Source: an uncultured Candidatus Saccharibacteria bacterium (GTDB taxonomy: Bacteria > Patescibacteriota > Doudnabacteria > UBA920). Taken from it: a stretch of DNA of 64,000 bases. Every line of letters begins with the position of its first letter. Position 1 is the stretch's first letter. Under the pieces are notes generated by a model. The model searched no databases and was not told the origin of the DNA. It worked only from the letters and a program-made list of their open reading frames with translations. The stretch covers positions 10,068-74,067 of the forward strand of contig CAZLPF010000002.1 of NCBI GenBank assembly GCA_964561365.1. The letters run 5' to 3'. Shown here one piece after another: positions 1 through 64,000 of the stretch. A program made the translations under genes and the position numbers.

Positions 1-2
1 GC

Positions 3-809
3 ATGTTCCTCGTCACCGGCCCGACCGGCAGCGGCAAGTCCACGACGCTCTACACCATGCTCTCGCTGCTGAACACGAAGGGTGTGAACATTTCGACCAT
101 TGAGGACCCGGTCGAGTACCGCATCGTCGGCACGAACCAAATGCAGGTCAGCCCCAAAATTGGCCTGACGTTCGCGCTCGGCCTGCGCTCCCTGCTCCGG
201 CAGGACCCGAACATCATCATGATCGGTGAAATCCGCGACAAAGAGACGGCCGAGGAAGCGGTTCACGCCGCCATGACCGGCCACGTCGTGTTTTCCACCC
301 TCCACACGAACTCGGCGGCCGCGGCGCTGCCGCGGCTCCTGGACATTGGCGTTGAGCCGTACCTCATAGCCTCGACCATGAACGCGGTGCTCGCCCAGCG
401 CCTCGTGCGCGTCATTTGCAAAGACTGCAAGACCGAAATGAAGCTCGACGAGGCGGCCGACAGCAGCCTCCAGAAGCAGTTCCACTTCGACCGCCTCGCC
501 CGCGCCCTCGAGCGGGAGGGGCTCGTGCAGAAGGGCAGCAAGCTCCGGGGCTTCCGCGACCTGCCGTACTTCAGGGGCGAGGGCTGCGACAAGTGCAACC
601 GCACCGGCTACCGCGGCCGCATGGGCATCCACGAGGTGCTCGAGGTTACCCCCGAGATCGGCACCATGATCATGGAGCGCAAAACGTCCCAGGAGATCCA
701 GAACTACGCCGAGGAGCAGGGCATGGTTACGCTCTGGGAGGACGGGTTCATTAAGGCGACGCAGGGCGTTACGACCGTGGAGGAAATCCTCCGCGTGTCC
801 AAGGAGTAG
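3..809 (+). CDS. pilB: Type IV pilus assembly ATPase PilB / GspE family, C-terminal part (5' end lies outside window)
   Basis: In-frame from window edge; Walker [10 protein letters not shown], Asp and His boxes, C-terminal tetracysteine CKDC...CDKC typical of GspE/PilB; followed by pilC-pilM-pilN-pilO. Confidence 0.9.
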
Positions 810-812
810 CGC

Positions 813-2024
813 GTGGCAGAGTACGTCTACGAAGCGGTAACCCACGACGGGCGGCGCGAGTCCGCGAGCATCCAGGCGCCGTCTGCGGCCATGGCCTCGC
901 GCCTGCTCAAGGAGCAGGGGCTCCTGCCGACGCTCGTGCGCGAGAAGAAGACGACCGGCATTCTCGACCGGCTCCGCTCTATTTCGAACATTTCGCTCGA
1001 CGAGAAAATCGGCTTCATTTCCAACCTCGCCATCATGCTGAAAGCCGGCATCCCGCTCGCCCGCGGCATCAGCATCTTGGGCAGGCAGACGCAGAACGTC
1101 CGCTTCCGGGGCATTATTGCCGACGTGCACAGCCAGGTAGAGTCCGGTAAGCCCCTCGGCGAGGCTATGGCCAAGTACCCGGGCGTGTTCTCCGACATTT
1201 TCGTGAGCATGGTCAAGGTCGGCGAGCTCTCCGGCAACCTCGAGAAGAGCCTCGACTACCTCAACGTCCAGCTCTCGCGCGAAGCCGAGCTCCGGGCCAA
1301 GGTCAAGGGCGCCATGATTTACCCCTCGGTCATTGTCGGGGCCATGGTCATCATCGGCGTGCTCATGGCGGTGTTCGTTCTGCCGAAGCTGACCTCGGTG
1401 TTCAAGGACTTCAACACCGACCTGCCCATTACCACGCGCATCATCATGGCCATTGCAGACTTCGCCGGCGCGCACGCCTTCCTCATGATCGGCGGGATTG
1501 TGGCGTTCGCTGCCGGCTTCATTGCCCTGCTGAAGACCGAGCCGGGCGGTCGGGCCTTCGACTGGCTCACCATCCGCATGTTCGTCATCGGCACCGTGGT
1601 TCGCAAGGTCAACCTCGCCCGGTTCGCCCGCATCTTGAGCTCCCTGCTCAAGAGCGGCATCCCCATTGTCCAGAGCCTCGAGGTTACCGGCCAGGCCATG
1701 GGCAACGTCCACTACCGCGAGCGCGTGGTGCAGGGCGGCGCGGACGTGAAGACCGGCAAACCCCTGTCCGAGTCGCTCGGGAGAGACACCGTGCTCTTCC
1801 CGGTGCTCGTCGTTCAGATGCTCCAGGTGGGGGAGGAGAGCGGCACCGTGGAGGTTATCCTCGAAGAGCTCGCCGGCCACTACGAGGACCAGGTCGACGA
1901 TACCTTGAAGAACCTCTCCTCGGTCATTGAGCCCATCCTGCTGCTCATCATCGGCGGGGTGGTGGGTTTCCTCGCACTCGCGCTCATCGGGCCCATTTAC
2001 AACATTAGCCAGACCATCAACTAA
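813..2024 (+). CDS. pilC: Type IV pilus inner-membrane platform protein PilC (GspF family)
   Basis: GTG start 7 nt after AAGGAG; 403 aa with two GspF-type repeats and three TM segments; immediately downstream of pilB. Confidence 0.85.
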   Translation: MAEYVYEAVTHDGRRESASIQAPSAAMASRLLKEQGLLPTLVREKKTTGILDRLRSISNISLDEKIGFISNLAIMLKAGIPLARGISILGRQTQNVRFRGIIADVHSQVESGKPLGEAMAKYPGVFSDIFVSMVKVGELSGNLEKSLDYLNVQLSREAELRAKVKGAMIYPSVIVGAMVIIGVLMAVFVLPKLTSVFKDFNTDLPITTRIIMAIADFAGAHAFLMIGGIVAFAAGFIALLKTEPGGRAFDWLTIRMFVIGTVVRKVNLARFARILSSLLKSGIPIVQSLEVTGQAMGNVHYRERVVQGGADVKTGKPLSESLGRDTVLFPVLVVQMLQVGEESGTVEVILEELAGHYEDQVDDTLKNLSSVIEPILLLIIGGVVGFLALALIGPIYNISQTIN

Positions 2025-2043
2025 CGGTGCCCCGCGAACCCTT

Positions 2044-2052
2044 GGTATACTG
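2044..2052 (+). promoter_or_regulatory. Extended -10 element TGGTATACT 8 nt upstream of pilM start (leaderless-type promoter)
   Basis: Motif TGnTATACT recurs immediately upstream of many start codons in this window. Confidence 0.4.
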
Positions 2053-2060
2053 AAACTGAT

Positions 2061-3122
2061 TTGTTCAACCTCTTCGGCAAAACCCAGGACGCCTTCGGCC
2101 TCGACGTGAGCACGAGCTCGGTGCACATCGTGCAGTTTCGCGGTACCCCAAAGAGCCTTTCGGTCCAGGCCTTCGCCCAGGTGCCGCTCACGAAGGGCGT
2201 GGTGACCGGCGACGAGGTAACCGACAGCAAGGCGTTTTCCCAGGCCGTGGACCAGGCCATGCACCAGCCGCAGTACGGCAGCGTGTCGAGCCGGTACGCC
2301 GTGGTGAACATCCCGGAGGCGAAAGCCTTCGTCCGCGTCATTCAAATTCCCGTCATGACCGAGACCGAGGCCGAGAGCGCGGTGCCGGTCGAGTCGGAGA
2401 ACTTCATTCCGCTCCCCATTGACCAGGTCTACCTCGACTGGCAGATCCTCGGCACCGACGGCGACAAGATGAATGTTCTCATCGTCGCGGCCCCGCGCGA
2501 GTACGTTGACCGCTACATTGAGATTTTAGAGCGCGCCGGCGTTCAGGTGGCGGCGCTCGAGGTCGAGTCCCAGAGCTGCCACCGGGCGCTCGTGGACTGG
2601 AGCTCGGGCCCGACGGCGCTCATCGTCGACCTGGCCGCGAACCACACGAACCTCATTGTCGTCGAAGACGGGAACCTCCACTTCACCTCGACCATTCCGG
2701 TGGCCGGCAACGCCTTCACCGAAGCCATTGCCCGGAGCCTCGGGGTGGCGAGCGTGAAAGCCGAAGCGGTCAAGCGGAAGGTCGGCTTCACGAACACCGC
2801 CGAGTACCCGAACGTTAAAACCGCCCTCGAGCCCGTCCTGAACGTGCTCGCGAGCGAGGTGAAGAACGTGGCCTCGTTCTACCGCGAGCACGCCGGCCGC
2901 GAGGTTGCCACGGTGCTGCTGACCGGCGGGAGCGCCCGCCTTACGGGGCTGGCCGAATTTTTGCAGGCGGCCCTGAAGCCGAGCGGTATTTCCCAGGTGC
3001 TGCTCGCCGATCCGTGGCGGAACGTGCCCGGCCTGCGCCAGCGGCCGTTCGACGCCCAGGAGAGCCTGAACTTCACCACCGCCATCGGGCTCGCGCTCCG
3101 CGGCGTTAACTTCGCCGAGTAA
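2061..3122 (+). CDS. pilM: Type IV pilus assembly protein PilM (actin-like ATPase fold)
   Basis: 353 aa, TTG start; cytoplasmic PilM-like protein in canonical position before pilN; stop overlaps pilN start (TAATG). Confidence 0.75.
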   Translation: MFNLFGKTQDAFGLDVSTSSVHIVQFRGTPKSLSVQAFAQVPLTKGVVTGDEVTDSKAFSQAVDQAMHQPQYGSVSSRYAVVNIPEAKAFVRVIQIPVMTETEAESAVPVESENFIPLPIDQVYLDWQILGTDGDKMNVLIVAAPREYVDRYIEILERAGVQVAALEVESQSCHRALVDWSSGPTALIVDLAANHTNLIVVEDGNLHFTSTIPVAGNAFTEAIARSLGVASVKAEAVKRKVGFTNTAEYPNVKTALEPVLNVLASEVKNVASFYREHAGREVATVLLTGGSARLTGLAEFLQAALKPSGISQVLLADPWRNVPGLRQRPFDAQESLNFTTAIGLALRGVNFAE

Positions 3123-3676
3123 TGAAGCTCGTCAACCTCCTCCCCAAGCGCAAGCAGCAAGAGCTCCGGTTTGAGCGCTTCTACCGGGCGTGCCTGACGT
3201 TCCTCGGGCTGTCCTGGGCCGTGTACCTGTTCGCCTTCGCCGGCCAGTACGCCACCAAGCTCTACCTCGGCAGCGTCGAAAAGGACCTCGTGGCCCAGAA
3301 CTCGAACCTGAGGCGCCAGGTCGACAAGCAAGACAACGCGAGCGTCAAGCAGCAGGTCAAGGAGCTCAACGGTTTCATTACCGACTACCAGCAGCTCGCG
3401 AGCACCACGCCGCGCTGGTCGAAGGTCCTCCGGGCCTTCTCCGAGCTCCCGCCCGACGGCGTGCAGGTTACGAGCGTCACCGCCGACGTCGGCCGGCGCA
3501 CGGTGAGCATCCGGGGCTTCGCCCCCGAGCGCGAGCAGGTCATAGAGTTCTACAACCGTATCCGCGCCGACGCAGACCACTTCGAGGCCGTGGACTACCC
3601 GCTCGAGAACGTCGAGCGCCCGAGGAACGTCAGCTTCCACTTCTCCTTCGTCGTTAAAGATTCTGTCCTGCGCTGA
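3122..3676 (+). CDS. pilN: Type IV pilus assembly protein PilN
   Basis: 184 aa; N-terminal basic segment (LLPKRKQQ) then single TM, PilN/fimbrial-assembly architecture; translationally coupled to pilM and pilO (TGATG). Confidence 0.65.
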   Translation: MKLVNLLPKRKQQELRFERFYRACLTFLGLSWAVYLFAFAGQYATKLYLGSVEKDLVAQNSNLRRQVDKQDNASVKQQVKELNGFITDYQQLASTTPRWSKVLRAFSELPPDGVQVTSVTADVGRRTVSIRGFAPEREQVIEFYNRIRADADHFEAVDYPLENVERPRNVSFHFSFVVKDSVLR

Positions 3677-4218
3677 TGTCGGCCCGCGGAAAAATTATCG
3701 TGGTGGCCGCGCTCTGGGTGCTGTCTGCCGGCGCCATGTTCGGCTTGGGGTTCGGCTGGCTCAACGAGCAGAACGACCTCCAGCTCAAGAAGCTCCAGGA
3801 CCAGACGCGCGACCAGCAGCTGCTCTTGGCTGAGCAGGACAGTTTCCAGAAGGCCAAGCGCGACGTGGAAGAGGCCAGCAAGGCCGCCCACCAGCCGGCC
3901 GAGCTGTTCAGCAAAGACGTGACGCTCGTGAACGAGATTAAGACGCTCGAGGACGTAACGGCGAGCCTCCACCTCGACTTCACGCTCTCCGGCCTCTCGG
4001 GAACGGTGCAGCGCGCGCCGAAGGCCAAAACGCAGTCCGAGCTCGTCCAGCTCCCGTATACCGTGTCGGTCTCCGGATCGTTCGCCGACGTGGTGGCCTT
4101 CCTGGAGACGCTCGAGAACCTGCCGTTCATTACCCAGGTCAGCGCCATTTCGTTCTCGGCCGGCAGCGGCGGGAAGACGGCCGCGAGCTTCACCGCCAGT
4201 TTCTTCGTCCGCAAGTAA
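3676..4218 (+). CDS. pilO: Type IV pilus assembly protein PilO-like (TM anchor + coiled coil + periplasmic domain)
   Basis: 180 aa; N-terminal TM, coiled-coil, position after pilN. Confidence 0.55.
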   Translation: MSARGKIIVVAALWVLSAGAMFGLGFGWLNEQNDLQLKKLQDQTRDQQLLLAEQDSFQKAKRDVEEASKAAHQPAELFSKDVTLVNEIKTLEDVTASLHLDFTLSGLSGTVQRAPKAKTQSELVQLPYTVSVSGSFADVVAFLETLENLPFITQVSAISFSAGSGGKTAASFTASFFVRK

Positions 4219-4232
4219 CCCCCGATCCTCCC

Positions 4233-4538
4233 GTGGCCAAAGTCAGCACCAAGCTTTACTGGCTCCAGCTCAAAACCTCGCTCAGGCGCCTGCCGACGAA
4301 CGTCAGCCTCATTTTTACGTTCCTCCTGGCCGCGCTCGCGGTGGCGGCCCTCCTGGCCGCCAAGCCGTCGCTCGACACCGTCGAACGCAGCGGCGAGCAG
4401 CCCGAAGTCAGGGCCTCGCGAGGCGTGCGGGTTAACTTCGGCGAGCTTTCGGAGGCCGGTAAGCGCATTGACGCCTGGGCCGATTTCCAGCCCGGGTCTC
4501 CGCCGAGCCGCGACCCGTTCAAGCCGGTCTTGCCGTGA
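4233..4538 (+). CDS. Small membrane protein, possibly pilus-cluster accessory (hypothetical)
   Basis: GTG start; one TM helix (LIFTFLLAALAVAALLAA); no recognisable family. Confidence 0.35.
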   Translation: MAKVSTKLYWLQLKTSLRRLPTNVSLIFTFLLAALAVAALLAAKPSLDTVERSGEQPEVRASRGVRVNFGELSEAGKRIDAWADFQPGSPPSRDPFKPVLP

Positions 4539-4593
4539 CAGCCTAGGCTGTAGCTGGTAGGATTCCGGGAGCTGGCGGCCGCCTCCCGCTGGG

Positions 4594-4668
4594 GTCCCCG
4601 TGGTGAAACGGATATCACGGCGGTCTTCGGAACCGCTATTGGGGGTTCGAATCCCTCCGGGGACACCA
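4594..4668 (+). tRNA. tRNA-Arg (anticodon TCG)
   Basis: Manual cloverleaf: acceptor GTCCCCG/CGGGGAC, D-arm, anticodon stem GCGGT/ACCGC with loop CTTCGGA, T-loop TTCGAAT, encoded CCA. Confidence 0.8.
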
Positions 4669-4681
4669 GGGGGAGGGGAGC

Positions 4682-4710
4682 TTGAAATTTTAGTGCTGTT
4701 TCGGTAGAAT
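4682..4710 (+). promoter_or_regulatory. Sigma70-type promoter TTGAAA-17-TAGAAT upstream of tRNA-Lys leader
   Basis: Consensus-like -35/-10 with 17-nt spacer, lies between the two tRNA genes. Confidence 0.5.
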
Positions 4711-4834
4711 GCAGCGGTGTTTGTTGGATGTTTGTCGCCCGGTTTCGGCTGCGGACGGCACATCAAATTCCGTCCAATCGCTCACGCACAATCAAATAGT
4801 TCCGGGTTTACCCTACGTAACTTCAGTGGAGTAT

Positions 4835-4910
4835 GGGTCGGTAGCTCAGCTGGTAGAGCAGACGCCTCTTAAGCGTAAGCGCGCGGGTTCGAGCCCCGCC
4901 CGACCCACCA
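4835..4910 (+). tRNA. tRNA-Lys (anticodon CTT)
   Basis: Cloverleaf GGGTCGG...CCGACCCACCA closely resembles bacterial tRNA-Lys; anticodon loop CTCTTAA; CCA encoded. Confidence 0.9.
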
Positions 4911-4966
4911 CGGGTCAATCGTGACTGCGGTTTGCGTGTACTCGACTTCGTCGAATCCACTCCAAC

Positions 4967-5228
4967 CTCCGTCACGTTGCCCCTCTGCCCCACGAACCCC
5001 CTTCGGGTTTTCGTGGGGACCCCGACGAGCAGTTCACATTCCGTCCCTTTTCCCCATTCGAACTTTGTTCGAATGGGGACCCCGAGGGCAACAAATCATT
5101 TCAGCTTTCAGGACATTTCCCGTCTTCCCAAAAATCTTTCCGAGCTTTTTGGGGACCCCGCTAACCCTACCTCCGTCACGTTGCCCCTTTTCCCACGAAG
5201 CCCCTACTTGGTCTTCGCGGGGACCCCA
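4967..5228 (+). repeat. Cluster 1 of hairpin repeats (4 units at 4988-5024, 5052-5088, 5127-5160, 5192-5228) plus two copies of 19-bp direct repeat CCTCCGTCACGTTGCCCCT (4967 and 5169)
   Basis: Each unit: CCCYTTYCCCCA + variable stem + loop + complementary stem + TGGGGACCCCG(AGGGAAC); stems differ between units with compensatory changes (ACGAA/TTCGT, ATTCGAAC/GTTCGAAT, AAAAA/TTTTT). Confidence 0.7.
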
Positions 5229-5272
5229 GTAGAACAGAAGAATCCGCTCGTACAATTCGCTCATTCGTTTGC

Positions 5273-6259
5273 ATGCTTACACTCCTGCTCGGACCCGACA
5301 GCTTCACCGCGAGGCGCACGGTAGAGCAGGCCGCCCAAAAAACGGGCGCGCCGGTGAGCTTCTTTTATTTTCCGGGTGACGGCGCGCCGGCGGCCTCGAG
5401 CCTGTCGGGCGGAGACCTGTTCGGCGGCGCCCACGTCTACGGGCTCGTGGGTGCGGTTTCTTCAGCCGCCTTTGGCACCGCCGACTGGGCCCGCCTCGCC
5501 GCGGGGTCGAACGCCGTGTACTGCCTCGAAGAATCGCTCGACCGGAGGAAGACCGCGACGAAAGAATTTCTCGATACCCCGGGCTTGAAAACTGAAAAAA
5601 TGGTTCTGCCCCACGGCCGCGAACTGAACCGCTGGATCGAGCGGCGGGCGGGGGAGCTGCCTCTGAGCATTGACCCGGACGCGGTCGAAGCCCTCGCCGT
5701 AGCCGCGGGCCGCGACGACGCCGAAGAGGTTCGGGCCGGCGGCGCCGTGGTCTCGGTCACCGAAACGTTCAGCCTCTGGCAGGTCGACGGCGAACTGCGG
5801 AAGCTCGCGGCCTACGCCACCGGGCGCGGCATCACCTCCGCCGACGTGGCCCTGCTCGTGCCCGCCGAGCGGACCGCGAACGCCTTCGAGCTCGTAGACG
5901 CCGCCGCGGCCGGCGACCGGCCTCGCGCGGCCCTGCTCCTGGACCGTTTCCTCGGCCCCGGCGGCGAAGCCAAAGACGGGCTCATCCAGCTCACCGTGCT
6001 CCTGTCGGAGCAGCTCCGCGCCGTGCTCATCGTTCAGGACTTCACGGCCCGCCGCGTGCCCGACCAGGCCGCGCTCTCGCTCACCGGCTGGAAGCCCGGC
6101 CGCCTGTCCATGGTTCGCCGCCTCGGGGGACGGCTCCAGGAAAAGCGCGTGGCCGAGACCCTGGGCCGCCTCGAGCACCTCGATCTTGAGCTCAAGTCTT
6201 CCGGCGCTCCGGCCCGGCTGCTGCTCGACATGGTTCTCGCGCAGCTCTCGGGCCGCTGA
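5273..6259 (+). CDS. holA: DNA polymerase III delta subunit (HolA)-like
   Basis: 328 aa; N-terminal MLTLLLGPDSF resembles the delta-subunit N-terminus, and the size and helical C-terminal part fit HolA; family assigned by eye only. Confidence 0.5.
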   Translation: MLTLLLGPDSFTARRTVEQAAQKTGAPVSFFYFPGDGAPAASSLSGGDLFGGAHVYGLVGAVSSAAFGTADWARLAAGSNAVYCLEESLDRRKTATKEFLDTPGLKTEKMVLPHGRELNRWIERRAGELPLSIDPDAVEALAVAAGRDDAEEVRAGGAVVSVTETFSLWQVDGELRKLAAYATGRGITSADVALLVPAERTANAFELVDAAAAGDRPRAALLLDRFLGPGGEAKDGLIQLTVLLSEQLRAVLIVQDFTARRVPDQAALSLTGWKPGRLSMVRRLGGRLQEKRVAETLGRLEHLDLELKSSGAPARLLLDMVLAQLSGR

Positions 6260-6369
6260 AACATTGCTCGAGGGCCGGCGTATAAGGGCTTAGGAAGGGT
6301 GGTACAATACCCGAAACAGGCAATTCATGGCGCGGCGCCCCAGGTGGCCGTGCCGGAGAAAAAAAGAAC

Positions 6370-6999
6370 ATGAACGGAAAGTTCTGGAAAGTTGCAGCGG
6401 CGGGCTTGCTGGCCGCATCAATGGTCGTCCCGGGCGCCGTAGCTTTCGCCGAAAGCGGCTCATCGTCCCCGGACCGTTCGAAAGCGGAACAGGCTGAAGA
6501 GAGAATCGAAAAGGCCAAAGAGAAGGCTGAAGCTTTGAAAGAGCGCCGCGAGAAGGCCAAACTCTGCCGTCAGGGAGAGCAGGATGCCCGTACCGCGTTC
6601 CGCAAAGCGGTCCAGGCCAACAACGCCGCGTACGCAGATGCGACCAAGGCTGCCCGCCAAGCGCTCCGCGACGCGATCAAGGCCGCGAATGAAACCTACG
6701 CGAGCTCGGTCAAAGCCGCGCTCGAGAAACGGAAAACCGACCTTGCGGCCGCCACCGACGACGCCGGCAAGAAAGTGGTCCGGGACGCCTACCGGGCTGC
6801 CGTGAAGGCCGCCCAGGACGTGCGTAAGGCCGCGCAGAAAGGCGCGAACGAGGCCTACCGGGCTGCCGTGAAGGCCGCCCAGGATAAACGCAAGGCCGCC
6901 AACCAGGCCGCGGAGCAGGCCCGCAAGGCCGCCATCAGCGCCGCGCAGGCACCCTGCCGTCCGGGCACGGCGAGCACCACCCCGACTTCTACCCAGTAA
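6370..6999 (+). CDS. Secreted Ala/Lys-rich repeat protein (signal peptide, low complexity)
   Basis: Signal peptide MNGKFWKVAAAGLLAASMVVPGAVAFA; repeated AYRAAVKAAQD(V/K)RKAA units encoded by near-identical DNA repeats 6790-6821 / 6853-6884. Confidence 0.6.
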   Translation: MNGKFWKVAAAGLLAASMVVPGAVAFAESGSSSPDRSKAEQAEERIEKAKEKAEALKERREKAKLCRQGEQDARTAFRKAVQANNAAYADATKAARQALRDAIKAANETYASSVKAALEKRKTDLAAATDDAGKKVVRDAYRAAVKAAQDVRKAAQKGANEAYRAAVKAAQDKRKAANQAAEQARKAAISAAQAPCRPGTASTTPTSTQ

Positions 7000-7006
7000 C
7001 GGTTCA

Positions 7007-7045
7007 GAAAATCCCTCCCGCTATACAGCGGGAGGGATTTTCGTT
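7007..7045. terminator. Bidirectional rho-independent terminator between convergent genes
   Basis: AATCCCTCCCGC-TATACA-GCGGGAGGGATTTTCG hairpin with flanking A/T tracts. Confidence 0.7.
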
Positions 7046-7048
7046 GCG

Positions 7049-8884
<1,836 letters not shown>

Positions 8885-8974
8885 GGGGTCTATTGCGGGG
8901 CAGAAAAAAATGGGCCCGGGCGTGGGGGCCACTGATGCAGCATGGTAGCACGTTCGGAGGTTACCGTCAACCTT

Positions 8975-8983
8975 TGGTATACT
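8975..8983 (+). promoter_or_regulatory. Extended -10 TGGTATACT upstream of AI-2E transporter gene
   Basis: Same motif family as other promoters in window. Confidence 0.4.
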
Positions 8984-9017
8984 ACCGGGGTCAGCGGTTT
9001 AAGCTTTCCGAAACAAA

Positions 9018-10046
9018 ATGACCCACCGAAAGATACAGATTGCGAGCTTCTTCGTTATCCTCGCCGTGGCCGGCTGGGTCGTGTGGGCCATGCTCCGGCC
9101 GTACGTGACCATCCTCCTGCTCGGGGCGGTGTTCGCGGTGCTCCTCAAGCCGCTTGAGCGCGCGCTCGTGCGCAAGCTCGGGCGCCCCGCGCTCGCGGCC
9201 TCTATCGTCATTGCAACGGTGCTCGGCTGCATCATCGTCCCGCCGGCGCTGTTCGGCCGGGCCATCGTTTCCGAGACCCTCGAAACCTACCGCGAGCTCC
9301 GCTCTTCGGACGATTCGTTCCCGCCGCCCGACGTCCGCGAGCGCCTGCCCGACTCCGTCGTCGCGGCGACCGATGCGCTCGTCCAAGGCCTTCGCGGCAG
9401 GCTCGCGAGCTTCGCCGGCAACGCCTTCCAGGCGGCCTCGAACGTGGCCTCGAACGTCGCATCGTTCTTCTTCGGGCTGTTCGTATTCCTCTTTACCCTC
9501 TACTACCTCCTCCGCGACGGCGACCGCATTCTCCAGGTCACCGCGGACCTGCTGCCGCTGTCCCGCGCCCACGAGAACACCATCTTCACGAAGCTGTCGG
9601 AAGCCGTCAACGGTGTGGTGAAGGGTTCGCTGCTCGTCGCGCTCTCGCAGGGCGTGCTCGCGACCATCGGCTTCTGGATTTTCGGTTTGCCCCAGCCGCT
9701 GCTCTGGGGCACCTTCGCCACGGTGGCCTCGCTCCTGCCGACCATCGGCACCGCCATTGCCACGGTTCCCGCGGCGCTCTACCTGCTCGCGAGCGGCGGC
9801 GTGCTGCCGGCCGCGGGCTTGGCCGCCTGGTCGCTCATCCTCGTCGGCAACGTCGACAACCTCCTGCGCCCGCAGCTCGTGGGCAGCAAGGCGAACCTCC
9901 ACCCGCTCTGGGTCCTGCTCTCGGTTATCGGCGGCATTGAGGTTTTCGGCTTCATGGGCTTCCTGCTCGGACCCATTTTTGCCGCGCTGTTCGTGACGCT
10001 CGTCGACATCTACCGTACCGACCTCCGGGGCGCCCTCACGCGGTAG
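9018..10046 (+). CDS. AI-2E family transporter (PerM/UPF0118)
   Basis: 342 aa polytopic membrane protein with AI-2E-like topology and conserved C-terminal region; second paralog at 44665. Confidence 0.75.
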   Translation: MTHRKIQIASFFVILAVAGWVVWAMLRPYVTILLLGAVFAVLLKPLERALVRKLGRPALAASIVIATVLGCIIVPPALFGRAIVSETLETYRELRSSDDSFPPPDVRERLPDSVVAATDALVQGLRGRLASFAGNAFQAASNVASNVASFFFGLFVFLFTLYYLLRDGDRILQVTADLLPLSRAHENTIFTKLSEAVNGVVKGSLLVALSQGVLATIGFWIFGLPQPLLWGTFATVASLLPTIGTAIATVPAALYLLASGGVLPAAGLAAWSLILVGNVDNLLRPQLVGSKANLHPLWVLLSVIGGIEVFGFMGFLLGPIFAALFVTLVDIYRTDLRGALTR

Positions 10047-10066
10047 CGGACCGGCCCGAGATTTCC

Positions 10067-12736
10067 ATGCAGTGGCACCAGTACCAGAAAGCCCAGCTCG
10101 CCGCCGAACTCGGCGTTGACCTGGGTCGCGGCCTTACGCCCGTCGAGGCCGGGCGCCGCCTCGCCGCAAACGGCGAGAACCGTTTGCCCGAACCCAAGCC
10201 CGAGGGCTGGGGCGTCCTGTTATTTCGGCAGGTTCGGAGCCCCTTCGTCTACGTCCTGCTCATCTGCACCCTGGCCGTCCTCCTGCTCGGCAACCACCGT
10301 GACGCGGTCATTATTGCCGCGGTGCTCGCCTTCAACGCCGCCGTGGGCGCGGCGCAGGAGGGGAGGAGCCAGCGCGCGCTCCTCGGCCTGCGGAAGCTCA
10401 CCCAGCCCGAGGCCACGGTTCTCCGCGGCGGCGCCGAGGCCGTGGTGCCCGAAACCTCCGTCGTCGTCGGCGACATTCTCGTACTGAAAGAGGGCCAGCG
10501 GGTCGCCGCCGACGCGCGCGTCCTTTCGGGCAACGACCTGTCGGTTGACGAGTCGACGCTCACCGGCGAGTCGGGCGCCGTCCAAAAGCATTCGGCGGTG
10601 CTCGAGGGCGAGCACGTTTCCCTCGGCAGCCGCACGAACGTGGTGTTCAAGGGTACCGCCATGCTCACCGGCAGCGGCACGGCTGTGGTCGTGGCCACCG
10701 GCGCCGCAACCGAGCTCGGCAAAACCGCGGCGGCTGTCATGCGGCCCGACACCGACGTGCCGCTCCGCCGGAGCATGGAGGGTTTTTCGCGCGCCATTCT
10801 CGCGCTCGCGTCCGCGGCCTGCGTCGGCATTTTCATCCTCGGCGTGGCAGAAGGCCGCGACGTGCGTGAAATGTTCGCCGTGGCCGTCTCGCTCGCCGTT
10901 TCGGCTATTCCCGAAGGTTTGCCGCTCGTCGTCACGCTCACGCTCGTTACCGGCGTCTGGCGCATGGCCGCCCGGAACGCGCTCGTTAAGAAGCTGCAGG
11001 CCGTGGAGGCGCTCGGCCGGGCCGACGTGCTCTGCGTCGACAAGACGGGAACCATAACCGAGAACGCCATGGTCGTCCGCCGCCTCCACACGGGCGGCAG
11101 CATCCACCAGGTCAGCGGCGACGGCTACCGGCCCACGGGCTCGGTCTCGCGCGCCGGCAGCCCGAGCGTCACCGATGCAGACGTCCTGCGCGCCGCCACG
11201 GTCGCCGGTCTGTCAGTGAAAGCCACGGCGGCCTTCAGCGAGTCCGAAGGCCGCTACCTCGTGACCGGCGATCCAACCGAGGTCGCGCTCTCGGTCTTCG
11301 CCGAGAAGCTCGGCCGTGCGCGCGGCAGCGCTACCGGCTACCGGGAGGTCGCCGAGGCGCCCTTCGACCACCACACGCGCTTGCGCGCCACCTACTACCG
11401 GGAAGCTGCCGACGGGGTGCTCTGCGCCGCCGCCGGCGCTCCCGAAGCCATACTGGCTCGCTGCACGCACGTGCTCCGCGGCGGCCAGCGCCACCCGCTC
11501 ACCGGACACGAGCGGGGAGAAATTGAAGCCGCGGCGGCGGAGTTTGCCGGAGCGGGCCTCCGGCTCGTGAGCATCGCCGAGCGCCAGCAGCACGCGGGCG
11601 AACCGCTCGAGCGGCCCGAGCAGCTGACCTACGTCGCAACCTTCGGCATCGAGGACGCCATCCGTCCCGCGGCGAAAGCGTCGGTCGCCGACGCCCAGGC
11701 CGCGGGCCTTCGGGTAGTCATGATCACCGGCGACCACCGCCGCACCGCCGAAGCGGTGGCCAAGCAGGTCGGCATCTTCCACCCCGGTGACGAGGTTATT
11801 TCCGGCGACGAGCTCGACGAGCTCACCACCGGGCGGCTCGCCGCCCGGCTCGGGAACGTTTCAGTTTTCGCCCGGGTCAGCCCGGAGCACAAGCTCAAGA
11901 TCATTGAGGCCTACCGCGCGAACGGGAAAATCGTCGCCATGACCGGCGACGGCGTGAACGACGCGCCGCCGCTCGTAGCGGCCGACCTCGGCGTGGCCAT
12001 GGGCAAGGCCGGCACCGAGGTGGCGCGCGAGGCCGCAGACATCGTGCTGCTCGACGACAACCTCGGGAGCGTGGTGGCCGCCGTGGCCGAGGGCCGCGCC
12101 ATGTTCGCGAGCATCCAGCGCGCGCTCATGTTCCTCATTTCCACGTCGCTCGGCGAGCTCCTCACCGTCGCCGCCGCGGTCGCGCTCGGCATGCCGCTGC
12201 CGCTCCTCGCCGTGCAGATCCTCTGGCTCAACCTCGTAACCGATCCGCTCATCGGCCTCGCGCTCGCGCTCTCGGCTGCGCCCGAGGCGGCGGGCACGAA
12301 GCGCGAGCAGCCCAAAAATTTCCTCGGCCGGCGGCACCTGCCGCAGCTCCTCCTCGTGCCGCTCTGCATGGCGGCGGGGAGCCTGCTCCTGTTCTCGCGC
12401 GCCCTGCCGCTCGGCTACGGCGCGGCGACGTCGGTCGCGCTGACCGTGCTCGCCGTCTTCCAGTGGTGGAACGCGCTCGCCTGCACCGACCTGGAATCCG
12501 GGACCCTCTTCTCGAAAGCTTCCCGCCCGCGGATGCCGATCGTAGTCGCGCTCGTTCTGAACTTCGTGCTCCAGCTCGCGGCGCTCCACCTCGCGCCGCT
12601 CCGAGACCTGCTCGGCACCGTCCCGCTCTCGCCCGCGCAGTGGGTTACCATCGCGGCCGTTTCGCTCTCGGTGCTCGTTCTCGAAGAGATCCGGCGCCGC
12701 CTCACCGGCCTGCTCCGGAGCCACGGCAACCGCTAG
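10067..12736 (+). CDS. Cation-transporting P-type ATPase (P2-type, Ca/Mg-like)
   Basis: 889 aa; TGES, phosphorylation motif CVDKTGTIT, hinge MTGDGVNDAPPL, 10 TM segments. Confidence 0.9.
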   Translation: MQWHQYQKAQLAAELGVDLGRGLTPVEAGRRLAANGENRLPEPKPEGWGVLLFRQVRSPFVYVLLICTLAVLLLGNHRDAVIIAAVLAFNAAVGAAQEGRSQRALLGLRKLTQPEATVLRGGAEAVVPETSVVVGDILVLKEGQRVAADARVLSGNDLSVDESTLTGESGAVQKHSAVLEGEHVSLGSRTNVVFKGTAMLTGSGTAVVVATGAATELGKTAAAVMRPDTDVPLRRSMEGFSRAILALASAACVGIFILGVAEGRDVREMFAVAVSLAVSAIPEGLPLVVTLTLVTGVWRMAARNALVKKLQAVEALGRADVLCVDKTGTITENAMVVRRLHTGGSIHQVSGDGYRPTGSVSRAGSPSVTDADVLRAATVAGLSVKATAAFSESEGRYLVTGDPTEVALSVFAEKLGRARGSATGYREVAEAPFDHHTRLRATYYREAADGVLCAAAGAPEAILARCTHVLRGGQRHPLTGHERGEIEAAAAEFAGAGLRLVSIAERQQHAGEPLERPEQLTYVATFGIEDAIRPAAKASVADAQAAGLRVVMITGDHRRTAEAVAKQVGIFHPGDEVISGDELDELTTGRLAARLGNVSVFARVSPEHKLKIIEAYRANGKIVAMTGDGVNDAPPLVAADLGVAMGKAGTEVAREAADIVLLDDNLGSVVAAVAEGRAMFASIQRALMFLISTSLGELLTVAAAVALGMPLPLLAVQILWLNLVTDPLIGLALALSAAPEAAGTKREQPKNFLGRRHLPQLLLVPLCMAAGSLLLFSRALPLGYGAATSVALTVLAVFQWWNALACTDLESGTLFSKASRPRMPIVVALVLNFVLQLAALHLAPLRDLLGTVPLSPAQWVTIAAVSLSVLVLEEIRRRLTGLLRSHGNR

Positions 12737-12743
12737 GGGTTTA

Positions 12744-12752
12744 GGGTATACT
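12744..12752 (+). promoter_or_regulatory. Extended -10-like GGGTATACT upstream of zwf
   Basis: Motif family; 24 nt before ATG. Confidence 0.35.
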
Positions 12753-12776
12753 CAGGCAAACAATGCTCAACCCGCC

Positions 12777-14231
12777 ATGACCACGCTCAAAGACCGCATC
12801 CACCGCCTCCCGCAGCCCATTGCCCCGACCATTCTGACCATCTTCGGTTCGACGGGCGACTTGGCGTCGGACTACCTCCTGCCCGCGCTCGCGCACCTCG
12901 TCTGCCACGGCCTCGTGCCGAAAGATTTTTTCCTTGTTTGCGTCGGTCGGCGAGACCTCACGCCGCAAACCTACCTCAATTTCGTCCAAAAAAAATCAGG
13001 CCGGCTGAAGCTCTCGAAGCCTGATCGCCGGAAGCTGCTCCGGCACCTCGCGTACTTCAGGGCCGACCTCGACGACGCCGAGAGCTTTGCGGGCTTCGCC
13101 CCGTTCCTCAAGAAGCTCGAGGGCGACCGCTGCATGAACCGCCTGTTCTACCTGGCCACGGCGCCCGCCTACTTCGCCGTGGTGGGGAACATCCTCAAGC
13201 GCTTCGGCCTGCTCGTGTCCTGCGACGATCCGAAGCGTTCTCTGCGCGTCCTCATTGAAAAACCGTTCGGCAGCAGCTTCGCGTCGGCCCGCGCGCTGAA
13301 CCGCGAGCTCCTCCAGACGTTCGACGAGCGGCAAATTTACCGCATTGACCACTACCAGGGCAAAGAAACCGTCCAGAACCTCATGGTCGTCCGCTTCGCG
13401 AACTCGCTGTTCGAGCCGCTCTGGAACCGGGACTACGTTAGCCACATTGAGGTCTCGGCGCTCGAGGCCGACGACGCGCGTGACCGGGCCGCTTTTTACG
13501 ACCAGACCGGGGCGCTCAAAGACTTCCTCCAGAACCACCTCCTGCAGATACTCGCCCTCGTGGCCATGGACGAGCCGTACGACTTAACCGCAGACCACAT
13601 CCGCGGCGAGAAGCTGAAAATTTTACAGCACCTCGTTCCGTTCACGGCCAAGGGCGCGGAGCAAGACCTCGTCCGCGGCCAGTACGACGGGTACCAGAAG
13701 CACGTCGGAAACAGGAGTCAGACCGAGACCTACCTCGCGCTCAAAACCTTCATTGACACCCCGCGCTGGCGCGGCGTCCCCATGTACCTGCGCACCGGCA
13801 AAGCCCTGGGCAAAAAGCTCGCCGAGGTTTCGGTCCACTTCAAGGAGCTGCCGCGCTGCATTTTCCGGGGCTGCGCCGGCAACGTCCTGACCTTCCGCCT
13901 CCAGCCCGACGAGAGCGTCCACCTCCAGCTCAACAACAAGGTGCCGGGTTTCGGCATTGACCTCCACCAGGGCGACTACGAGTTCGGCTACCAGAAGGCC
14001 TTCATGAGCGAACTGCCGTCGGCCTACGAGCGGCTGCTGCTCGACTTCATGCAGGGCGACCAGCGGCTGTTCATCCGCTCGGACGAGATTGAGGCTGCCT
14101 GGAAGTTCGTCGATTCCGTTGCCAGCAGCTGGAGCGGAATGCCCCTCCACCGCTACCGGCCCGGCAGCAGCGGCCCGAAAGCGGCGGACGATCTCGTTGC
14201 CGGCGACGGGCGAACTTGGTGGACCACGTAG
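12777..14231 (+). CDS. zwf: Glucose-6-phosphate 1-dehydrogenase
   Basis: NADP-binding FGSTGDLA, active-site RIDHYQGKE, EKPFG motif; 484 aa. Confidence 0.9.
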   Translation: MTTLKDRIHRLPQPIAPTILTIFGSTGDLASDYLLPALAHLVCHGLVPKDFFLVCVGRRDLTPQTYLNFVQKKSGRLKLSKPDRRKLLRHLAYFRADLDDAESFAGFAPFLKKLEGDRCMNRLFYLATAPAYFAVVGNILKRFGLLVSCDDPKRSLRVLIEKPFGSSFASARALNRELLQTFDERQIYRIDHYQGKETVQNLMVVRFANSLFEPLWNRDYVSHIEVSALEADDARDRAAFYDQTGALKDFLQNHLLQILALVAMDEPYDLTADHIRGEKLKILQHLVPFTAKGAEQDLVRGQYDGYQKHVGNRSQTETYLALKTFIDTPRWRGVPMYLRTGKALGKKLAEVSVHFKELPRCIFRGCAGNVLTFRLQPDESVHLQLNNKVPGFGIDLHQGDYEFGYQKAFMSELPSAYERLLLDFMQGDQRLFIRSDEIEAAWKFVDSVASSWSGMPLHRYRPGSSGPKAADDLVAGDGRTWWTT

Positions 14232-14251
14232 TAACCGTTAACCGTAGACCA

Positions 14252-14668
14252 ATGGCAAAGAAAGTGGTGCTCGCCCTCGGCGCTGCCGGGGTGCTGTTCT
14301 CGGGGTACCTGAGCGGCGTGAAGTTTTTTAGCGCGCGGTGCGCATTCGGCGAAGGCTGTCCGCTCTTTTTGGGCAAGCCAGCTTGCTACTTCGGCTTCGC
14401 ACTGTTCTTGCTCATTTTTATCTCCGCCGCGTTCTGGGTCTTTAGCCGGCACGAGCGGATGGCACGCTACGGCGCATTTGTTTTTTCCCTGCTCGGCACC
14501 CTGTTCGCCGGCCGCTTCACCGTAGCCGAGCTGCCGCTGCTCTTTGATCGCGGGTTCAAGGCCTACGCGCTCGGGCTGCCGACCTGCGCGCTCGGATTAA
14601 TCTTTTTCGCCGCGGTCCTTTTCATTACCGTTGGCGCATGGCCGGCTTCGGAACCGAAAAGGTCCTAA
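14252..14668 (+). CDS. Small integral membrane protein with Cys motif (CAFGEGCP); hypothetical
   Basis: 4 predicted TM helices; start placed at MAKKVV (ORF track starts 14216, overlapping zwf). Confidence 0.4.
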   Translation: MAKKVVLALGAAGVLFSGYLSGVKFFSARCAFGEGCPLFLGKPACYFGFALFLLIFISAAFWVFSRHERMARYGAFVFSLLGTLFAGRFTVAELPLLFDRGFKAYALGLPTCALGLIFFAAVLFITVGAWPASEPKRS

Positions 14669-15657
14669 GCTCCGCCGTGAGCAGTCGGGTAATTGAAGCC
14701 CCGCGGGCAAGAAACTGGAAACCGGCGCTCACGCTCATTGCTTTGAGTGCGGTGCTGACCGAGCTGCTTTCCGGTAACCAGGTCTTTTCTGTTTTCCTGC
14801 AGCCGTTCAACCTCATTATCCTCCTGAGCTTCGGGTACGGCTTGCCGGTGCTCGCTATTCGCGAGCTGTGGGTCCGCAAGGGCTGGGGGCTGCCGAGCCT
14901 CTTGACCCTCGGGCTCGTCTACGGCATGCACAACGAAGGCGTCTTGGCTAAAACCTTCTTCGCCGCCGTCCACCACCCCGCGCCGAGCATGGTCGGCTAC
15001 GGCGCCGTTGGCCAGCTCAACGCGGCCTGGGCCCTGGCCATAAGTACCTGGCACGCGGTGCACGCGGTCGTCATTCCCATTTTGGTGACCCACGCGCTGT
15101 TTCCCACTGTCCAAAACCAGCCGTGGCTGACGGTACCGAAAACTTGGCTGGCCTTCCTGCTGTCCATAGCCGGCGGGGCGCTCCTGTACTTCTGGTCCCC
15201 GCTGCCGACGAACAAGGCGCTCTGGTACGCGGCCATGCTGGCCGCCGCCGCGCTGCTCTACGCGGCGGCCAGCCTGCAGGGGAGCGGCGCGCGGCCGGAA
15301 ACGGTCGCCGGAGCGAGGCCGCATTTTTGGCTCGGCTTTTTCGCGCCGCTGCTGTACCTGTGGCTGCCGGCGATTATTTCCGGGCTCAAGCTTCCGGCCG
15401 CCCTGTGCTTCGGCGCCTCGGGGCTCGCCCTCTACCTGCTCTACCGCGCGGCCAAAACCATGCAGCCCTGGGCGCTGAACGTACAGCTCAAGACGCTGCT
15501 CGGGACGCTCGTGTTTTCCTGCATTTCGCTCGGCGTCATAAGCGCCTCGGTCCGCGGCCCGCTCGAGACCATCCCGGCTGCCGTACTGTTCCTCGCCGGT
15601 TTCTACGTACTTCACCGAAAGACGAGGGCCGAAGATGTCGCCCTAGCAGCCGGTTGA
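14638..15657 (+). CDS. Polytopic membrane protein (hypothetical)
   Basis: 339 aa, >8 hydrophobic helices; start uncertain (overlaps previous gene by 31 nt). Confidence 0.45.
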   Translation: MAGFGTEKVLSSAVSSRVIEAPRARNWKPALTLIALSAVLTELLSGNQVFSVFLQPFNLIILLSFGYGLPVLAIRELWVRKGWGLPSLLTLGLVYGMHNEGVLAKTFFAAVHHPAPSMVGYGAVGQLNAAWALAISTWHAVHAVVIPILVTHALFPTVQNQPWLTVPKTWLAFLLSIAGGALLYFWSPLPTNKALWYAAMLAAAALLYAAASLQGSGARPETVAGARPHFWLGFFAPLLYLWLPAIISGLKLPAALCFGASGLALYLLYRAAKTMQPWALNVQLKTLLGTLVFSCISLGVISASVRGPLETIPAAVLFLAGFYVLHRKTRAEDVALAAG

Positions 15658-15764
15658 TTTGCGCCCGTGCATGACTGCCGCACGGCAGTTTTTTGTCTTG
15701 CCAAATGGCCTGAAATGTTCTACCATGTGCTGTTTCGCACATTGCAAAACAAGGGGAGGAAACA

Positions 15765-16901
15765 ATGCTTTCAGCGAAAGCGTTCGCGGTTCAGGCCCTG
15801 CTGCGCTGGGCTGGAATCAAAATCAACGGCAACCGTCCGTGGGACATCGTCACGAGCCAGCCGGCAGGGCTGCTCGAACGTATGGCCCAGGACGGCGCCA
15901 GTCTCGGCCTCGGCGAGGCTTACATGGGCCGCCTGTGGGAATGTCGCGATCCGGCGCAGTTGGAGCAGATGTTCCAGCACATACTCCGGTCCAAGATGCT
16001 GGATTTCGTGTCCCGCAAGTGGAAGCTCTACGGTTGCCAGGGCGAGCCACGAGCCATACGGTCCGTCGCGGCTCACTACAACCTCGGGCACGATCTGTAC
16101 GGGGCCATGCTCGACGCCAGTAAATCGTACTCGTGCCCTTACCGCATGAAAGAACTCGGTGATCTTGCGGCTGGGCAGGCGGCGAAATGGAACCTCGGCT
16201 GCCGTAAGCTCGGCCTCAAGGCTGGTGATCGCGTCCTGAACGTCGGCTGCGGTTGGGCTCCGTTCGAACGGTACGCGGCTCATAACTTTGACGCTACCGT
16301 CGTCGGCGTTACCATCGCCGAAGAGCAGGGCCGGCGGGCCCGAGAGCTCTGCGCCCGATTCGGTGATCGTATCGACATCCGGTGCATGAACTATGCCGAC
16401 CTCGACGAAACCGAGAAGTTCGACCACATCGCGTCATTCGGTATGTTCGAGCACCTCCTCCCGAAGGATCGAGCCTTCTACTTCAGTAAGCTGTGGAGGC
16501 TCCTGAAGCCGCGTGGGCGTTTCCTCCTTCACACCATCGGGAAGAAGGAGGCTGGTCCGACCGACCCCTGGACCGCGGCGTATATTTTTCCCGACAGCCA
16601 GGTGCCGACCGAGGGGGAGATTCGTGAAGTTGTCGATCCGCTGTGGGCTATCCATGACTGGCACGCGATCGGAGTAAACTACGCGCCGGCTCTCCGTGCC
16701 TGGAAAGAGAATTTCTACCGCGGATGGCCAAAGCTGCGGGGAAGCTACGAGCACCTCGTCGACGGCAGGTTTTACCGGATGTGGGAGTACTACCTTACAA
16801 GTTGTGCGGCCGCCTTCGAGGTCGGTGCGCTCGACGTTTGGCAGATACTCATGACCAAGACGGGGGATTCGCTCCCGTCCGAGATGGCCTGCGTTCGCTA
16901 A
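15765..16901 (+). CDS. cfa: Cyclopropane-fatty-acyl-phospholipid synthase family SAM-dependent methyltransferase
   Basis: SAM-binding motif VLNVGCGWAP, CFA/mycolic-acid cyclopropane synthase-like length and C-terminal region. Confidence 0.8.
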   Translation: MLSAKAFAVQALLRWAGIKINGNRPWDIVTSQPAGLLERMAQDGASLGLGEAYMGRLWECRDPAQLEQMFQHILRSKMLDFVSRKWKLYGCQGEPRAIRSVAAHYNLGHDLYGAMLDASKSYSCPYRMKELGDLAAGQAAKWNLGCRKLGLKAGDRVLNVGCGWAPFERYAAHNFDATVVGVTIAEEQGRRARELCARFGDRIDIRCMNYADLDETEKFDHIASFGMFEHLLPKDRAFYFSKLWRLLKPRGRFLLHTIGKKEAGPTDPWTAAYIFPDSQVPTEGEIREVVDPLWAIHDWHAIGVNYAPALRAWKENFYRGWPKLRGSYEHLVDGRFYRMWEYYLTSCAAAFEVGALDVWQILMTKTGDSLPSEMACVR

Positions 16902-16921
16902 CACTTCGCTGAACCAATACC

Positions 16922-16960
16922 GAGAGCCGCCCTGGGCAAACCCTGGGGCGGCTCTTTCGT
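16922..16960 (+). terminator. Rho-independent terminator after cfa
   Basis: GAGCCGCCC-TGGGCAAACCCTG-GGGCGGCTC hairpin followed by TTTCGTTT. Confidence 0.55.
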
Positions 16961-16978
16961 TTGGTTTACAATAGACGT

Positions 16979-17290
16979 ATGGAGAATTTTAGAGAACGCG
17001 TTTTGGTAATCATCGCCGCGGTACCGCGCGGCAAGGTCGTTTCCTACGGCCAGGTGGCGGCCGCGGCCGGCAGCCCCCGCGCCGCCCGCCAGGTCGGGGG
17101 TATTTTGCGAGCGCTCGATCCGGGCCAGGGTGTGCCTTGGTGGCGGGTTATAAATAGTGAAGGGTTCATTAGCATCAAGGGGAACTGGGAGGCGACGAAA
17201 GAAGTGCAAGCCGAGCTGCTCCGTCGCGAGGGTGTTGCGGTGGGCGAGGATTTTACGGTCGACATGGGCCGCTACCGCTACAATCCGTAG
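16979..17290 (+). CDS. MGMT-family alkyltransferase-like DNA-binding protein (methylated-DNA-protein-cysteine methyltransferase C-terminal domain-like)
   Basis: VPRGKVVSYGQVA...GSPRAARQVG...PWWRV resembles the DNA-binding domain of Ogt/Atl; ATG start 7 nt after TACAAT (ORF track TTG at 16961). Confidence 0.65.
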   Translation: MENFRERVLVIIAAVPRGKVVSYGQVAAAAGSPRAARQVGGILRALDPGQGVPWWRVINSEGFISIKGNWEATKEVQAELLRREGVAVGEDFTVDMGRYRYNP

Positions 17291-17293
17291 CCT

Positions 17294-17302
17294 TGGTATA
17301 CT
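17294..17302 (+). promoter_or_regulatory. Extended -10 TGGTATACT upstream of gnd
   Basis: Motif family. Confidence 0.4.
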
Positions 17303-17330
17303 TTCGGTAACGCATTCACAACTACCCGCT

Positions 17331-18236
17331 ATGGAAATCGCAGTCCTCGGCCTCGGCAGAATGGGCGGGCAGATTGCCCGCCGGCTCCACAAGAACGGCT
17401 TTTCTGTTTTCGCCTGGAACCGCTCGCCCGAACCCGTCACCGCGGCACAGCAGCTCGGCATGTTCGCCTCGCAGGATCTCGCCGAAGTTACCGGAAAATT
17501 TTCCGGTCAGCGCGTGTTCTGGGTCATGCTCACCCACACCATCGTTGAAGAGTTTTTAGAGCAGCAGCTCGGGCCGCTCCTCAAGCCCGGCGACATTGTC
17601 ATCGACGGCGGTAACTCCTTCTACAAAGACTCCGTCCGCCGCGGGGAGGCGCTGAAAGAAAAAGGCGTGCACTTCTTTGACTCCGGCACCTCGGGCGGGG
17701 TGTGGGGTGAGGAGAACGGTTTCGCGCTCATGGTCGGCGGCCCGGCCGAGCAGTGGCCGGCCATAGAGCCCATTTTCAAAACGCTCTCCTCGGGGGAGAA
17801 CTACGGGCGCGTCGGGAACAGCGGCGCCGGGCACTTCGTGAAAATGGTGCACAACGGCATTGAGTACGGCATGATGGAGGCCATTGCCGAGGGCTACGCG
17901 GTCATGGAAGCCTCGCCGTTTTCGCTCGACCTCGCGCAGGTTACGAAAATTTACCAGCAGGGCAGCGTCGTGCGCAGCTGGCTCATTGACCTGACCCGGA
18001 ACATCTTCGAGCACGAAGACGTCGCCGCTACGGCCGGGGTCATTGGCGCGCTCGGGGAGGGGGAGTGGACGGTGAACGCCGGCCACGAGTTCGGCGTCGA
18101 TGTCCGCGTCATTGAGGACAGCCTGAACGTCCGCCGGGAATCCCAGGATCCGAAGAACCAGCAGAAGTTTTCAAATAAGATCGTGGCGCTGCTCCGCAAG
18201 CAGTTCGGCGGCCACGCGGTACTCGGGAAGCCATGA
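17331..18236 (+). CDS. gnd: 6-phosphogluconate dehydrogenase, decarboxylating, short (YqeC-type) form
   Basis: Rossmann MEIAVLGLGRMGGQIA, 301 aa short-form 6PGDH; internal ATG chosen, upstream part of ORF-track ORF (17157) overlaps MGMT gene. Confidence 0.85.
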   Translation: MEIAVLGLGRMGGQIARRLHKNGFSVFAWNRSPEPVTAAQQLGMFASQDLAEVTGKFSGQRVFWVMLTHTIVEEFLEQQLGPLLKPGDIVIDGGNSFYKDSVRRGEALKEKGVHFFDSGTSGGVWGEENGFALMVGGPAEQWPAIEPIFKTLSSGENYGRVGNSGAGHFVKMVHNGIEYGMMEAIAEGYAVMEASPFSLDLAQVTKIYQQGSVVRSWLIDLTRNIFEHEDVAATAGVIGALGEGEWTVNAGHEFGVDVRVIEDSLNVRRESQDPKNQQKFSNKIVALLRKQFGGHAVLGKP

Positions 18237-18571
18237 ACGAACTGAGAGCGCACATCGCGCGGCTTCTCGCCGAGCTCGAAACGCCGCCCGACCAAGTCGA
18301 GCTCTTGCTCGCGCGCCTCGCCGTGCCGAAAAACATTCCCGAGGTCGCCGGCGAGGTTTACCGGCTCATGAAGCAGCGCGAGTCGGACCGAAAACTGACC
18401 GTTGATCTTGAGGTAGAAAAAATGAAGCGCGATCTCGCCGAAGAAACCGCGCGCTTCGCCCGGGAAATTCAGGACCTCGAACGGGAGGTTCGCCAGGCGG
18501 CCCACGAGCTGCGCCAGGAGCACGACGCGGGCCAGATTGACCAGCTCCGCCAGAATATTTCCAGCCTCTAG
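18233..18571 (+). CDS. Hypothetical coiled-coil protein
   Basis: ATGA overlap with gnd stop (translational coupling); no family recognised. Confidence 0.4.
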   Translation: MNELRAHIARLLAELETPPDQVELLLARLAVPKNIPEVAGEVYRLMKQRESDRKLTVDLEVEKMKRDLAEETARFAREIQDLEREVRQAAHELRQEHDAGQIDQLRQNISSL

Positions 18572-19201
18572 GTGCCTGTCGAGCGATTTTCGCCGGGCGA
18601 GCTCCGCACCCTTTCCCGGCTCAACACGCCGCCAAAAGTTCAGGACTTCCTCGCGACCCTGGAAGTAAATTTTGAAACGCGCGGCGACACCGTTCAGTCG
18701 CCCCGCGTGGTTTTGCGTAGCAGATCGGCGCACTGCATGGAGGGGGCTCTGCTGGCCGCAGCCGCCCTCGAACTTCACGGGTTCCCGCCGCTCGTCATGG
18801 ACCTGCGCTCGAGCCGGCACGACGTAGACCACGTCGTGGCGCTGTTTCGCCTGCGCGGCTGCTGGGGCGCTGTGGGCAAGACGAACCACGCGGTCCTGCG
18901 CTACCGCGAGCCGGTCTACCGGACCCTGCGCGAACTCGCGCTCTCGTACTTTCACGAGTACTTTTTAGACAGCGGCAAAAAGACCCTGCGCGAGTACTCG
19001 GCCCCCGTAAACTTGAAACGGTTCAATGGCCTGGGCTGGCGAACGTCAGAAAAAGATTTATTTGAAATTCCCGAAGCGGTCGACGACGCCCGCCACTACC
19101 GCATCCTCACCCTGCAGCAAATCAAGAACTTGCGGAAGGCTGATCCCATAGAAATTCAAGCCGGCAAGCTCGTGGAGTGGAAGTCGCCCGCACCGCGCTG
19201 A
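18572..19201 (+). CDS. Hypothetical protein with ordered Cys..His..Asp residues (possible papain/transglutaminase-like fold)
   Basis: 209 aa; SAHCMEGALL ... RHDVDHVVAL; assignment speculative. Confidence 0.4.
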   Translation: MPVERFSPGELRTLSRLNTPPKVQDFLATLEVNFETRGDTVQSPRVVLRSRSAHCMEGALLAAAALELHGFPPLVMDLRSSRHDVDHVVALFRLRGCWGAVGKTNHAVLRYREPVYRTLRELALSYFHEYFLDSGKKTLREYSAPVNLKRFNGLGWRTSEKDLFEIPEAVDDARHYRILTLQQIKNLRKADPIEIQAGKLVEWKSPAPR

Positions 19202-19204
19202 TTG

Positions 19205-19229
19205 AAAAACCCACCGGCCGGTGGGTTTT
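19205..19229. terminator. Bidirectional terminator (perfect 16-bp palindrome CCCACCGGCCGGTGGG flanked by A5 / T4)
   Basis: Between convergent genes 18572..19201 (+) and 19233..19844 (-). Confidence 0.7.
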
Positions 19230-19232
19230 GAT

Positions 19233-19844
19233 TTACTTCCAGAGTACCGCTCGGGCGGGAGAACCGTCGCCGCCGGATACCTTGAGCGGGAGTACCGCGC
19301 CGTCGTAGCCGCCCGGTGCCACGCCCGCCATGTTGAGGCCCTCAACGACAACTATGTGTTTTTTCAGCAGCGCGGTGTGTACCGGGTGGCCAGGGCTGCC
19401 CTTGGCCTCAATGCCGAAGTAATCAATGCCCACGAGCCAGACCCCGGCTTTCGCGAGGAGATGCGCCCCTTCGGGGGACAGGCTCACGTAGTTCGGCGTA
19501 AAGCGGCTCTGGCGGACAATGCCGTCGCTGTTCTTGGTGCGGAAGAGAATTCGTTCGCCCTTTTTCGGTTTCATTTTTTTTACATCATCGCCGGTGATCG
19601 TAGGCCTCGAGGCGACTCGAACCACCCGGAAGCGGCCGACGAGTTTTTCGAGGGGAATTTTGTCGACCGGGGCGCGGTTGAACAAAAAGTGCTTCGGCGC
19701 GTCAACGTGGGTGCCGAAGTGGCTTGAGAGTTCGAGGCGCGAGACTATAGCCGAAGTTTTGGTCTCTTCGCGTGAAAACGGCGCCTGGCCGGGCCATGCC
19801 GCGGTTTTTGCGGAGAGGGGGAGCGAGAGATCGTAAAATTTCAT
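19233..19844 (-). CDS. Cyclase family protein (kynurenine formamidase-like)
   Basis: Signature HFGTHVDAPKHF (HxGTHxDxPxH) of the putative cyclase / arylformamidase family. Confidence 0.8.
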   Translation of the reverse strand: MKFYDLSLPLSAKTAAWPGQAPFSREETKTSAIVSRLELSSHFGTHVDAPKHFLFNRAPVDKIPLEKLVGRFRVVRVASRPTITGDDVKKMKPKKGERILFRTKNSDGIVRQSRFTPNYVSLSPEGAHLLAKAGVWLVGIDYFGIEAKGSPGHPVHTALLKKHIVVVEGLNMAGVAPGGYDGAVLPLKVSGGDGSPARAVLWK

Positions 19845-19850
19845 ACGGCA

Positions 19851-19859
19851 AGTATACCA
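19851..19859 (-). promoter_or_regulatory. Extended -10 TGGTATACT (minus strand) 6 nt upstream of cyclase ATG (leaderless)
   Basis: Plus strand AGTATACCA is the reverse complement of the motif. Confidence 0.45.
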
Positions 19860-19910
19860 AAAGGAAGAGCCGGACAGTCCTCCCAGGTTGTCCGGCTCTC
19901 GATTGCAGCT

Positions 19911-20765
19911 TCATTGCACGAGGCGTAGGCCGACGCGGATCTCGTTTCCCCACTTCGGAATGAGGGGGCCGAGTGTTTGGTTGAAGGCGTGGCGGTACTG
20001 TACCTCGACGGCCACGCGTTCCCCAGCGGCGAATTGAATGCCGCCAATGCCCCACATCCGTTTCGCCGCGGTGCCCGGTATGGCACCGCGAACTTCTTCA
20101 TGGATGGACCCGTTCTGTTGGTACGTCCCGCCAAAGATGAGCGAAATTTCGCCACCCTCGAAACGCTTCAGTACCGGCTCAACGTCCGCGGTTCCGCGCC
20201 ACTCCTGTCCAAGGCGGAAACCTTCGTGGGTACCCGGGCGGCTGTAGCCGGCAATGAGGTTGGTAACCATTTTGCCGTTACCGTAGGAGTAGATGAGGTC
20301 TGCTCCCGGGCTCCAGCCCGGTGCCGTGAACTGAACCTGGTCGCGGACCGCCGGCTCCCAGAAGAAGAAGGTCGTAGGGTGGCCGCCGGCGAGGACGACT
20401 TTTGGCTCAACGGCCAGCCGGTGGTAGCGGCCGGGTTTTAGGAACGAAACGAAGTTCCACTTTACGCTGACCTCGGGGTTGCCGACGCCGACTTCGTGGA
20501 TTTGCCCGTTCGCCGTGGTAAAGCGCCCGGCCTCGAGCGAGGCGCGAAGCGTCACCGTGTTCGTGAGGCCTACCGCCGGCCCGAAGAAGATCGAGGTAGA
20601 CGAGATGTCCACCCCGCGGACCGAAAGCCGTTCGTGGCGGCCTTCGACGAGGACCATCCAGCGCCCAGGCAAAACTTCGCTCCGGGCGTTCGGGACCAGC
20701 AAGGATTCGGCGAAGGCCTTAGGAATCATAAAGCACCATAGCGTCGCGAGTAACGCGAGCTGCAT
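19911..20765 (-). CDS. Secreted beta-rich protein (hypothetical; signal peptide)
   Basis: Start set at MQLALLATLWCF (GGGAGG SD 9 nt upstream; ORF track start 20795 contains the SD inside); signal peptide cleavage AFA|ESL. Confidence 0.5.
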   Translation of the reverse strand: MQLALLATLWCFMIPKAFAESLLVPNARSEVLPGRWMVLVEGRHERLSVRGVDISSTSIFFGPAVGLTNTVTLRASLEAGRFTTANGQIHEVGVGNPEVSVKWNFVSFLKPGRYHRLAVEPKVVLAGGHPTTFFFWEPAVRDQVQFTAPGWSPGADLIYSYGNGKMVTNLIAGYSRPGTHEGFRLGQEWRGTADVEPVLKRFEGGEISLIFGGTYQQNGSIHEEVRGAIPGTAAKRMWGIGGIQFAAGERVAVEVQYRHAFNQTLGPLIPKWGNEIRVGLRLVQ

Positions 20766-20878
20766 TGTATTGTTCCTCCCATTTTTTGAAAACAAAGCGG
20801 ACCATTAGGTCCGCTGCGGGAGGAACGTTACCAATTTTTTTACCGTCTGGCAAGACCCCCAATTTTCGCCCCCCTTGC

Positions 20879-21340
20879 CTACGGAGATTTTTGGTTCCAT
20901 TTCGCGCCGAGCGGCCGGAGGTGCGCCGCAACTACGATCGCCGCGGCGATGATGACGAGGTTTTTGATGATGTACTGCCCCTCGAGGGTGGGCACTAGAA
21001 GTCCGCTCCAGGTGACCTGCGGCAGGAGGAACAGCGGCATGAAGGTCGTGATCATGTGCAGGAACAGCAGGGGAACAACCACGCGCTCGAAGCCCCGGAC
21101 CAGGAACATGAGCCCTATGGCGCACTCGAGCAGGGCAAACAGGAAGTAGAACGTTCCGAACGACATGAGCGGCACGGTCCGTTCGAACAGCTGCTGCACG
21201 AGCTCGCCCGCGGGGCTCAGGCCTATAAGCTTTAAGAGCCCGAACCAAAAGAAAATTACGAACAGCCCGAAGCGCGCCACCGGAACCGAAACCCGCTGGA
21301 AGAAGCGGATGAGGTGGAGGTCTATGTTTTTCAGTGACAT
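20879..21340 (-). CDS. DoxX-like small membrane protein
   Basis: 153 aa, 4 TM helices. Confidence 0.5.
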   Translation of the reverse strand: MSLKNIDLHLIRFFQRVSVPVARFGLFVIFFWFGLLKLIGLSPAGELVQQLFERTVPLMSFGTFYFLFALLECAIGLMFLVRGFERVVVPLLFLHMITTFMPLFLLPQVTWSGLLVPTLEGQYIIKNLVIIAAAIVVAAHLRPLGAKWNQKSP

Positions 21341-21403
21341 TTTTGTTTCGAAGTTCTTTTACTGAAAAGGAACAGGGCGATGCATTTAAAATGAGAACTA
21401 TGC

Positions 21404-21481
21404 TGGGGTGGGTAACCGGACTTGAACCGGCAACCTCTGCTTTCACAGAGCAGCGCTCTAACCAATTGAGCTATACCCACC
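21404..21481 (-). tRNA. tRNA-His (anticodon GTG)
   Basis: Minus-strand cloverleaf with extra G-1 paired to discriminator C, anticodon loop CTGTGAA, T-loop TTCAAGT, CCA encoded. Confidence 0.9.
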
Positions 21482-21570
21482 ACGCGATCTTCCGAAGAAG
21501 TCTTCGAGATTGTACCGAAAAAGAGCCTTTCCGTCAATTCTAAGCCTGAAAAAGCCGCTATACTGACTTC

Positions 21571-22143
21571 ATGCCAACGTACGCTTTCGAGCAGGCCCCG
21601 GGTGGGTTCGGTGCCGCCCAGCTGTTCTCGACCATCGTTCCTATTGCGGTGGTGCTCGTTCTAGTCGCCGCAGGCATTTTTGCGGCGGCGTGGTGGTGGC
21701 GAAGGCAGCAGCGCTGGCTGCTGTTCCTGAACCACCAGGAGGTTCCCGAGGTCATTGCCCTGCTGCGCGGCTCCCAGTTCGAAACCTGGGTCGAGCAGCT
21801 GCTCCGCTCCGTCGGCATCCAGGCCACCCAGGTCGGGCAGCAGGGCGACCACGGTATAGACGTGGTGGCGACCTACCGCGGCAAGAAGGTCGGCATCCAG
21901 TGTAAAAAATTTCATGACAAACTGTACATTGGTGAATCAATCATCCGCGACCTTTACGGAGCACAGCGTCATTTCGGTTACGCAGCCGTAGTCCTTTTTA
22001 CTACCACAAATTTTTCTTATTCAGCGCGGCGGTGGGCAGAGGGCAAGCGAGACCTCGCGCTTGTGAATGGCTACGCGCTTGGTAAAATTGTTAAAGATCG
22101 ACGCCTCCTCATTGAGCTTTTCGATCGGTTAGTAGGCGCCTGA
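21571..22143 (+). CDS. Membrane-anchored restriction-endonuclease-like protein (Mrr_cat domain)
   Basis: N-terminal TM helix then GDHGIDVVA ... VGIQCKK ... VLFTTTNFS pattern typical of Mrr catalytic domain (D...(D/E)xK). Confidence 0.65.
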   Translation: MPTYAFEQAPGGFGAAQLFSTIVPIAVVLVLVAAGIFAAAWWWRRQQRWLLFLNHQEVPEVIALLRGSQFETWVEQLLRSVGIQATQVGQQGDHGIDVVATYRGKKVGIQCKKFHDKLYIGESIIRDLYGAQRHFGYAAVVLFTTTNFSYSARRWAEGKRDLALVNGYALGKIVKDRRLLIELFDRLVGA

Positions 22144-22146
22144 CTG

Positions 22147-22806
22147 CTAGCGCAGTTCGCCAATAACCTGTGCCGCGTCGAGCCAGCCGGAGAGCTGGCT
22201 CTTTTGCTGGACGTAGCCGGCGAGCACCACGCTGCTGCCTGCATGGACGGCGAGGTGCAGGTGCTTGCGCTCGCCGGCCGTTTCGCTCGAGTAGCCGGTG
22301 CCCAAAATCCCTACCGCATCACCGCGCGAGATGGCATCGCCGATTTTTAGATTGATGCTCGAAAGCCGGAGGTGGCCGTAGAGTACGGTAACTGCCTGAC
22401 CGTCCCGCTCGCAGCTCTGCACGAGCACACCGCCGTAGCCGGAGACCGTCCGGGCGAGCAGCACCGTGCCGCTGCAGATCGCGCGGACAGCTACATCCGC
22501 AGCCGCTTCTTCCGGGAACGCTTCGTAGTCCGTGCCGGTGTGGTAGCCGCTGAAGCGCTCGGGCTGTACCGGCGACGTTTTTTTATCTATAAAAATCCCG
22601 AACGGTTTTTTGGTAATGCGTTCACCGGCCCGGTCGAGGGGAATTGGGGATCCGTTCGCGGGTTGAGGGGTTACGGCCTGGGTCGCGGTAGGTGGCGCCG
22701 GCGAGCTTGGCCTGACGGGTTTGGTCGGTTTCGGGTCCGAAGAAAAAGGTCCGGCGCACGAGGCCGCGAGCAGGCAAACCGATAGCATTAGGAACGTTCG
22801 TTTCAT
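22147..22806 (-). CDS. M23 family metallopeptidase lipoprotein (LytM-like)
   Basis: Lipobox LAASC; M23 motifs HTGTDY and HLHLAVH; start at MKRTFLML. Confidence 0.8.
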   Translation of the reverse strand: MKRTFLMLSVCLLAASCAGPFSSDPKPTKPVRPSSPAPPTATQAVTPQPANGSPIPLDRAGERITKKPFGIFIDKKTSPVQPERFSGYHTGTDYEAFPEEAAADVAVRAICSGTVLLARTVSGYGGVLVQSCERDGQAVTVLYGHLRLSSINLKIGDAISRGDAVGILGTGYSSETAGERKHLHLAVHAGSSVVLAGYVQQKSQLSGWLDAAQVIGELR

Positions 22807-22896
22807 GCTGTAATCGTAGCACCCATAGGGTTCTGAAAACAGAAAGCCGCCCCACACCTTGCGGGACGGCTTTTCGTTGTAGTCAGCGTAGGCACC

Positions 22897-24273
22897 TTAG
22901 TGCCCGAAAGCGATTTTGAAATTGATGATCATGCGAGCCCGGAACATCCAGTCACCGGCAAAGGTACGGAAAGCTCCGGCTTCGAGCATCAGCTTCTTGT
23001 GCGTGTCCGGCCATAGGCCGAACGTGGGGCCGTGGTAGCCGCTCGCAGCTTGCCCGAAGGGTTTAGCTACGAACGTTTCTTCTCCAACGGCGATGCGGCG
23101 GTGAAGGTAGACCAGTATCTGGTGGTTTTCCTTCAGTCCATGGGTAGTGCGACCGCTGCCGAATTCGTGGAAAGCTTCGGCAACCGGCATGGCGACTTCA
23201 ACCTTCGGCACTCGTTTCGTCGGCGGCCTTGCCCAGTACGCCTGGGCACCTTCTCCAACGGCCGTGGTTCCCGAGCTGCTCGGAGAAACGCTGCCGGCGG
23301 CAAAGATTTGGAAGCCCCAGCGGTTCAGCACTTCGGGTCCGGCAGCGTAGCGGCCGTTGAAGGCCTTGCCGGTTTTGATGCTGATAACGTCCGCCACCCA
23401 CCTCTTCGGCAGGAGCGTGAAGCGCACGAACTGCTGTGTCTGTCCGAGCACACCAACCTTGTCGCTCATGCGCACGTCAATCTGAGCGGCGACTTCGCGG
23501 GTGGTTTTGGGATTGGGAACCCCCGTGTCTTGAGCCATAACCTTCACCGCACCCATCCCGCAGACCGATATAGTCGCCGACAGAGCGTAGCGAATGGCAA
23601 ACATGGCTCGCCTCGTCTGCTCGTAGATCGTCCCGTTTGGATAACAGAAGATCATGAACGGCCAAAAAACGGCTGCGTAGAGCGGACGCCAGAGGCAGAG
23701 CAGTTCGAGCCGGAGCGATAGCTGCTCCTCCTGCAAAATGCGCAGAAGGAAAAACATAAACGCAGCCGGAATCGAAAGCAGGTAGAACAGCCTCACGTTC
23801 CGCCACTGAATGCTGTTCTCTTCGTCCCTTGCCGCCGCGTTGTGCCGGTACGGCCCCGGGTGCGTCTTGGTGTAGCGTTGGGTTGCTTCAGCAACCGCGC
23901 GGTAGCCAAATTTGTCTTGGTAGACGTTGGTTATGCTTCCCGCGCTGCCGAACAGTTCGAGCTTCTGGGACATGCGCATGAACGTGTTGATGTCGCCGTT
24001 GTCGCCCCATTCTTTTAGCCCGCGCCTGCAGGCCAGGTCGAGCGTCGCACTTTCGTAGAGAGCGAGTGCGTGACCTTCGGGAGTGCTTGGGTTATGTAGG
24101 CTCGCGTAGAGCGCGTCAACCCGGCGCTCTAATTCGGCTGCGGACATCTTGGGGTAGTCCAGCCACTCGGCTGGGCCCGTGAACTGCTCTTTCATCGAAA
24201 ACCATGAAATGATCATGGTGACGACAATAAGCAGCTGCGTGGCACGGATGCACCACCTCTCGCTGACTGTCAT
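22897..24273 (-). CDS. Large membrane protein with C-terminal beta-rich domain (hypothetical, lower GC)
   Basis: Start at MTVSERW with AAGGAGGA SD 7 nt upstream; several TM helices; no family recognised. Confidence 0.5.
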   Translation of the reverse strand: MTVSERWCIRATQLLIVVTMIISWFSMKEQFTGPAEWLDYPKMSAAELERRVDALYASLHNPSTPEGHALALYESATLDLACRRGLKEWGDNGDINTFMRMSQKLELFGSAGSITNVYQDKFGYRAVAEATQRYTKTHPGPYRHNAAARDEENSIQWRNVRLFYLLSIPAAFMFFLLRILQEEQLSLRLELLCLWRPLYAAVFWPFMIFCYPNGTIYEQTRRAMFAIRYALSATISVCGMGAVKVMAQDTGVPNPKTTREVAAQIDVRMSDKVGVLGQTQQFVRFTLLPKRWVADVISIKTGKAFNGRYAAGPEVLNRWGFQIFAAGSVSPSSSGTTAVGEGAQAYWARPPTKRVPKVEVAMPVAEAFHEFGSGRTTHGLKENHQILVYLHRRIAVGEETFVAKPFGQAASGYHGPTFGLWPDTHKKLMLEAGAFRTFAGDWMFRARMIINFKIAFGH

Positions 24274-24329
24274 TACACAGTCCTCCTTCGCTATGGTCCG
24301 CCGTTTCAAAGGTCAGCGGGTAGCTTTTT

Positions 24330-24358
24330 ATTATAGTATGAAAAAGGTTATTTGTCAA
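24330..24358 (-). promoter_or_regulatory. Consensus sigma70 promoter TTGACA-17-TATAAT (minus strand) driving 22897..24273
   Basis: Plus strand ATTATA ... TGTCAA with 17-nt spacer in AT-rich intergenic region. Confidence 0.6.
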
Positions 24359-24418
24359 AGACCAAGATAAACAAAAACCCCCTTATTTCAAAAGAAACAG
24401 AGGGTATTTGAAATGGCG

Positions 24419-25222
24419 CTACCTGGAAACGATCATGGCTATCTTTATTGACGTGTCCGTGGTGCCGCGGGCGTGGTCCCAGTCGGCCGCCGCGCCGTAG
24501 AGCGTTTGGAACGGGTAGGGGTAGTTCTGTCCGCGCCGCGTGCCGGGGTCGTTCGTCACGAAGTCGCCGGTAACCGTGTAGCCGCGGAGCACGAGCATGT
24601 GGTGAATGGGCCCGGGCTGCTTGTAGTAGGGGTTGCCGAGCAGCCGACCGTTCGTGGAAATGAGCACAAGCTTGCCGGCGGCGAGCGCGGTTTTGAGGTC
24701 GGATTCTGAAAAGTTTTCTTTCAGCTCCACGGTCAGGCCGTAGTTCTCCCGGATCATGCGCGCGGTTTCCGCCACCGTCGTGTCCAGGTGGTAGCCGAAC
24801 GCGGACTGCTCCCAGGCGGCGAGCGCGGAAAGACCTCGCTCGACTTCGTCTGCAGCCAGGGTAGCCGAGCGGTTGCCGCGGAAGTACTCGTTCGCCATGA
24901 GCGCGGAGGCTTCTTCGCAGGCTTCGTTGTGGAATTCATCCCAGTTCCCGGTCGGCGCCTGGGAGGTGAAGGGAACCGAGAGGAGCACCCGGTCGTCCGT
25001 GTTCGGAGCGGGCGCTGGCGGCGTTTGCGCCGTGCTGCCGGTGGCCTTCTGGGGCGCCTTGATCGGCGCGGCGGTTGCCGTGCCTGCTGCCGGCGCGGTG
25101 TGGCGGGGGAGCGGCGTGGGGGCAACGTCAGGGTAGCGTGAGCCGAGCGTAAACAGCGCGGCGGCTGTGATGCCGGCGGCGAGGGTCAGGAACCAAAGAA
25201 TTATTTTTCGGCCGCGATTCAT
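24419..25222 (-). CDS. Peptidase C39-like domain protein (membrane anchored, Pro/Ala-rich linker)
   Basis: N-terminal TM, low-complexity linker, then VPFTSQAPTGNWDEFHNEACEEAS... resembling Peptidase_C39_2. Confidence 0.5.
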   Translation of the reverse strand: MNRGRKIILWFLTLAAGITAAALFTLGSRYPDVAPTPLPRHTAPAAGTATAAPIKAPQKATGSTAQTPPAPAPNTDDRVLLSVPFTSQAPTGNWDEFHNEACEEASALMANEYFRGNRSATLAADEVERGLSALAAWEQSAFGYHLDTTVAETARMIRENYGLTVELKENFSESDLKTALAAGKLVLISTNGRLLGNPYYKQPGPIHHMLVLRGYTVTGDFVTNDPGTRRGQNYPYPFQTLYGAAADWDHARGTTDTSIKIAMIVSR

Positions 25223-25229
25223 GCGATTG

Positions 25230-25922
25230 TTACCCCTTCATGATGGCTTCTCTGGCTACCTCGCGGTACTGGCCGGGCGCGAGGTCTTTCGGGAGCTCGA
25301 GCGAACCGATGCGGATTCGCTTCAGATTTTTTACCGACAACCCGACGGTCTCGAACATGCGCCGGATTTGGCGCTTCTTGCCTTCGTGGATGGTGATGTA
25401 GACGTTACCGTTCCGCGTTCTGACCTTCGCCGGGTACGTGGTGCCCGTCGGGAGTTCGACGCCGGTTCGGAGCGTGTCGAGCTGCCGGTCGCTCGGCGCC
25501 TCCCGCGTAACCACCTCGTACTCCTTGTCGTGCTCGAACGACGGGTGGGCGAGCTGCTGGGTCAGGTCGCCGTCGTTCGTCATAACGAGCAGGCCCTCGG
25601 TGTCGTAGTCGAGCCGCCCGACGTTCCAGACCTGGCGCTGGAACTGCTCGGGCAGCAGCTGGTAGACGGTCTTGCGGCCTTCGGGGTCCCGCCTTGAAAC
25701 GACGTACCCCTTCGGTTTGTTCAGGATAATGTAGAGGTTCGCGCTTTTGGCCTTGATGATCTTTCCGTAGACTTTTACGACGTCTTTTTTCGGGTCGACC
25801 TTGTCGCCGAGTCCGGCCTTTTTACCGTTAATTTGAACCTGGCCCGAGCGGATGAACTGCTCTGCCTGGCGGCGCGACGCCACCCCGGCGGCGCTCAAAA
25901 ATTTCTGTACCCGTTCTAGCAT
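25230..25922 (-). CDS. rluB: rRNA pseudouridine synthase, RsuA/RluB family
   Basis: S4 domain (GVASRRQAEQFIRSGQVQING), catalytic VGRLDYDTEGLLVMTNDG; TATACT -10 7 nt upstream of ATG. Confidence 0.85.
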   Translation of the reverse strand: MLERVQKFLSAAGVASRRQAEQFIRSGQVQINGKKAGLGDKVDPKKDVVKVYGKIIKAKSANLYIILNKPKGYVVSRRDPEGRKTVYQLLPEQFQRQVWNVGRLDYDTEGLLVMTNDGDLTQQLAHPSFEHDKEYEVVTREAPSDRQLDTLRTGVELPTGTTYPAKVRTRNGNVYITIHEGKKRQIRRMFETVGLSVKNLKRIRIGSLELPKDLAPGQYREVAREAIMKG

Positions 25923-25946
25923 AGCTCTAAGTATAGGGCCCGGAGC

Positions 25947-25975
25947 TTGAAAAAACTAGGAAGGTATGCTAAATT
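25947..25975 (+). promoter_or_regulatory. Putative promoter TTGAAA-17-(TGc)TAAATT for tRNA-Arg operon
   Basis: Divergent from rluB promoter; extended -10 TGn. Confidence 0.4.
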
Positions 25976-26056
25976 GCGTCAGCTGTCTTTTGTGCAGCCC
26001 TGGTCTTCCAAGTGCAGTTCGCGGTCCCGGCTGTACCGGGGACGCAAACACAAAAC

Positions 26057-26084
26057 TGGAAGGGGAGGCCGGGAAGGGGAAACC
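26057..26084 (+). promoter_or_regulatory. Conserved leader box TGGAAGGGGAG-N-GAGGGGAAACC, copy 1 (38 nt before tRNA-Arg GCG)
   Basis: Near-identical 27/28-mer at 26423-26449, 40 nt before second tRNA-Arg. Confidence 0.45.
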
Positions 26085-26122
26085 TTGAGCGAAGCGAAAG
26101 GTGTCCCCTCACGAATTGTTTT

Positions 26123-26199
<77 letters not shown>

Positions 26200-26278
26200 G
26201 CATGGGCCATGCAACGATGCGGCTTTCGTGTGCTGAAAGACTTCAGCCCACTTCAGCCTTCCCGTTGCTGTCCCACTT

Positions 26279-26317
26279 CCCCACGAACCCCCTTATCGGG
26301 TCTTCGTGGGGACCCCG
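26279..26317 (+). repeat. Hairpin repeat unit (CCCCACGAA...TTCGTGGGGACCCCG) between the two tRNA-Arg genes
   Basis: Same family as cluster at 4967-5228. Confidence 0.65.
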
Positions 26318-26340
26318 GAGAATATTGGATCAAGAAGCAA

Positions 26341-26362
26341 TCCGCCGAAGGCGGATTTTTTG
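26341..26362 (+). terminator. Rho-independent terminator (TCCGCC-GAAG-GCGGA + T6)
   Basis: Canonical hairpin plus U-tract after first tRNA-Arg module. Confidence 0.7.
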
Positions 26363-26422
26363 CTAGACTGGCTTCAGTTCTTTTGTTTCCAAGCGCGGCT
26401 TCGCCGCTTTGGAAACTCAACA

Positions 26423-26449
26423 TGGAAGGGGAGCCCGCGAGGGGAAACC
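26423..26449 (+). promoter_or_regulatory. Conserved leader box, copy 2 (40 nt before tRNA-Arg TCT)
   Basis: TGGAAGGGGAGCCCGCGAGGGGAAACC. Confidence 0.45.
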
Positions 26450-26489
26450 ACGAGGCTTTCCGAGTGGTGTCACTTCGCGAGGCATTTGT

Positions 26490-26565
26490 GGGCCCGTAGC
26501 TCAGTTGGAAGAGCAAGGGACTTCTAAGCCCGAGGTCGCAGGTTCGATTCCTGCCGGGCCCACCA
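26490..26565 (+). tRNA. tRNA-Arg (anticodon TCT)
   Basis: Perfect acceptor, D and T stems; anticodon loop CTTCTAA identical to bacterial tRNA-Arg(UCU); anticodon stem has A-G mismatches at both ends; CCA encoded. Confidence 0.75.
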
Positions 26566-26640
26566 CGGGTCATCGAAAGCTACCGCTTACGTATTTCGCC
26601 TCCGGCGAATTACTTCAGCTTCCGCTTTCATGCCCCTTTA

Positions 26641-26824
26641 CCCCAAAAACCTCTTCGATCTTTTTGGGGACCCCGAGGGAACGTTCGGAACAGCTTCTAG
26701 GATGTTTCCCCTTACCCCACGAACCCCTCCGGGTCTTCGTGGGGACCCCGAGGGAACATGAGAACAGTTGTCATGGCCCTTTACCCCAAACTTCCTCCGT
26801 AGCTTTTGGGGACCCTTGGGGAAC
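26641..26824 (+). repeat. Cluster 2 of hairpin repeats (3 units at 26641-26682, 26715-26757, 26784-26824)
   Basis: CCCTTTACCCCA + stem-loop + TGGGGACCCCGAGGGAAC; about 70-bp periodicity. Confidence 0.7.
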
Positions 26825-27089
26825 AATCGAAGTTGTTTTCAGCAGTTTGTCCGTATTATCCAAAAATATAGGTAACGTAAAATATCAAATATTTTGAGAA
26901 AAAGTTTTCCCTTACGCGAGGGGAATTTTATTTTATCCACCGCGAACGCACAGGAAACGCACACTTTTTTGTTTGACACGCAAACGAAAATGCGATAAAA
27001 ATTTAGTAGAGGCATTCTCTGCAGATTCCAATCCAGACTCAGCATTAATCCGCCGGTCCGAGGCGGGTAGATGAGGGGAGGTGAGAAAC

Positions 27090-27266
27090 ATGCAGAACCT
27101 CTTCATGTACCGCTGCGAAGTCTGCGGGTACGCGAGGCAGAAGCCGGGGACCTGTCCGTTCTGTGAGCTGACGCTGGTCGATTACGACCGCGAAGCCCAG
27201 CGCGAGTACCAGGTCGACATGGAAGAAGCCATGCGCACCATGCGTGAACTCCAGTGGTATATCTAG
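27090..27266 (+). CDS. Small zinc-ribbon protein (CxxC...CxxC), acidic C-terminus
   Basis: ATG with GAGGGGAGGTGA SD; MYRCEVCG...CPFCE; sits in AT-rich segment next to recombinase gene. Confidence 0.5.
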   Translation: MQNLFMYRCEVCGYARQKPGTCPFCELTLVDYDREAQREYQVDMEEAMRTMRELQWYI

Positions 27267-27560
27267 GGCCGGTTCGAGGGCACACACCGACAGCCGCACC
27301 GCTGCCAGGGTTGAACAGATCAATATTAGTCACCGATGATCAGGTCGTCCTGAAAATCCCACGCTTGTTCAAGGCGTGGGATTTTCATAAACACGAAAGG
27401 ACAAACTGCGTTTTTCCTTTCGTGAACTATCCTTTTCCTTACTTCGTTTCGCTCGGCCGGGAGTAAATACCGCCCGCGCGAAAGATTGCCGAAAACCTAA
27501 TCCCCACAACCAAGCCCCTAGCCTTCCCTAAACGCTACCCGCCTTACGCTAAACGCTAAC

Positions 27561-28559
27561 TCATTTTTTCCCGTGGAAGCGTTCGTGGATTTCCCGCAGG
27601 CCCTTGTTCGTTACGTGGGTGTAGAGCTGGGTCGTGGTAATGCTCGCGTGGCCGAGCAGGCTCTGCACCGAGCGGATGTCCGCGCCGTTCTGCAGCAGGT
27701 CCGTGGCGAAGCTGTGCCGGAGCGTGTGCGGCGAGACCTTTTTGACGATACCCGCTACCTGGCAATACTTCTTGACCGTGCGCTGGACCGAGCGGGGCGT
27801 GAGGCCGGCGTTCGTCTGCTTTTCCTCATCGCGTTCGCCTTTTTTGTAGCCCTGGGACTCGATTTCACGCTCAATGCCGCCCGTTCCCACCGTGGAGTGC
27901 GCCACGAACAGGGCCTGGCTCGCGTCCGTCCGCTTTTTTAGGTACTGCCTCACGGCTTTTGAAGCTTCCGGGGAAATGAACACGATGCGGAGCTTGTCGC
28001 CCTTGCCGCGGACCGTGAACTCGCCGCGGTCGAGGTTCACGTTATTTTTTTTCAGGTGGCAGAGCTCGGAAACGCGCAGGCCGGTGGAGAAGAGGAGCTC
28101 CAAAATGGCCCGGTCCCGCAGGCGTAAGATCTCGTCATCTTCTTGTTCCGTGGCCTTGAACAGCCGCTCGAGCTCGTCTTGTTCTAGGAACTCAACCTGC
28201 CGCGCCGGGTTCTTCGGCAGCTCGACCTTTTCGGGCGCGAGCGTCTCGTGGTCCATTTTGCGGAGGTACTTCAGGAACGCCCGGAGCGCAATGAGGTGGA
28301 AGTTCTGCGTGACCATTTTGAGCGGCCGCCCGTCCGGGGTTTCGAGGCGGTTCAAAAAGAGGCGGTAGCGCTTCACGAAGTCGAGCGAAATCTGCTCGGG
28401 CTTCGTAACGCCGGCGCTCTCGGCGAACCTCACGAGGCGGCCGAGGAACCTGCTATAGTTTTCAACGGTGTTGCGGCTCTGGTTCTTACCGATCTCGCAG
28501 AACTCGAGAAAGTCGTTGACCGCGCGCTTCAGGGCCGAGAACTGTTTCTGTTTCTGCAC
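27561..28559 (-). CDS. Tyrosine site-specific recombinase, XerC/XerD-integrase family
   Basis: N-terminal core-binding domain; catalytic R...HxxR...Y residues (RVSEL, HTLRHSFAT, LLGHASITTTQLYTHV); about 40-aa insertion in catalytic domain. Confidence 0.9.
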   Translation of the reverse strand: MQKQKQFSALKRAVNDFLEFCEIGKNQSRNTVENYSRFLGRLVRFAESAGVTKPEQISLDFVKRYRLFLNRLETPDGRPLKMVTQNFHLIALRAFLKYLRKMDHETLAPEKVELPKNPARQVEFLEQDELERLFKATEQEDDEILRLRDRAILELLFSTGLRVSELCHLKKNNVNLDRGEFTVRGKGDKLRIVFISPEASKAVRQYLKKRTDASQALFVAHSTVGTGGIEREIESQGYKKGERDEEKQTNAGLTPRSVQRTVKKYCQVAGIVKKVSPHTLRHSFATDLLQNGADIRSVQSLLGHASITTTQLYTHVTNKGLREIHERFHGKK

Positions 28560-28606
28560 GTCGTAATAATTTACCGTTTTGCGACACGGTCAGTATACAC
28601 GCCCCC

Positions 28607-29422
28607 ATGCCTAGCCTGCTACTGCTCGCCAAGTCCGGCGTCTACGCTACCACGAGGCTCGTCGCCGAATGCGACGCGCTCGGTGTGCCGGTTACGCAGA
28701 TTGAGGTAGGGGATTTAAAAAATCGCGACCTGGAAGCCGATGCCGACAGCTTCGACGCGCTCTACGTCCGCATGGCCTGGCCGGAGCTGGACCGGGTGGC
28801 CGAACTCGCCCAGAACTTTCGCGCGCGCGGGAAGCGGGTGGTCGACGCCATAGTCGCGGACGGAAAAATAGACGAAGGCAAACTCGTCATGTACGACGAG
28901 CTGCGCGAGGCCGGCATTCGCTTTCCCGAGACCGTGGCCTACGTCCACGCGGGCGAGCGCCTCGCGCGATTCCCGTACATTCTCAAGTGGACGTACGGTA
29001 TGCAGGGGAAAGAGGTTTACCTGGTCCAGCGCGGAGAGCAGCACGAGCACATTGCGAAAAAGCACGGCGCCGGCGAGCTGCTCTGGCAGGAATTTTTGCC
29101 GGTAGAACGAGAGTTCAAGGTTTACACCGTCGGTTACCGTTCGGTGCCGTTCGCGCAAGCCTTCGAGCCTCGGCCGAACGGTTTCCGGGTGGACCACAAA
29201 ACCGCTCAGACGGAGCCAATCGAATCATGCGGCGATGTCGTAGCGGCGGCCGAAACCGCAGCCCGGACCTGCGGTTTTGAGCTAGCCAAGACCGACGTGG
29301 CGGTCTCGGGCGGAGTGCCGTACGTGCTGGAGACGAACCGCCGGCCGGGCTTCGAGTTCTTCGAGAAGAAAACCGGGTACAACCTGGCGCGCGACTTCGC
29401 GCGCTACGCCGCGGGAGTATAG
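28607..29422 (+). CDS. ATP-grasp family protein (RimK / glutathione-synthetase-like ligase)
   Basis: 271 aa; ATP-grasp layout with the conserved ExN-like C-terminal motif (PYVLETNRRPGFEFF); family assigned by eye, not searched. Confidence 0.6.
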   Translation: MPSLLLLAKSGVYATTRLVAECDALGVPVTQIEVGDLKNRDLEADADSFDALYVRMAWPELDRVAELAQNFRARGKRVVDAIVADGKIDEGKLVMYDELREAGIRFPETVAYVHAGERLARFPYILKWTYGMQGKEVYLVQRGEQHEHIAKKHGAGELLWQEFLPVEREFKVYTVGYRSVPFAQAFEPRPNGFRVDHKTAQTEPIESCGDVVAAAETAARTCGFELAKTDVAVSGGVPYVLETNRRPGFEFFEKKTGYNLARDFARYAAGV

Positions 29423-29432
29423 AAAAGTCGAA

Positions 29433-29462
29433 ACGCCGCTCCGTGGGGGAGCGGCGTTTTCT
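29433..29462. terminator. Bidirectional terminator hairpin AAACGCCGCTCC-GTGG-GGGAGCGGCGTTTT
   Basis: Between convergent 28607..29422 and 29474..29821. Confidence 0.6.
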
Positions 29463-29473
29463 GTGTCTGCCCG

Positions 29474-29821
29474 TTACGAGGGCGGAAAGAGCTTATGAAT
29501 GGCGGAGATCGCGCCAATCAGCTCCGAGGTGGTCCCGAGGCTCACATCACCGAGTTTATCCATGAAGGCTTGAAGTGCGTCGTGCTTGGCTCGGTTTCCG
29601 TTTAGGGGCATCGCCCCGTAGCCGCGGATCAGCCCACGAACAGACTCGCGGGCCTCTGTCGAAAAGCCTGATGTCGCATCTTCGAGTAGTTCTCCGGCTC
29701 GCTGACGGCGGTTTTGAGTTGCTTCTTGCGCTGCCGTAAAAACCGCGATTTGGAGAGCGCTGAGCTCTGCGCGCACAGATGGTGGTAGTGAAAGACGTGG
29801 TGCGGACCTCCAACTAAACAT
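29474..29821 (-). CDS. Hypothetical protein
   Basis: 115 aa ORF in lower-GC segment; no family recognised. Confidence 0.35.
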   Translation of the reverse strand: MFSWRSAPRLSLPPSVRAELSALQIAVFTAAQEATQNRRQRAGELLEDATSGFSTEARESVRGLIRGYGAMPLNGNRAKHDALQAFMDKLGDVSLGTTSELIGAISAIHKLFPPS

Positions 29822-29930
29822 TCAATGGTTTCCTCCCGTAAAATCAGCTTACGGTACCACGGAATAGGGAAGCGGTCAAGCGAAAGCCGGAGCGCTCACA
29901 TGAGTGCTCCGGCTACGTTGTAGAAGTGGA

Positions 29931-30518
29931 TCAGCGTTTCCGGTACGGGTCGAGCCAGCCGGAAAGCTCTTTTGCGGCCGTTTCAATCTCCCGGTGCCGC
30001 GCAGCCATCCATTGCCCGGCCTTGTCAGCCAGGTACTGCAGCCTCGTTTGGCCAATGCCCGGCAAGGCGAGCCCGTCGTCCGGAAGCTCCGCCCAATAGC
30101 TCACCTGCCGAGCTGAAATGCGGTGGGTTGTACTGCCAATGACGAGCGTATCCAAAGTGACCTTCTCGCCTCTGAGGGTGCGGTTGATTCCTTGGTCTGA
30201 ACGCCCCGCCTTTTCAAAGGCAGTTTGCAACGCCTTCAGGCAATCAGCCATCTTGCCAAAGGCTTCGTCCTTGGAGCCCTCGAGCATGGCGATTTCCATT
30301 CGCATGCCACGGTCGTGCCACTTGGCGGTTATGCTGCAGAACGCCAGCAGCTTTTGCCACTCAGAATCTTTCGACCTCGATCCGAGAATTACCTGTAGCA
30401 CCCCGAGGTCTTTCTGCAGCTCTTGTTCGAGCGCAAAGATTTCTTTCGGCGGGCCGCTTTGGAATGACTTGATGGCCGCGTCGATCAGCCCCGCGAGCCA
30501 TTTCATGAACCGATTCAT
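29931..30518 (-). CDS. Hypothetical protein (lower GC, island cargo)
   Basis: 195 aa, helical; no family recognised. Confidence 0.45.
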   Translation of the reverse strand: MNRFMKWLAGLIDAAIKSFQSGPPKEIFALEQELQKDLGVLQVILGSRSKDSEWQKLLAFCSITAKWHDRGMRMEIAMLEGSKDEAFGKMADCLKALQTAFEKAGRSDQGINRTLRGEKVTLDTLVIGSTTHRISARQVSYWAELPDDGLALPGIGQTRLQYLADKAGQWMAARHREIETAAKELSGWLDPYRKR

Positions 30519-30670
30519 TTCGTCTTCCTCCTTGCTAACGACACACTATATATAAAAAAATGCCCCGAGGCAAGGCTAGAAAAAGAGGGAACCCGCCGGA
30601 GACCAGCGGGTTCGAGAGAGGTTCGCCTCTAGTAGAGGCGAGATGGCAGCAGTTGACCGGGAGGAATTGG

Positions 30671-30979
30671 TCAGCTCGCGTTGGCCAGGTGGTTGCGCAC
30701 CGGATGCACCGCGGATAGCGGCGGGAATTCGAGGTGTTCACCTTGGCGAACGACCGCGAGGCGGGGCGTCCTGTTGAGCAGGCCTCGAAGTGCGAACACG
30801 ACGTCGCCGTCATGAATTCCGTCGAGGAATACCTTGGCGTTGTGTTTCGCTTCGCGAGCCGGTGGACCTGCGCTCAGTAGCGTGAAGTAACCTGTCGGAT
30901 CACCGTGTTTGATCGACTCGTGCGCCGATCCATCAATGGTGACAGTAATACCCGGGCGGAGCGCCTTGGGCTGCTTCAT
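30671..30979 (-). CDS. Hypothetical protein
   Basis: 102 aa; AT-rich divergent promoter region 30980-31180 upstream. Confidence 0.4.
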   Translation of the reverse strand: MKQPKALRPGITVTIDGSAHESIKHGDPTGYFTLLSAGPPAREAKHNAKVFLDGIHDGDVVFALRGLLNRTPRLAVVRQGEHLEFPPLSAVHPVRNHLANAS

Positions 30980-31180
30980 AATTCGAACCTCCTAGGATCT
31001 CCGCCGTCGCGGAGTTGTACGTACGCATATATAATCAACTATTTTTGACGTTCTGTCAAATTTGCAAAAAAGCCTAAAGAAAAGTATAATTCATGCAGTT
31101 TTATTAATTCCACGGGCTAGTACGTAATGCGGCCGTAAACAGGAACGGGGCCGCAACTCGCCGCGTGCAGAAAGATTGAC

Positions 31181-31462
31181 ATGCTCTCGAACAAAGAGAA
31201 GCAAGCCATTATCAAGAAGTTCCAGGTCCACAAGGACGACACCGGCAGCCCCGAGGTGCAGATTGCGATTCTGACCAAGGAAGTCGAGCAGGTTCAGGAG
31301 CACCTCCAGGTGCACAAGAAGGACAACCACTCGCGCCGCGGGCTGCTCAAAATGGTCGGCAACCGCCGCCGGCTGCTCCGGTTCCTCAAGTCCGAAGACC
31401 AGAAGCGCTTCGACAAGATTGTCGAAAAGCTGAAGCTGAAAGTAGCTTCACAGGCCGAATAG
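31181..31462 (+). CDS. rpsO: 30S ribosomal protein S15
   Basis: GSPEVQIA...[22 protein letters not shown] classical S15 sequence; upstream of pnp. Confidence 0.95.
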
Positions 31463-31535
31463 GTGGCACGCCGGCAGTTTGCCCAGCGCAGACGGCCGGC
31501 GCTTTCATCAGAAAAATAATTTACGCGGTTTGACG

Positions 31536-31565
31536 TGCGGGTGCAGCGTTGACTAACGAACGGTT
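31536..31565 (+). promoter_or_regulatory. pnp leader hairpin (GACTAAC-GAACG-GTTAGTC)
   Basis: Stable stem-loop in rpsO-pnp intergenic region, position analogous to autoregulatory/RNase III-processed pnp leaders. Confidence 0.4.
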
Positions 31566-31608
31566 AGTCACCGTCCGCACGTACGCCAAACCCACGCAAG
31601 GAACACGC

Positions 31609-34011
31609 ATGTTCGAACGCAAGAGCGTTTCGACGCACGTCGGGAACGCCGACGTAAGTTTCGAGGTCGGCCGGGTGGCCGGCCAGGCCGACGCGGCCGT
31701 CCTGGCCCGCGCCGGCGACACCGTGGTGCTCGCCACGGTGGTCATGTCGAGGAAAGCCCGCGAAGGCATTGAGTTCTTCCCGCTGCTCGTTGACTACGAG
31801 GAGCGGCTGTACGCAGCGGGCAAAATTAAGGGCAGCCGCTGGATTAAGCGCGAGGGCCGCGCGTCCGACAACGCCATTCTCCGCGGCCGCGTCATTGACC
31901 GTAGCTTACGCCCGCTCTTCCCCGACGGCATGCGCAACGACGTCCAGGTCGTGGCCACGGTCATGTCGTACGACGGCGTAAACGATCCCGACATTCTCGC
32001 GGTCAACGCCGCCTCCATGGCGCTCCACCTTTCCCACGTGCCGTTCGACGGCCCCATTTCGAGCGTCCGCGTCGGCATGGCTGAGGGACAGCTCGTGGTG
32101 AACCCTTCCCCCGAGCAGGTTGAAACCGGCGACATGGACCTCGTGGTCTGCGGCACGGGCGACCACATCATCATGGTTGAGGCCGGCCTCAAGTTCGTTC
32201 CCGAGACGAAGATCGTCGAGGGTGTCCGCTTCGCCCAGCAGTACCTCGGCGCGCTCTGCAAGCTCCAGGACGAGTTCCGCAAGCAGGTCGGCAAGGAGAA
32301 GACGTCCGACGTCATATACAGCAAGCCCGCCGAACAGATTGTGGACTTCGTCCACGGGTTTGCCACCGACGACAAGATTGACGCCGCACTCTACGTGCCC
32401 ACAAAAGAGCAGCGCGACGCCGGCGAGTTTAAACTCGAGAAAGAAACCGTAGCAGCGGCGAAAGAAAAGTTCGGTAGCACGCTCGGTGAAGCGGTAAACG
32501 TGGAGAAGCAGACGGCCGACGCGCTCAACAAAATAATGAAGCAGTACACGCGTAAGCAGATTCTGGAAAAGGAGCGCCGCGTGGACGGCCGCAAGCTGGA
32601 CCAGACCCGGCAGATTACCTGCGAGGTCGGCGTGCTGCCCCGCACCCACGGCTCGGCACTGTTTACCCGCGGCGAGACCCAGGCCCTGACCACGGTGACT
32701 TTGGGCAGCAAGGGCGACGAGCAGATGCTCGACGGCATTGACGACCCCTCCGAGGGCACGCCGAAGCGCTACATGCACCACTACAACATGCCGGGCTATT
32801 CGGTCGGCGAGGTGACGCCCATCCGCGGCCCCGGCCGGCGCGAGATAGGCCACGGGGCGCTCGCCGAGCGCGCCGTGGAGTTCAGCCTGCCCGCGCAGAC
32901 CGAGTTCCCGTACACCATGCGCCTCGTCTCCGAGGTGCTCTCGAGCAACGGCTCGACCTCCATGGCGAGCACCTGCGGCAGCACGCTCGCGCTCATGGAC
33001 GCCGGCGTTCCCATTCAGAAGATTGTCGGCGGCGTGGCCATGGGCCTCGTCATGGACGAGCAGAACCCCTCGCGCTTCAAGGTCCTGACCGACATTGCCG
33101 GCATTGAGGACTTCAACGGCCACATGGATTTCAAGGTCACCGGCACCGAAGAGGGCGTCACCGCGCTCCAGCTCGACATCAAGGTCAAGGGCTTAACGCC
33201 CGAGATCCTCGAAGCCGCGCTCGAGCAGGCCAAGCCCGGGCGCGCGTACATTCTTTCCAAAATGAAAGAGTGCCTCGACAAGCCGCGGCCCGACCTCTCG
33301 CCGTACGCGCCGCGCATCTACACCCTGCACATTAAGCCGGAGAAGATCCGCGAGGTCATCGGCAGCGGCGGCAAGGTGGTCAACGACATCATCGCCAAGA
33401 CCGGCGTGAAGATCGACATTGAGAACGACGGGACCATCATGGTCGTCTCGGTCGACAAGCAGGCCGCCGACCGCGCCATTGAAATGATCAACGCCATTGC
33501 CCGCGACCCGGAGCCGGGCGAGGTCTTCGAGGGCAAGGTGACCCGCCTCATGAACTTCGGCGCCTTCGTCGAGATTGCGCCGGGCAAGGAAGGCATGGTC
33601 CACGTCAGCGAGCTCGCCAACTACCGCGTCGGCCAGCCGTCGGACGTGGTGAGCGTCGGCGATCCGCTCAAGGTCCAGGTTTTGGAGATTGACGACCAGG
33701 GCCGCCTGAACCTCACGCACCGTCCGTTCGCCGGACCCGCGCCCGAGGGCGCCGAGCCCCGCGGCCCGGCCGGCGGCGACCGCGGCCCGCGCGACTTCCG
33801 CAGCGGACCCCCGCGCGGTGGCCACGGTGGTGGCCACGGCGGCGGTTTCCGGGGCGGCCACGGCGGCCCGCGGCACGGCGGCGGCGACCGCGGCCCGCGC
33901 CGCGACTTCGGTGACCGCGCCCCGCGCCCGCCCCGCCCCGAGGGCCCGGCAACTCCCGGCGCGCCGGCCGCTCCCGGCCAGAAGTACGACTTCGAAGAGT
34001 TCGAACTTTAA
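31609..34011 (+). CDS. pnp: Polyribonucleotide nucleotidyltransferase (PNPase) with long Gly/Arg-rich C-terminal tail
   Basis: Two RNase PH domains, KH and S1 domains; start at MFERKS with AAGGA SD (ORF-track TTG start 31549 lies inside hairpin); about 100-aa RGG/GGHGG tail. Confidence 0.9.
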   Translation: MFERKSVSTHVGNADVSFEVGRVAGQADAAVLARAGDTVVLATVVMSRKAREGIEFFPLLVDYEERLYAAGKIKGSRWIKREGRASDNAILRGRVIDRSLRPLFPDGMRNDVQVVATVMSYDGVNDPDILAVNAASMALHLSHVPFDGPISSVRVGMAEGQLVVNPSPEQVETGDMDLVVCGTGDHIIMVEAGLKFVPETKIVEGVRFAQQYLGALCKLQDEFRKQVGKEKTSDVIYSKPAEQIVDFVHGFATDDKIDAALYVPTKEQRDAGEFKLEKETVAAAKEKFGSTLGEAVNVEKQTADALNKIMKQYTRKQILEKERRVDGRKLDQTRQITCEVGVLPRTHGSALFTRGETQALTTVTLGSKGDEQMLDGIDDPSEGTPKRYMHHYNMPGYSVGEVTPIRGPGRREIGHGALAERAVEFSLPAQTEFPYTMRLVSEVLSSNGSTSMASTCGSTLALMDAGVPIQKIVGGVAMGLVMDEQNPSRFKVLTDIAGIEDFNGHMDFKVTGTEEGVTALQLDIKVKGLTPEILEAALEQAKPGRAYILSKMKECLDKPRPDLSPYAPRIYTLHIKPEKIREVIGSGGKVVNDIIAKTGVKIDIENDGTIMVVSVDKQAADRAIEMINAIARDPEPGEVFEGKVTRLMNFGAFVEIAPGKEGMVHVSELANYRVGQPSDVVSVGDPLKVQVLEIDDQGRLNLTHRPFAGPAPEGAEPRGPAGGDRGPRDFRSGPPRGGHGGGHGGGFRGGHGGPRHGGGDRGPRRDFGDRAPRPPRPEGPATPGAPAAPGQKYDFEEFEL

Positions 34012-34034
34012 AGAGCAGTAACGAAACAAAAACC

Positions 34035-34676
34035 ATGGCACGCCCGATGAGAGCAGGGGCCTACGGTTTCTCGGCGCACCGGGAAGACGGTCCGGGTCGG
34101 CCGATTGAGGGCCTCGAACGCAGCGCCGAACAGCGCGCAGAAGGCGAGTACCAGCATGTGCTCGAGGGCATCGTCGCACGGCTCGCGCGGGAAGAAAAAC
34201 AGCTCGAAACCGCCGCTGCGGCGCGAACGCGTCCGCTCCCGCGCGGCGTACAGCCCAGAAAAACAATGCGCGAAGTGCTCGAGGCAGACCTCGACCGGGC
34301 CTTGGTTCCGAATTCAGAAATTTCAGGGCCTGCCCGCCAGCGCCTCGTGGGCATGGGTATTCCGAGCACGTGGAGCAGCGAGCAGCTCGCCATGCTGAAG
34401 TCGAGCATCCCGTGGATGCTCGAGATGTACAAAAAAGCTCAAGCGCAGTCGCAGTTTGAAAGCGGCATGGCGGCAGCCGGCGCAGAGCAGGGCGCCGCTG
34501 CCGCAACGAACCGCGACCTCGGCGCGCTCATCCGCGCGACCGAGGAAGGTGCCGGACCGTCGCCGAAACGCAGCGCTGGCTACAGCGATGCCCGCGCCAA
34601 GTTCGAGGCGCTGTTTGGCGGTGCGCCCGCCGAGAGCGGCGACGCGGCAGCGGCCGGCGAGCACGCGGATCGTTAG
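34035..34676 (+). CDS. Hypothetical protein
   Basis: 213 aa; followed 8 nt later by next gene. Confidence 0.4.
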   Translation: MARPMRAGAYGFSAHREDGPGRPIEGLERSAEQRAEGEYQHVLEGIVARLAREEKQLETAAAARTRPLPRGVQPRKTMREVLEADLDRALVPNSEISGPARQRLVGMGIPSTWSSEQLAMLKSSIPWMLEMYKKAQAQSQFESGMAAAGAEQGAAAATNRDLGALIRATEEGAGPSPKRSAGYSDARAKFEALFGGAPAESGDAAAAGEHADR

Positions 34677-34683
34677 GGAAGCC

Positions 34684-35613
34684 ATGCACGGCCCCGGCTC
34701 ACCTGAACATTTCCACGAAGAGCCGCCCCGGCTCGAACGGGCGGTTGACCTTGAACCTGCCTACGAGCACGCCGAGCGGGTGCTGGAAGCCGACCGCGAG
34801 CCGCTCGAATCGTTCATAGCCCCGGACGGGGCCAACCGGGCAATTGTGGCCCGCGATTGTGCCGAGGTCGAGCGGCTCGAAGCAATCTTCAGGGCGAAAG
34901 AGGCCGTAGACCCCGAGCACCGCAAACAGAAGATGCTCGCCACGGCGACCGAGGCCGCGCTGAAAGACGGCGTCAACGAAGGCAATATGTTCGGGAGCGG
35001 CGTGCGCTACCGCTCGACCACGAAGTTCGACGACTACGTCAACAAGTACGACGGTGTGCTCGAGTTCAGCGACGGGCACCTCGGCATCGGCGTCGACGTG
35101 ACGTTCAGCGCCGAGGCAACGGGACGAAAGCTCCAAGCGGCGCTCGACGAAATAGACAAACACAAGCTCGGCACGGTTCGCTACTACCGCGGCCAGAACG
35201 GCGAGCACCGCCCCCTGCGCAACCTTCCGCGCGTCATTGTTCGGTTCAGTCCCGGCGACGCGACCCGCGTGGCGCGCGATTGGCACGAGGGCAACCAGGC
35301 GGCTGCGAGCGGCGCCCGCCTCCAGGTCCTGCGGCAAATGGCGGTGCAGCTCCGCGCCTTCCGGGCCTACGCGGCGAGGAGCGGCTGGGAGCCGCGCGAG
35401 CTGCTGCCGTTCGACGAGTCGCTCCGCCACGTTGACGGCATGCTTTCGAAGGTCGCGACGCCGGAAGAGCGGAGCGCCATGCAGATCGACGAGGCCGTAC
35501 TGAACCTCTCGCGCCAGCTCGAAGCCGCCGGCGGGGGACCGCGGCCCGGCACGAGCGATCGCGGCAGCAGCTCACATCCTGGTTCCGCACCCGGCTACCG
35601 TAGGGCCGCATAA
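34684..35613 (+). CDS. Hypothetical protein
   Basis: Start at MHGPGSPEHF after AGGGAAG SD; the ORF-track ORF 34456.. has a low-complexity N-terminal extension overlapping previous gene. Confidence 0.45.
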   Translation: MHGPGSPEHFHEEPPRLERAVDLEPAYEHAERVLEADREPLESFIAPDGANRAIVARDCAEVERLEAIFRAKEAVDPEHRKQKMLATATEAALKDGVNEGNMFGSGVRYRSTTKFDDYVNKYDGVLEFSDGHLGIGVDVTFSAEATGRKLQAALDEIDKHKLGTVRYYRGQNGEHRPLRNLPRVIVRFSPGDATRVARDWHEGNQAAASGARLQVLRQMAVQLRAFRAYAARSGWEPRELLPFDESLRHVDGMLSKVATPEERSAMQIDEAVLNLSRQLEAAGGGPRPGTSDRGSSSHPGSAPGYRRAA

Positions 35614-35650
35614 TTTTTTGTAACGGTTCCCGGCGATTTTTTATTCTGCC

Positions 35651-36838
35651 GTGCCCTACTTCGACATTACCAAGAAAGATACCGCGCACCCCCTGGCCCG
35701 CGCCGGGGTGCTGCACACCGCGCACGGCGACGTTCAGACGCCGGCGTTTTTACCCATTGGCACGAAGGGTGCGGTAAAGGCAGTTACGCCCGAGGAGCTG
35801 AAGTTCTGGGGCGCGGAAATGATCCTCGCGAACACCTACCACCTCTGGCAGCGGCCCGGCGACGGGCTCATTTACAAAGCCGGGGGGCTGCACGGCTTCA
35901 TGAACTGGAAGGGGCCCATATTCACCGACAGCGGCGGCTTCCAGGTGCAGTCGCTCGCGAAATTCAAGAAGGTCATGGAGGCCGGGGTGCTCTTCAACTT
36001 CGACCTCGACGGCAAGCAGGAAATGCTCTCGCCGGAAAAGTCGGTCGACATACAGGCGAACCTCGGCTCTGACATCGCCCTCATCCTCGACGACTTTTCC
36101 GGCGTGCCGTTCGAGTACGAGGAGAGCAGGGCCTCGGTCGAGCTCACCACCCGCTGGGCCGAGCGGGCGCAGCGCGAGCACCGGCACATTGTGGAAGACG
36201 GCGACCCGGTCAACGCCGGCCAGAAGCTCTGGGGCATTGTCCAGGGTTCGAACTTCGAAGACCTGCGCCGCGAGTCTGCCGAGGCCATGGTCAAATTGAG
36301 CTTCGAGGGGTACGCCATTGGCGGCGTGGCCACGGTCGACGAGCCGTTCGCTGAAATGATGAAGGCCGTGGAGTGGTCAATCGCGGGGCTGCCCGAGGCG
36401 GCGCCGAAGCACCTGCTCGGCGTCGGCACGCCGTACGACATTGTCCAGGGGGTGAGCCGCGGCTGCGACACCTTTGACTGCGTTATTCCGACCCGCGAAG
36501 CCCGGCACGGCCGGCTCTACGTCCGCGCCCAGAACGTGGAGACGAAGCAGGGGACCGTGGAAGGCTACCGGACCATGGACGTGCGACTCGAACGCTACAA
36601 GGAAGATTTCACCCCGCCGGATCCCGCCTGCAGCTGCTACCTCTGCCTCAACCACACCAAGAGCTACCTCCGCCACCTGTTCCAAACCGGCGAGCCTTTG
36701 GCCGAGCGCCTCGCGACCATGCACAACCTGCGCTTCTACCTGGATCTCATGGCGCGTATCCGGCAGGCCATACACTACGAGCATTTCGGCGAAATGGTGA
36801 AGGGCTTTAAGGACTACAGCGACAAGAAAGAGAAATAA
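35651..36838 (+). CDS. tgt: Queuine tRNA-ribosyltransferase (tRNA-guanine transglycosylase)
   Basis: TIM-barrel TGT with catalytic Asp motifs and zinc site CxCxxC...H (CSCYLCLNH). Confidence 0.9.
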   Translation: MPYFDITKKDTAHPLARAGVLHTAHGDVQTPAFLPIGTKGAVKAVTPEELKFWGAEMILANTYHLWQRPGDGLIYKAGGLHGFMNWKGPIFTDSGGFQVQSLAKFKKVMEAGVLFNFDLDGKQEMLSPEKSVDIQANLGSDIALILDDFSGVPFEYEESRASVELTTRWAERAQREHRHIVEDGDPVNAGQKLWGIVQGSNFEDLRRESAEAMVKLSFEGYAIGGVATVDEPFAEMMKAVEWSIAGLPEAAPKHLLGVGTPYDIVQGVSRGCDTFDCVIPTREARHGRLYVRAQNVETKQGTVEGYRTMDVRLERYKEDFTPPDPACSCYLCLNHTKSYLRHLFQTGEPLAERLATMHNLRFYLDLMARIRQAIHYEHFGEMVKGFKDYSDKKEK

Positions 36839-36840
36839 AA

Positions 36841-36868
36841 AATCCCCTGCCATAGGCGGGGGATTTTT
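36841..36868. terminator. Bidirectional terminator AATCCCCTGCC-ATAG-GCGGGGGATTTTT
   Basis: Between convergent tgt and DinB-like gene. Confidence 0.7.
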
Positions 36869-36875
36869 AGCGGAG

Positions 36876-37403
36876 CTACTCGCCGCTGTCGGCCGACGGG
36901 CCGTAGATAGCCGGTACCTTGCCGCCCATGGGACGGATGAGCGTCGTCATCTGCCCGCGGTGGTGGATGAGGTCGAACATGAGCATCCAGGCCATGCCGC
37001 CCTTCGTGGCGGCCCAGACCTCTTTACCGTCCACCAGCATCGCCGCCTTCGAGCCCCAATCTTCTTCGGACATGGCGGCGGCCACGGTCCCCGCCTCGGC
37101 GAGGCCTTTCGCGAACATATCCTTAGCTTCGGGGAGCGTCTTCGGGGAGGGCGCGTCCTTGGACCAGTCGATCTGGCCGGTTTTAAGGAAAATACCGAAC
37201 GTCGCGGCCTCGGAGGCCATGCTGCATGCGAGCTGGAGGGCCGTTTTGCCCTTCGGGTCGTCGGCGTGCTTGTAGTCGAGCTTGCCTTCCGGCAGGGCGT
37301 TAAACACGCCCGTGAAGCGGGCCGCCTCGTACTTCGTGGTTTCTACGAAAAACATTCGTTCGGTCATGGTGGTTTCGTTAATGGTTGCGCCGCCGTGCGG
37401 CAT
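36876..37403 (-). CDS. DinB/YfiT-like (DinB_2) family protein
   Basis: Metal-binding His pattern incl. LIHHRGQ; alternative start at MTERMFF (37367). Confidence 0.65.
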   Translation of the reverse strand: MPHGGATINETTMTERMFFVETTKYEAARFTGVFNALPEGKLDYKHADDPKGKTALQLACSMASEAATFGIFLKTGQIDWSKDAPSPKTLPEAKDMFAKGLAEAGTVAAAMSEEDWGSKAAMLVDGKEVWAATKGGMAWMLMFDLIHHRGQMTTLIRPMGGKVPAIYGPSADSGE

Positions 37404-37498
37404 GCGTACCGTAAATTCTATCCGTTCACGGAAGTAAGGTCAACGAAAAAAGGAAAGCGGCCCCGCAACGCGTTGCGGGGCCGCTCGGTCACCACTGC

Positions 37499-37879
37499 TC
37501 ACCGTGCCCACCACCTGCGCAGCTCCGAGCTGAGGGTGAGAACAACCGCCCCGCACATGATCAGGACAAAGCCGATCGTTCGCAGGGGATAGGTAGACAC
37601 GCTTACCCCGAGGAAGGCGGTCCACGCAGCAGTGGTCAGCAGTAGAATCCACAGGAAAGCGGCGCCACCTGCGCCGTCGTCGTAGCGGTCCCTGCAATTT
37701 TGGCCTTGACCCGGCCGGAACCCGAAGATGGCAATTGAGGCGGGGATGCACAAGAGCATCGCTACCACGAACGTCACCATGAGCGCCTCCAGTAGCTCGA
37801 GCTTCGACGATTGGCACACCCCGTACGTCATGGCAACCAGCACAGTGTGCAGGACAGCCGTAGTAAGTGATTTGAACAT
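37499..37879 (-). CDS. Small membrane protein (hypothetical)
   Basis: 126 aa, 4 TM helices. Confidence 0.45.
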   Translation of the reverse strand: MFKSLTTAVLHTVLVAMTYGVCQSSKLELLEALMVTFVVAMLLCIPASIAIFGFRPGQGQNCRDRYDDGAGGAAFLWILLLTTAAWTAFLGVSVSTYPLRTIGFVLIMCGAVVLTLSSELRRWWAR

Positions 37880-38089
37880 ATCCCCTCCGCACTTTTGATT
37901 TGCAACCCCTGATCTAGAGTTACTTTCAGAAGGTATTCTTTTAGGCTTTCCACGTCAACCTTGACAAGTTTGGCAATATGCTGTACATTAGGACGATTTC
38001 AGTTGATACCCGATCGGGAGCTGAAATACCTGGTTCTACCAGGGCTCGAACCCGATCAATTGCAAACAAAGAAAGCAGGAGGTTCGTTT

Positions 38090-38326
38090 ATGGACGTCAA
38101 GAAGATGATCCAAGAGTTAGAAGAAGAGCAGGAGCAGATCGGCGAGGCGTTACTTGCCCTTAAGCGCCTCGATCAGGGTCGCGGCAAGCGGCGGGGCAGG
38201 CCGCCAGCCTGGTTGGCCGAAATGCGGAAAGAGCAAAAGCCGGCCACTGCTGCAAAGGATGGCAAGCCGAAAAAGAAAGAAGGCGGTGCCGCAGCCGGTC
38301 CAGTCGCTATGGCCAAGTCGGCCTGA
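38090..38326 (+). CDS. Small Lys/Arg-rich protein (hypothetical)
   Basis: ATG 13 nt after GCAGGAGG SD; acidic N-terminus, basic C-terminus. Confidence 0.35.
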   Translation: MDVKKMIQELEEEQEQIGEALLALKRLDQGRGKRRGRPPAWLAEMRKEQKPATAAKDGKPKKKEGGAAAGPVAMAKSA

Positions 38327-38482
38327 CCGAAGTCCATCACAAGCTCACCTCGAACGGGGATTGCTTCAGAGGCACACGGCCTCCCAACGGCAGCAGCACA
38401 CTCGGTGTGCAGTTGCTGGCGGGAGGTCGTTTTGTTTTATGGAGAAAACAAAACAGAGCCCGAACGGTAATTCGGAACCCTG

Positions 38483-39265
38483 TTATTGGTTACGCAGGAA
38501 AAGACGGTAATGTTTTCCTCCCTGCAAGATACTAACCTGGTAGTACGGCCGACATGCCAGATTTATCACGAACGGCGGTGCGTGAATGTCGAGTTCGCTG
38601 AGCTCGCGGCCGGTAAGCTCGATGGTCGGGACCATTGCTTTCCCGCCGTCCCATTCGAGGGTCAGGGGGACTTGCTTGCCGTGGTCGAAGTACCAAAGCT
38701 CACCGCCCCGTTCATACAGCTTCAGTAGCTTCGGAGCCCGGTCGCCGAGTTCGGCGTCTTCTTGGGCCATTAGTCCGCCGCGGCGCACCCGGTCGAGCAT
38801 GATGAGCCGACCGTTCGGTATGATCAAGCCGGTCTTCCGGTTTTTTTCGCGGCTCTGCTGGCAGCTCGGGCAGGTGGTGTGAATGGTCACCCACTCGCTC
38901 GGCGAAAATACCTCGCCGCCCTTCCCTAACCGCGCGGGTCCGATGCGCACAAAGCGCACGGAGTCCTCGAGATTGTGCAGGCCGTTGCCGTGCACCGACT
39001 CCTCGGTTGCCTCGCCACGCTTGCGTCGCCCCGAGGTGCTGCACCAGGCGAGACGCCGGGCGCGGAGCTGGTCGTAGACGTAGCGGTTCCGCCCGAGCTC
39101 GTAGCGCTCTGCGCTACCCGCTACGTTGCCGATCCGCACGCGCGCTTCCGGCGGCACGTACTGCAGCTCGGCCGCGTCTGCGTCAGGCAGCAGGTAGAGC
39201 CTGCAGCCTCCGCAGGCCGCGAAGCGCGCAAGGTCTCCGCCGAGCGCGGTTCCGAGGTCTGTCAT
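38483..39265 (-). CDS. Hypothetical protein with four-Cys motif (CGGC ... CPSC)
   Basis: Start placed at MTDLG (ORF track GTG at 39358); possible zinc-binding. Confidence 0.45.
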   Translation of the reverse strand: MTDLGTALGGDLARFAACGGCRLYLLPDADAAELQYVPPEARVRIGNVAGSAERYELGRNRYVYDQLRARRLAWCSTSGRRKRGEATEESVHGNGLHNLEDSVRFVRIGPARLGKGGEVFSPSEWVTIHTTCPSCQQSREKNRKTGLIIPNGRLIMLDRVRRGGLMAQEDAELGDRAPKLLKLYERGGELWYFDHGKQVPLTLEWDGGKAMVPTIELTGRELSELDIHAPPFVINLACRPYYQVSILQGGKHYRLFLRNQ

Positions 39266-39437
39266 TTTCCCCCAAGAAAATTCGGCCCAAACCCGCCACA
39301 CGTCGTCTGAAGAAAGCGCCCGTTGCTGGACGCACATTGCTGACACCGCCATAGGCACCTCCTTTGTAGTTTGGGCGCATGGTAGCAGCCCCGCCCCGCC
39401 CCGGCAAGGCCCCGGGGCTATGCGGAAAGCCCATTTT

Positions 39438-39446
39438 TGCTATACT
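39438..39446 (+). promoter_or_regulatory. Extended -10-like TGCTATACT upstream of glyQS
   Basis: Motif family. Confidence 0.35.
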
Positions 39447-39471
39447 TTCGCCATAGACAAGACGGATTTGT

Positions 39472-40890
39472 TTGATTAACGCGCCCAGCGCCATGCCGAA
39501 ACAAGAACTGGATTTGATGGATAAGATAGTCAGCCTCTGCAAACGGCGCGGCTTCATTTTCCCCGGCAGCGAAATTTACGGCGGCCTGGCCAACAGCTGG
39601 GACTACGGCCCCCTGGGGGTTGAGCTCAAGAACAACATCAAGCAGCTGTGGTGGCACCGGTTCGTCCGCGGCCGCGAAGACGTGGTCGGCGTGGATTCGG
39701 CCTACATCATGAACCCGAAAGTCTGGCAGGCTTCGGGCCACGTGGCGACCTTCAACGACCCGCTCGTCGAGGACAAAAAAACCCACGAGCGGTTTCGCCT
39801 CGACCACCTCCTCGAAGAGCGCGGCGTGAACGTTTCGGGCATGACGTTCGAGCAGATGGTCGCCAAGGTTCGAGAGCTGCAGCTGAAGTCGCCGGGCGGC
39901 AACGAGCTGACCGAACCCAAGAAGTTCAACATGATGTTCCGCACCCACCTCGGGCCCGTGGAGGATGAGGACAACACCGTGTACCTCCGGCCCGAAACGG
40001 CGCAGGGACAGTTCGTGGACTTCAAGCTCGCGCAGGAATCCATGCGGCAGCGGGTGCCGTTCGGCATCGCCCAGATCGGCCCGGCCTTTCGGAACGAAAT
40101 CACCCCCGGCAACTTCATCTTCCGCACCCGCGAGTTCGAGCAAATGGAAATAGAGTACTTCGTGAAACCCGACGACTGGGAGCGGTGGTTCGAGTACTGG
40201 CTCGAGCAGCAGAAAGCCTGGTGCAAAGACTTGCACCTGCCGGAAGACAAGACGAAGTTCGTGGAAATTCCCGAAGCCGACCGCGCCCACTACAGCAAGC
40301 GGAGCGTAGATACCGAATTCGTATTCCCGTTCGGCCAGAAAGAGCTCTACGGGCTCGCGTACCGCACCGACTTCGATCTCCAGAACCATATCAAAGCCTC
40401 CGGCCAAGACCTCTCCTACCGCGATCCGGTTTCGAACGAGGTCTTCGTACCGCACGTCATAGAGCCGACCTGGGGCGTAAACCGCACGCTACTGGCCGTA
40501 CTCTGCGCTTCGTACGAAGAGGTTGAGGCAAGGAGCGGCGACGAAGAGGCTGTGCACGAGAAAGAAATCGTCCTCCGGCTGCCGAAGCAGCTCGCGCCCA
40601 TTAAGGTGGCTATTTTACCGCTGTCTAAGAAAGAGCCGCTCCAGGGCAAGGCCCGAGAAATTGCCGCGGGTCTCAGGCAGCACTTCACCGTGCAGTACGA
40701 CGAGACCGGCAGCGTCGGCAAGCGGTACCGCCGCCAAGACGAGATTGGCACCCCGTACTGCGTCACCGTAGACTTCGACACCGAAACCGACGGCAAGGTC
40801 ACGGTCCGCGACCGCGACACCATGTCGCAAGAGCGCATTGCGGTCGCCGAGCTGTTGCCCTGGCTGCAGTCAAAGAACCTCAACCCGTAA
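39472..40890 (+). CDS. glyQS: Glycyl-tRNA synthetase, dimeric alpha2 (eukaryote/archaeal-like) type
   Basis: Class II motifs, anticodon-binding C-terminal domain, 472 aa single-chain GlyRS. Confidence 0.9.
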   Translation: MINAPSAMPKQELDLMDKIVSLCKRRGFIFPGSEIYGGLANSWDYGPLGVELKNNIKQLWWHRFVRGREDVVGVDSAYIMNPKVWQASGHVATFNDPLVEDKKTHERFRLDHLLEERGVNVSGMTFEQMVAKVRELQLKSPGGNELTEPKKFNMMFRTHLGPVEDEDNTVYLRPETAQGQFVDFKLAQESMRQRVPFGIAQIGPAFRNEITPGNFIFRTREFEQMEIEYFVKPDDWERWFEYWLEQQKAWCKDLHLPEDKTKFVEIPEADRAHYSKRSVDTEFVFPFGQKELYGLAYRTDFDLQNHIKASGQDLSYRDPVSNEVFVPHVIEPTWGVNRTLLAVLCASYEEVEARSGDEEAVHEKEIVLRLPKQLAPIKVAILPLSKKEPLQGKAREIAAGLRQHFTVQYDETGSVGKRYRRQDEIGTPYCVTVDFDTETDGKVTVRDRDTMSQERIAVAELLPWLQSKNLNP

Positions 40891-40902
40891 CTACCGAACG
40901 AC

Positions 40903-42174
40903 TTGAAATTCATCAAAACCGTCCTCAAGAACGGCCTCACGGTCGTTGAGGTCCCGAGCCACGACGCCGAGAGCGTCGTGGTTGATATTTTCGTCAAAAC
41001 CGGCTCGCGCTCCGAGCGCCCCGAAGAGTCGGGCATCTCCCACTTCCTCGAGCACTTCCTGTTCAAGGGTACCGAGCAGTACCCTTCGGCCATGGCCATT
41101 TCCGAACTCGTCGACAGCATCGGCGGTGAAATGAACGCGTCCACGGGCAAGGAGTACACGCAGTACTTCATAAAGGTCGCACACGCGCACCTGCCGACCA
41201 TCTTCGGCGTGCTCACCGACATGGTCCGCCGGCCGCTGCTCGACCCCGTTGAGCTGGAAAAAGAGAAGGGCGTCATCGTCGAAGAGATCAACATGTACAA
41301 GGACACGCCCATGTACGAGATTGAGAACGTTTTGGAACGCACCATGTGGCCACAGGACGCCCTCGGCCGGGACATTGCCGGCACGAAAGGCACGGTGACG
41401 AAGTTCACCCAGGCTATGTTCCGCCGCTACATGAAGAAGCACTACCAGACCGGCAACACCATTGTCGGCGTCTCGGGCAAGTACGACCGCAAGCAGCTCT
41501 GGTCGCTCGTAAAGAAGCACTGGGAAAAGGCGCCGCGTCAGCCCCACGGCCGCTGGGCCAAGGCCAAAGACAGGCAGACCCGTCCCCGCATCGCCCTCGA
41601 GTTCAAGCAGACCGAGCAGGCGCACCTGGCCTTCGGCTTCAAGGCGCTGCCGTACGGGCACCCGCAGACCGCCGCCCTCTCGGTTCTGGCCGCCGTGCTC
41701 GGCGGCGGCATGTCGAGCCGGCTGTTTTCCGAGGTCCGCGAGAAGCGCGGGCTGTGCTACTACGTCCGCGCCGGCGCCGGGAGCTACCAGGATACCGGCA
41801 GCTTCGGGGTGAACAGCGGCGTGCACGTCGACAAGCTCCAAGAAGCCGTCGCGGTCATCGTCGATGAGCTTAAAAAAGTGAAGCAGCACCCGGTGCCGCA
41901 GCACGAGCTTCGCAAGGCGAAGGACTACATCAAGGGCAAGACGACGCTCGCCTTAGAAGACAACCAGGTCAGGCTCGACTGGTTCTTAGAGCGCGCGGCT
42001 TTCTTTAAAAATATGATTACCCCGGTCGAGGCTTTCGCGAAAATAGAGAAGGTCACGGCCGCCGACGTCCAGGCGGTGGCGCGGCACGTCCTTACGGGCC
42101 GGAACTGCTCGTTCGCGGTCATCGGGCCATACAAGTCGAAAGCTCCGCTCCAGAAGCTCATTAAGATTGATTAA
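40903..42174 (+). CDS. M16 family zinc peptidase (insulinase-like)
   Basis: Inverted zinc motif HFLEHFLF (HxxEH) plus downstream E; TTG start. Confidence 0.85.
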   Translation: MKFIKTVLKNGLTVVEVPSHDAESVVVDIFVKTGSRSERPEESGISHFLEHFLFKGTEQYPSAMAISELVDSIGGEMNASTGKEYTQYFIKVAHAHLPTIFGVLTDMVRRPLLDPVELEKEKGVIVEEINMYKDTPMYEIENVLERTMWPQDALGRDIAGTKGTVTKFTQAMFRRYMKKHYQTGNTIVGVSGKYDRKQLWSLVKKHWEKAPRQPHGRWAKAKDRQTRPRIALEFKQTEQAHLAFGFKALPYGHPQTAALSVLAAVLGGGMSSRLFSEVREKRGLCYYVRAGAGSYQDTGSFGVNSGVHVDKLQEAVAVIVDELKKVKQHPVPQHELRKAKDYIKGKTTLALEDNQVRLDWFLERAAFFKNMITPVEAFAKIEKVTAADVQAVARHVLTGRNCSFAVIGPYKSKAPLQKLIKID

Positions 42175-42227
42175 TATCCATTAACGTTAATCAATACTCA
42201 TCAACATTAATTAACGTTGATTAATCT
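42161..42227 (+). promoter_or_regulatory. AT-rich palindromic motif A (TTAATCAATACTCATCAACATTAATTAACGTTGATTAA and ATTAACGTTAAT palindromes)
   Basis: About 25% GC island in 65% GC genome; near-identical core at 52571-52619. Confidence 0.4.
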
Positions 42228-42380
42228 ATGGTGAAGCGGATTGCCATGACGAAAGCCCGGGTGCACCTCGGCAAGCTCGTGCGCGAGGTCTTTACCTCCG
42301 GCGCGAGTTTCGTGCTCACGAAGGCCGGCCTCCCCGTGGCGGCCATTGTGCCGGCCCCGAAAAAGAAAGTACGGCGCTAG
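42228..42380 (+). CDS. Mini Phd/YefM-like antitoxin-domain protein (50 aa), orphan
   Basis: MTKARVHLGKLVREV...GASFVLTKAGLPVAAIVPA matches the N-terminal beta-alpha pattern of Phd/YefM antitoxins; below ORF-track length cutoff; no adjacent toxin gene. Confidence 0.45.
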   Translation: MVKRIAMTKARVHLGKLVREVFTSGASFVLTKAGLPVAAIVPAPKKKVRR

Positions 42381-42425
42381 CGCCCCCTCCGGCGTTCCGG
42401 TCGTCCCGTTAACGTTCGATGAACC

Positions 42426-43292
42426 GTGCCGAAAGCTTCTGAAAATATTCAAAACCCGATTGGCTGTCACGTTTCCATAGCCGGCGGCGTGCAGAACGCG
42501 CCCGGCAACGCGGCGGCACTCGGCTGCGAAGCCTTCCAGATTTTTTCGCGCAGCCCGCAGGGCGGTCCGGCGCCGAAGCTGACCGGAGAGGTGCTCGCCG
42601 CGTTCCGCGCGGCCATGGACGAGCACGGGTACCGGCAGTTCGTCATTCATGCTCCGTACTACATAAACTTCGGCTCGGGGAAACCCGCAACCTACCAGGC
42701 GAGCATCCGGGTCATCCGCGAGGAGCTCGAGCGCGGCACCAGCTTGGGCGCCGCGTACCTCATGTTCCACCCCGGCAGCGGCAAGGACCTGGGCAGCGAG
42801 GCGGCCCTGAAGCAAGCCCGGGGCGGCATAAAAAAAGTCCTCGACGGCTACGCCGGGAGCTGCAAGCTCTTAATAGAGAATGCGGCCGGGGCCGGCGAGA
42901 TCCTCGGCGACACGTTCGAGGAGGTCGCGCTTTTAGCCGAGCCGATTTTAGAGCACCCGGGCTTCGGGGGCGTGTGCCTCGACACCCAGCACAGCTTCGC
43001 GAGCGGCTACGACCTGCGTTCAGCGGCAGCGGTAGCTGAAACCATGAAAAAGTTCGACGCCGCCGTAGGCCTCCGGTACCTAGCCTGCGTCCACGCGAAC
43101 GACTCGAAACCGGGCTTGGGTGAGCGCAAGGATCGGCACGATCACGTCGGTTCCGGGCAGATCGGCGAAGGGGGGTTCTCTGCGATTTTAAAATTTTTAC
43201 AGAAAAAAAAGATGGACGTCCCGGTTATCCTCGAAACAGAGCACGATCTGGTTAAGAAGGACATTGCCGCGCTCAAGCGCCTCCGCGGCTGA
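42426..43292 (+). CDS. nfo: Endonuclease IV (AP endonuclease family 2)
   Basis: TIM-barrel AP endonuclease with metal-binding His/Asp/Glu pattern (HAPYYINFGS, HVGSGQIGEGGF). Confidence 0.9.
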   Translation: MPKASENIQNPIGCHVSIAGGVQNAPGNAAALGCEAFQIFSRSPQGGPAPKLTGEVLAAFRAAMDEHGYRQFVIHAPYYINFGSGKPATYQASIRVIREELERGTSLGAAYLMFHPGSGKDLGSEAALKQARGGIKKVLDGYAGSCKLLIENAAGAGEILGDTFEEVALLAEPILEHPGFGGVCLDTQHSFASGYDLRSAAAVAETMKKFDAAVGLRYLACVHANDSKPGLGERKDRHDHVGSGQIGEGGFSAILKFLQKKKMDVPVILETEHDLVKKDIAALKRLRG

Positions 43293-43318
43293 AGGTTTCC
43301 GCAGCTTTTATTCACGGT

Positions 43319-44188
43319 ATGAAAATTGCAATCATCGGGGCCGGGGCGGTGGGCACCGCGCTGTCGCGCTGCTTCCGGGTTCCGGTCGGCCTCTGGGATA
43401 AGCGCCCGGAAGCCTCGGCCGGCAGCTCGCCCGAGGCCGTGCTCGGCGGCGCCGGCGCGGTGGTGCTCTGCGTGCCGTCGCCCTCGCTCCGCGAAGCCGC
43501 CGAGACCGTCGCCCGCCACGCGCCGCCCGAGGCCACCGTCTACTCGGTAACGAAGGGCGTCGAGCGCGTGAGCGGGAAGTTCGCCCACGTGGTCCTCGCG
43601 GACGTTTTCGGGGCGGGGCGGTCCGCGCTCCTGTCGGGCCCCATGCTCGCCGGAGAGGTGGAGGCCGGGAGCGTCGGCGCCGGCGTCGTAGCCGGATCGG
43701 GGGCCGCGTACGACCTGCTCCTTAGGGGGGCGGACAGCGGCAAGCTCGCGCTCGAGTGGAGCAGCGACGCGGCCGGCGTCGCGGCCTGCGGGGTGCTGAA
43801 GAACATTTACGCGCTCCTCGTGGGTGCGAGCTTCGGCGCCGGGTACGGCCAGAACGTCGCGGGGTGGCTCATTGGCCGCGCGGTGCGGGAGATGGCCGGG
43901 CTGCTGCCGCACTTCGGCGGCCGCGCCGAAACCGCGCTCGGCACCGCCGGGCTCGCCGACCTCGTCGCCACCTGCGCGAGCGAAGATTCCCTGAACCGGC
44001 GCGCGGGCGGGGCGCTCGCGCGCGGGCAGGAGCCGCCGGTTTCCGAGGCGACCGTTTCGCTCGAGCCGCTCCTCGGGCGGCTCGCCGCCGCGCCGCCGCC
44101 GCTCCTGGCCGCGGTTAAGGCCATCGCGCTGGACCGCGCCGGCGCCCGCGCGGCGGTTGCCGGCCTGCTCGCGTCCGGGCGCCGGTAA
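43319..44188 (+). CDS. gpsA: NAD(P)H-dependent glycerol-3-phosphate dehydrogenase-like
   Basis: Rossmann MKIAIIGAGAVGTAL; GVLKNIYALLVGAS...GYGQN core. Confidence 0.7.
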   Translation: MKIAIIGAGAVGTALSRCFRVPVGLWDKRPEASAGSSPEAVLGGAGAVVLCVPSPSLREAAETVARHAPPEATVYSVTKGVERVSGKFAHVVLADVFGAGRSALLSGPMLAGEVEAGSVGAGVVAGSGAAYDLLLRGADSGKLALEWSSDAAGVAACGVLKNIYALLVGASFGAGYGQNVAGWLIGRAVREMAGLLPHFGGRAETALGTAGLADLVATCASEDSLNRRAGGALARGQEPPVSEATVSLEPLLGRLAAAPPPLLAAVKAIALDRAGARAAVAGLLASGRR

Positions 44189-44400
44189 ACCTTGACGGCG
44201 GCGCGCGTGGGGCAGTAGAGTAGAAAAGCCATTTTAGTCCTTGAAACAAACGTAACGCGAACCGTCTATGGAAACGTCCGAGACTGAACCGAAGCCCGGG
44301 TACGCGGCAGCCCACGAAGCCATGCCCGAGCGCTTCAGTGACCCCGAGGCCGCCCAGCGCACGTTCACCGAGCTCCACGAGACGCTCGACGCCTAACCCC

Positions 44401-44628
44401 ATGACCGAAGAAGACAAAGTCCAAAAAATCGTAGCCCTCGTCGAGCAGTCGGAGCTCGACCCGACCATCAAGCAGATTCTCATCCGCGACCTGCGCTCCG
44501 AAGGCTTGACCGACTTCCTCAGGGAGCAGATCCGGGCCTACTGCCTCGAGGGGCTCAAGCGGGCGAGCGCCCAGATCGACGAGGCCCGGCGGCTCATTGA
44601 GATGCAGCAGCAGAATCCAGCGGCCTAG
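44401..44628 (+). CDS. Small hypothetical protein
   Basis: 75 aa from MTEEDKVQKIV; the ORF-track start at 44338 adds a low-complexity extension. Confidence 0.35.
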   Translation: MTEEDKVQKIVALVEQSELDPTIKQILIRDLRSEGLTDFLREQIRAYCLEGLKRASAQIDEARRLIEMQQQNPAA

Positions 44629-44664
44629 CTGGATTTTCTGTTCCGGGACGGCTACCATAGCACC

Positions 44665-45678
44665 ATGAAGCTTTCCGAGCTCGACCAGTCGACCCAGGTC
44701 ATACTGAAGGTCACTTTCGTGGTGCTCGTTTTGGGTTTCCTGTGGGTCATCCGCGACATTGTCCTCATTTTGCTCGTCGCGCTCATCCTCTCGTCGGCCA
44801 TGGAGCCGCTCGTGGACTACCTTGCCCGGCACCGCATTCCGCGGAGCGTGAGCGTGCTCGCCGTCTACCTGCTCGTCGTCGGCTTCGCCGTGCTCGTCGT
44901 TTCGCTCATCGTCCCGCCCATTGTCGAGCAGCTGAAGATTCTCCGCGATAACTGGGCCAACTACTCAACGGCGTTCGACGCCAAGGTCGGCGGCACCTTC
45001 GCCCAGCAGCTCGACCTGAAAAATTTGCTCGGCGGCGCGATTACGACCGACACCGGCGGGGGCGACACCGTGCTCTCGCGCACCTTCGGCGTGTTCTCGG
45101 GGCTGTTCTCGCTCATCACCATCATGGTCATTTCGTTCTACCTCGTGGCCGAGCAGCGCGGCATGAAGCAGTTCATTGCCACCGTGGTACCCCAGCCGCA
45201 CCAGGAATTCGCCGAGTCGCTCATTCAGAAAATTCAGAAGAAGATGGGCCTCTGGCTCCTCGGCCAGGTCATCTTGAGCTGCAGCATTTTCCTGCTGACC
45301 TACCTCGGCCTCGCCATCCTCGGCGTGCCGAACGCGCTCCTGCTCGCCGCGCTCGCCGGGCTCCTCGAGCTCGTGCCGTACGTCGGGCCGTTCATCTCAG
45401 CCATCCCGGCCGTGTTCTTCGCGTTCCTCTCGGGTCCGGCCCTCGCCGTTGCCACCGCGGTCATGTACCTCGCCGTCCAAAAAATTGAGGGCTACGTGCT
45501 CGTGCCGAAAATCATGGAGAAGACCGTGGGCACCTCGCCGCTCGTGGTCATTGTCGCGCTGCTCGTCGGCTTCAAGCTCGCCGGCATTTTCGGCCTGCTC
45601 ATCGCCGTGCCGCTGTCGGGCGCCGTGACCGTGTTCATTCAGGAGTTCGCCGCGGCCAAGGAGCAGGCGGCCCGGTAG
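44665..45678 (+). CDS. AI-2E family transporter (second paralog)
   Basis: 337 aa polytopic membrane protein with the same topology as the AI-2E transporter call at 9018; family assigned by eye. Confidence 0.7.
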   Translation: MKLSELDQSTQVILKVTFVVLVLGFLWVIRDIVLILLVALILSSAMEPLVDYLARHRIPRSVSVLAVYLLVVGFAVLVVSLIVPPIVEQLKILRDNWANYSTAFDAKVGGTFAQQLDLKNLLGGAITTDTGGGDTVLSRTFGVFSGLFSLITIMVISFYLVAEQRGMKQFIATVVPQPHQEFAESLIQKIQKKMGLWLLGQVILSCSIFLLTYLGLAILGVPNALLLAALAGLLELVPYVGPFISAIPAVFFAFLSGPALAVATAVMYLAVQKIEGYVLVPKIMEKTVGTSPLVVIVALLVGFKLAGIFGLLIAVPLSGAVTVFIQEFAAAKEQAAR

Positions 45679-45718
45679 GCGCGGTTCTTGTTGGCGCCCG
45701 GCGGCCGCGGTATACTGG

Positions 45719-45746
45719 AACGGCTCATAGCGAAGCCGTTTTTTCA
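45719..45746 (+). terminator. Hairpin + T6 (AACGGCT-CATAGCGA-AGCCGTT TTTTT) between AI-2E gene and metG
   Basis: Immediately downstream of a CGGTATACT -10 at 45708-45716 and 6 nt before metG GTG. Confidence 0.5.
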
Positions 45747-45751
45747 TTTCC

Positions 45752-47200
45752 GTGGCCGAACGAAACACCTTCTACATAACCACGACCCTGCCGTACGTGA
45801 ACAGCAAGCCCCACATGGGGCACGCGCTCGAGTTCGTGCAGGCTGACGTCCTCGCCCGCTACCACCGCCTGCTCGGCGAGCGGGTGGAGTTCAACGTCGG
45901 CACCGACGAGCACGGGCTCAAAATTTACGAGAAGGCCGTCGAGGCGGGGGAAGACCCGAAGGCCTACGCGGACCGCATGGCCGAACAGTTCAAGGCGCTG
46001 AAAGCCACCCTGAACCTCTCGTGGACGCGGTTCATCCGCACGACCGACCCGGCCCACGGGCGCGCCGCCCAGGAGTTCTGGAAACGGTGCCAGGCCAGCG
46101 GCGACATTTACCAGCAGCAGTACCAGGTCAGGTACTGCGTGGGCTGCGAGCTTGAGAAGACCGACTCCGAGCTCGAGAACGGCCGCTGCCTGCTGCACCC
46201 GAACCTCGAGATCCAAAGCATTTCGGAGCTGAATTACTTTTTCCGCTTCTCGAAGTACCAAGAACAGCTGCTCGCGCTCTACGGGCAGCCGGACTTCGTG
46301 GTGCCCGAGGGACGCCGGACCGAAATAGCCGAGTTCGTCCGCGCGGGCCTGAAGGACTTCAGCATTTCGCGGCTGAAAGACAAGCTGCCGTGGGGCGTGG
46401 CGGTGCCCGGCGACGACGCGCAGGTCATGTACGTCTGGTTCGACGCCCTCGTGAACTACATTTCCACCCTCGGGTGGCCCGCCGAAGGCGGCGACTTCAA
46501 AACATTTTGGCCCGGCGTGCAGATTGCGGGCAAAGATAACCTCCGCCAGCAGTCAGCCATGTGGCAGGCCATGCTCATGTCTGCCGGCGTCGCGCCCTCG
46601 AAGCAGATTGTCATTCACGGCTTCGTGACGAGCGGCGGCGAGAAGATGTCGAAGACCGTCGGCAACGTGGTGGACCCGCTCGAGATTGTGCAGCGGTTCG
46701 GCACCGACGCCTTCCGCTTCTGGGTCTGCCACGAGGCGAACACGTTCGAGGATAGCGACTTTACCTGGGAGCGCTTCTCGGACGGCTACGAGTCGAGGCT
46801 CGTCAACGGCGTCGGCAACCTGTTCAGCCGCGTGGTGAAAATGGCCACGAGCTACGGCGTGCCGCCGCCGAGCGGCGACGTGCCGAGCGTTTTCGGGGTG
46901 AACGACGCCTTCAACGCCGCGCTTTCCGCCCACCGCATTTCCGAGGCGGCGCGCCTCGTCTTTGAGCAGGCCGCCGAGCTCGACCGCGAAATCCAGTCGA
47001 AGCAGCCGTTCAAGGTGTTCAAGGAACATCCCGAGCAGGCCCGCGGTGACGTGGCCTCGCTGCTCCTGCGCCTCCGCGAGCTCGCGCTCCGCCTCCAGCC
47101 GTTCCTGCCCGAGACGGCCGAGCGCATGCTCGCGGTGCTCGGGAGCCCATCGTGGCCCGAGCAGCTGCCGCACCTCTTCGAGCGCATCGAAGCGGCCTAA
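45752..47200 (+). CDS. metG: Methionyl-tRNA synthetase (short form)
   Basis: HIGH-type motif PHMGHA, KMSKT; zinc knuckle CxxC...C; GTG start. Confidence 0.9.
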   Translation: MAERNTFYITTTLPYVNSKPHMGHALEFVQADVLARYHRLLGERVEFNVGTDEHGLKIYEKAVEAGEDPKAYADRMAEQFKALKATLNLSWTRFIRTTDPAHGRAAQEFWKRCQASGDIYQQQYQVRYCVGCELEKTDSELENGRCLLHPNLEIQSISELNYFFRFSKYQEQLLALYGQPDFVVPEGRRTEIAEFVRAGLKDFSISRLKDKLPWGVAVPGDDAQVMYVWFDALVNYISTLGWPAEGGDFKTFWPGVQIAGKDNLRQQSAMWQAMLMSAGVAPSKQIVIHGFVTSGGEKMSKTVGNVVDPLEIVQRFGTDAFRFWVCHEANTFEDSDFTWERFSDGYESRLVNGVGNLFSRVVKMATSYGVPPPSGDVPSVFGVNDAFNAALSAHRISEAARLVFEQAAELDREIQSKQPFKVFKEHPEQARGDVASLLLRLRELALRLQPFLPETAERMLAVLGSPSWPEQLPHLFERIEAA

Positions 47201-47212
47201 GGAGCGCGTTCC

Positions 47213-48071
47213 CATGCTCGTCGACACCCACGCCCACGTAAACTTCAGAGCCTTCGCCGCCGACCGCGGCGCGGTGCTAGCGCGCGCCCGTGAGGCGGGC
47301 GTTGCCGTGGTGAACGTCGGCACGCACCTGGGCACCTCGCGCTCGGCGGTAGCCCTGGCGCGCGAAAACCCCGGCCTCGCCTACGCGGTGGTGGGCCTGC
47401 ACCCGGTCCACACCTACGAGCAGGATTTGGAAGAAGAGGGCGACGCGTTCCGCACCCACGGCGACGTGTTCGACGCCGGGGCGTTCCGGGAACTCGCCGG
47501 CGACCCGTCCGTGGTCGGCATCGGCGAGTGCGGGCTCGACTACTACCGGCTGCCGGAAGACGAAGATCCGGCGCCGATCAAGCAGCGCCAGCGCGAGGCC
47601 TTCGCGGCGCAGATCCGCCTGGCCAAAGAGCTGAACAAGGCGCTCGTCATCCACTGCCGTCCAAGTAAAGGCACGCAGGACGCCTACGAAGATATTTTGA
47701 AAATTTTGGACGGGGAGGGGACTGAACGTTTGCGCTTTGAGGCGCACAGCTTTACCGGCACCGCAGAGACGGCGAACGCGTTCGTTTCACGCGGCGCGTA
47801 CATCGGCATCAACGGCATTGTGACCTTCGACAAGACTGGCGAAATGGAGCGCGTGGTCAAGGCCGTGCCGCTCGAGCGCATCGTCCTCGAAACCGACTGC
47901 CCCTACCTCGCGCCCGTGCCCTTCCGGGGGAAACGAAATGAGCCACGGTACGTAATGTCCGTGGCCCAGAAGCTTGCCGAGCTGAAAGGTGTGAGCGGAG
48001 CCGAGGTGGCTGAAGCGACGAACCGTTCCGCCGCAAAGCTATTTGGTGTCCTCCTCGGCGTTGATCTTTAG
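47213..48071 (+). CDS. tatD: TatD family metal-dependent deoxyribonuclease
   Basis: Start at MLVDTHAHVNF after AAGGAGCG SD; HxH, E, H, H, D metal ligands. Confidence 0.9.
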
Positions 48072-48341
48072 CGCCTTCAAGAATTTGTGATCCTGGTTGG
48101 TCCACCTGATCTTCCCGGGCTCACCGGTTGCCGCTTGGGTGTCAGGAGCAAGGGGCAGGTCTTCTCCCGTTTCTCCGTCGTCCCGTTTATTGAAGCCTAT
48201 GGTAGCCTCGAGCACCAGGAACACGTCGTACCCGGCGCGTTTGATCTCACCGATGGCTTCGGCGATGCGGTCAGAGTCAGACAGCGACTCATTGATCGCG
48301 TTGCCGAGCTCTTGCATCAGCTGCATTAACCTTTCGTCCAT
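48039..48341 (-). CDS. Small acidic hypothetical protein
   Basis: Start at MDERLMQ with GGGAGGA SD; 3' end overlaps tatD 3' end by 33 bp (convergent). Confidence 0.45.
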   Translation of the reverse strand: MDERLMQLMQELGNAINESLSDSDRIAEAIGEIKRAGYDVFLVLEATIGFNKRDDGETGEDLPLAPDTQAATGEPGKIRWTNQDHKFLKALKINAEEDTK

Positions 48342-48429
48342 ATATTGCAATCCTCCCGTTTTGCTATGATTTTCCCAAACTTTCTCGTATAGTTTAGCTG
48401 CTAGACAGCCTCGTAACAAGGCTACCCGT

Positions 48430-51400
48430 ATGCCCACTGACCGCTACGATCCAAAAAAAGTAGAAGCCCGATGGCAGAAGCACTGGCTGGCCAAAAAGGT
48501 TTTCAAGGCCAAGGATTTTTCGAAGCGGCCGAAGAAGTACATACTCGTGGAGTTCCCGTACCCGTCGGGCGCGGGCCTGCACATGGGCCACCTGCGCCCG
48601 TACGTCGCCGCCGACGTTTACACCCGCTTCCAGCGCGCGCGCGGACACGAGGTGCTGTTCCCCATCGGCTGGGACGCCTTCGGCCTGCCGGCCGAGAACT
48701 ACGCCATAAAGAACGGCGTGCACCCGAGCGTGTCCACGGCGCAGAACGTGAAGAACGCGAAAGCGCAAATGTTGTCGTGGGGTTTGTCGTTCGACTGGGA
48801 CCGGGAAATCAACACCACCGACCCGAGCTACTACCGTTTTACCCAGCGCATCTTCTTAGAGCTCTACCGCGCGGGGTTGGCCTACGAAGCCACCGGCATG
48901 ATCAACTGGTGCCCGAAGGACAAGACGGGCCTGGCCAACGAAGAGGTCATAGACGGCAAGTGCGAACGCTGCGGCACCGTGGTGGAGAAAAAAGAGCTAC
49001 GGCAGTGGTACCTGAAAATTACCGACTACGCCGACTCCCTGCTCGAGGGTTTGAACGAGCTGCCCGAATGGCCCGAACAGGTCAAGCTCCAGCAGGCGAA
49101 CTGGATCGGCAAGAGCGAGGGGCTCGTTGAGCGCTGGCAGGTTCAAGACATGGACCTCACGCTCGAAACGTTCACGACCTGGCCGCACACGACCTGGGGC
49201 GCGACCTTCATGGTCGTGGCGCCCGAACACCCGGTCATAGATCGGCTCGTGGGCGGCACCGAGCTCGAGAGCGGCGCCAAAAAATTCGCGGCGCGCTGCA
49301 TTGAGGCCAAGATTAAAGATCCCCTGAACGTCGCGAAGGAAAAAGAAGGCTTCTTCACCGGCCGCTACGCCGTAAACTACCTCACCGGTTGGAAGATGCC
49401 CATCTACATTGCCAACTTCGCCATTTACGATTACGGCACCGGTCTGGTGAAGTGCACGCCGGCGCACGACGAGCGCGACTTCGAGTTTGCTAAAAAGTAC
49501 CAGCTGCCGCTCGTGCCGGTGGTGGCGCCCATGGTGGAAGCCGACAACAGCGACTCGGCGCCGAAGCCCGGCCAGCCGGCCCGGAGCCTCGATGTCGCCT
49601 TCTGCGTTATCAAGCACGCGAAACAAGACCGCTACCTGGTGGTCAAGCACCACCGCAGCGGCGTGGACGGCTACCTGGCGTGCTCTGGCTCGCTCGAACC
49701 CGGAGAGACGCCGGAGCAGGCCGGGGAACGCGAGATTCGCGAGGAAACAGGCCTGAAGCATTTCCGTTTCATCCGTTCGCTCGGCGAGCCGGTCTACTTC
49801 AAGTACTTCAAGCCGAGCAAGAACGAGAACCGGCTCCTGAAGCTCATGCCGCTCTACTTTGAGGCTGACTCTGACGAACTCGAACCCACGACCGACTACG
49901 AGAAGGCCAAGCAGGAACCGGTGTGGCTCGACGGAAAAGACATAGAGAAGTTCCTCCGCACCCGTCCGTTCCACCGGACCTTCTACCGCCGCATGCGCGG
50001 CGAGGAGCCGCTCGAGCCGAAAATGGCCGCCGCCTACACCGGCGAAGGCGTCATGATCAACGCCGGCAAATTTATCGGCATGGAGAGCGGGGAAGCGCGC
50101 AGGGCCATTTCGGAGTTTTCCATTGCCGAAGGCCACGCCCGCTACGTGACCAACTACCGCCTGCGCGACTGGGTCTTTTCGCGCCAGCGCTACTGGGGCG
50201 AGCCTATTCCGCTCATCCACTGCGACGCCTGCGCGAGCCGGCCGCAGAAAGCGCTCCTCATTCACGGCTTCGAGGGCAGCCCTGAAGCGAACGAGTTTCC
50301 GTACCTGAAGCGAGAGCTCGAAGCGGCCGGCTTTACCGTCGTGGCACCGAAGCTCGAGGACGCCGACCATCCTACGGTGGAGTCTTGGACCAAGCAGCTC
50401 GTACCGCTCGTGCAGCAGCTCGGGCCGGACGACGTGGTCATGGGCCACAGCCTCGGAGCCAAGGCCGCCATTCTCGCGCTCCTGAAAGCCAAGAAAAAGA
50501 TCAAACACCTGTTCTTAATTGCGGGCACGCTCGGCAAGCTCTCCAAACCGCAGCGCGCCTTCTTTGACCGCGAGTGGCCGGACTCCGACAACGCGGCGCT
50601 CGAAAAGTTCTGGAACGCGCCGGCGAGCCTGAACCAAGCTTCCCGCCTGGCCGGCGAGGTGACTGCGGTACTCTCGGAAGACGACCCGTTCGTTTTGAAA
50701 GAGACCCACGAAAAGCTTCCCCGGAGCTGGAACGTGCTCTTTTGGCAGGGCTACGGCCACTTCGACGGCGAAGTGTACCCCGAGCTGCTCAAGCTCATCC
50801 TGTCAGCGAAGAACAGCGGCATTGTGCCGGTGCCGGAAAAAGATCTGCCGGTGCGCCTGCCGAACGTTGCCAAGTACGAACCGACGGGAACGGGGGAGTC
50901 GCCGCTCGCCGGCATCGACAGCTGGGTCAACGTCCGCTGCCCGGTCTGCAAGGGCCCGGGCCGGCGCGAGACGAACACCATGCCGCAGTGGGCCGGCAGC
51001 AGCTGGTACTGGCTGCGCTATGCAGACCCCAAAAATACCAAAGCCATTGCAGACAAGAGGAAGCTCGGCTACTGGCAGCCGGTTGATGTTTACTTCGGCG
51101 GCATGGAGCACACGACGCTGCACCTGCTCTACGCCCGTTTCTGGAATCAATTCCTCTTCGACCGCGGGCTCGCCACCTGCCGCGAGCCGTTCGAAAAGCG
51201 CGTGCCGCACGGCATTGTCCTCGGCCCCGACGGCGAGAAGATGTCCAAGAGCCGCGGCAACGTGGTGAACCCGCAGGACTTCGTGGAGAAGTTCGGCGCG
51301 GACGCGACCCGCATGTACGAAATGTTCCTTGGGCCGCACGGCGAAACCATCGCCTGGAACGAGCAGGGTATTTTGGGCGTCCGCCGCTTCCTCGACCGCG

Positions 51401-51924
51401 TCTGGACCTGGGGCAACGAAGTTGTCTCTGCCCCGCACGCGAAACAGAAAACCGCCGTTGAAACCGAGAAGGTCGACCGCCTGCTCCACAAGCTGACGAA
51501 GAAAATTACCGAAGACCTCAACGCGTTCCGTTTCAACACCTGCGTCTCGGCGTTCATGGAGTTCCATAACGAGGTCAAAGACGAATTCATTTCACTCGCG
51601 GGTCTGCGCCGGTTCCTGTCCCTCATGCATCCGTTCGCGCCGCACCTTGCTGAAGAGCTGGCGAGCTGCGCCGGGGTAAAGCGCAGCCTGCAGCTTGAGC
51701 CGTGGCCCGAGTTCGACCCGGCAAAGGTTGCCGACGCGACCGTGACCGTCGTGGTGCAGGTCAACGGAAAAGTTCGCGGCAGCATGGAGGTGGCGGCGAC
51801 CGCACCGCAAGATGAAGTTCAGGCAAAAGCCGTAGCGCTCCCGTCGGTGAAAGCCCACCTCGGCGGCGGGGTCATCAAGCGCGCGGTCTTCGTGCCCGGC
51901 AAGCTTTTAAACCTGGTTGTGTAG
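48430..51924 (+). CDS. leuS: Leucyl-tRNA synthetase with two inserted enzymatic domains (NUDIX and alpha/beta serine hydrolase)
   Basis: HMGH, editing domain (TTWPHT...PAHDERD), YRLRDWVFSRQRYWGEPIP, KMSKS; single uninterrupted 1164-aa ORF, about 300 aa longer than typical LeuRS. Confidence 0.9.
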   Translation: MPTDRYDPKKVEARWQKHWLAKKVFKAKDFSKRPKKYILVEFPYPSGAGLHMGHLRPYVAADVYTRFQRARGHEVLFPIGWDAFGLPAENYAIKNGVHPSVSTAQNVKNAKAQMLSWGLSFDWDREINTTDPSYYRFTQRIFLELYRAGLAYEATGMINWCPKDKTGLANEEVIDGKCERCGTVVEKKELRQWYLKITDYADSLLEGLNELPEWPEQVKLQQANWIGKSEGLVERWQVQDMDLTLETFTTWPHTTWGATFMVVAPEHPVIDRLVGGTELESGAKKFAARCIEAKIKDPLNVAKEKEGFFTGRYAVNYLTGWKMPIYIANFAIYDYGTGLVKCTPAHDERDFEFAKKYQLPLVPVVAPMVEADNSDSAPKPGQPARSLDVAFCVIKHAKQDRYLVVKHHRSGVDGYLACSGSLEPGETPEQAGEREIREETGLKHFRFIRSLGEPVYFKYFKPSKNENRLLKLMPLYFEADSDELEPTTDYEKAKQEPVWLDGKDIEKFLRTRPFHRTFYRRMRGEEPLEPKMAAAYTGEGVMINAGKFIGMESGEARRAISEFSIAEGHARYVTNYRLRDWVFSRQRYWGEPIPLIHCDACASRPQKALLIHGFEGSPEANEFPYLKRELEAAGFTVVAPKLEDADHPTVESWTKQLVPLVQQLGPDDVVMGHSLGAKAAILALLKAKKKIKHLFLIAGTLGKLSKPQRAFFDREWPDSDNAALEKFWNAPASLNQASRLAGEVTAVLSEDDPFVLKETHEKLPRSWNVLFWQGYGHFDGEVYPELLKLILSAKNSGIVPVPEKDLPVRLPNVAKYEPTGTGESPLAGIDSWVNVRCPVCKGPGRRETNTMPQWAGSSWYWLRYADPKNTKAIADKRKLGYWQPVDVYFGGMEHTTLHLLYARFWNQFLFDRGLATCREPFEKRVPHGIVLGPDGEKMSKSRGNVVNPQDFVEKFGADATRMYEMFLGPHGETIAWNEQGILGVRRFLDRVWTWGNEVVSAPHAKQKTAVETEKVDRLLHKLTKKITEDLNAFRFNTCVSAFMEFHNEVKDEFISLAGLRRFLSLMHPFAPHLAEELASCAGVKRSLQLEPWPEFDPAKVADATVTVVVQVNGKVRGSMEVAATAPQDEVQAKAVALPSVKAHLGGGVIKRAVFVPGKLLNLVV
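49540..50019 (+). other. NUDIX hydrolase domain inserted in LeuRS after the editing domain
   Basis: Perfect Nudix box GSLEPGETPEQAGEREIREETGL (Gx5Ex7REUxEExGU) at 49687-49755; insertion bounded by LeuRS segments AKKYQLPLVPVV and GVMINAGKF. Confidence 0.7.
50236..50814 (+). other. Alpha/beta serine-hydrolase domain (RBBP9/YdeN-like) inserted inside LeuRS zinc knuckle
   Basis: LIHGFEGS, nucleophile elbow GHSLG (50443-50457), DDP and GHF triad elements; inserted between HCDAC and conserved VPVPEKDLPVRLP / RCPVC. Confidence 0.7.
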
Positions 51925-51925
51925 G

Positions 51926-52582
51926 GTGCGGGCCGCTGACCCAAAATCGAAATCCGAACGCGCCTTGCAGGAGGCGCTTTCGTTTCTTAAGGCGGGCAAG
52001 GTGGTAGCCTACCCGACAGACACCTCGTACGGCCTCGCGGCCGACGCGAGCAACGCGTGGGCGGTTTTGCGCCTCTACCGCATAAAAGAGCGCAGCTTCA
52101 AGCAGCCCGTCCACGTTGTGGTAGGGTCGGTTGCTCAGGCCAAGCGGATTGTCGCATGGAACCGTACGGCCGGTCGGCTCGCTAGAAAATTTTGGCCCGG
52201 ACCGCTCACGCTCGTGCTGCCGCTCCGGTCACGCGCCCCGCTCCTCAAAAAATTGAGCGCACGTACCGGGTACTTAGGTTTGCGCATGCCGAAGCATCCG
52301 TTCGTTGCCGCGCTTTCCCGCGCATTCAAGCGGCCGTACACCGCTACGAGCGCGAACCCTTCGGGTGCGCGTTCGGGCGGCTACGACAGCTACTCCGCCG
52401 CCGACGTAGTGGTACAATTCAGCAAGCGGCGCCACCGCCCCGACGTGGTCATCGACGGCGGCCGGCTGCGGCGTACGAAACCCTCCACCGTGGTGAAAGT
52501 TGCCGGCGACGGCCGCGTGAGCGTCCTCCGATCGGGACCCGTTTCGAAATCAGAAATCAAAAAAGCAATTCATCAACGGTAA
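51926..52582 (+). CDS. tsaC: L-threonylcarbamoyladenylate synthase (Sua5/YrdC/TsaC family)
   Basis: KVVAYPTDTSYGLAADA signature; start uncertain (TTG 51917 overlapping leuS stop, or GTG 51926). Confidence 0.8.
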   Translation: MRAADPKSKSERALQEALSFLKAGKVVAYPTDTSYGLAADASNAWAVLRLYRIKERSFKQPVHVVVGSVAQAKRIVAWNRTAGRLARKFWPGPLTLVLPLRSRAPLLKKLSARTGYLGLRMPKHPFVAALSRAFKRPYTATSANPSGARSGGYDSYSAADVVVQFSKRRHRPDVVIDGGRLRRTKPSTVVKVAGDGRVSVLRSGPVSKSEIKKAIHQR

Positions 52583-52619
52583 TCAAGGTTAATCAATACC
52601 CATCAACATTGATTAATCC
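52571..52619 (+). promoter_or_regulatory. AT-rich palindromic motif B (CATCAACGGTAATCAAGGTTAATCAATACCCATCAACATTGATTAATCC)
   Basis: Shares core TTAATCAATAC(Y)CATCAACATT(R)ATTAA with motif A; inverted repeat TTAATCAA / TTGATTAA. Confidence 0.4.
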
Positions 52620-52640
52620 GGTTACCGCCTTTCCCCGAGC

Positions 52641-53789
52641 ATGATTTTCCACTTCCACTTCCCGCACTACTTCACGAAGCGCGTGCGGACAGAAGTTTCC
52701 GAGCTCTACGCCTCGAGTGCGATTTCCAACCTCGGGCTCTCGCTCGTCATGCTGTTCGAGCCCATTTTCCTGCACGTCGGCGTCGGGCTCTCGGTTCCGC
52801 AGGTGCTCTGGTTCATGGCCGGGGTTTACGCGATTTACATACTCTGCATTCCCGCCGGCGCCTGGCTCGCGAGCGTCCTCGGCTACCGCCGGACGCTCGC
52901 CGCCGCCGCGCCGCTCCAGATTGGCTACTGGCTCCTGCTGGCCGCGGCCGTCTCGCACCCCGTGGTCCTGCCGCTCGCCGCCGCCGCCTTCGGGCTCCAG
53001 AAGGCGGCCTACTGGCCGGCCTTCCACGCCGTACTCGCCCGCTACGGGCGCGAGCAGCAGGTCGGCCGCGAGTTCGGGGCCGTGAACTTCATCGTCATGG
53101 CTTCGCACATCGTCGGGCCGCTCATCGGCGGGTTCGTTTCCCAAGCCTACGGCGTACCGGCGACCCTCGTCGTCGCCTCGGTCGTCTGCCTCTGCTCGGC
53201 CATACCGCTCCTCGAAACGCCCGAGCGGTTCACGCCGAAACCCTACCGCTTCCAGGATACGCTCGCACTCTACCGCCGCTTCCCCCGCTTCGCGGCCGGA
53301 TACCTCGGCTTCGGCGAGGAGCTGCTCGTGCTGACCATCTGGCCCATATTCATGTACGCGGTCGTCAAGAACTTCGGGGGCACCGGCGCGCTCGCCACGG
53401 CGTCGTCGGTAGCGGCGGCGCTGTTTGCCCTCGCCATGGGCAAGCTCTCCGACCAGTACACGAAGCGCATGCTCATTCGCGTCGGCGCGGGCCTCACCGC
53501 CATAGTCTGGATGCTCCGGACCACCGTCTCGAGCGTCGGCGGCGTGTTCGCGGCTGACGCGCTGTCGCAGACCTCGAAAGAGGTCGCCTTCGTTCCGCTC
53601 TCGGCGCTCACGTACGTCCGCGCCGAAGAAACCCACATCCTGCCGTACGCCGTATTCTTCGAGCAGAGCCTGTCGGTCGGCAAGCTCGCGGCGGCAATCG
53701 TCGGCGCCGTGCTCTTTTCCCTGACCGGCAGCTACGCAGTCCTATTCTTCCTGGCGGCCCTGTTCTCGCTCATGTACACTTTACTGTGA
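52641..53789 (+). CDS. MFS transporter
   Basis: 382 aa, about 12 TM helices in 6+6 arrangement; family assigned by eye. Confidence 0.7.
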   Translation: MIFHFHFPHYFTKRVRTEVSELYASSAISNLGLSLVMLFEPIFLHVGVGLSVPQVLWFMAGVYAIYILCIPAGAWLASVLGYRRTLAAAAPLQIGYWLLLAAAVSHPVVLPLAAAAFGLQKAAYWPAFHAVLARYGREQQVGREFGAVNFIVMASHIVGPLIGGFVSQAYGVPATLVVASVVCLCSAIPLLETPERFTPKPYRFQDTLALYRRFPRFAAGYLGFGEELLVLTIWPIFMYAVVKNFGGTGALATASSVAAALFALAMGKLSDQYTKRMLIRVGAGLTAIVWMLRTTVSSVGGVFAADALSQTSKEVAFVPLSALTYVRAEETHILPYAVFFEQSLSVGKLAAAIVGAVLFSLTGSYAVLFFLAALFSLMYTLL

Positions 53790-53882
53790 CATGCGAAAGA
53801 GCCTCCTTTTCATTTTTGAGCGGATGGCCCGCTGCTAGCGGCCGGGGATGTTTTTGCACTACCACCTAACGAAAAACTCCCC

Positions 53883-55184
53883 ATGAACTACGCATCTCTC
53901 GAATCCGGCGACCCTGAAATCTACCGGCTCATCCGCGGCGAAGAACGGCGGCAATCCCGCGGCATGGAGCTCATCGCGAGCGAGAACTACACGTCGCCCG
54001 CGGTCCTCGAGGCGCTCGGTTCGGTCCTCACGAACAAGTACTCCGAAGGGTACCCCGGCAAGCGCTACTACGGAGGCCAGGAATTTACCGATCAGGTTGA
54101 GCAGCTCTGCATAGACCGCGCCAGGGCGCTCTTCCGATGCGACCACGCGAACGTCCAGCCGCTGTCGGGTGCCGCGGCCAACGTCGCCGCCTACTTTTCC
54201 TGGCTCGAGCCCGGCGACACGGTCCTCGGCATGGACCTCAGCCACGGCGGCCACCTGACCCACGGCAGCCCGGTCACGTACATCAGCAAGCTGTTCCGCT
54301 TCGTGCGCTACAAGATGCGGGACGTGGAGACCGGCGCCATTGACTTCGACGAGCTCCGGCAGACCGCGCTCCGGGAGAAGCCGAAAATAATCCTCGCCGG
54401 TTTCTCGGCCTACCCGCGCGAGCTCGACTACGCGGCCTTCAAGAAAATCGCCGACGAGGTTGGGGCCATTGCCATGGCCGACGTGGCCCACATTGCCGGG
54501 CTCATTGCCGCCGGCGTTCTGAAGAACCCGTTCGACTTCGGCTTCAACATGGTTACGACCACGACGCACAAGACGCTCCGCGGCCCCCGCGGCGGCATGA
54601 TCTTAACGCGCGGCACGGTGGGCAATCCCCTCAAGCAGGTTGAGAAAACCGTGGGAAACCTCCCGACGCTCGTTGACCGGTCGGTGTTTCCGGGGTTCCA
54701 GGGCGGGCCGCACGAGCACCAGATCGCCGGCATTGCGGTGGCGCTCCACGAAGCCGGCCAGCCGGAATTTAAAACCTACGCCGCGCAGGTCGTGAAGAAT
54801 GCCGCGGCCATGGCCGCGGAGCTCATGAGCCTGGGCGGCAAGCTCGTGACGAACGGAACCGACAACCACCTCATGGTCGTAAACTGCGACCAGACGTGGG
54901 GGACCGACGGCGCCGAAGTCGAGCACGTCCTCGACGCCATTGGCATCACCGCGAGCAAGAGCACGGTTCCCGACGACCCGAAACCCCCGTACAAACCCTC
55001 GGGCCTGCGGCTCGGGAGCCCGGCCATGACCACGCGCGGCCTCGGTGAAGCGGAGTTTAAACAGATCGCCCGCTGGATTGACCGCGCGGTGAAAGCCCGC
55101 AGCCAGGCCGATGAAATTGCCAAGCTGAAAGCCGAGGTCGAGGCGCTCTGCGCGCAGCACCCGGTGCCCGGGATCGGTAACTAG
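53883..55184 (+). CDS. glyA: Serine hydroxymethyltransferase
   Basis: PLP-lysine motif TTTHKTLRGPRGG; full-length SHMT. Confidence 0.95.
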   Translation: MNYASLESGDPEIYRLIRGEERRQSRGMELIASENYTSPAVLEALGSVLTNKYSEGYPGKRYYGGQEFTDQVEQLCIDRARALFRCDHANVQPLSGAAANVAAYFSWLEPGDTVLGMDLSHGGHLTHGSPVTYISKLFRFVRYKMRDVETGAIDFDELRQTALREKPKIILAGFSAYPRELDYAAFKKIADEVGAIAMADVAHIAGLIAAGVLKNPFDFGFNMVTTTTHKTLRGPRGGMILTRGTVGNPLKQVEKTVGNLPTLVDRSVFPGFQGGPHEHQIAGIAVALHEAGQPEFKTYAAQVVKNAAAMAAELMSLGGKLVTNGTDNHLMVVNCDQTWGTDGAEVEHVLDAIGITASKSTVPDDPKPPYKPSGLRLGSPAMTTRGLGEAEFKQIARWIDRAVKARSQADEIAKLKAEVEALCAQHPVPGIGN

Positions 55185-55192
55185 GCTGCTGC

Positions 55193-56014
55193 ATGCCGAG
55201 CGTATTCCAGGCACTCGTCCTCGGGCTCGTCCAGGGGCTGACCGAATTTTTACCGGTTTCGTCTTCCGCGCACCTCGCCGTTGCCCCGTGGCTCGCGGGC
55301 TGGCAAGACCCGGGCCTCGCGTTCGACATCGCCCTCCACTGGGGTACGCTGCTGGCCGTGCTCCTGTACTTCCGGCTCGATATCTGGAACCTCGCGCGGG
55401 GGTTCTGGCACAGCCTCTGGCCCTCGACGCGCGATTTTTCAGAGAACATATACCAGAAGCTCTCGTGGTTCGTCGTGGTTGCCACCATCCCCGGCGCCGT
55501 TGCCGGCAAGCTCCTCGAGCGAGCGGCTGAGCAGCAGTTCCGAGCGCCGCTGCTCATTGCCTGCACGCTCGCCGTCTTCGGCGTCGTTCTATTCATCGCC
55601 GACCGGCTCGGCACGAAAGGCAAAAACCTCGACCGCATGACCTGGACAGACGCGCTGCTCGTCGGTCTCGCCCAGGCCTTCGCCATTGTTCCCGGCGTGT
55701 CGCGGAGCGGCGCGACCATTGCCGCGGCCCTCGGCCGCGGCATGACGCGCGCCGATGCCGCGCGCTTCTCGTTCCTCCTGTCGGCGCCCATAATCTTCGG
55801 GGCCGGCGTCTTGAAGCTCCCCGAGCTCCGGCACGCGAGCGACGTGAGCGGCGTGGCGCTCGCCGTCGGGTTCTTCGCCTCGGCCGTTTCTGGCTACCTC
55901 GCCATCCGCTTCCTGCTCCGCTACCTTTCCACGAAGAGCTACGCGGTGTTCACCTGGTACCGCCTCGCGGCCGCGGCTTTGATCGTACTGCTGTGGTTTG
56001 GTAGAATGCGCTGA
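55193..56014 (+). CDS. uppP: Undecaprenyl-diphosphate phosphatase
   Basis: BacA family motifs GLTEFLPVSSSAHL and PGVSRSG. Confidence 0.9.
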   Translation: MPSVFQALVLGLVQGLTEFLPVSSSAHLAVAPWLAGWQDPGLAFDIALHWGTLLAVLLYFRLDIWNLARGFWHSLWPSTRDFSENIYQKLSWFVVVATIPGAVAGKLLERAAEQQFRAPLLIACTLAVFGVVLFIADRLGTKGKNLDRMTWTDALLVGLAQAFAIVPGVSRSGATIAAALGRGMTRADAARFSFLLSAPIIFGAGVLKLPELRHASDVSGVALAVGFFASAVSGYLAIRFLLRYLSTKSYAVFTWYRLAAAALIVLLWFGRMR

Positions 56015-56017
56015 CGC
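56009..56017 (+). promoter_or_regulatory. Extended -10 TGGTAGAAT immediately upstream of tRNA-Leu
   Basis: Within uppP 3' end; 7 nt before tRNA 5' end. Confidence 0.4.
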
Positions 56018-56024
56018 CGGAGTG

Positions 56025-56108
56025 GCGGAATGGCAGACGCACGCGACTCAAAATCGCGCGGGGAAACCCATGAGGGTTCGACTCCCTCCTCCGGCACCAC
56101 GGGCCCTG
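56025..56108 (+). tRNA. tRNA-Leu (anticodon CAA)
   Basis: Long variable arm, anticodon loop CTCAAAA, acceptor GCCGGAG/CTCCGGC, CCA encoded. Confidence 0.9.
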
Positions 56109-56211
56109 CATGGCTGCAGCCTGCGAGTACTGAATGTGTTCAGTCCTCTCTGGCTTTCGCCACCAACTCCTCCTACCCGATGAACCTGTCCGGGGTTCAT
56201 GGCAATCCCAA

Positions 56212-57309
56212 ATGGAAAACAACATGGACGACATACAGGCTCCACGGCCCAGCGGCGTGACGTTCGAGCCCCTCGGCGCCCCCATTCCGGTGCCGCCGTT
56301 TCAGCCTGCCCAGCGCGCCCTGCCGCCGGACGACCCGTTCAGCCGCATTACCGGCATTCCGTCGCCGGCGTTCAACCAAATCGCGAGCGGCGCGCAGCCA
56401 CACGCCGTGCCTGCTTCCGCGCCTGCCCCAAAACCCCCACAAACCACGCCCTCTTTCGTGTCCCCCTCGCCTTCGGCCGATCGGATTTCCTATGCCGACG
56501 CGAAAATCCAAGAGGTTGAAATAACCTCAATAGTCCCGAACCCCTACCAGCCGCGGAAAGTTTTCGATCCCCAGGCGCTCCGCGAGCTCGCCGACTCCAT
56601 AGCCGAGCACGGCGTCATTCAGCCGCTCGTGGTGACGCGAACGCCGTCGGGCTACGAAATCGTCGTCGGCGAGCGCCGCTTCCGCGCGAGCCAGCTCGCC
56701 GGTCTCTCGCGCGTGCCGGTCATCGTCAAGAACCAGCTCGAGGACATTACCAAACTCGAGGTCGCGCTCATTGAGAACATCCAGCGCCAGGAGCTGAACC
56801 CCATAGAAGAGGCGCAGGCCTACGACCGGCTCATGAAGACCTTCAAGCTCACCCAGGAGCAGGTGGCCAAGAAGGTCGGCAAGGCGCGGCCGTCGGTCGC
56901 CAACACCATCCGGCTCTTGAATCTCCCGGCGGAAATCCAGCGCGGGCTCGTGGAGGGGAAAATTTCCGAGGGCCACGCCCGCGCCATTTTAGGCCTCGTG
57001 GACCGTGAGAAGATGCTCGCCATGTACCAGCAGGTGCTCGACAGCGGCTGGAACGTGCGCCAGGTGGAGCTGAAGGTCCGCGAAATTTCCGAGCGCCGCC
57101 GCGTGGACGCCGCCGCCCCGGACCCCAAACTCATGGCCCTCGAGGGCGAGCTCCGCACCAAGCTCGGTACGCAGGTGAAAATTCAGCGGCAGGGGCGGGG
57201 CGGGAAAATTACCATTGAGTTCTTTTCGGAAGATGAGCTCGCGGACATTGTGGGCCGCATGGCCGAGCACCCGAGCGACGCCCCAGACGCCGGCTACATC
57301 GCCGTGTAG
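56212..57309 (+). CDS. parB: ParB/Spo0J family partition protein (Pro-rich N-terminal extension)
   Basis: ParB box GERRFRA, HTH KLTQEQVAKKVGKARPSVANTIRLL; no parA in window. Confidence 0.8.
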   Translation: MENNMDDIQAPRPSGVTFEPLGAPIPVPPFQPAQRALPPDDPFSRITGIPSPAFNQIASGAQPHAVPASAPAPKPPQTTPSFVSPSPSADRISYADAKIQEVEITSIVPNPYQPRKVFDPQALRELADSIAEHGVIQPLVVTRTPSGYEIVVGERRFRASQLAGLSRVPVIVKNQLEDITKLEVALIENIQRQELNPIEEAQAYDRLMKTFKLTQEQVAKKVGKARPSVANTIRLLNLPAEIQRGLVEGKISEGHARAILGLVDREKMLAMYQQVLDSGWNVRQVELKVREISERRRVDAAAPDPKLMALEGELRTKLGTQVKIQRQGRGGKITIEFFSEDELADIVGRMAEHPSDAPDAGYIAV

Positions 57310-57406
57310 CTGAGCCTTGCGGCCGGCTACCTCGGCCGCTATACTCACCGCGTGAAAGCTGTGCACCGTGCACAGCTTTTCAATTTCCGAAGGGGGAAGC
57401 AGATAC

Positions 57407-58795
57407 ATGCAACAGCCAATTGCTCTTTTTGACCTAGTCGGCGCGCTTGATTTCCGAGCGCTCCGAAAGGATCCGGGAGTCCGAAAGTTTTTGAGCGAGC
57501 GGACATTCGTCGCCGACAAAGCCAGGGTTGAGCTCGCTCTCGTAACCACCTACGCGAACTACCGCCTGTGCGATCCCGAGGTTGTTGAACGCGTTGCCGC
57601 AGCGTGCGCCGCCGTTACGGCGGAAGAAGTTTACGAGCAAGAAGATGAAATTCGCCACGACATCCGCGCGCTCGTGCAGTGCATTAAGCGCTCGCTCGCG
57701 AACAATTCCGACCACACCATTGTGCACCGCGGGGCGACGTCGTACGATATCATCGATACGGCGTACGCGCTCATGTTCCGCCGGGCCGTCCGCGAGCTGC
57801 TCATCACGCGCCTCAAGGGGATTGCCGCCCGGCTCATGGTCATGGCGCTCGCGCACGCCGAAACGGTACAGGTAGGACGGACCCACCGCGTCCACGCGGT
57901 GCCGATTACCGTCGGACACTGGCTCGCGGGTTTCGTGAGTCGGCTCGGGAACTGCATTGAAAACCTCGACCGGCTCGCCGGTGAACTGCGGGGGAAGTTC
58001 AGTGGCGCGGTTGGCGTGTACAGCGCGACCTCGCTCTTCGTTCCTGACCCTCGGCAGTTTGAGCGAGACGTGCTCACCCAGCTCGGCATGGAACCGCACG
58101 AGCACTCAACCCAGATTGCTCCACCCGAACGCGTGGCCCGCCTATTGTTTGAGGTCAACCTGTGCCTCGGGGTCCTCGCCGACCTCGCCGAAGACGTCTG
58201 CCAGCTCCACCGGCCCGAGATCGGTGAAATCCGCCTGAAGCCTTCCGGAGCATCTTCGTCGGCCATGGTCGGTAAGGAGAACCCGGAGGGTTTCGAGAAT
58301 GTCGTCGGTACGTGGAAGCTCACGCTCGGGTCCATGGTCGGGGTGCTCGTGAATCTCGTGTCGAACCACCAGCGGGATCTGTCGAACTCGATCGGCATGA
58401 GAACCTACTCGCAAACCATTGCCTGGGCGGCGTACCAGGCCGCCAGGTTAGACCGTGAGCTTGATTCGGTCATCGTCGTGCCCGAGCGGCTCGCGCAGAA
58501 CCTTCATCTCACCGGCCACTACACGCTCGGCGAAGCGCTCTGGAACTCGCTCGCCGCGCACGGCCACCCCGACGCGTACAATGCGGTCAAGCCGCTCGTG
58601 GTGAAGGCCAAACAAACCGGAACGCCCCTGTGGCAGCTCGCCGAAGCCGATGGCGCACTTGCTCCCTACCTGGCGCAGTTCACCGAAAAGCAGCGAGCGG
58701 CGATACGGAACCACGCCGACTACCTCGGCGAGGCCGTGGGTGTAACTCAGCAGGTTTGCAATCGTTGGCAGGAACGGCTCGGTCTGACGGCCTAG
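57407..58795 (+). CDS. Adenylosuccinate-lyase-like protein (fumarate lyase superfamily) with divergent signature loop
   Basis: Lyase_1 fold; signature GASSSAMVGKENP instead of canonical SSxMPxKxNP. Confidence 0.65.
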   Translation: MQQPIALFDLVGALDFRALRKDPGVRKFLSERTFVADKARVELALVTTYANYRLCDPEVVERVAAACAAVTAEEVYEQEDEIRHDIRALVQCIKRSLANNSDHTIVHRGATSYDIIDTAYALMFRRAVRELLITRLKGIAARLMVMALAHAETVQVGRTHRVHAVPITVGHWLAGFVSRLGNCIENLDRLAGELRGKFSGAVGVYSATSLFVPDPRQFERDVLTQLGMEPHEHSTQIAPPERVARLLFEVNLCLGVLADLAEDVCQLHRPEIGEIRLKPSGASSSAMVGKENPEGFENVVGTWKLTLGSMVGVLVNLVSNHQRDLSNSIGMRTYSQTIAWAAYQAARLDRELDSVIVVPERLAQNLHLTGHYTLGEALWNSLAAHGHPDAYNAVKPLVVKAKQTGTPLWQLAEADGALAPYLAQFTEKQRAAIRNHADYLGEAVGVTQQVCNRWQERLGLTA

Positions 58796-58872
58796 CGAGC
58801 ACTCGCTCTGAACACAAATCCGGGCCCGGCGGCGACCACCGTCCGGGCCCTTACCTTTTGTGGATTGCTTAC

Positions 58873-58901
58873 TTGATCGGTCCCTTGCGGCCTGCTATAT
58901 T
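58873..58901 (+). promoter_or_regulatory. Consensus sigma70 promoter TTGATC-17-TATATT
   Basis: Drives about 140-nt unit ending at terminator 59018-59052. Confidence 0.55.
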
Positions 58902-58910
58902 CACTTGGCA

Positions 58911-58997
58911 ATGTTAAAGCAACTCAACAGCAGCGTTCGCGTCAACGGTACGGTCGTTATTTCGATCGTCAGCGTTCTGCGTACGCGCTGGGCTTGA
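58911..58997 (+). CDS. Candidate 28-aa hydrophobic peptide (MLKQLNSSVRVNGTVVISIVSVLRTRWA) or small RNA
   Basis: Only ORF inside the promoter-terminator unit; leaderless position; coding status unproven. Confidence 0.3.
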   Translation: MLKQLNSSVRVNGTVVISIVSVLRTRWA

Positions 58998-59017
58998 GCA
59001 CTCGGTAAGAACTTCTA

Positions 59018-59052
59018 CCGCCTGCCCCGCGTCGGGGCAGGCGGTTTGTTTT
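59018..59052 (+). terminator. Rho-independent terminator CCGCCTGCCCC-GCGTC-GGGGCAGGCGG TTTGTTTT
   Basis: 11-bp GC stem plus U-tract. Confidence 0.75.
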
Positions 59053-59134
59053 AGGCCCCCGGTTGAAGCGAAACCATTCGCTCCTGCCGGGGTCCGGGAA
59101 ACGGACCCACTACAGCATCCGGGAGGAAACTTTT

Positions 59135-59341
59135 ATGGATATGGGACGGCCGAGCATCAGCTGGCTCAGGCAGCAGGTATTGAGCGCCGAGCGCGAGCTC
59201 GCAGGAATGAAAGACGGCAAAGAGCGCCGTCAGCTCGTCGGGAAGCGCGATCGGCTCAAGCGAACGATTAACTTGCGTTTGGAAGAAGAAGGTCTTCCTC
59301 GGAAGAGGTCGGCGTCGTTCATGGAGGCAATAGCATGCTAG
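59135..59341 (+). CDS. Small coiled-coil hypothetical protein
   Basis: ATG 8 nt after GGGAGG. Confidence 0.35.
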   Translation: MDMGRPSISWLRQQVLSAERELAGMKDGKERRQLVGKRDRLKRTINLRLEEEGLPRKRSASFMEAIAC

Positions 59342-59449
59342 CCGCTTCCACCCGCGTCCAACCTTCGGTAACCCACGGCACAGTGCCGTGGGTTCCATTT
59401 TTTATGCATTTTCGGTATACTCTTCAGGCGAAAGTCGTTCCCGCGTGAA

Positions 59450-59523
59450 CGGGCTGTAGTATACCGGTAGTACGCATGCATGGGGTGCATGTAGACCGGG
59501 TTCAATTCCCGGCAGCCCGACCA
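59450..59523 (+). tRNA. tRNA-Pro (anticodon GGG)
   Basis: C1-G72 pair typical of tRNA-Pro, anticodon stem CATGC/GCATG, loop ATGGGGT, T-loop TTCAATT, CCA encoded; TATACT -10 at 59416-59421. Confidence 0.85.
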
Positions 59524-59540
59524 CGCGTGAAGGAACTAGC

Positions 59541-60044
59541 ATGGCCGAAATAAAAAAACGTCGAAAATCAAAACTGTCCACAGCTGCTAAAAAACCTCCG
59601 GGGTGGCTGTCTGACCGCGAGTACCTCCGGATTTTTTCCCGCGTGCCGCGCCTGTGCGTTGACCTGGCCATTTTGGGACCCGGCGGGCTGCTGCTGGGCT
59701 GGCGCAGCCACGACCCGAGCCCGAACACCTGGAACCTTCCCGGTGGCCGCGTCCGCTTCCGGGAAACCGTAACGAAAGCGGCCCAGCGGATTGCCCGAAC
59801 CGAGCTCGGCGTCGGGCTGCGGGGGATTCGCGTGCTCGGCGTCATGGAGTTTTTAAACGAGGTGGACCGCGGGACGCCGATTCACTCCGTGAGCGTCGTT
59901 GTTTCAGCGTCGCTCGCCGGCAAACTGAAGCCGAACGGCCGCACCGCCCGGTTTCGGCACGTGCCCCGTTCGTTCTACCCGGTGCACCGCCGGTTCGCGC
60001 TCGTGCATGGCCTCATCCGTCCCGGTCCGCATTCGGCCCGCTGA
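59541..60044 (+). CDS. NUDIX-fold protein with degenerate Nudix box
   Basis: PGGRVRFRETVTKAAQRIARTELGV: Gx5E and R..E..G retained but REUxEE reduced to RIARTE. Confidence 0.55.
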   Translation: MAEIKKRRKSKLSTAAKKPPGWLSDREYLRIFSRVPRLCVDLAILGPGGLLLGWRSHDPSPNTWNLPGGRVRFRETVTKAAQRIARTELGVGLRGIRVLGVMEFLNEVDRGTPIHSVSVVVSASLAGKLKPNGRTARFRHVPRSFYPVHRRFALVHGLIRPGPHSAR

Positions 60045-60046
60045 AA

Positions 60047-60055
60047 GGGTATACT
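60047..60055 (+). promoter_or_regulatory. Extended -10-like GGGTATACT upstream of DUF1761 gene
   Basis: Motif family. Confidence 0.35.
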
Positions 60056-60085
60056 AGGGTACACTAATTCCGAACCCGAAAGGGG

Positions 60086-60517
60086 GTGTACATTTTGGAA
60101 TACAGCATCAATTACCTCGCGGTGCTCGTGGCCGGCATAGTCGCCGGCATGGGCGTGGGCATGCTCTGGTACGGCCCACTGTTCGGCAAGCCGTGGTCTT
60201 TAGAAATGGGCTGGGGCGGCATGACCCCCGAGCAGATCAAGGCCAAGCAGAAGGCGGCCATGCCCGGCTACCTCGTGAGCCTCGTGCTGAACCTCGTTAC
60301 CGCATTCGTGTTCCTCCACGTGCTCCAGGCGTTTAAGGCCGGGAGCGTCGGCGCGGCGCTCCAGGGCGCGGCATGGATGTGGCTCGGTTTTCAGTTCCCG
60401 CTCCACGTTGGCAAGAAGCTCTGGATGGACAAGAGCTGGAAGCTCGTCGCCATTGACGCGGGCTACAGTTTGGTAAGCCTCGCCGTTATGGCTGCCATCC
60501 TCGTACTCTGGAAGTAG
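60086..60517 (+). CDS. DUF1761-like small membrane protein
   Basis: 143 aa, 4 TM helices. Confidence 0.5.
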   Translation: MYILEYSINYLAVLVAGIVAGMGVGMLWYGPLFGKPWSLEMGWGGMTPEQIKAKQKAAMPGYLVSLVLNLVTAFVFLHVLQAFKAGSVGAALQGAAWMWLGFQFPLHVGKKLWMDKSWKLVAIDAGYSLVSLAVMAAILVLWK

Positions 60518-60626
60518 CCTATACGCAGCCTATGTTTTTGCACTCAGCCCCCTTCCTTACCTTCGGTTGGGGGCTGAGTGGTTTTTAGCCTGGACGGTCA
60601 AATAAAATTTCGCTAAAGTACCGCGT

Positions 60627-61907
60627 ATGAAGGCAACCTCAGTTCGGGTTGGATTTTTTTTAGCGACCCGCCAAATCCGCCGGGCGAGCGTCTGGACGAA
60701 CGGGCTCATCGTGTTCGTCATGACCCTGACGTTCCTGAACCTCGTGGTGGTCAACGGCGTGCTCGTCGGGCTCCTCACGGGCTCGTACAAGCAGTTCAAC
60801 GAGCGCTACTCGGGCGACGTGCTCGTCACCGCCCAAGACCGCCTCTCGAGCATTGACCGCAGCCCCCAGATTGAGCAGCTCGCCCGCTCCCTGCCGGGCG
60901 TGCACGCGGTTTCGGCGCGCATCGCCGTCAGCGGCCGCATCCGCGCCGACCTCGACCAGAACCCGAAAGGCAAGGAAGCGCCGAACGAGAACGGCGGTTC
61001 CATAGTCGGCATTAACCCCGAGGACGAAGAGGCGGTTACCGGTTTGTCAGACCTCGCCATTGAGGGCTCGTCGCTCAAACGCGGCGACAGCGGCGGAATT
61101 TTGATAGGCGCGAGCCTGATAAAAGAGTACTCGAATTTCGCGGACGCGAACTTTCCCGGATTCACCATCCTCCGCGGGGTGAAGGTCGGCGACAAAGTCC
61201 GCGTGACGCTCGCGGTACAGCAGCTCGGCCGCACCGTGAACGTTTCGGAAGACCTCACCGTCAAGGGCATCATCAAGAGCAAGGTCGACCAGGTCTCGCA
61301 GCGCTCGTTCATGCTTTCGAGCGAAGTCCGCAAACTCACCGGCAACACCGACCTGAGCGTCCAGGAAATTGCCATCCGCGCCGATCCCGCGCGCGTACCC
61401 GAGGTTGTCGACGCGCTCCGCCGCAGCTCGGACCCGCTCAAGGTCCGCGTCCAGCCTTCGATTGAGGCCATTCCGTCGTTCCTCCGCGACATTGAGCAGA
61501 CGTTCGGGGTCTTGGGCAACGTCATTGGCAGCATCGCGCTCGTCGTGGCGTCGATCACCATCTTCATTGTAATCTTCATCAACGCGGTAACGCGGCGGAA
61601 GTACATCGGCATCTTAAAGGGCATCGGCGTCAAAGCCGCGGCGCTCCAGTGGGCCTACGTTTTCCAGGCGCTGTTCTACGGGCTGCTCGGTACGGGCATC
61701 GGCAGCCTCGTGGTCTTCCTCTTGCTCCGGCCCGCCCTGGACGCCCACCCGCTCGACTTTCCCTTCAGTGACGGCATCCTCGCGGTCACCGGTCTCGGGG
61801 CCCTGGGCCGCGCCGGCATCCTCCTGCTCATTACGGTCATTGCCGGTTTTCTGCCGGCGCGGATGATCGTTCGCAAGAACACCCTCGACTCAATTTTGGG
61901 ACGCTAG
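60627..61907 (+). CDS. ABC transporter permease, FtsX/MacB-like
   Basis: N-terminal TM, large periplasmic domain, C-terminal FtsX 3-TM bundle; coupled to ATPase gene. Confidence 0.8.
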   Translation: MKATSVRVGFFLATRQIRRASVWTNGLIVFVMTLTFLNLVVVNGVLVGLLTGSYKQFNERYSGDVLVTAQDRLSSIDRSPQIEQLARSLPGVHAVSARIAVSGRIRADLDQNPKGKEAPNENGGSIVGINPEDEEAVTGLSDLAIEGSSLKRGDSGGILIGASLIKEYSNFADANFPGFTILRGVKVGDKVRVTLAVQQLGRTVNVSEDLTVKGIIKSKVDQVSQRSFMLSSEVRKLTGNTDLSVQEIAIRADPARVPEVVDALRRSSDPLKVRVQPSIEAIPSFLRDIEQTFGVLGNVIGSIALVVASITIFIVIFINAVTRRKYIGILKGIGVKAAALQWAYVFQALFYGLLGTGIGSLVVFLLLRPALDAHPLDFPFSDGILAVTGLGALGRAGILLLITVIAGFLPARMIVRKNTLDSILGR

Positions 61908-61909
61908 CC

Positions 61910-62584
61910 ATGATTACCACGAAGCAGCTCAAGAAAAGTTTCGGCAGCGGCGACCTCGTGACCGAGGTGCTCCGCGGCATTGACCTGGAAATTCCGGCCG
62001 GCCAGTTCACCGCCATTGTCGGGCCGTCGGGCGCGGGCAAGTCCACGCTGCTCTACCAGCTCAGCCTGCTCGACCACCCGACCTCCGGCGACCTGCGCAT
62101 CGACGGCATGGACGCGCTCGGCCTGTCGAGCGACGAGCGTACCGCCTTCCGCCTCACGCACCTCGGCTACGTCTTCCAAGACTACGCGCTCGTGCCAGAA
62201 TTGACCGCGGCCGAAAACGTCATGGTCCCCATGCTCATGCAGGGGCTCAGCGGCAGCAGCGCGTTCGACGTAGCCGAAGCCGCGCTCGAGCGCGTCGGCC
62301 TCACCGGCAAGGGTCGGCAGCTCCCGAGCCAGCTCTCCGGCGGCCAGCAGCAGCGCGTGTCCATTGCCCGCGCCGTGGCCCACAACCCGAAAATTTTGTT
62401 CGCCGACGAGCCGACCGCGAACCTGGACTCGGCGACCTCGCGGGAAATATTAAAACTGTTTTTGGAGCTCCACGGGTCCGGCCAAACCATTGTCATGGTT
62501 ACCCACGAGCCGGAGTTCGCCCGCATGAGCCAGCGCGTCGTAGAGCTCGCCGACGGCCGAATTACCGGCGATCATAAGCCGTAG
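61910..62584 (+). CDS. ABC transporter ATP-binding protein (MacB/LolD-like)
   Basis: Walker A GPSGAGKST, signature LSGGQQQRVSIARA, Walker B ILFADEPT. Confidence 0.9.
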   Translation: MITTKQLKKSFGSGDLVTEVLRGIDLEIPAGQFTAIVGPSGAGKSTLLYQLSLLDHPTSGDLRIDGMDALGLSSDERTAFRLTHLGYVFQDYALVPELTAAENVMVPMLMQGLSGSSAFDVAEAALERVGLTGKGRQLPSQLSGGQQQRVSIARAVAHNPKILFADEPTANLDSATSREILKLFLELHGSGQTIVMVTHEPEFARMSQRVVELADGRITGDHKP

Positions 62585-62680
62585 CGTTTTATCCACACCC
62601 CCACTTCCGCGCCCGCCCGCGGAGCGCTATAGTTGATTCGGAACGCACAACGTAACCTAAACGTAACGAAAGGGACCCCC

Positions 62681-63097
62681 ATGGCAAAAAAGTTCGCCAT
62701 GCTGTTCGGGATCGTGTTCGTAATCGTCGGCATCCTCGGTTTCATTAAAAATCCCATTGTGGGCGCGGGTGGATACTTTGAGACCGACCTGCTCCACAAC
62801 CTTGTGCACCTCGTCATCGGCGTGCTCCTGCTCTACGGCCAGGGCAAGGGTGAGGCCCAAGCCGCGACCTTCCTGAAGGTCGTCGGTATCATCTACCTTC
62901 TCCTCGCCGTGCTCGGTTTCCTCATGCCGGGCGGCAAGCTCATTGGCCTCGTGGCCGTGAACATGGCCGACCACTGGCTCCACCTGGTCCTCGGCGTGAT
63001 CATTACCGCGATCGGTTTTTCCGCCAAGGGCTCAAGCATGGGCAGCGGCATGGGTACCGGTATGGGCGGCGGAATGCCGCCGGCGCCCCAGGCCTAA
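62681..63097 (+). CDS. DUF4383-like membrane protein with Gly/Met-rich tail
   Basis: Start at MAKKFAMLFG after GAAAGGGA SD. Confidence 0.5.
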   Translation: MAKKFAMLFGIVFVIVGILGFIKNPIVGAGGYFETDLLHNLVHLVIGVLLLYGQGKGEAQAATFLKVVGIIYLLLAVLGFLMPGGKLIGLVAVNMADHWLHLVLGVIITAIGFSAKGSSMGSGMGTGMGGGMPPAPQA

Positions 63098-63108
63098 CCG
63101 TTTCAAAA

Positions 63109-63140
63109 AATCCCGCCCGCGTTCCGGGGCGGGATTTTCG
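63109..63140 (+). terminator. Rho-independent terminator AATCCCGCCC-GCGTTCCG-GGGCGGGATTTT
   Basis: 10-bp stem plus T-tract after DUF4383 gene. Confidence 0.75.
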
Positions 63141-63159
63141 TTTCCTGGTAAAATGAGGC

Positions 63160-64000
63160 GTGAACTCGGCAACGAAAAAAGTCATCGTTCTGCTCCTCGT
63201 ACTGGCGTGCGCAGCCGCGCTCGCGGTCGTGTGGCAGCGGTCAGGGCGCCCGGCGGGCGACCGCGGCCCTATTCCGGTACCCGAAGCGCCGACGGCCCCG
63301 GGCATTTCTGGCATTTTAGTCGACCCTGAAGTTGCCACCCGGCGGCCGCTCGCCGTGGTGGTGGAGAACCACCCCGACAGCCGGCCGCAGGACGGCCTTT
63401 CGTCTGCCGACGTCGTCTACGAATTCTTGGCCGAGGGCGGCATAACCCGGTTCCTCGCGCTCTACCAGTCCAGCGATCCGGAAATTGTCGGCCCGGTACG
63501 TTCGGCGCGCAGCTACATAGCCGAACTGGGGGATAGCTGGGGCGCGGTGTTCGCGCACGTCGGCGGCAGCGACCAGGTCATTGCGGCGCTGAAAGCGGGG
63601 GAGTACCAGAACCTGCTGGACCTCAACGAATACTCGCACGAGCAGCAGTTCGCGCGGGTCAGTTTCCGCGGGCCGCCGCACAACGTTTACACCTCGGGCG
63701 AACGGCTCCGGGCCTGGGCCGGCGAGGCGTCGTCCACCCCGTGGCAGGCGCGCGCGCCGTGGGTGTTCTCTGGAGCCCCCGCCGCGAGCGACTCTCCGGC
63801 GTCGGTCATCGCGGTCAATTTTTCTCGTCCCGGCTACGACGTCCAGTTCGAGTACGACGCCGTGGCGAATACCTACCGCCGGCTCTTGGGCGGCCGGCGG
63901 CACGTTGAGCGCGCGGAGGGCGCAGCGGTAGCCCCGAGCACCGTCGTCGTCCAGCTCGTGGACGTTACCCCGGTGCCCGACGATCCGCTCCTCCACGTTA
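63160..64000 (+). CDS. DUF3048 family lipoprotein (YerB-like), 3' end outside window
   Basis: GTG start, lipobox LLVLAC; LAVVVENHPDSRPQDGLSSADVVYEFLAEGGITRFLALY...GPVRSARSY signature; not in ORF track because no stop before window end. Confidence 0.65.
   Translation, partial: MNSATKKVIVLLLVLACAAALAVVWQRSGRPAGDRGPIPVPEAPTAPGISGILVDPEVATRRPLAVVVENHPDSRPQDGLSSADVVYEFLAEGGITRFLALYQSSDPEIVGPVRSARSYIAELGDSWGAVFAHVGGSDQVIAALKAGEYQNLLDLNEYSHEQQFARVSFRGPPHNVYTSGERLRAWAGEASSTPWQARAPWVFSGAPAASDSPASVIAVNFSRPGYDVQFEYDAVANTYRRLLGGRRHVERAEGAAVAPSTVVVQLVDVTPVPDDPLLHV

What the first reader, a model, noticed from the sequence alone, without database searches (positions are those of the whole stretch)
48430..51924. 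Leucyl-tRNA synthetase carrying an intact NUDIX domain and an intact alpha/beta serine-hydrolase domain inserted into the synthetase core
Seen in sequence: leuS is one uninterrupted 1164-aa ORF, roughly 300 aa longer than a typical bacterial LeuRS. All LeuRS landmarks are present (HMGH, editing-domain TTWPHT...PAHDERD, YRLRDWVFSRQRYWGEPIP, RETNTM, KMSKS). Two foreign modules sit at domain junctions. (1) Residues about 371-530 (nt 49540-50019), between the editing-domain return AKKYQLPLVPVV and the catalytic-core segment GVMINAGKF, contain a textbook Nudix box GSLEPGETPEQAGEREIREETGL (Gx5Ex7REUxEExGU, every invariant position present). (2) Residues about 603-795 (nt 50236-50814) sit inside the ZN-1 zinc knuckle, between HCDAC and the conserved VPVPEKDLPVRLP...RCPVC. 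They form an alpha/beta serine hydrolase of the RBBP9/YdeN type (LIHGFEGS, nucleophile elbow GHSLG, DDP, GHF), i.e. a complete Ser-Asp-His triad. Established knowledge: aminoacyl-tRNA synthetases make Ap4A and aminoacyl-adenylates; Nudix enzymes hydrolyse Ap4A and nucleotide-X substrates; alpha/beta hydrolases cleave esters such as aminoacyl esters. Inference: this could be a built-in by-product or proofreading module, namely Ap4A/adenylate clearance or a second trans-editing esterase. A second, degenerate Nudix gene lies at 59541-60044. I am not aware of a described LeuRS with this architecture.
Basis: partly seen in the sequence, partly recalled or inferred. Interest (0 to 1): 0.85.

Follow-up and report, generated by a model that had tools for sequence, protein, structure and literature searches.

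The report
LeuRS hosting two nested hydrolase domains
The leucyl-tRNA synthetase of this candidate-phyla-radiation bacterium carries two intact extra enzymes (a Nudix pyrophosphatase and a YdeN/RBBP9-type serine hydrolase) spliced into its surface loops. It belongs to a large family of such mosaic synthetases, for which I found no published description, and that family may include a new kind of built-in aminoacyl-ester hydrolase.

Summary
leuS (48430-51924, 1164 aa) is one ORF with an 812-aa bacterial LeuRS core and two clean insertions. A Nudix domain (aa 366-523) has a perfect Nudix box. A PF06821 YdeN/RBBP9-type serine hydrolase (aa 603-796) has Ser674/Asp752/His777. The Nudix domain sits inside the CP1 editing domain. 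The hydrolase splits the second Cys4 zinc module.

It is neither an artefact nor unique. Of the 120 closest LeuRS clusters, 96 carry a large insert, and the named ones are all Patescibacteria. The same two domain families recur at four or more loops. The catalytic Ser and His are invariant in 78 of 78 hydrolase inserts. Cargo history disagrees with core history, which points to cassette replacement at fixed hot spots.

Function is inferred, not shown. The only characterised relative with a known substrate class, human RBBP9, cleaves alpha-aminoacyl bonds of hydrophobic residues, including Leu/Ile. The same hydrolase family is also fused to a MetRS-type tRNA-binding domain. I therefore favour an auxiliary aminoacyl-ester or adenylate hydrolase working with LeuRS, at about 0.4. 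The main rival is an uncoupled passenger enzyme. The Nudix substrate is undetermined. I found no published description.

The parts
48430..51924 (+). leuS: a single 1164-aa ORF, made of an 812-aa LeuRS core plus two nested inserts
   Evidence: TIGR00396 scores 932 bits (cut-off 548).
48430..49524 (+). Core segment 1 (aa 1-365). It contains the Rossmann N-half with HIGH (HMGH, nt 48580-48591), the first Cys cluster (CPKD...CERC, nt 48910-48972), and the N-part of the CP1 editing domain (aa 224-365), with T-rich motif TTWPHT (nt 49174-49191) and AHDERD (nt 49462-49479).
   Evidence: One search aligns it to Tth 2-362..
49525..49998 (+). Insert 1 (aa 366-523): a Nudix domain nested inside CP1. The Nudix box is aa 420-442 (nt 49687-49755), with E426, R434, E435, E438 and E439.
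49999..50235 (+). Core segment 2 (aa 524-602). It contains the C-part of CP1, the return strand YRLRDW, RQRYWGEPIP, and the first CxxC of the second zinc module (HCDAC, nt 50218-50232).
   Evidence: One search aligns it to Tth 365-443..
50236..50817 (+). Insert 2 (aa 603-796): a YdeN/RBBP9-type (PF06821) alpha/beta serine hydrolase. It has the oxyanion HG (LIHGF, nt 50257-50271), nucleophile Ser674 in GHSLG (nt 50449-50451), Asp752 (nt 50683-50685) and His777 (nt 50758-50760).
   Evidence: Pfam. Insert-family profile against PDB: YdeN E 2.3e-33, RBBP9 E 2.6e-24. AF2 pLDDT 96.7. Foldseek TM 0.81 to 1uxo and 0.79 to 7oex. Triad columns invariant.
50818..51921 (+). Core segment 3 (aa 797-1164). 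It contains the rest of the zinc module (CPVC, nt 50938-50949), RETNTM, the Rossmann C-half with KMSKS (nt 51238-51252), the anticodon-binding domain and the C-terminal domain. There is no leucine-specific domain.
   Evidence: One search aligns it to Tth 443-579 and 637-876. (Anticodon_1).

Best explanation
SHOWN. This is the housekeeping leucyl-tRNA synthetase of a Patescibacteria (CPR) bacterium. Two complete, separately folding enzyme domains have been spliced into surface loops of an otherwise conventional 812-aa bacterial LeuRS. A Nudix pyrophosphohydrolase sits in a variable loop of the CP1 editing domain. A YdeN/RBBP9-family serine hydrolase sits between the two CxxC halves of the second zinc module. 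It is one member of a large mosaic family. In Patescibacteria LeuRS the same two domain families recur at four or more distinct loops, their catalytic residues are under strong purifying selection, and the cargo is gained, lost and exchanged independently of the core.

INFERRED MECHANISM. The serine hydrolase is an alpha-aminoacyl-ester (or mixed-anhydride) hydrolase tethered to LeuRS. It would use Ser674, Asp752 and His777 to hydrolyse an aminoacyl moiety with a free alpha-amine from a product of the synthetase. That product would be mis-acylated tRNA-Leu or released non-cognate aminoacyl-AMP. The hydrolase would then be an auxiliary quality-control module beside CP1. The Nudix domain would hydrolyse a nucleoside-diphosphate-X by-product at the same place. 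The substrate is not identified. Ap4A or another adenylylated species is only one candidate.
For: Architecture. Borders are clean against Tth LeuRS. The editing-domain HMM closes across the excised Nudix site. Both inserts give high-confidence independent folds, pLDDT 96.7 and 90.2. GC, GC3 and codon usage in the inserts match the core, and there are no flanking repeats.

Family. Of the 120 closest LeuRS clusters, 96 carry at least one insert of 100 aa or more. The breakdown is hydrolase 55 at site A, 1 at site B and 22 at site C, and Nudix 34 at site B, 1 at site A and 1 at site D. All relatives that carry a name are Patescibacteria.

Selection. In 78 hydrolase inserts, Ser is kept in 78, His in 78, the acid in 78 (Asp 71, Glu 7), and the oxyanion His in 73. 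The Nudix box is perfect in 27 of 36 inserts.

Independent recruitment. The embedded hydrolases fall into at least 3 clusters interleaved with free-standing proteins of about 190 aa. The query's hydrolase is 35-41% identical to free-standing ones but only 22-28% identical to the site-A type.

Chemistry of the family. RBBP9 forms acyl-enzymes with single Leu/Ile, Met, Phe, Tyr and Trp, and requires a free alpha-amine. [quoted passage not shown] A reference list cites it as a valacyclovir (valyl-ester) activating enzyme. The bacterial relative ML-005 is an esterase (PMC6119806). The pocket positions equivalent to RBBP9 F140/L141 are aromatic plus aliphatic in the inserts.

tRNA link. Of the 32 multi-domain proteins among the 150 nearest representatives of the hydrolase, 22 are LeuRS. 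At least 15 clusters fuse the hydrolase to a MetRS-C-terminal/Trbp111-type tRNA-binding domain, which passes the TIGR00399 cut-off.
Against: No activity has been measured. CP1 is present with its universal Asp, so a second deacylase is not obviously needed.

The same LeuRS loops also host SAM-methyltransferase, HAD hydrolase and a possible ASCH domain. The same hydrolase family is also fused to adenylate kinase, LspA, SET and SecA. This looks like promiscuous fusion.

Insert-less LeuRS are interleaved throughout the core tree, so the cargo is dispensable for aminoacylation.

The RBBP9 alpha-amine anchor Glu108 has no clearly conserved equivalent, because the lid region does not align reliably.

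The Nudix fold matches are flat across subfamilies.

The positions of the two active sites relative to the path of the tRNA CCA end could not be computed here.
Confidence: 0.42

Rival explanations
1. Uncoupled passengers. In streamlined CPR genomes, small house-cleaning enzymes (Nudix, alpha/beta hydrolase, HAD, methyltransferase) become lodged in insertion-tolerant loops of an essential, constitutively expressed gene. They keep their own unrelated substrates. LeuRS only provides expression and a scaffold.
For: The cargo families are diverse: methyltransferase, HAD, weak ASCH and an unknown domain in the same loops. The same hydrolase family is also fused to Adk, LspA, SET and SecA. Gain, loss and replacement are frequent, and insert-less LeuRS are interleaved in the tree. 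The Nudix insert diverges fast, with mean pairwise identity 0.30 against 0.61 for the core. Free-standing PF06821 proteins are very common in Patescibacteria.
Against: There is a strong bias for LeuRS as host: 22 of 32 multi-domain relatives. There is a strong bias for two cargo families: 114 of 122 inserts by homology to the query's two inserts, plus one further Nudix recognised by Pfam. The same families were recruited repeatedly and independently at different loops. The separate fusion to a tRNA-binding domain and the aminoacyl-hydrolase chemistry of RBBP9 would both have to be coincidences.
Confidence: 0.3
2. Built-in antidote. The cargo domains inactivate natural aminoacyl-adenylate-mimic inhibitors of LeuRS, of the TM84 or sulfamoyl-adenosine type. 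They would do so at the target itself, by cleaving the aminoacyl-nucleotide link (hydrolase), the phosphate link (Nudix, HAD), or by modifying the inhibitor (methyltransferase).
For: The patchy, fast-turnover, exchange-prone distribution resembles conflict or resistance genes. The cargo families are classic small-molecule-inactivating enzyme classes. A LeuRS-targeting Trojan-horse antibiotic and a self-immunity LeuRS are known (PMC5059758). NCBIfam holds an 'IleRS with N-acetyltransferase domain' model, NF040702. It parallels the known acetylation of processed microcin C by MccE/RimL, which I cite from memory.
Against: The evidence is purely circumstantial. No inhibitor is known for these organisms. 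PADLOC gave only one weak hit, PDC-S07, for the Nudix insert and none for the hydrolase. The inserts are old and their codon usage matches the host gene.
Confidence: 0.1
3. Substrate supply. The RBBP9-like domain is an aminopeptidase that releases N-terminal Leu or other hydrophobic residues from scavenged peptides next to the synthetic site of LeuRS in an amino-acid auxotroph.
For: RBBP9 is an aminopeptidase in cells and in vitro, and its acyl-enzyme trap captured Leu/Ile.
Against: This does not explain the Nudix partner or the fusion to a tRNA-binding domain. Channelling a free amino acid over tens of angstroms brings no obvious gain. RBBP9 prefers aromatic residues.
Confidence: 0.07
4. Artefact or non-enzymatic element: a chimeric assembly, a frameshift, an intein or intron, or decayed pseudo-domains.
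For: Nothing specific. The window comes from a metagenome-type assembly, and read data were not available.
Against: The same architecture, Nudix at site B plus hydrolase at site C, occurs in many independent assemblies. The ORF is continuous. Composition and codon usage are uniform. The inserts fold as a Nudix domain and an alpha/beta hydrolase, not as a HINT domain. The catalytic residues are intact.
Confidence: 0.01

Closest known systems
Canonical bacterial LeuRS (T. thermophilus 1H3N/2BYT, E. coli 4AQ7)
   Same: The core aligns end to end: query 4-365, 524-602, 797-932 and 937-1164 match Tth 2-362, 365-443, 443-579 and 637-876. It has HIGH, KMSKS, the CP1 editing domain with the universal Asp, two Cys clusters, the anticodon-binding domain and the C-terminal domain.
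   Different: It has 352 extra residues forming two foreign catalytic domains. The leucine-specific domain is missing. The T-rich motif is TTWPHT instead of TTRPDT.
YdeN (B. subtilis, 1UXO) and human RBBP9 (2QS9/7OEX), Pfam PF06821
   Same: The size is the same, about 190 aa. It has the same lid-less alpha/beta fold, with TM 0.79-0.81. The insert-family profile gives E 2.3e-33 and 2.6e-24. The Ser-Asp-His triad and the HG oxyanion motif are the same.
   Different: It is embedded in a zinc knuckle of an aaRS rather than free-standing. The RBBP9 alpha-amine anchor Glu108 is not clearly conserved. The substrate is unknown.
Nudix hydrolases (for example Aquifex Ap4A hydrolase 3I7U, AtNUDT7, NudI, DIPP, NudC, RppH)
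   Different: No subfamily is singled out. The inserts have their own motif after the box, an aromatic pair at +16 to +18 and HKxxNR at +21 to +26. The domain is nested in CP1.
Free-standing trans-editing deacylases (AlaX, YbaK/ProXp, Dtd), from my own knowledge
   Same: They share the proposed logic: an extra hydrolase that clears mis-made aminoacyl esters. The Patescibacteria hydrolase fused to a tRNA-binding domain has the same layout as a trans-editing factor.
   Different: The fold is unrelated (alpha/beta serine hydrolase). Pfam found no similarity to those families. No activity has been shown.
Other aaRS carrying accessory enzyme domains: NCBIfam NF040702 'IleRS, N-acetyltransferase domain-containing' (seen), and the mycobacterial LysX LysRS-MprF fusion (from my own knowledge)
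   Same: An aaRS serves as scaffold for a second catalytic activity.
   Different: The cargo differs. Here the cargo is inserted internally, domain within domain within domain, at several alternative loops, and it is exchanged between lineages.

Membership tests
Bacterial leucyl-tRNA synthetase (TIGR00396) | Whole-protein score above the curated cut-off | tested here: met
   932.5 bits against a cut-off of 548.4. PDB 1h3n E 4.9e-205.
Bacterial leucyl-tRNA synthetase (TIGR00396) | Class I signature motifs HIGH and KMSKS | tested here: met
   HMGH at aa 51-54 and KMSKS at aa 937-941. Both are kept in all 120 relatives, as HMGH/HVGH/HSGH and KMSK[SRT].
Bacterial leucyl-tRNA synthetase (TIGR00396) | CP1 editing domain with T-rich motif and universal Asp | tested here: inconclusive
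   PF13603 is present and AHDERD Asp is present. The T-rich motif is TTWPHT rather than the TTRPDT of most relatives. Editing competence was not testable.
Bacterial leucyl-tRNA synthetase (TIGR00396) | Aminoacylation of tRNA-Leu | not testable with these tools
   Requires biochemistry. A tRNA-Leu(CAA) gene lies at 56016-56099.
Nudix hydrolase superfamily (PF00293) | Pfam score above the gathering cut-off and the Nudix box GX5EX7REUXEEXGU | tested here: met
   50 bits against 21.1. All 9 specified positions are met at aa 420-442.
Nudix hydrolase superfamily (PF00293) | Nudix alpha/beta/alpha fold | tested here: met
Ap4A-hydrolase subfamily of Nudix | Subfamily-specific residues (an invariant Tyr downstream of the box, per PMC6856373) and closest similarity to Ap4A hydrolases | tested here: inconclusive
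   An aromatic residue (F or Y) occurs at +16 to +18 but is not an invariant Tyr. 3I7U is among the best TM scores, but NudI, NUDT7, DIPP, NudC and RppH score equally well.
YdeN/RBBP9 serine hydrolases (PF06821) | Pfam score above the cut-off and profile similarity to solved members | tested here: met
   45.7 bits against 22. Insert-family profile E 2.3e-33 to YdeN and 2.6e-24 to RBBP9.
YdeN/RBBP9 serine hydrolases (PF06821) | Ser-Asp-His triad in GxSxG, plus the HG oxyanion motif, on a lid-less alpha/beta fold of about 190 aa | tested here: met
   Ser674, Asp752 and His777 align to RBBP9 S75, D138 and H165. Ser and His are invariant in 78 of 78 inserts and the acid is Asp or Glu in all 78. 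TM 0.81 and 0.79.
YdeN/RBBP9 serine hydrolases (PF06821) | Alpha-aminoacyl hydrolase specificity (RBBP9 Glu108 amine anchor, hydrophobic cage) | tested here: inconclusive
   The F140/L141 equivalents are conserved as aromatic plus aliphatic. The Y99 and E108 equivalents are not conserved or cannot be aligned.
Known aa-tRNA editing or trans-editing domains (tRNA_SAD/AlaX, YbaK, Dtd) | Sequence similarity of the inserts to these families | tested here: not met
   No such Pfam or NCBIfam hits. If the insert is a deacylase, it is a new kind.
Intein | HINT fold and splice-junction residues | tested here: not met
   The inserts fold as a Nudix domain and an alpha/beta hydrolase. Pfam gives no intein hit.

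The most novel reading that the evidence does not exclude
The PF06821 (YdeN/RBBP9) serine hydrolase of Patescibacteria is a new, structurally unrelated class of aminoacyl-tRNA or aminoacyl-adenylate proofreading enzyme. It would be used in cis when spliced into LeuRS at several alternative loops, and in trans when free-standing or fused to a Trbp111-type tRNA-binding domain. The LeuRS loops would act as exchangeable cargo slots whose modules are swapped between lineages.
Probability: 0.3. Interest if true: 0.9.

Novelty: new variant of a known kind. Interest (0 to 1): 0.72.

Why it matters
Aminoacyl-tRNA synthetases are among the best-studied enzymes, and their proofreading domains (CP1, INS, N2, AlaX, YbaK, Dtd) are thought to be well catalogued. 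Here a whole bacterial superphylum has repeatedly spliced the same two hydrolase families, with catalytic residues under purifying selection, into its single LeuRS.

If the serine hydrolase acts on aminoacyl esters, it would be a new editing fold. It would also give a physiological role to the orphan YdeN/RBBP9 family. It would further bear on how ultra-small, auxotrophic CPR cells keep translation accurate.

Even if the cargo is functionally independent, the system is a natural example of three-level domain nesting. Its cargo slots are exchangeable within an essential enzyme. That is useful for protein engineering and for understanding gene fusion under genome streamlining.

Tried and rejected
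- A single-sequence word-indexed search with the hydrolase insert found only 2 proteins. It was too insensitive, so I replaced it with the exhaustive phmmer search.
- An exact look-up of the window's protein in the contig index found nothing. Cluster look-ups gave no organism names. The window's own genome is not among the GTDB representatives that were hit, so its lineage is inferred only from relatives (Magasanikbacteria-like architecture).
- I suspected giant LeuRS genes of 4.5-5.1 kb in Doudnabacteria loci. The long spans are an upstream MetRS matching the class I core. Rejected.
- Intein, intron and assembly-chimera readings are rejected.
- I looked for a correlation between the state of the CP1 T-rich motif and the presence of cargo. 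There is no clean pattern.
- Gene neighbourhoods of the hydrolase-tRNA_bind fusion were uninformative.
- The direct Nudix-hydrolase fusions P0223 and P0198 use a different Nudix subtype from the LeuRS inserts, so they are weak evidence for a specific pairing.
- PADLOC gave only one weak Nudix hit.
- Eight literature searches (one failed on syntax) found no description of LeuRS with these inserts. Cusack 2000 could not be read, so the ZN-2 name rests on memory.
- The afdb50 fold library was unavailable.

Full report
OBSERVATION. The ORF at 48430-51924 (+) is a single ATG-initiated 1164-aa reading frame. GC content is even across it. It is a bacterial LeuRS: TIGR00396 scores 932 bits against a cut-off of 548, and T. 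thermophilus LeuRS 1h3n gives E 4.9e-205. Pfam finds the LeuRS editing domain, class I catalytic pieces and the anticodon-binding domain. It also finds NUDIX (aa 389-521, E 4e-13, 50 bits, cut-off 21.1) and Ser_hydrolase PF06821 (aa 609-778, E 8.7e-12, 45.7 bits, cut-off 22). Abhydrolase_6 and Abhydrolase_1 pass their cut-offs too.

ANATOMY. The HMMER alignment to T. thermophilus LeuRS breaks into four collinear blocks. Query 4-365 matches Tth 2-362, 524-602 matches 365-443, 797-932 matches 443-579, and 937-1164 matches 637-876. Insert 1 is therefore aa 366-523 (nt 49525-49998) and insert 2 is aa 603-796 (nt 50236-50817). Each replaces at most two residues of the reference. The Tth leucine-specific domain (about 580-636) has no counterpart, so the core is only 812 aa.

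I deleted both inserts in silico and rescanned. The LeuRS editing-domain model PF13603 then matches in one stretch (model positions 2-182 of 185) across the former Nudix site. The Nudix domain is thus nested inside CP1, which is itself an insertion in the Rossmann fold. That is three levels of nesting, not a position at a domain junction. The hydrolase follows HCDAC, the first CxxC of the second Cys4 cluster (Tth C439/C442...C484/C487). From memory of Cusack et al. 2000, which I could not retrieve, this is ZN-2, not ZN-1.

NOT AN ARTEFACT, NOT UNIQUE. GC, GC3 and codon usage in the inserts equal those of the core and of neighbouring genes, and no repeats flank the inserts. A search with the full protein returned the identical sequence from NCBI and, among the 120 best 90%-identity clusters, a mosaic of architectures.

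I aligned these 120 and defined the core from the 19 sequences of 835 aa or less. This shows four insertion hot spots in query coordinates: about 207 (D), about 240 (A, a hairpin just before the T-rich editing motif), about 370 (B, the loop carrying the query's Nudix), and about 600 (C, the zinc module). Homology to the query's inserts classifies 114 of the 122 inserts of 100 aa or more. Hydrolase occurs at A (55), B (1) and C (22). Nudix occurs at B (34), A (1) and D (1).

Twenty-four sequences have no large insert. Fifty-five have hydrolase only, 15 Nudix only, and 19 both. The remaining cargo is a SAM-methyltransferase, a HAD hydrolase, a second Nudix, a weak ASCH-like domain and an unassigned 133-aa domain. 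HAD cargo also occurs at a further site, after the second CxxC, in L008 and L028.

Species-representative genomes give the taxonomy. Nudix(B)+hydrolase(C) occurs in Magasanikbacteria. Hydrolase(A) occurs in Doudnabacteria. Nudix(B) alone occurs in Uhr-, Nomura-, Doudnabacteria and Paceibacterota. Non-CPR relatives have none. The metG-(tatD)-leuS arrangement of the window recurs in many of these loci.

SELECTION AND HISTORY. In 78 hydrolase inserts the nucleophile Ser and the His are invariant. The acid is Asp in 71 and Glu in 7, and the oxyanion His is kept in 73. The Nudix box is perfect in 27 of 36 inserts and decayed in a few.

The hydrolases fall into two main sequence types. Type I comprises the main site-C group, including the query. 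Type II comprises the site-A group, but also P0002 and P0004 at site C. In a neighbour-joining tree that includes the 131 nearest database representatives with a full-length hydrolase domain, the embedded domains form at least three clusters interleaved with free-standing proteins of about 190 aa. The query's domain is 35-41% identical to free-standing proteins. It is only 22-28% identical to type II.

The LeuRS core tells a different story. The query's core is 72, 65 and 68% identical to P0002, P0004 and P0003. Their hydrolase at the same site is 28 and 25% identical, and their Nudix at the same site is 26% identical. Identity falls abruptly at the insert borders. P0116, with a core only 50% identical, has a hydrolase 52% identical. 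Cargo has therefore been replaced at fixed slots, and insert-less forms scattered through the tree imply repeated gain or loss. These trees are distance-based and unbootstrapped. The counts of events are lower-confidence than the incongruence itself.

WHAT DOES IT DO? Nothing here measures activity, so the following is inference.

Three lines favour a link to aminoacyl or tRNA chemistry.
- The only family member whose substrate class is known, RBBP9, forms acyl-enzyme adducts with single Leu/Ile, Met, Phe, Tyr and Trp. [quoted passage not shown] A reference list cites it as a valacyclovir (valyl ester) activating enzyme. The bacterial relative ML-005 is a short-chain esterase (PMC6119806).
- Host bias. 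Among the 150 nearest representatives in 1.84 billion proteins, 22 of the 32 multi-domain proteins are LeuRS, and none is another synthetase.
- A separate family of at least 15 clusters, 40-49% identical to each other, fuses this hydrolase to a MetRS-C-terminal/Trbp111-type tRNA-binding domain. That domain passes the TIGR00399 cut-off, and one member is annotated 'MetRS subunit beta' in a Harrisonbacteria MAG. This is the layout expected of a trans-acting tRNA-directed hydrolase.

Several points count against this reading. CP1 is retained with its universal Asp. Unrelated cargo shares the same loops. The hydrolase also fuses to Adk, LspA, SET and SecA. The cargo is evidently dispensable. The RBBP9 amine anchor Glu108 is not demonstrably conserved.

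I therefore rank the explanations as follows:
- an auxiliary aminoacyl-ester or adenylate hydrolase coupled to LeuRS, about 0.42;
- uncoupled passenger enzymes, about 0.30;
- a built-in antidote against adenylate-mimic inhibitors, about 0.10;
- an aminopeptidase supplying Leu, about 0.07;
- an artefact, about 0.01.
The Nudix substrate is open. Ap4A is possible but not favoured by any result.

KNOWN OR NEW? These proteins are in public databases, labelled simply as leucine-tRNA ligase. JGI once labels one 'leucyl-tRNA synthetase/predicted alpha/beta hydrolase family esterase'. Full-text searches combining LeuRS or aaRS with Nudix, CPR/Patescibacteria, or insertions found no description. The parts are known families and the host is a known enzyme. 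The combination, the nesting, the multiple alternative slots and the cargo exchange were not described in any source I could search. I rate it a new variant of a known kind, with high interest for aaRS and CPR biology.

CONTEXT IN THE WINDOW. The neighbours are housekeeping genes: metG (45752-47200), tatD, leuS, a Sua5/YrdC-family gene, an MFS transporter, SHMT, uppP, tRNA-Leu(CAA), parB, a lyase, tRNA-Pro, and a stand-alone Nudix with a degenerate box. No other copy of either insert family occurs in the 64 kb.

Noticed in passing
window 49174-49191 (aa 249-254): The CP1 threonine-rich editing motif reads TTWPHT instead of the TTRPDT found in most relatives. The variant is shared only by P0001-P0004 and P0099. 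Another subgroup has YDSVPQT. The effect on editing is unknown.
   Followed up: partly
window 51220-51240 (around aa 932-937): The leucine-specific domain of T. thermophilus and E. coli LeuRS (Tth about 580-636) is absent, and the sequence runs directly into KMSKS. PMC5059758 notes the same absence in AgnB2 and H. pylori LeuRS.
   Followed up: partly
window 59541-60044 (+): A stand-alone 167-aa Nudix protein (PF00293, E 6.7e-13) has a degenerate box, GRVRFRE...RIARTELGV, with RE changed to RI and EE to TE. It is not of the LeuRS-insert subtype: it does not hit the insert profile.
   Followed up: partly
window 48039-48437 (-), and the GC dip at 48100-48550: A 132-aa minus-strand ORF lies between tatD and leuS and has no Pfam match. 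Its region has the lowest GC in the neighbourhood, 0.50-0.54 against 0.63. It was not examined further.
   Followed up: no
window 45752-48071, and loci L005, L010, L013, L027, L030, L036, L037 and others: The metG-(tatD)-leuS gene order is conserved in many Patescibacteria relatives. The MetRS is short (482 aa here) and lacks the C-terminal tRNA-binding domain.
   Followed up: partly
P0209, P0272-P0285 (e.g. L084 5001-5903, L081 5001-5888): This is a Patescibacteria protein family of about 300 aa. It fuses a PF06821 serine hydrolase to a MetRS-C-terminal/Trbp111-type tRNA-binding domain. NCBI and JGI annotate members as 'methionine--tRNA ligase subunit beta'. Gene context was uninformative.
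   Followed up: partly
P0018, P0053, P0065, L010, L013 (site B); P0069 (site B); L008, L028 (after the second CxxC); P0090, P0091 (site C); P0022 (site B): Other cargo domains occupy the same LeuRS loops. They are a SAM-dependent methyltransferase (about 221 aa), a HAD-like hydrolase (about 210-215 aa), a weak ASCH-like domain (about 145 aa) and an unassigned 133-aa domain.
   Followed up: partly
P0263, P0220, P0206, P0238, P0223, P0198: The same hydrolase family is also fused to adenylate kinase, signal peptidase II, a SET domain, the SecA wing/scaffold, and (in both orders) a Nudix domain of a different subtype.
   Followed up: partly
P0143 (1184 aa), P0155 (1169 aa), P0005 (1303 aa), P0086 (1278 aa): Some LeuRS have more extreme arrangements. 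P0143 has Nudix and hydrolase in tandem within site B. P0155 has two tandem hydrolases at site A. P0005 and P0086 each have two Nudix domains plus a hydrolase.
   Followed up: no
L042 (CAJTZC010000001.1), and several 'uncultured Gammaproteobacteria/Saccharibacteria' TPA records: LeuRS with the CPR-type Nudix insert occur in records labelled Bacilli or Gammaproteobacteria. These are probably automatic mislabels of Patescibacteria MAGs. I did not check them.
   Followed up: no

Follow-up and report, generated by a model that had tools for sequence, protein, structure and literature searches.

A conserved promoter, leader ORF, and terminator unit in Patescibacteria that resembles a ribosome-dependent transcription attenuator

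The attenuators of the enterobacterial amino-acid operons (trpL, hisL, leuL, thrL, ilvL, and pheL) are ribosome-mediated (PMC1183508). In these trpL-type systems a short leader ORF occupies the 5' end of the transcript, four segments can form three mutually exclusive helices (1:2, 2:3, and 3:4) of which 3:4 is the intrinsic terminator, the position of the stop codon lets a ribosome that terminates there block segment 2, and no separate promoter serves the regulated genes. A second kind of leader, represented by bmrB of the bmrCD operon in Bacillus subtilis (PMC4191407) and by the mef/mel leader (PMC4335068), uses attenuation to sense translation inhibition. These leaders have ribosome-binding sites and control drug-efflux or resistance genes, and it is the translation status of the leader ORF, not a specific amino acid, that picks between terminator and antiterminator. 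In mycobacteria, leaderless short-ORF attenuators with poly-Cys upstream ORFs respond to cysteine and control Cys-related genes. To our knowledge, almost nothing is known about gene regulation in the Patescibacteria (Candidate Phyla Radiation), because these bacteria are uncultivated and have few recognisable regulators.

Here we analyze a small transcription unit in a 64,000-nucleotide stretch of DNA (the window) that comes from a high-GC Patescibacteria MAG. We propose that the unit controls the 68-aa gene at 59135-59341 as a trp-like transcription attenuator that depends on the ribosome, a reading that we consider on balance probable. It shares with the trpL-type attenuators the short 5' leader ORF, three predicted exclusive helices ending in an intrinsic terminator, the position of the stop codon, and a downstream gene without a detectable promoter. 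Unlike those systems, it has no Shine-Dalgarno (SD) sequence, its ATG lies at the RNA's 5' end or close to it, its ORF extends across both arms of helix 1:2, the proteins encoded downstream are small and without a Pfam family rather than biosynthetic enzymes, no Rfam leader matches it, and its host is a Patescibacterium. None of the 15 peptides in the family described below contains a codon run for one amino acid, and no biosynthetic genes lie downstream, which sets the unit apart from the trpL/hisL subclass; without a single-codon run, no sensed amino acid can be named. As in bmrB and mef/mel, the translation status of the leader ORF would decide between the two folds, whereas the cargo here is a 68-aa protein. 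The mycobacterial leaders offer a parallel for a regulatory small ORF at the 5' end of a transcript without an SD, but they carry Cys codon runs, and only 6/15 members of the present family are leaderless or nearly so. Our searches of the literature turned up no account of an element of this kind in Patescibacteria. The features of the unit and its surroundings, in window coordinates, are as follows.

58873..58901, + strand: sigma70-type promoter (-35 TTGATC at 58873-58878; 17-nt spacer with TG; -10 TATATT at 58896-58901)
58911..58997, + strand: leader ORF of 28 codons (MLKQLNSSVRVNGTVVISIVSVLRTRWA), no SD, ATG 9 nt past the -10, TGA at 58995-58997
58923..58956, + strand: segment 1, the ORF hairpin's 5' arm; codons 6-9 (58928-58936) base-pair with segment 2 at its antiterminator strand
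58963..58998, + strand: segment 2, 3' arm of the ORF hairpin, with the stop codon at its 3' edge
58998..59016, + strand: linker; in the antiterminator fold 58998-59000 pair with 59023-59025 and 59003-59007 with 59016-59020
59017..59053, + strand: intrinsic terminator (segments 3 and 4); 5' arm 59017-59029, loop 59030-59032, 3' arm 59033-59045, U-tract 59046-59053
59121..59126, + strand: strong SD (GGGAGG) of the downstream gene
59135..59341, + strand: presumed regulated gene for a 68-aa basic coiled-coil-like protein; no promoter-like site between the attenuator and the gene
59370..59403, + strand: terminator ending the operon of leader and 68-aa gene, directly before the tRNA-Pro(GGG) promoter
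59450-59523: tRNA-Pro(GGG), with its own promoter just upstream

An earlier sequence-only reading of this locus had described a near-consensus promoter, a 28-codon ORF, and a strong intrinsic terminator, and we found every feature it listed where it had placed them. The promoter matches the consensus at 9/12 positions with a TG-extended -10 and is the sole sigma70-like site on either strand of 57500-60500, where shuffled sequences give 0.6; taken alone it is not significant. Transcription is predicted to start at about 58907-58909. An ATG ORF as long as that of the window arises in 1.3% of dinucleotide shuffles of the transcript body, and GC3 is highest in the ORF's own frame (0.66 versus 0.48 and 0.45). 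The terminator stem begins 19 nt past the stop codon and consists of 13 pairs, 11 of them G-C, closed by a 3-nt loop and followed by TTTGTTTT.

Comparative analysis places these parts in a wider family. We identified 14 further units with the same architecture in Patescibacteria, mostly in Candidatus Doudnabacteria MAGs, which together with the window make a family of 15. Common to them are a near-consensus promoter (9-12/12 matches at the corresponding position in the 14 other genomes), an ATG ORF that lacks an SD and contains a long hairpin, and an intrinsic terminator (15/15). The units usually sit just past parB and ahead of co-directional small ORFs, often with tRNA-Pro(GGG). Eleven of the 14 relatives directly follow parB (their ParB proteins are 52-78% identical in amino acids to that of the window, nine of them at 68-78%), and in two others another gene is inserted at the parB junction, just as purB is in the window. 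The promoter, the 28-codon ORF, and the terminator are therefore genuine and evolutionarily conserved in a group of these ultra-small bacteria. The best non-self match of the window's PurB is only 48% identical, indicating that no close relative of this genome is available, a PurB-based scan of genome contigs found no relatives, and exact look-ups of the protein gave no record. Direct nucleotide alignment of the window with locus L001 was uninformative outside the tRNA-Pro promoter region. An nhmmer profile of the AT-rich members detects L125, L127, and L128 and misses the window, L001, L009, and L093. What supports the proposed homology of the window copy to the family is its synteny, its common architecture, and a match to L106 over 50 nt (76%, E = 0.037), a locus with which it also has the linker motif UAAGAACUUCUA in common. 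Upstream of the high-GC tRNA-Pro loci L086, L098, L104, L113, L057, L066, L099, L092, and L119 we saw no clear unit.

Several properties of the family bear on whether the leader ORF is translated. An ATG ORF of 22-33 codons is present in 15/15 units, and shuffling of each sequence gives P values of 0.013-0.094 for an ORF of that length (sum of log10 P = -18.7 over 13 units). The ORF frame contains no in-frame stops, the other two frames contain 1-4 stops in the AT-rich members, and all 30 internal gap runs in an untranslated nucleotide alignment are multiples of three. This conservation of an open frame suggests that the leader ORF is translated. An SD-like 4-mer occurs within 20 nt of the ATG in 0/15 units, so the predicted translation must use leaderless or non-Shine-Dalgarno initiation. 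The distance from the -10 to the ATG is at most 13 nt in 6/15 units, compatible with leaderless initiation, and the 9 nt found in the window, together with the missing SD, mark its ORF as leaderless or nearly so. The peptide sequence is poorly conserved across the family, and no more so than its nucleotides. BLOSUM scores show no advantage for frame 0, where conservative substitutions are not favored over those in the other frames, and hence no selection at the amino-acid level was detected. The AT-rich members do share a peptide motif, [LR]P[VT]F.K[AST][VI][VIL]W, and a basic C-terminus; neither the window peptide nor that of L001 contains this P..F.K..W motif. We also considered whether the Asn, His, and Cys residues that are enriched toward the N-terminus of the peptides mark sensed codons and dropped the idea, since a simpler explanation is that segment 1 is G-poor on account of its pairing with the G-rich segment 2.

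Nascent-peptide arrest leaders such as TnaC, SecM, ErmCL/ErmBL, and SpeFL also encode short peptides, with TnaC working through Rho-dependent termination and the Erm leaders acting on translation. ErmBL is a documented example of nascent-peptide arrest (PMC8274638). The Pro/Phe/Lys/Trp motif of the AT-rich members is reminiscent of this class, and the N-termini of these members (MNKHLC...KxxW) loosely recall TnaC. Unlike a typical arrest leader, the family carries the motif only in the AT-rich subgroup and gives no evidence for selection on amino acids.

The sequence-only reading had suggested another role for the ORF, namely that the peptide is type I toxin-like or membrane-active. In such a stand-alone small-protein gene the 28-aa peptide, whether a toxin or another micro-protein, would be the product itself. 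Type I toxin mRNAs (hok, fst, tisB, ibs, and txpA) likewise place a small ORF with poor ribosome access in a highly folded mRNA that has its own promoter and terminator, and some of them lack an SD; the conserved open frame and the common motif and basic C-terminus of the AT-rich peptides would also fit a functional protein. The peptides themselves argue otherwise. The hydrophobic stretch of the window peptide spans 11 residues (GTVVISIVSVL) with a maximum Kyte-Doolittle (KD) 19-residue mean of 1.37, too short and too weak for a membrane helix. Among the relatives, uncharged runs reach 4-13 aa and are usually interrupted by Lys, a Lys is conserved in mid-peptide, and the maximum KD(19) across units is -0.27 to 1.8, so that no transmembrane-length segment is present. 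In addition, the locus is single-copy and strictly syntenic, whereas toxin-antitoxin loci are patchy and multicopy; a self-search of the window found no paralogs of the element or the peptide; and a consensus scan of the minus strand over 57500-60500, which a non-canonical promoter would escape, found no antisense promoter that would mark an antisense RNA gene. Given these observations, the motif's absence from the window and L001, the lack of frame-specific amino-acid conservation, and a covarying antiterminator that a small-protein gene leaves unexplained, we regard this explanation as very unlikely. That the promoter, the ORF, and the terminator are real, and that the ORF may be translated, is the part of the earlier interpretation that finds support.

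We next turn to the RNA. Almost the whole ORF (58923-58998) folds into a hairpin of 76 nt (-33.2 kcal/mol, z = -4.35; 0/200 shuffles are as stable). This hairpin was not reported in the sequence-only reading. The stretch 58985-58993 of segment 2 (GCGCUGGGC) has two alternative partners, segment 1 or the 5' arm of the terminator. Based on this arrangement, we propose the following mechanism. Transcription would start near 58908, with the 28-codon ORF at the extreme 5' end of the RNA, and four RNA segments would engage in two mutually exclusive pairings: the ORF hairpin supplies segment 1 (its 5' arm) and segment 2 (its G-rich 3' arm, which runs to the stop codon), and the terminator supplies segment 3 (5' arm) and segment 4 (3' arm with the U-tract). 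With no ribosome on the leader, helix 1:2 and then 3:4 would form and transcription would stop at about 59050. A ribosome that reaches the stop codon would cover segment 2, again allowing 3:4 to form and transcription to stop. If a ribosome were delayed on early or middle codons, segment 1 would be unavailable and segment 2 would pair with segment 3, which in the window joins 58985-58993 to 59024-59032 and adds the linker pairs; the terminator could then not form and RNA polymerase would read into the 68-aa gene. We infer that the leader ORF is translated by leaderless or non-SD initiation and that the position of the ribosome selects the fold. The ribosome could possibly be slowed by general elongation stress, by a shortage of an amino acid or a tRNA, or by an effect of the nascent peptide. 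A more elaborate scheme, which we think improbable, would make the family the first leader of the Candidate Phyla Radiation known to sense translation. In this scheme, occupancy of the SD-less and often leaderless ORF, possibly with the conserved LPVF.KAVVW nascent-peptide motif as an arrest sensor for a ligand or for ribosome status, would switch on lineage-specific small zinc-ribbon and coiled-coil proteins encoded beside parB, and the abundant terminated leader could in addition act in trans as an sRNA or peptide.

Folding of the window copy is consistent with this proposal. When 58911-58955 is masked in the nascent RNA 58908-59033, the minimum free energy (MFE) structure is the antiterminator (-19.6 kcal/mol), in which most positions of the terminator 5' arm have pair probabilities of 0.6-1.0 and those at 59021-59023 and 59028 have 0.2-0.4; the terminator hairpin alone is far more stable (-28.6 kcal/mol). 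The strand of segment 2 spans -10 to +15 nt relative to the stop codon. The duplex between segments 2 and 3 is no better than with shuffled segment 2 in the window (P = 0.46) and in L001 (P = 0.41), a test that is powerless in these two copies because their sequence is GC-rich.

Further evidence comes from the family. MAFFT plus RNAalifold on nine units produced no consensus structure, since the alignment is not structure-aware, and we therefore used alignment-free tests of cognate and non-cognate duplexes and built no covariance model. Every genome's terminator 5' arm has its complement in the 3' arm of the ORF hairpin from the same genome, and the two together make an antiterminator. Cognate 2:3 duplexes average -16.2 kcal/mol versus -10.9 for non-cognate ones (double-centred permutation P<1e-5, also for the AT-rich members alone), an effect as strong as that for the two arms of the terminator itself (-17.0 versus -9.4). 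Three of four negative controls for the 2:3 duplex gave P = 0.11-0.65, and the fourth, with segment 3 reversed, gave P = 0.04. All three helices (1:2, 2:3, and 3:4) covary across genomes. When segment 1 is masked and the RNA stops short of segment 4, segment 2 captures 5-11 nt of the terminator 5' arm in the MFE fold of 12/13 units; in the window 7 nt are paired, and these use the linker. Upstream complementarity of this kind is much weaker for 93 other terminator-like hairpins of the same loci (mean -10.0 versus -16.0 for the units; Mann-Whitney P = 2.2e-5). Lastly, in 13/15 units the segment 2 strand ends -13 to +15 nt from the stop codon, inside the footprint of a terminating ribosome, while in L125 and L128 it lies farther away.

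These results also bear on the alternative, raised in the sequence-only reading, that the transcript is a small regulatory RNA. As a free-standing sRNA gene, possibly dual-function, the unit would always be terminated and would act in trans, and the alternative pairing would reflect its own folding or target-binding dynamics. The near-consensus promoter, the very strong terminator (13 bp in the window), and a stable fold whose overall shape is conserved all fit such a gene, and the AT-rich members expose CCUCCC, which is anti-Shine-Dalgarno-like and absent from the window copy. A terminated leader of about 140 nt would indeed exist as an RNA, and to that extent the earlier suggestion stands. 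It is the ORF, itself conserved, that disfavors a pure sRNA and leaves the peptide-versus-RNA conservation comparison proposed in the sequence-only reading without support for one. Furthermore, a conditional terminator predicts that its 5' arm covaries with the 3' arm of the hairpin, a pattern that ordinary terminators do not show, and most of the downstream genes have no detectable promoter. We consequently consider a free-standing sRNA unlikely. SRP RNA and 6S RNA were examined separately as identities for the transcript and rejected, as there was no model match, the conserved motifs are missing, and the hairpin is too short. The trpL attenuator of Sinorhizobium yields both a trans-acting sRNA, rnTrpL, and a peptide, peTrpL (PMC7298713, PMC7968998), so that attenuator-derived leaders can act in trans, and attenuator and sRNA or peptide are not exclusive readings. 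The terminated leader of the present family would similarly be a stable RNA of about 110-140 nt that is predicted to encode a small peptide; the two systems have no sequence relationship.

The surroundings of the unit point to the downstream gene as its target. The sequence-only reading had taken the unit to be its own transcription unit, a claim that the data do not support: the terminator has a covarying antiterminator, and the 68-aa gene has a strong SD and no detectable promoter, which together make the unit look like the 5' regulatory leader of that gene. The leader ORF lies 138 nt upstream of the gene; in some relatives the spacer from the unit to the next ORF is as long as about 400 nt. 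A scan of limited sensitivity, which also missed the tRNA-Pro promoter, found no sigma70-like site in 59053-59134, and by the same criteria an intervening promoter is absent in 8/11 relatives with a candidate in the other three. The 68-aa protein is an orphan in a search of 5.8 billion proteins, and neither it nor nine analogous downstream ORFs belong to a Pfam family.

A final question is what the switch senses. In one alternative the unit is an attenuator with a sensor other than the ribosome: a protein (possibly one of the small downstream zinc-ribbon or coiled-coil proteins), a tRNA, or a metabolite would bind the conserved apical stem-loop and its flanks (CCUCCCGG...AAGGCC...UUUGG in the AT-rich members), stabilize helix 1:2, and thereby choose between terminator and antiterminator, and the ORF would be incidental or secondary. 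The evidence for the three exclusive helices does not depend on what does the sensing. Nucleotide conservation is highest at the apical hairpin and its surroundings, and the stem of this hairpin covaries (GGUC/GGCC, GGUCUU/AAGACC, ACGCUUU/AAGAGCGU, AGCCUU/AAGGCU, and others), and the conserved UUUGR motif is read in a different frame by L108 and L001; the complete lack of SD sequences and the absence of any excess of conservative amino-acid substitutions in the ORF frame over the other frames point the same way. Such a sensor would leave unexplained why an ATG frame of 22-33 codons persists in all 15 divergent copies, why gaps come in multiples of three, and why the stop codon adjoins the antiterminator strand in 13/15 units. 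The apical conserved sequence is missing in the window and L001, and Rfam 15 gives no match to a riboswitch, T-box, or protein-binding leader (nothing but tRNAs at E<=1 over 55500-62000, and none at gathering score in the whole window or 11 related loci). We therefore find a sensor of this type unlikely. In our judgment the small gene that follows the unit is most likely under the control of a switch that senses translation, with a toxin gene or a free-standing sRNA less likely.

Because the mechanism is a textbook one, the advance lies in its taxonomic reach and in a new family rather than in a new principle. As a note of caution, units made of a promoter, a mini-ORF, and a terminator are easily misread as toxin or sRNA genes. 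If our proposal is correct, a group of unannotated small proteins would be marked as a regulated module. It would also mean that these reduced genomes sense through classical transcription-translation coupling, and it would offer a testable handle on the stress that Patescibacteria monitor.

The sequence-only reading had placed a promoter, a 28-codon ORF and an intrinsic terminator in succession, and all three elements were recovered. The promoter (TTGATC-17-TATATT) matches at 9 of 12 positions and carries a TG-extended -10; by itself such a match is not significant (1 site found versus 0.6 expected). An ATG ORF of this length arises in 1.3% of shuffles, and the terminator has a 13-pair stem (11 G-C pairs) with TTTGTTTT after it. 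Two features had been overlooked. First, a hairpin of 76 nt takes up nearly the whole ORF (-33.2 kcal/mol; z = -4.35). Second, with only 9 nt between the -10 and the ATG and no Shine-Dalgarno, the ORF is leaderless or almost leaderless.

Features of the unit and its surroundings (window coordinates)
56016-56099, tRNA-Leu(CAA)
57407-58795, purB (adenylosuccinate-lyase-like)
58822-58862, terminator-like hairpin of purB
58873-58901, promoter of the unit
58911-58997, forward strand, leader ORF (TGA at 58995-58997)
58923-58998, ORF hairpin
59017-59045, terminator stem
59090-59109, hairpin GGGUCCG-GGAAA-CGGACCC
59121-59126, strong Shine-Dalgarno GGGAGG
59135-59341, forward strand, 68-aa ORF
59051-59398, minus strand, 115-aa ORF
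59450-59523, tRNA-Pro(GGG)

The gene order in the window (62.7% GC) is tRNA-Leu(CAA), parB, purB, the unit, the 68-aa ORF, a terminator, tRNA-Pro(GGG), NUDIX and DUF1761. The best matches of its PurB are Patescibacteria at no more than 48% identity, which indicates that no close relative has been sequenced. The purB hairpin (GGGCCCGG ... CCGGGCCC, 8 G-C pairs and a T-rich tail) lies 22 nt upstream of the leader -35 and was missed by our consensus scan. The minus-strand ORF, antisense to the 68-aa gene, is probably spurious, since two terminators and a gene that has a strong Shine-Dalgarno overlap it.

The full 145-nt transcript folds with z = -4.69, as might a free-standing sRNA, a reading that we consider improbable. 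The stretch from the terminator to the Shine-Dalgarno preceding the 68-aa gene contains neither a sigma70-like site nor a TAnnnT hexamer; in 8 of 11 relatives, the interval separating the unit from the next co-directional ORF likewise lacks a promoter by the same scan. The spacer in the window holds the hairpin at 59090-59109; the fold of the entire spacer lacks significance (z = -1.34). The genes downstream encode small zinc-ribbon or coiled-coil proteins that have no Pfam family and show only weak mutual similarity (33% over 42 aa between the 68-aa protein and a 62-aa protein of locus L121). In L100, L108 and L121, though not in the window, the unit has small zinc-ribbon ORFs of the CxxC...CxxC type (48-68 aa) downstream of it, whose Pfam zinc-ribbon matches are all sub-threshold; two of them, L100_48 and L108_57, share 48% identity (E = 5e-7, against a tiny database).

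To find related units, we anchored a scan of GTDB genomes on the anticodon-arm sequence of tRNA-Pro(GGG) and scanned metagenomes using a ParB alignment, which is unbiased as to the RNA. At 11 genome loci ParB is 52-78% identical to that of the window, and in all 11 the unit follows parB directly, its ATG ORF lying between a promoter (9-11/12) and an intrinsic terminator. A nucleotide profile added three full units (L125, L127 and L128), of which that in L127 directly follows parB, bringing such loci to 12; inspection of ParB-downstream regions also revealed a truncated copy (L124). In L125 and L128 another small gene is inserted at the junction, as purB is in the window. Judged by eye from translations, these are a GxxExxY-type ORF (L125, 3326-3960) and a four-helix-bundle ORF similar to 23S rRNA intervening-sequence proteins (L128, 3287-3828). 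On the contig of L001, the best PurB relative, parB is followed by a promoter with a 29-codon ORF and terminator, a 63-aa ORF with Shine-Dalgarno, a terminator and tRNA-Pro(GGG); PurB and DUF1761 lie farther along, so the module is that of the window with purB placed differently. The majority of carriers are labelled Candidatus Doudnabacteria, and the order tRNA-Leu, parB, leader unit, small ORFs, tRNA-Pro(GGG) is kept across Doudnabacteria-like MAGs (window, L106, L108, L121, L100 and L087). No Rfam family matches the window unit or the related loci, and our literature search found no description of such a unit.

Sequence profiles do not reach the window copy; its homology is argued from synteny, from architecture and from a 50-nt match to L106 that is weak (76%). 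These two units are highly divergent apart from a common linker motif, UAAGAACUUCUA (59007-59018, just 5' of the terminator), which in L106 pairs with the 3' arm of the ORF hairpin in the antiterminator fold. In L087 the -10 is 138 nt from the leader ATG, versus 8-33 nt in other members, and this 5'-region insertion could form a hairpin of its own. The window and L001 share an identical tRNA-Pro promoter block, TTTTCGGTATACT. More than 120 GTDB species, nearly all of them Patescibacteria, carry the anticodon-arm sequence TGCATGGGGTGCATGTAG; many low-GC carriers titled 'uncultured Gammaproteobacteria bacterium' (TPA_asm; for example L004, L012, L013, L016-L018 and L023) are probably mislabelled CPR bins.

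An ATG ORF of 22-33 codons is present in 15 of 15 full-length units (shuffle P of 0.013-0.094 per sequence; sum log10 P = -18.7 over 13 units that are not fully independent). The ORF frame is free of internal stops, whereas the other frames have 1-4 in the AT-rich members. When the nucleotide sequences were aligned by MAFFT without translation, each of the 30 internal gap runs had a length divisible by three. Conservative substitutions are not favoured in the ORF frame (mean BLOSUM -0.54 versus -0.38 and -0.76), the conserved UUUGR motif falls in a different frame in L108 and L001, and the [LR]P[VT]F.K..W motif of the AT-rich subgroup is missing from the window peptide. No Shine-Dalgarno-like 4-mer lies within 20 nt of the ATG in any of the 15 units, and the -10-to-ATG gap is at most 13 nt in 6. 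On the question of peptide versus RNA conservation, the open frame is kept and conservation at the amino-acid level was not found; judged from these data, the open frame is selected and the peptide sequence largely is not, as expected if the ORF serves as a regulatory leader and does not encode a functional micro-protein. The hydrophobic stretch noted earlier is present, but spans no more than 11 residues and has no transmembrane-length segment. Together with the lack of an antisense promoter in our consensus scan, and with a syntenic, single-copy distribution (no paralog was found within the window), this argues against the suggested type I toxin, and we regard a stand-alone peptide or toxin as very unlikely.

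In predicted folds, every unit forms the long ORF-containing hairpin (arms 1 and 2) and the terminator (arms 3 and 4, the latter with the U-tract). The G-rich part of segment 2 resembles the terminator 3' arm of the same genome and can therefore pair with segment 3. These sequences vary among genomes while their complementarity is retained: GGGCUCAGGGU with ACCCUAAGCCC in L100, GUGAGGC with GCCUCAC in L106, and 18 pairs in L009. In an alignment-free test of RNAduplex energies (cognate versus non-cognate pairs, double-centred permutation), cognate duplexes were stronger for 1:2 (-29.2 versus -18.2), 2:3 (-16.2 versus -10.9; persisting in AT-rich members alone) and 3:4 (-17.0 versus -9.4), each with P<1e-5. 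Negative controls gave P = 0.11 (1:3), 0.65 (2:4), 0.40 (1:4) and 0.04 (2:reversed-3). Upstream complementarity is far weaker at 93 other terminator-like hairpins of the same loci (mean -10.0 versus -16.0; P = 2.2e-5). When segment 1 is masked and segment 4 left out, 12 of 13 units have an MFE structure in which segment 2 is paired to 5-11 nt of the terminator 5' arm; in the window the pairing runs via the linker (58998-59016).

In the window, 58985-58993 pairs with 58928-58936 (codons 6-9) in the 1:2 hairpin. When the nascent RNA is folded with 58911-58955 masked and its 3' end at 59033, the MFE structure (-19.6 kcal/mol) pairs 58985-58993 with 59024-59032, 58998-59000 with 59023-59025 and 59003-59007 with 59016-59020. 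Pair probabilities of 0.6-1.0 across most of the terminator 5' arm indicate that it is largely sequestered in this predicted fold. In this GC-rich sequence the 2:3 duplex does not outperform those formed with shuffled segment 2 (P = 0.46); at -28.6, the terminator hairpin is by far the stronger fold.

Based on these data, we favour, with somewhat better than even confidence, a trp-like, ribosome-dependent attenuator. With no ribosome, 1:2 would form, then 3:4, giving termination; a ribosome at the stop codon would cover segment 2 and again allow termination. A ribosome delayed on early or middle codons would leave segment 2 free to pair with segment 3, and polymerase would continue into the 68-aa gene. 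Measured from the stop codon, the end of the antiterminator strand falls between -13 and +15 nt in 13 of 15 units. An attenuator working independently of ribosomes would draw on the same alternative pairings and seems unlikely beside the selected open frame.

The ribosome-dependent attenuator would work like classical leader-peptide attenuators, whose structural features the family of units shows, and like the bmrB-bmrCD translation-status sensor (PMC4191407). The leader ORF has no codon run that could name the delaying signal and the unit has no biosynthetic genes, which places it outside the amino-acid-operon subclass. In contrast to the classical attenuators, the unit has an ATG that lacks a Shine-Dalgarno and is often leaderless, an ORF covering both arms of hairpin 1:2, a cargo of proteins without assigned function, and a Patescibacterium as host.
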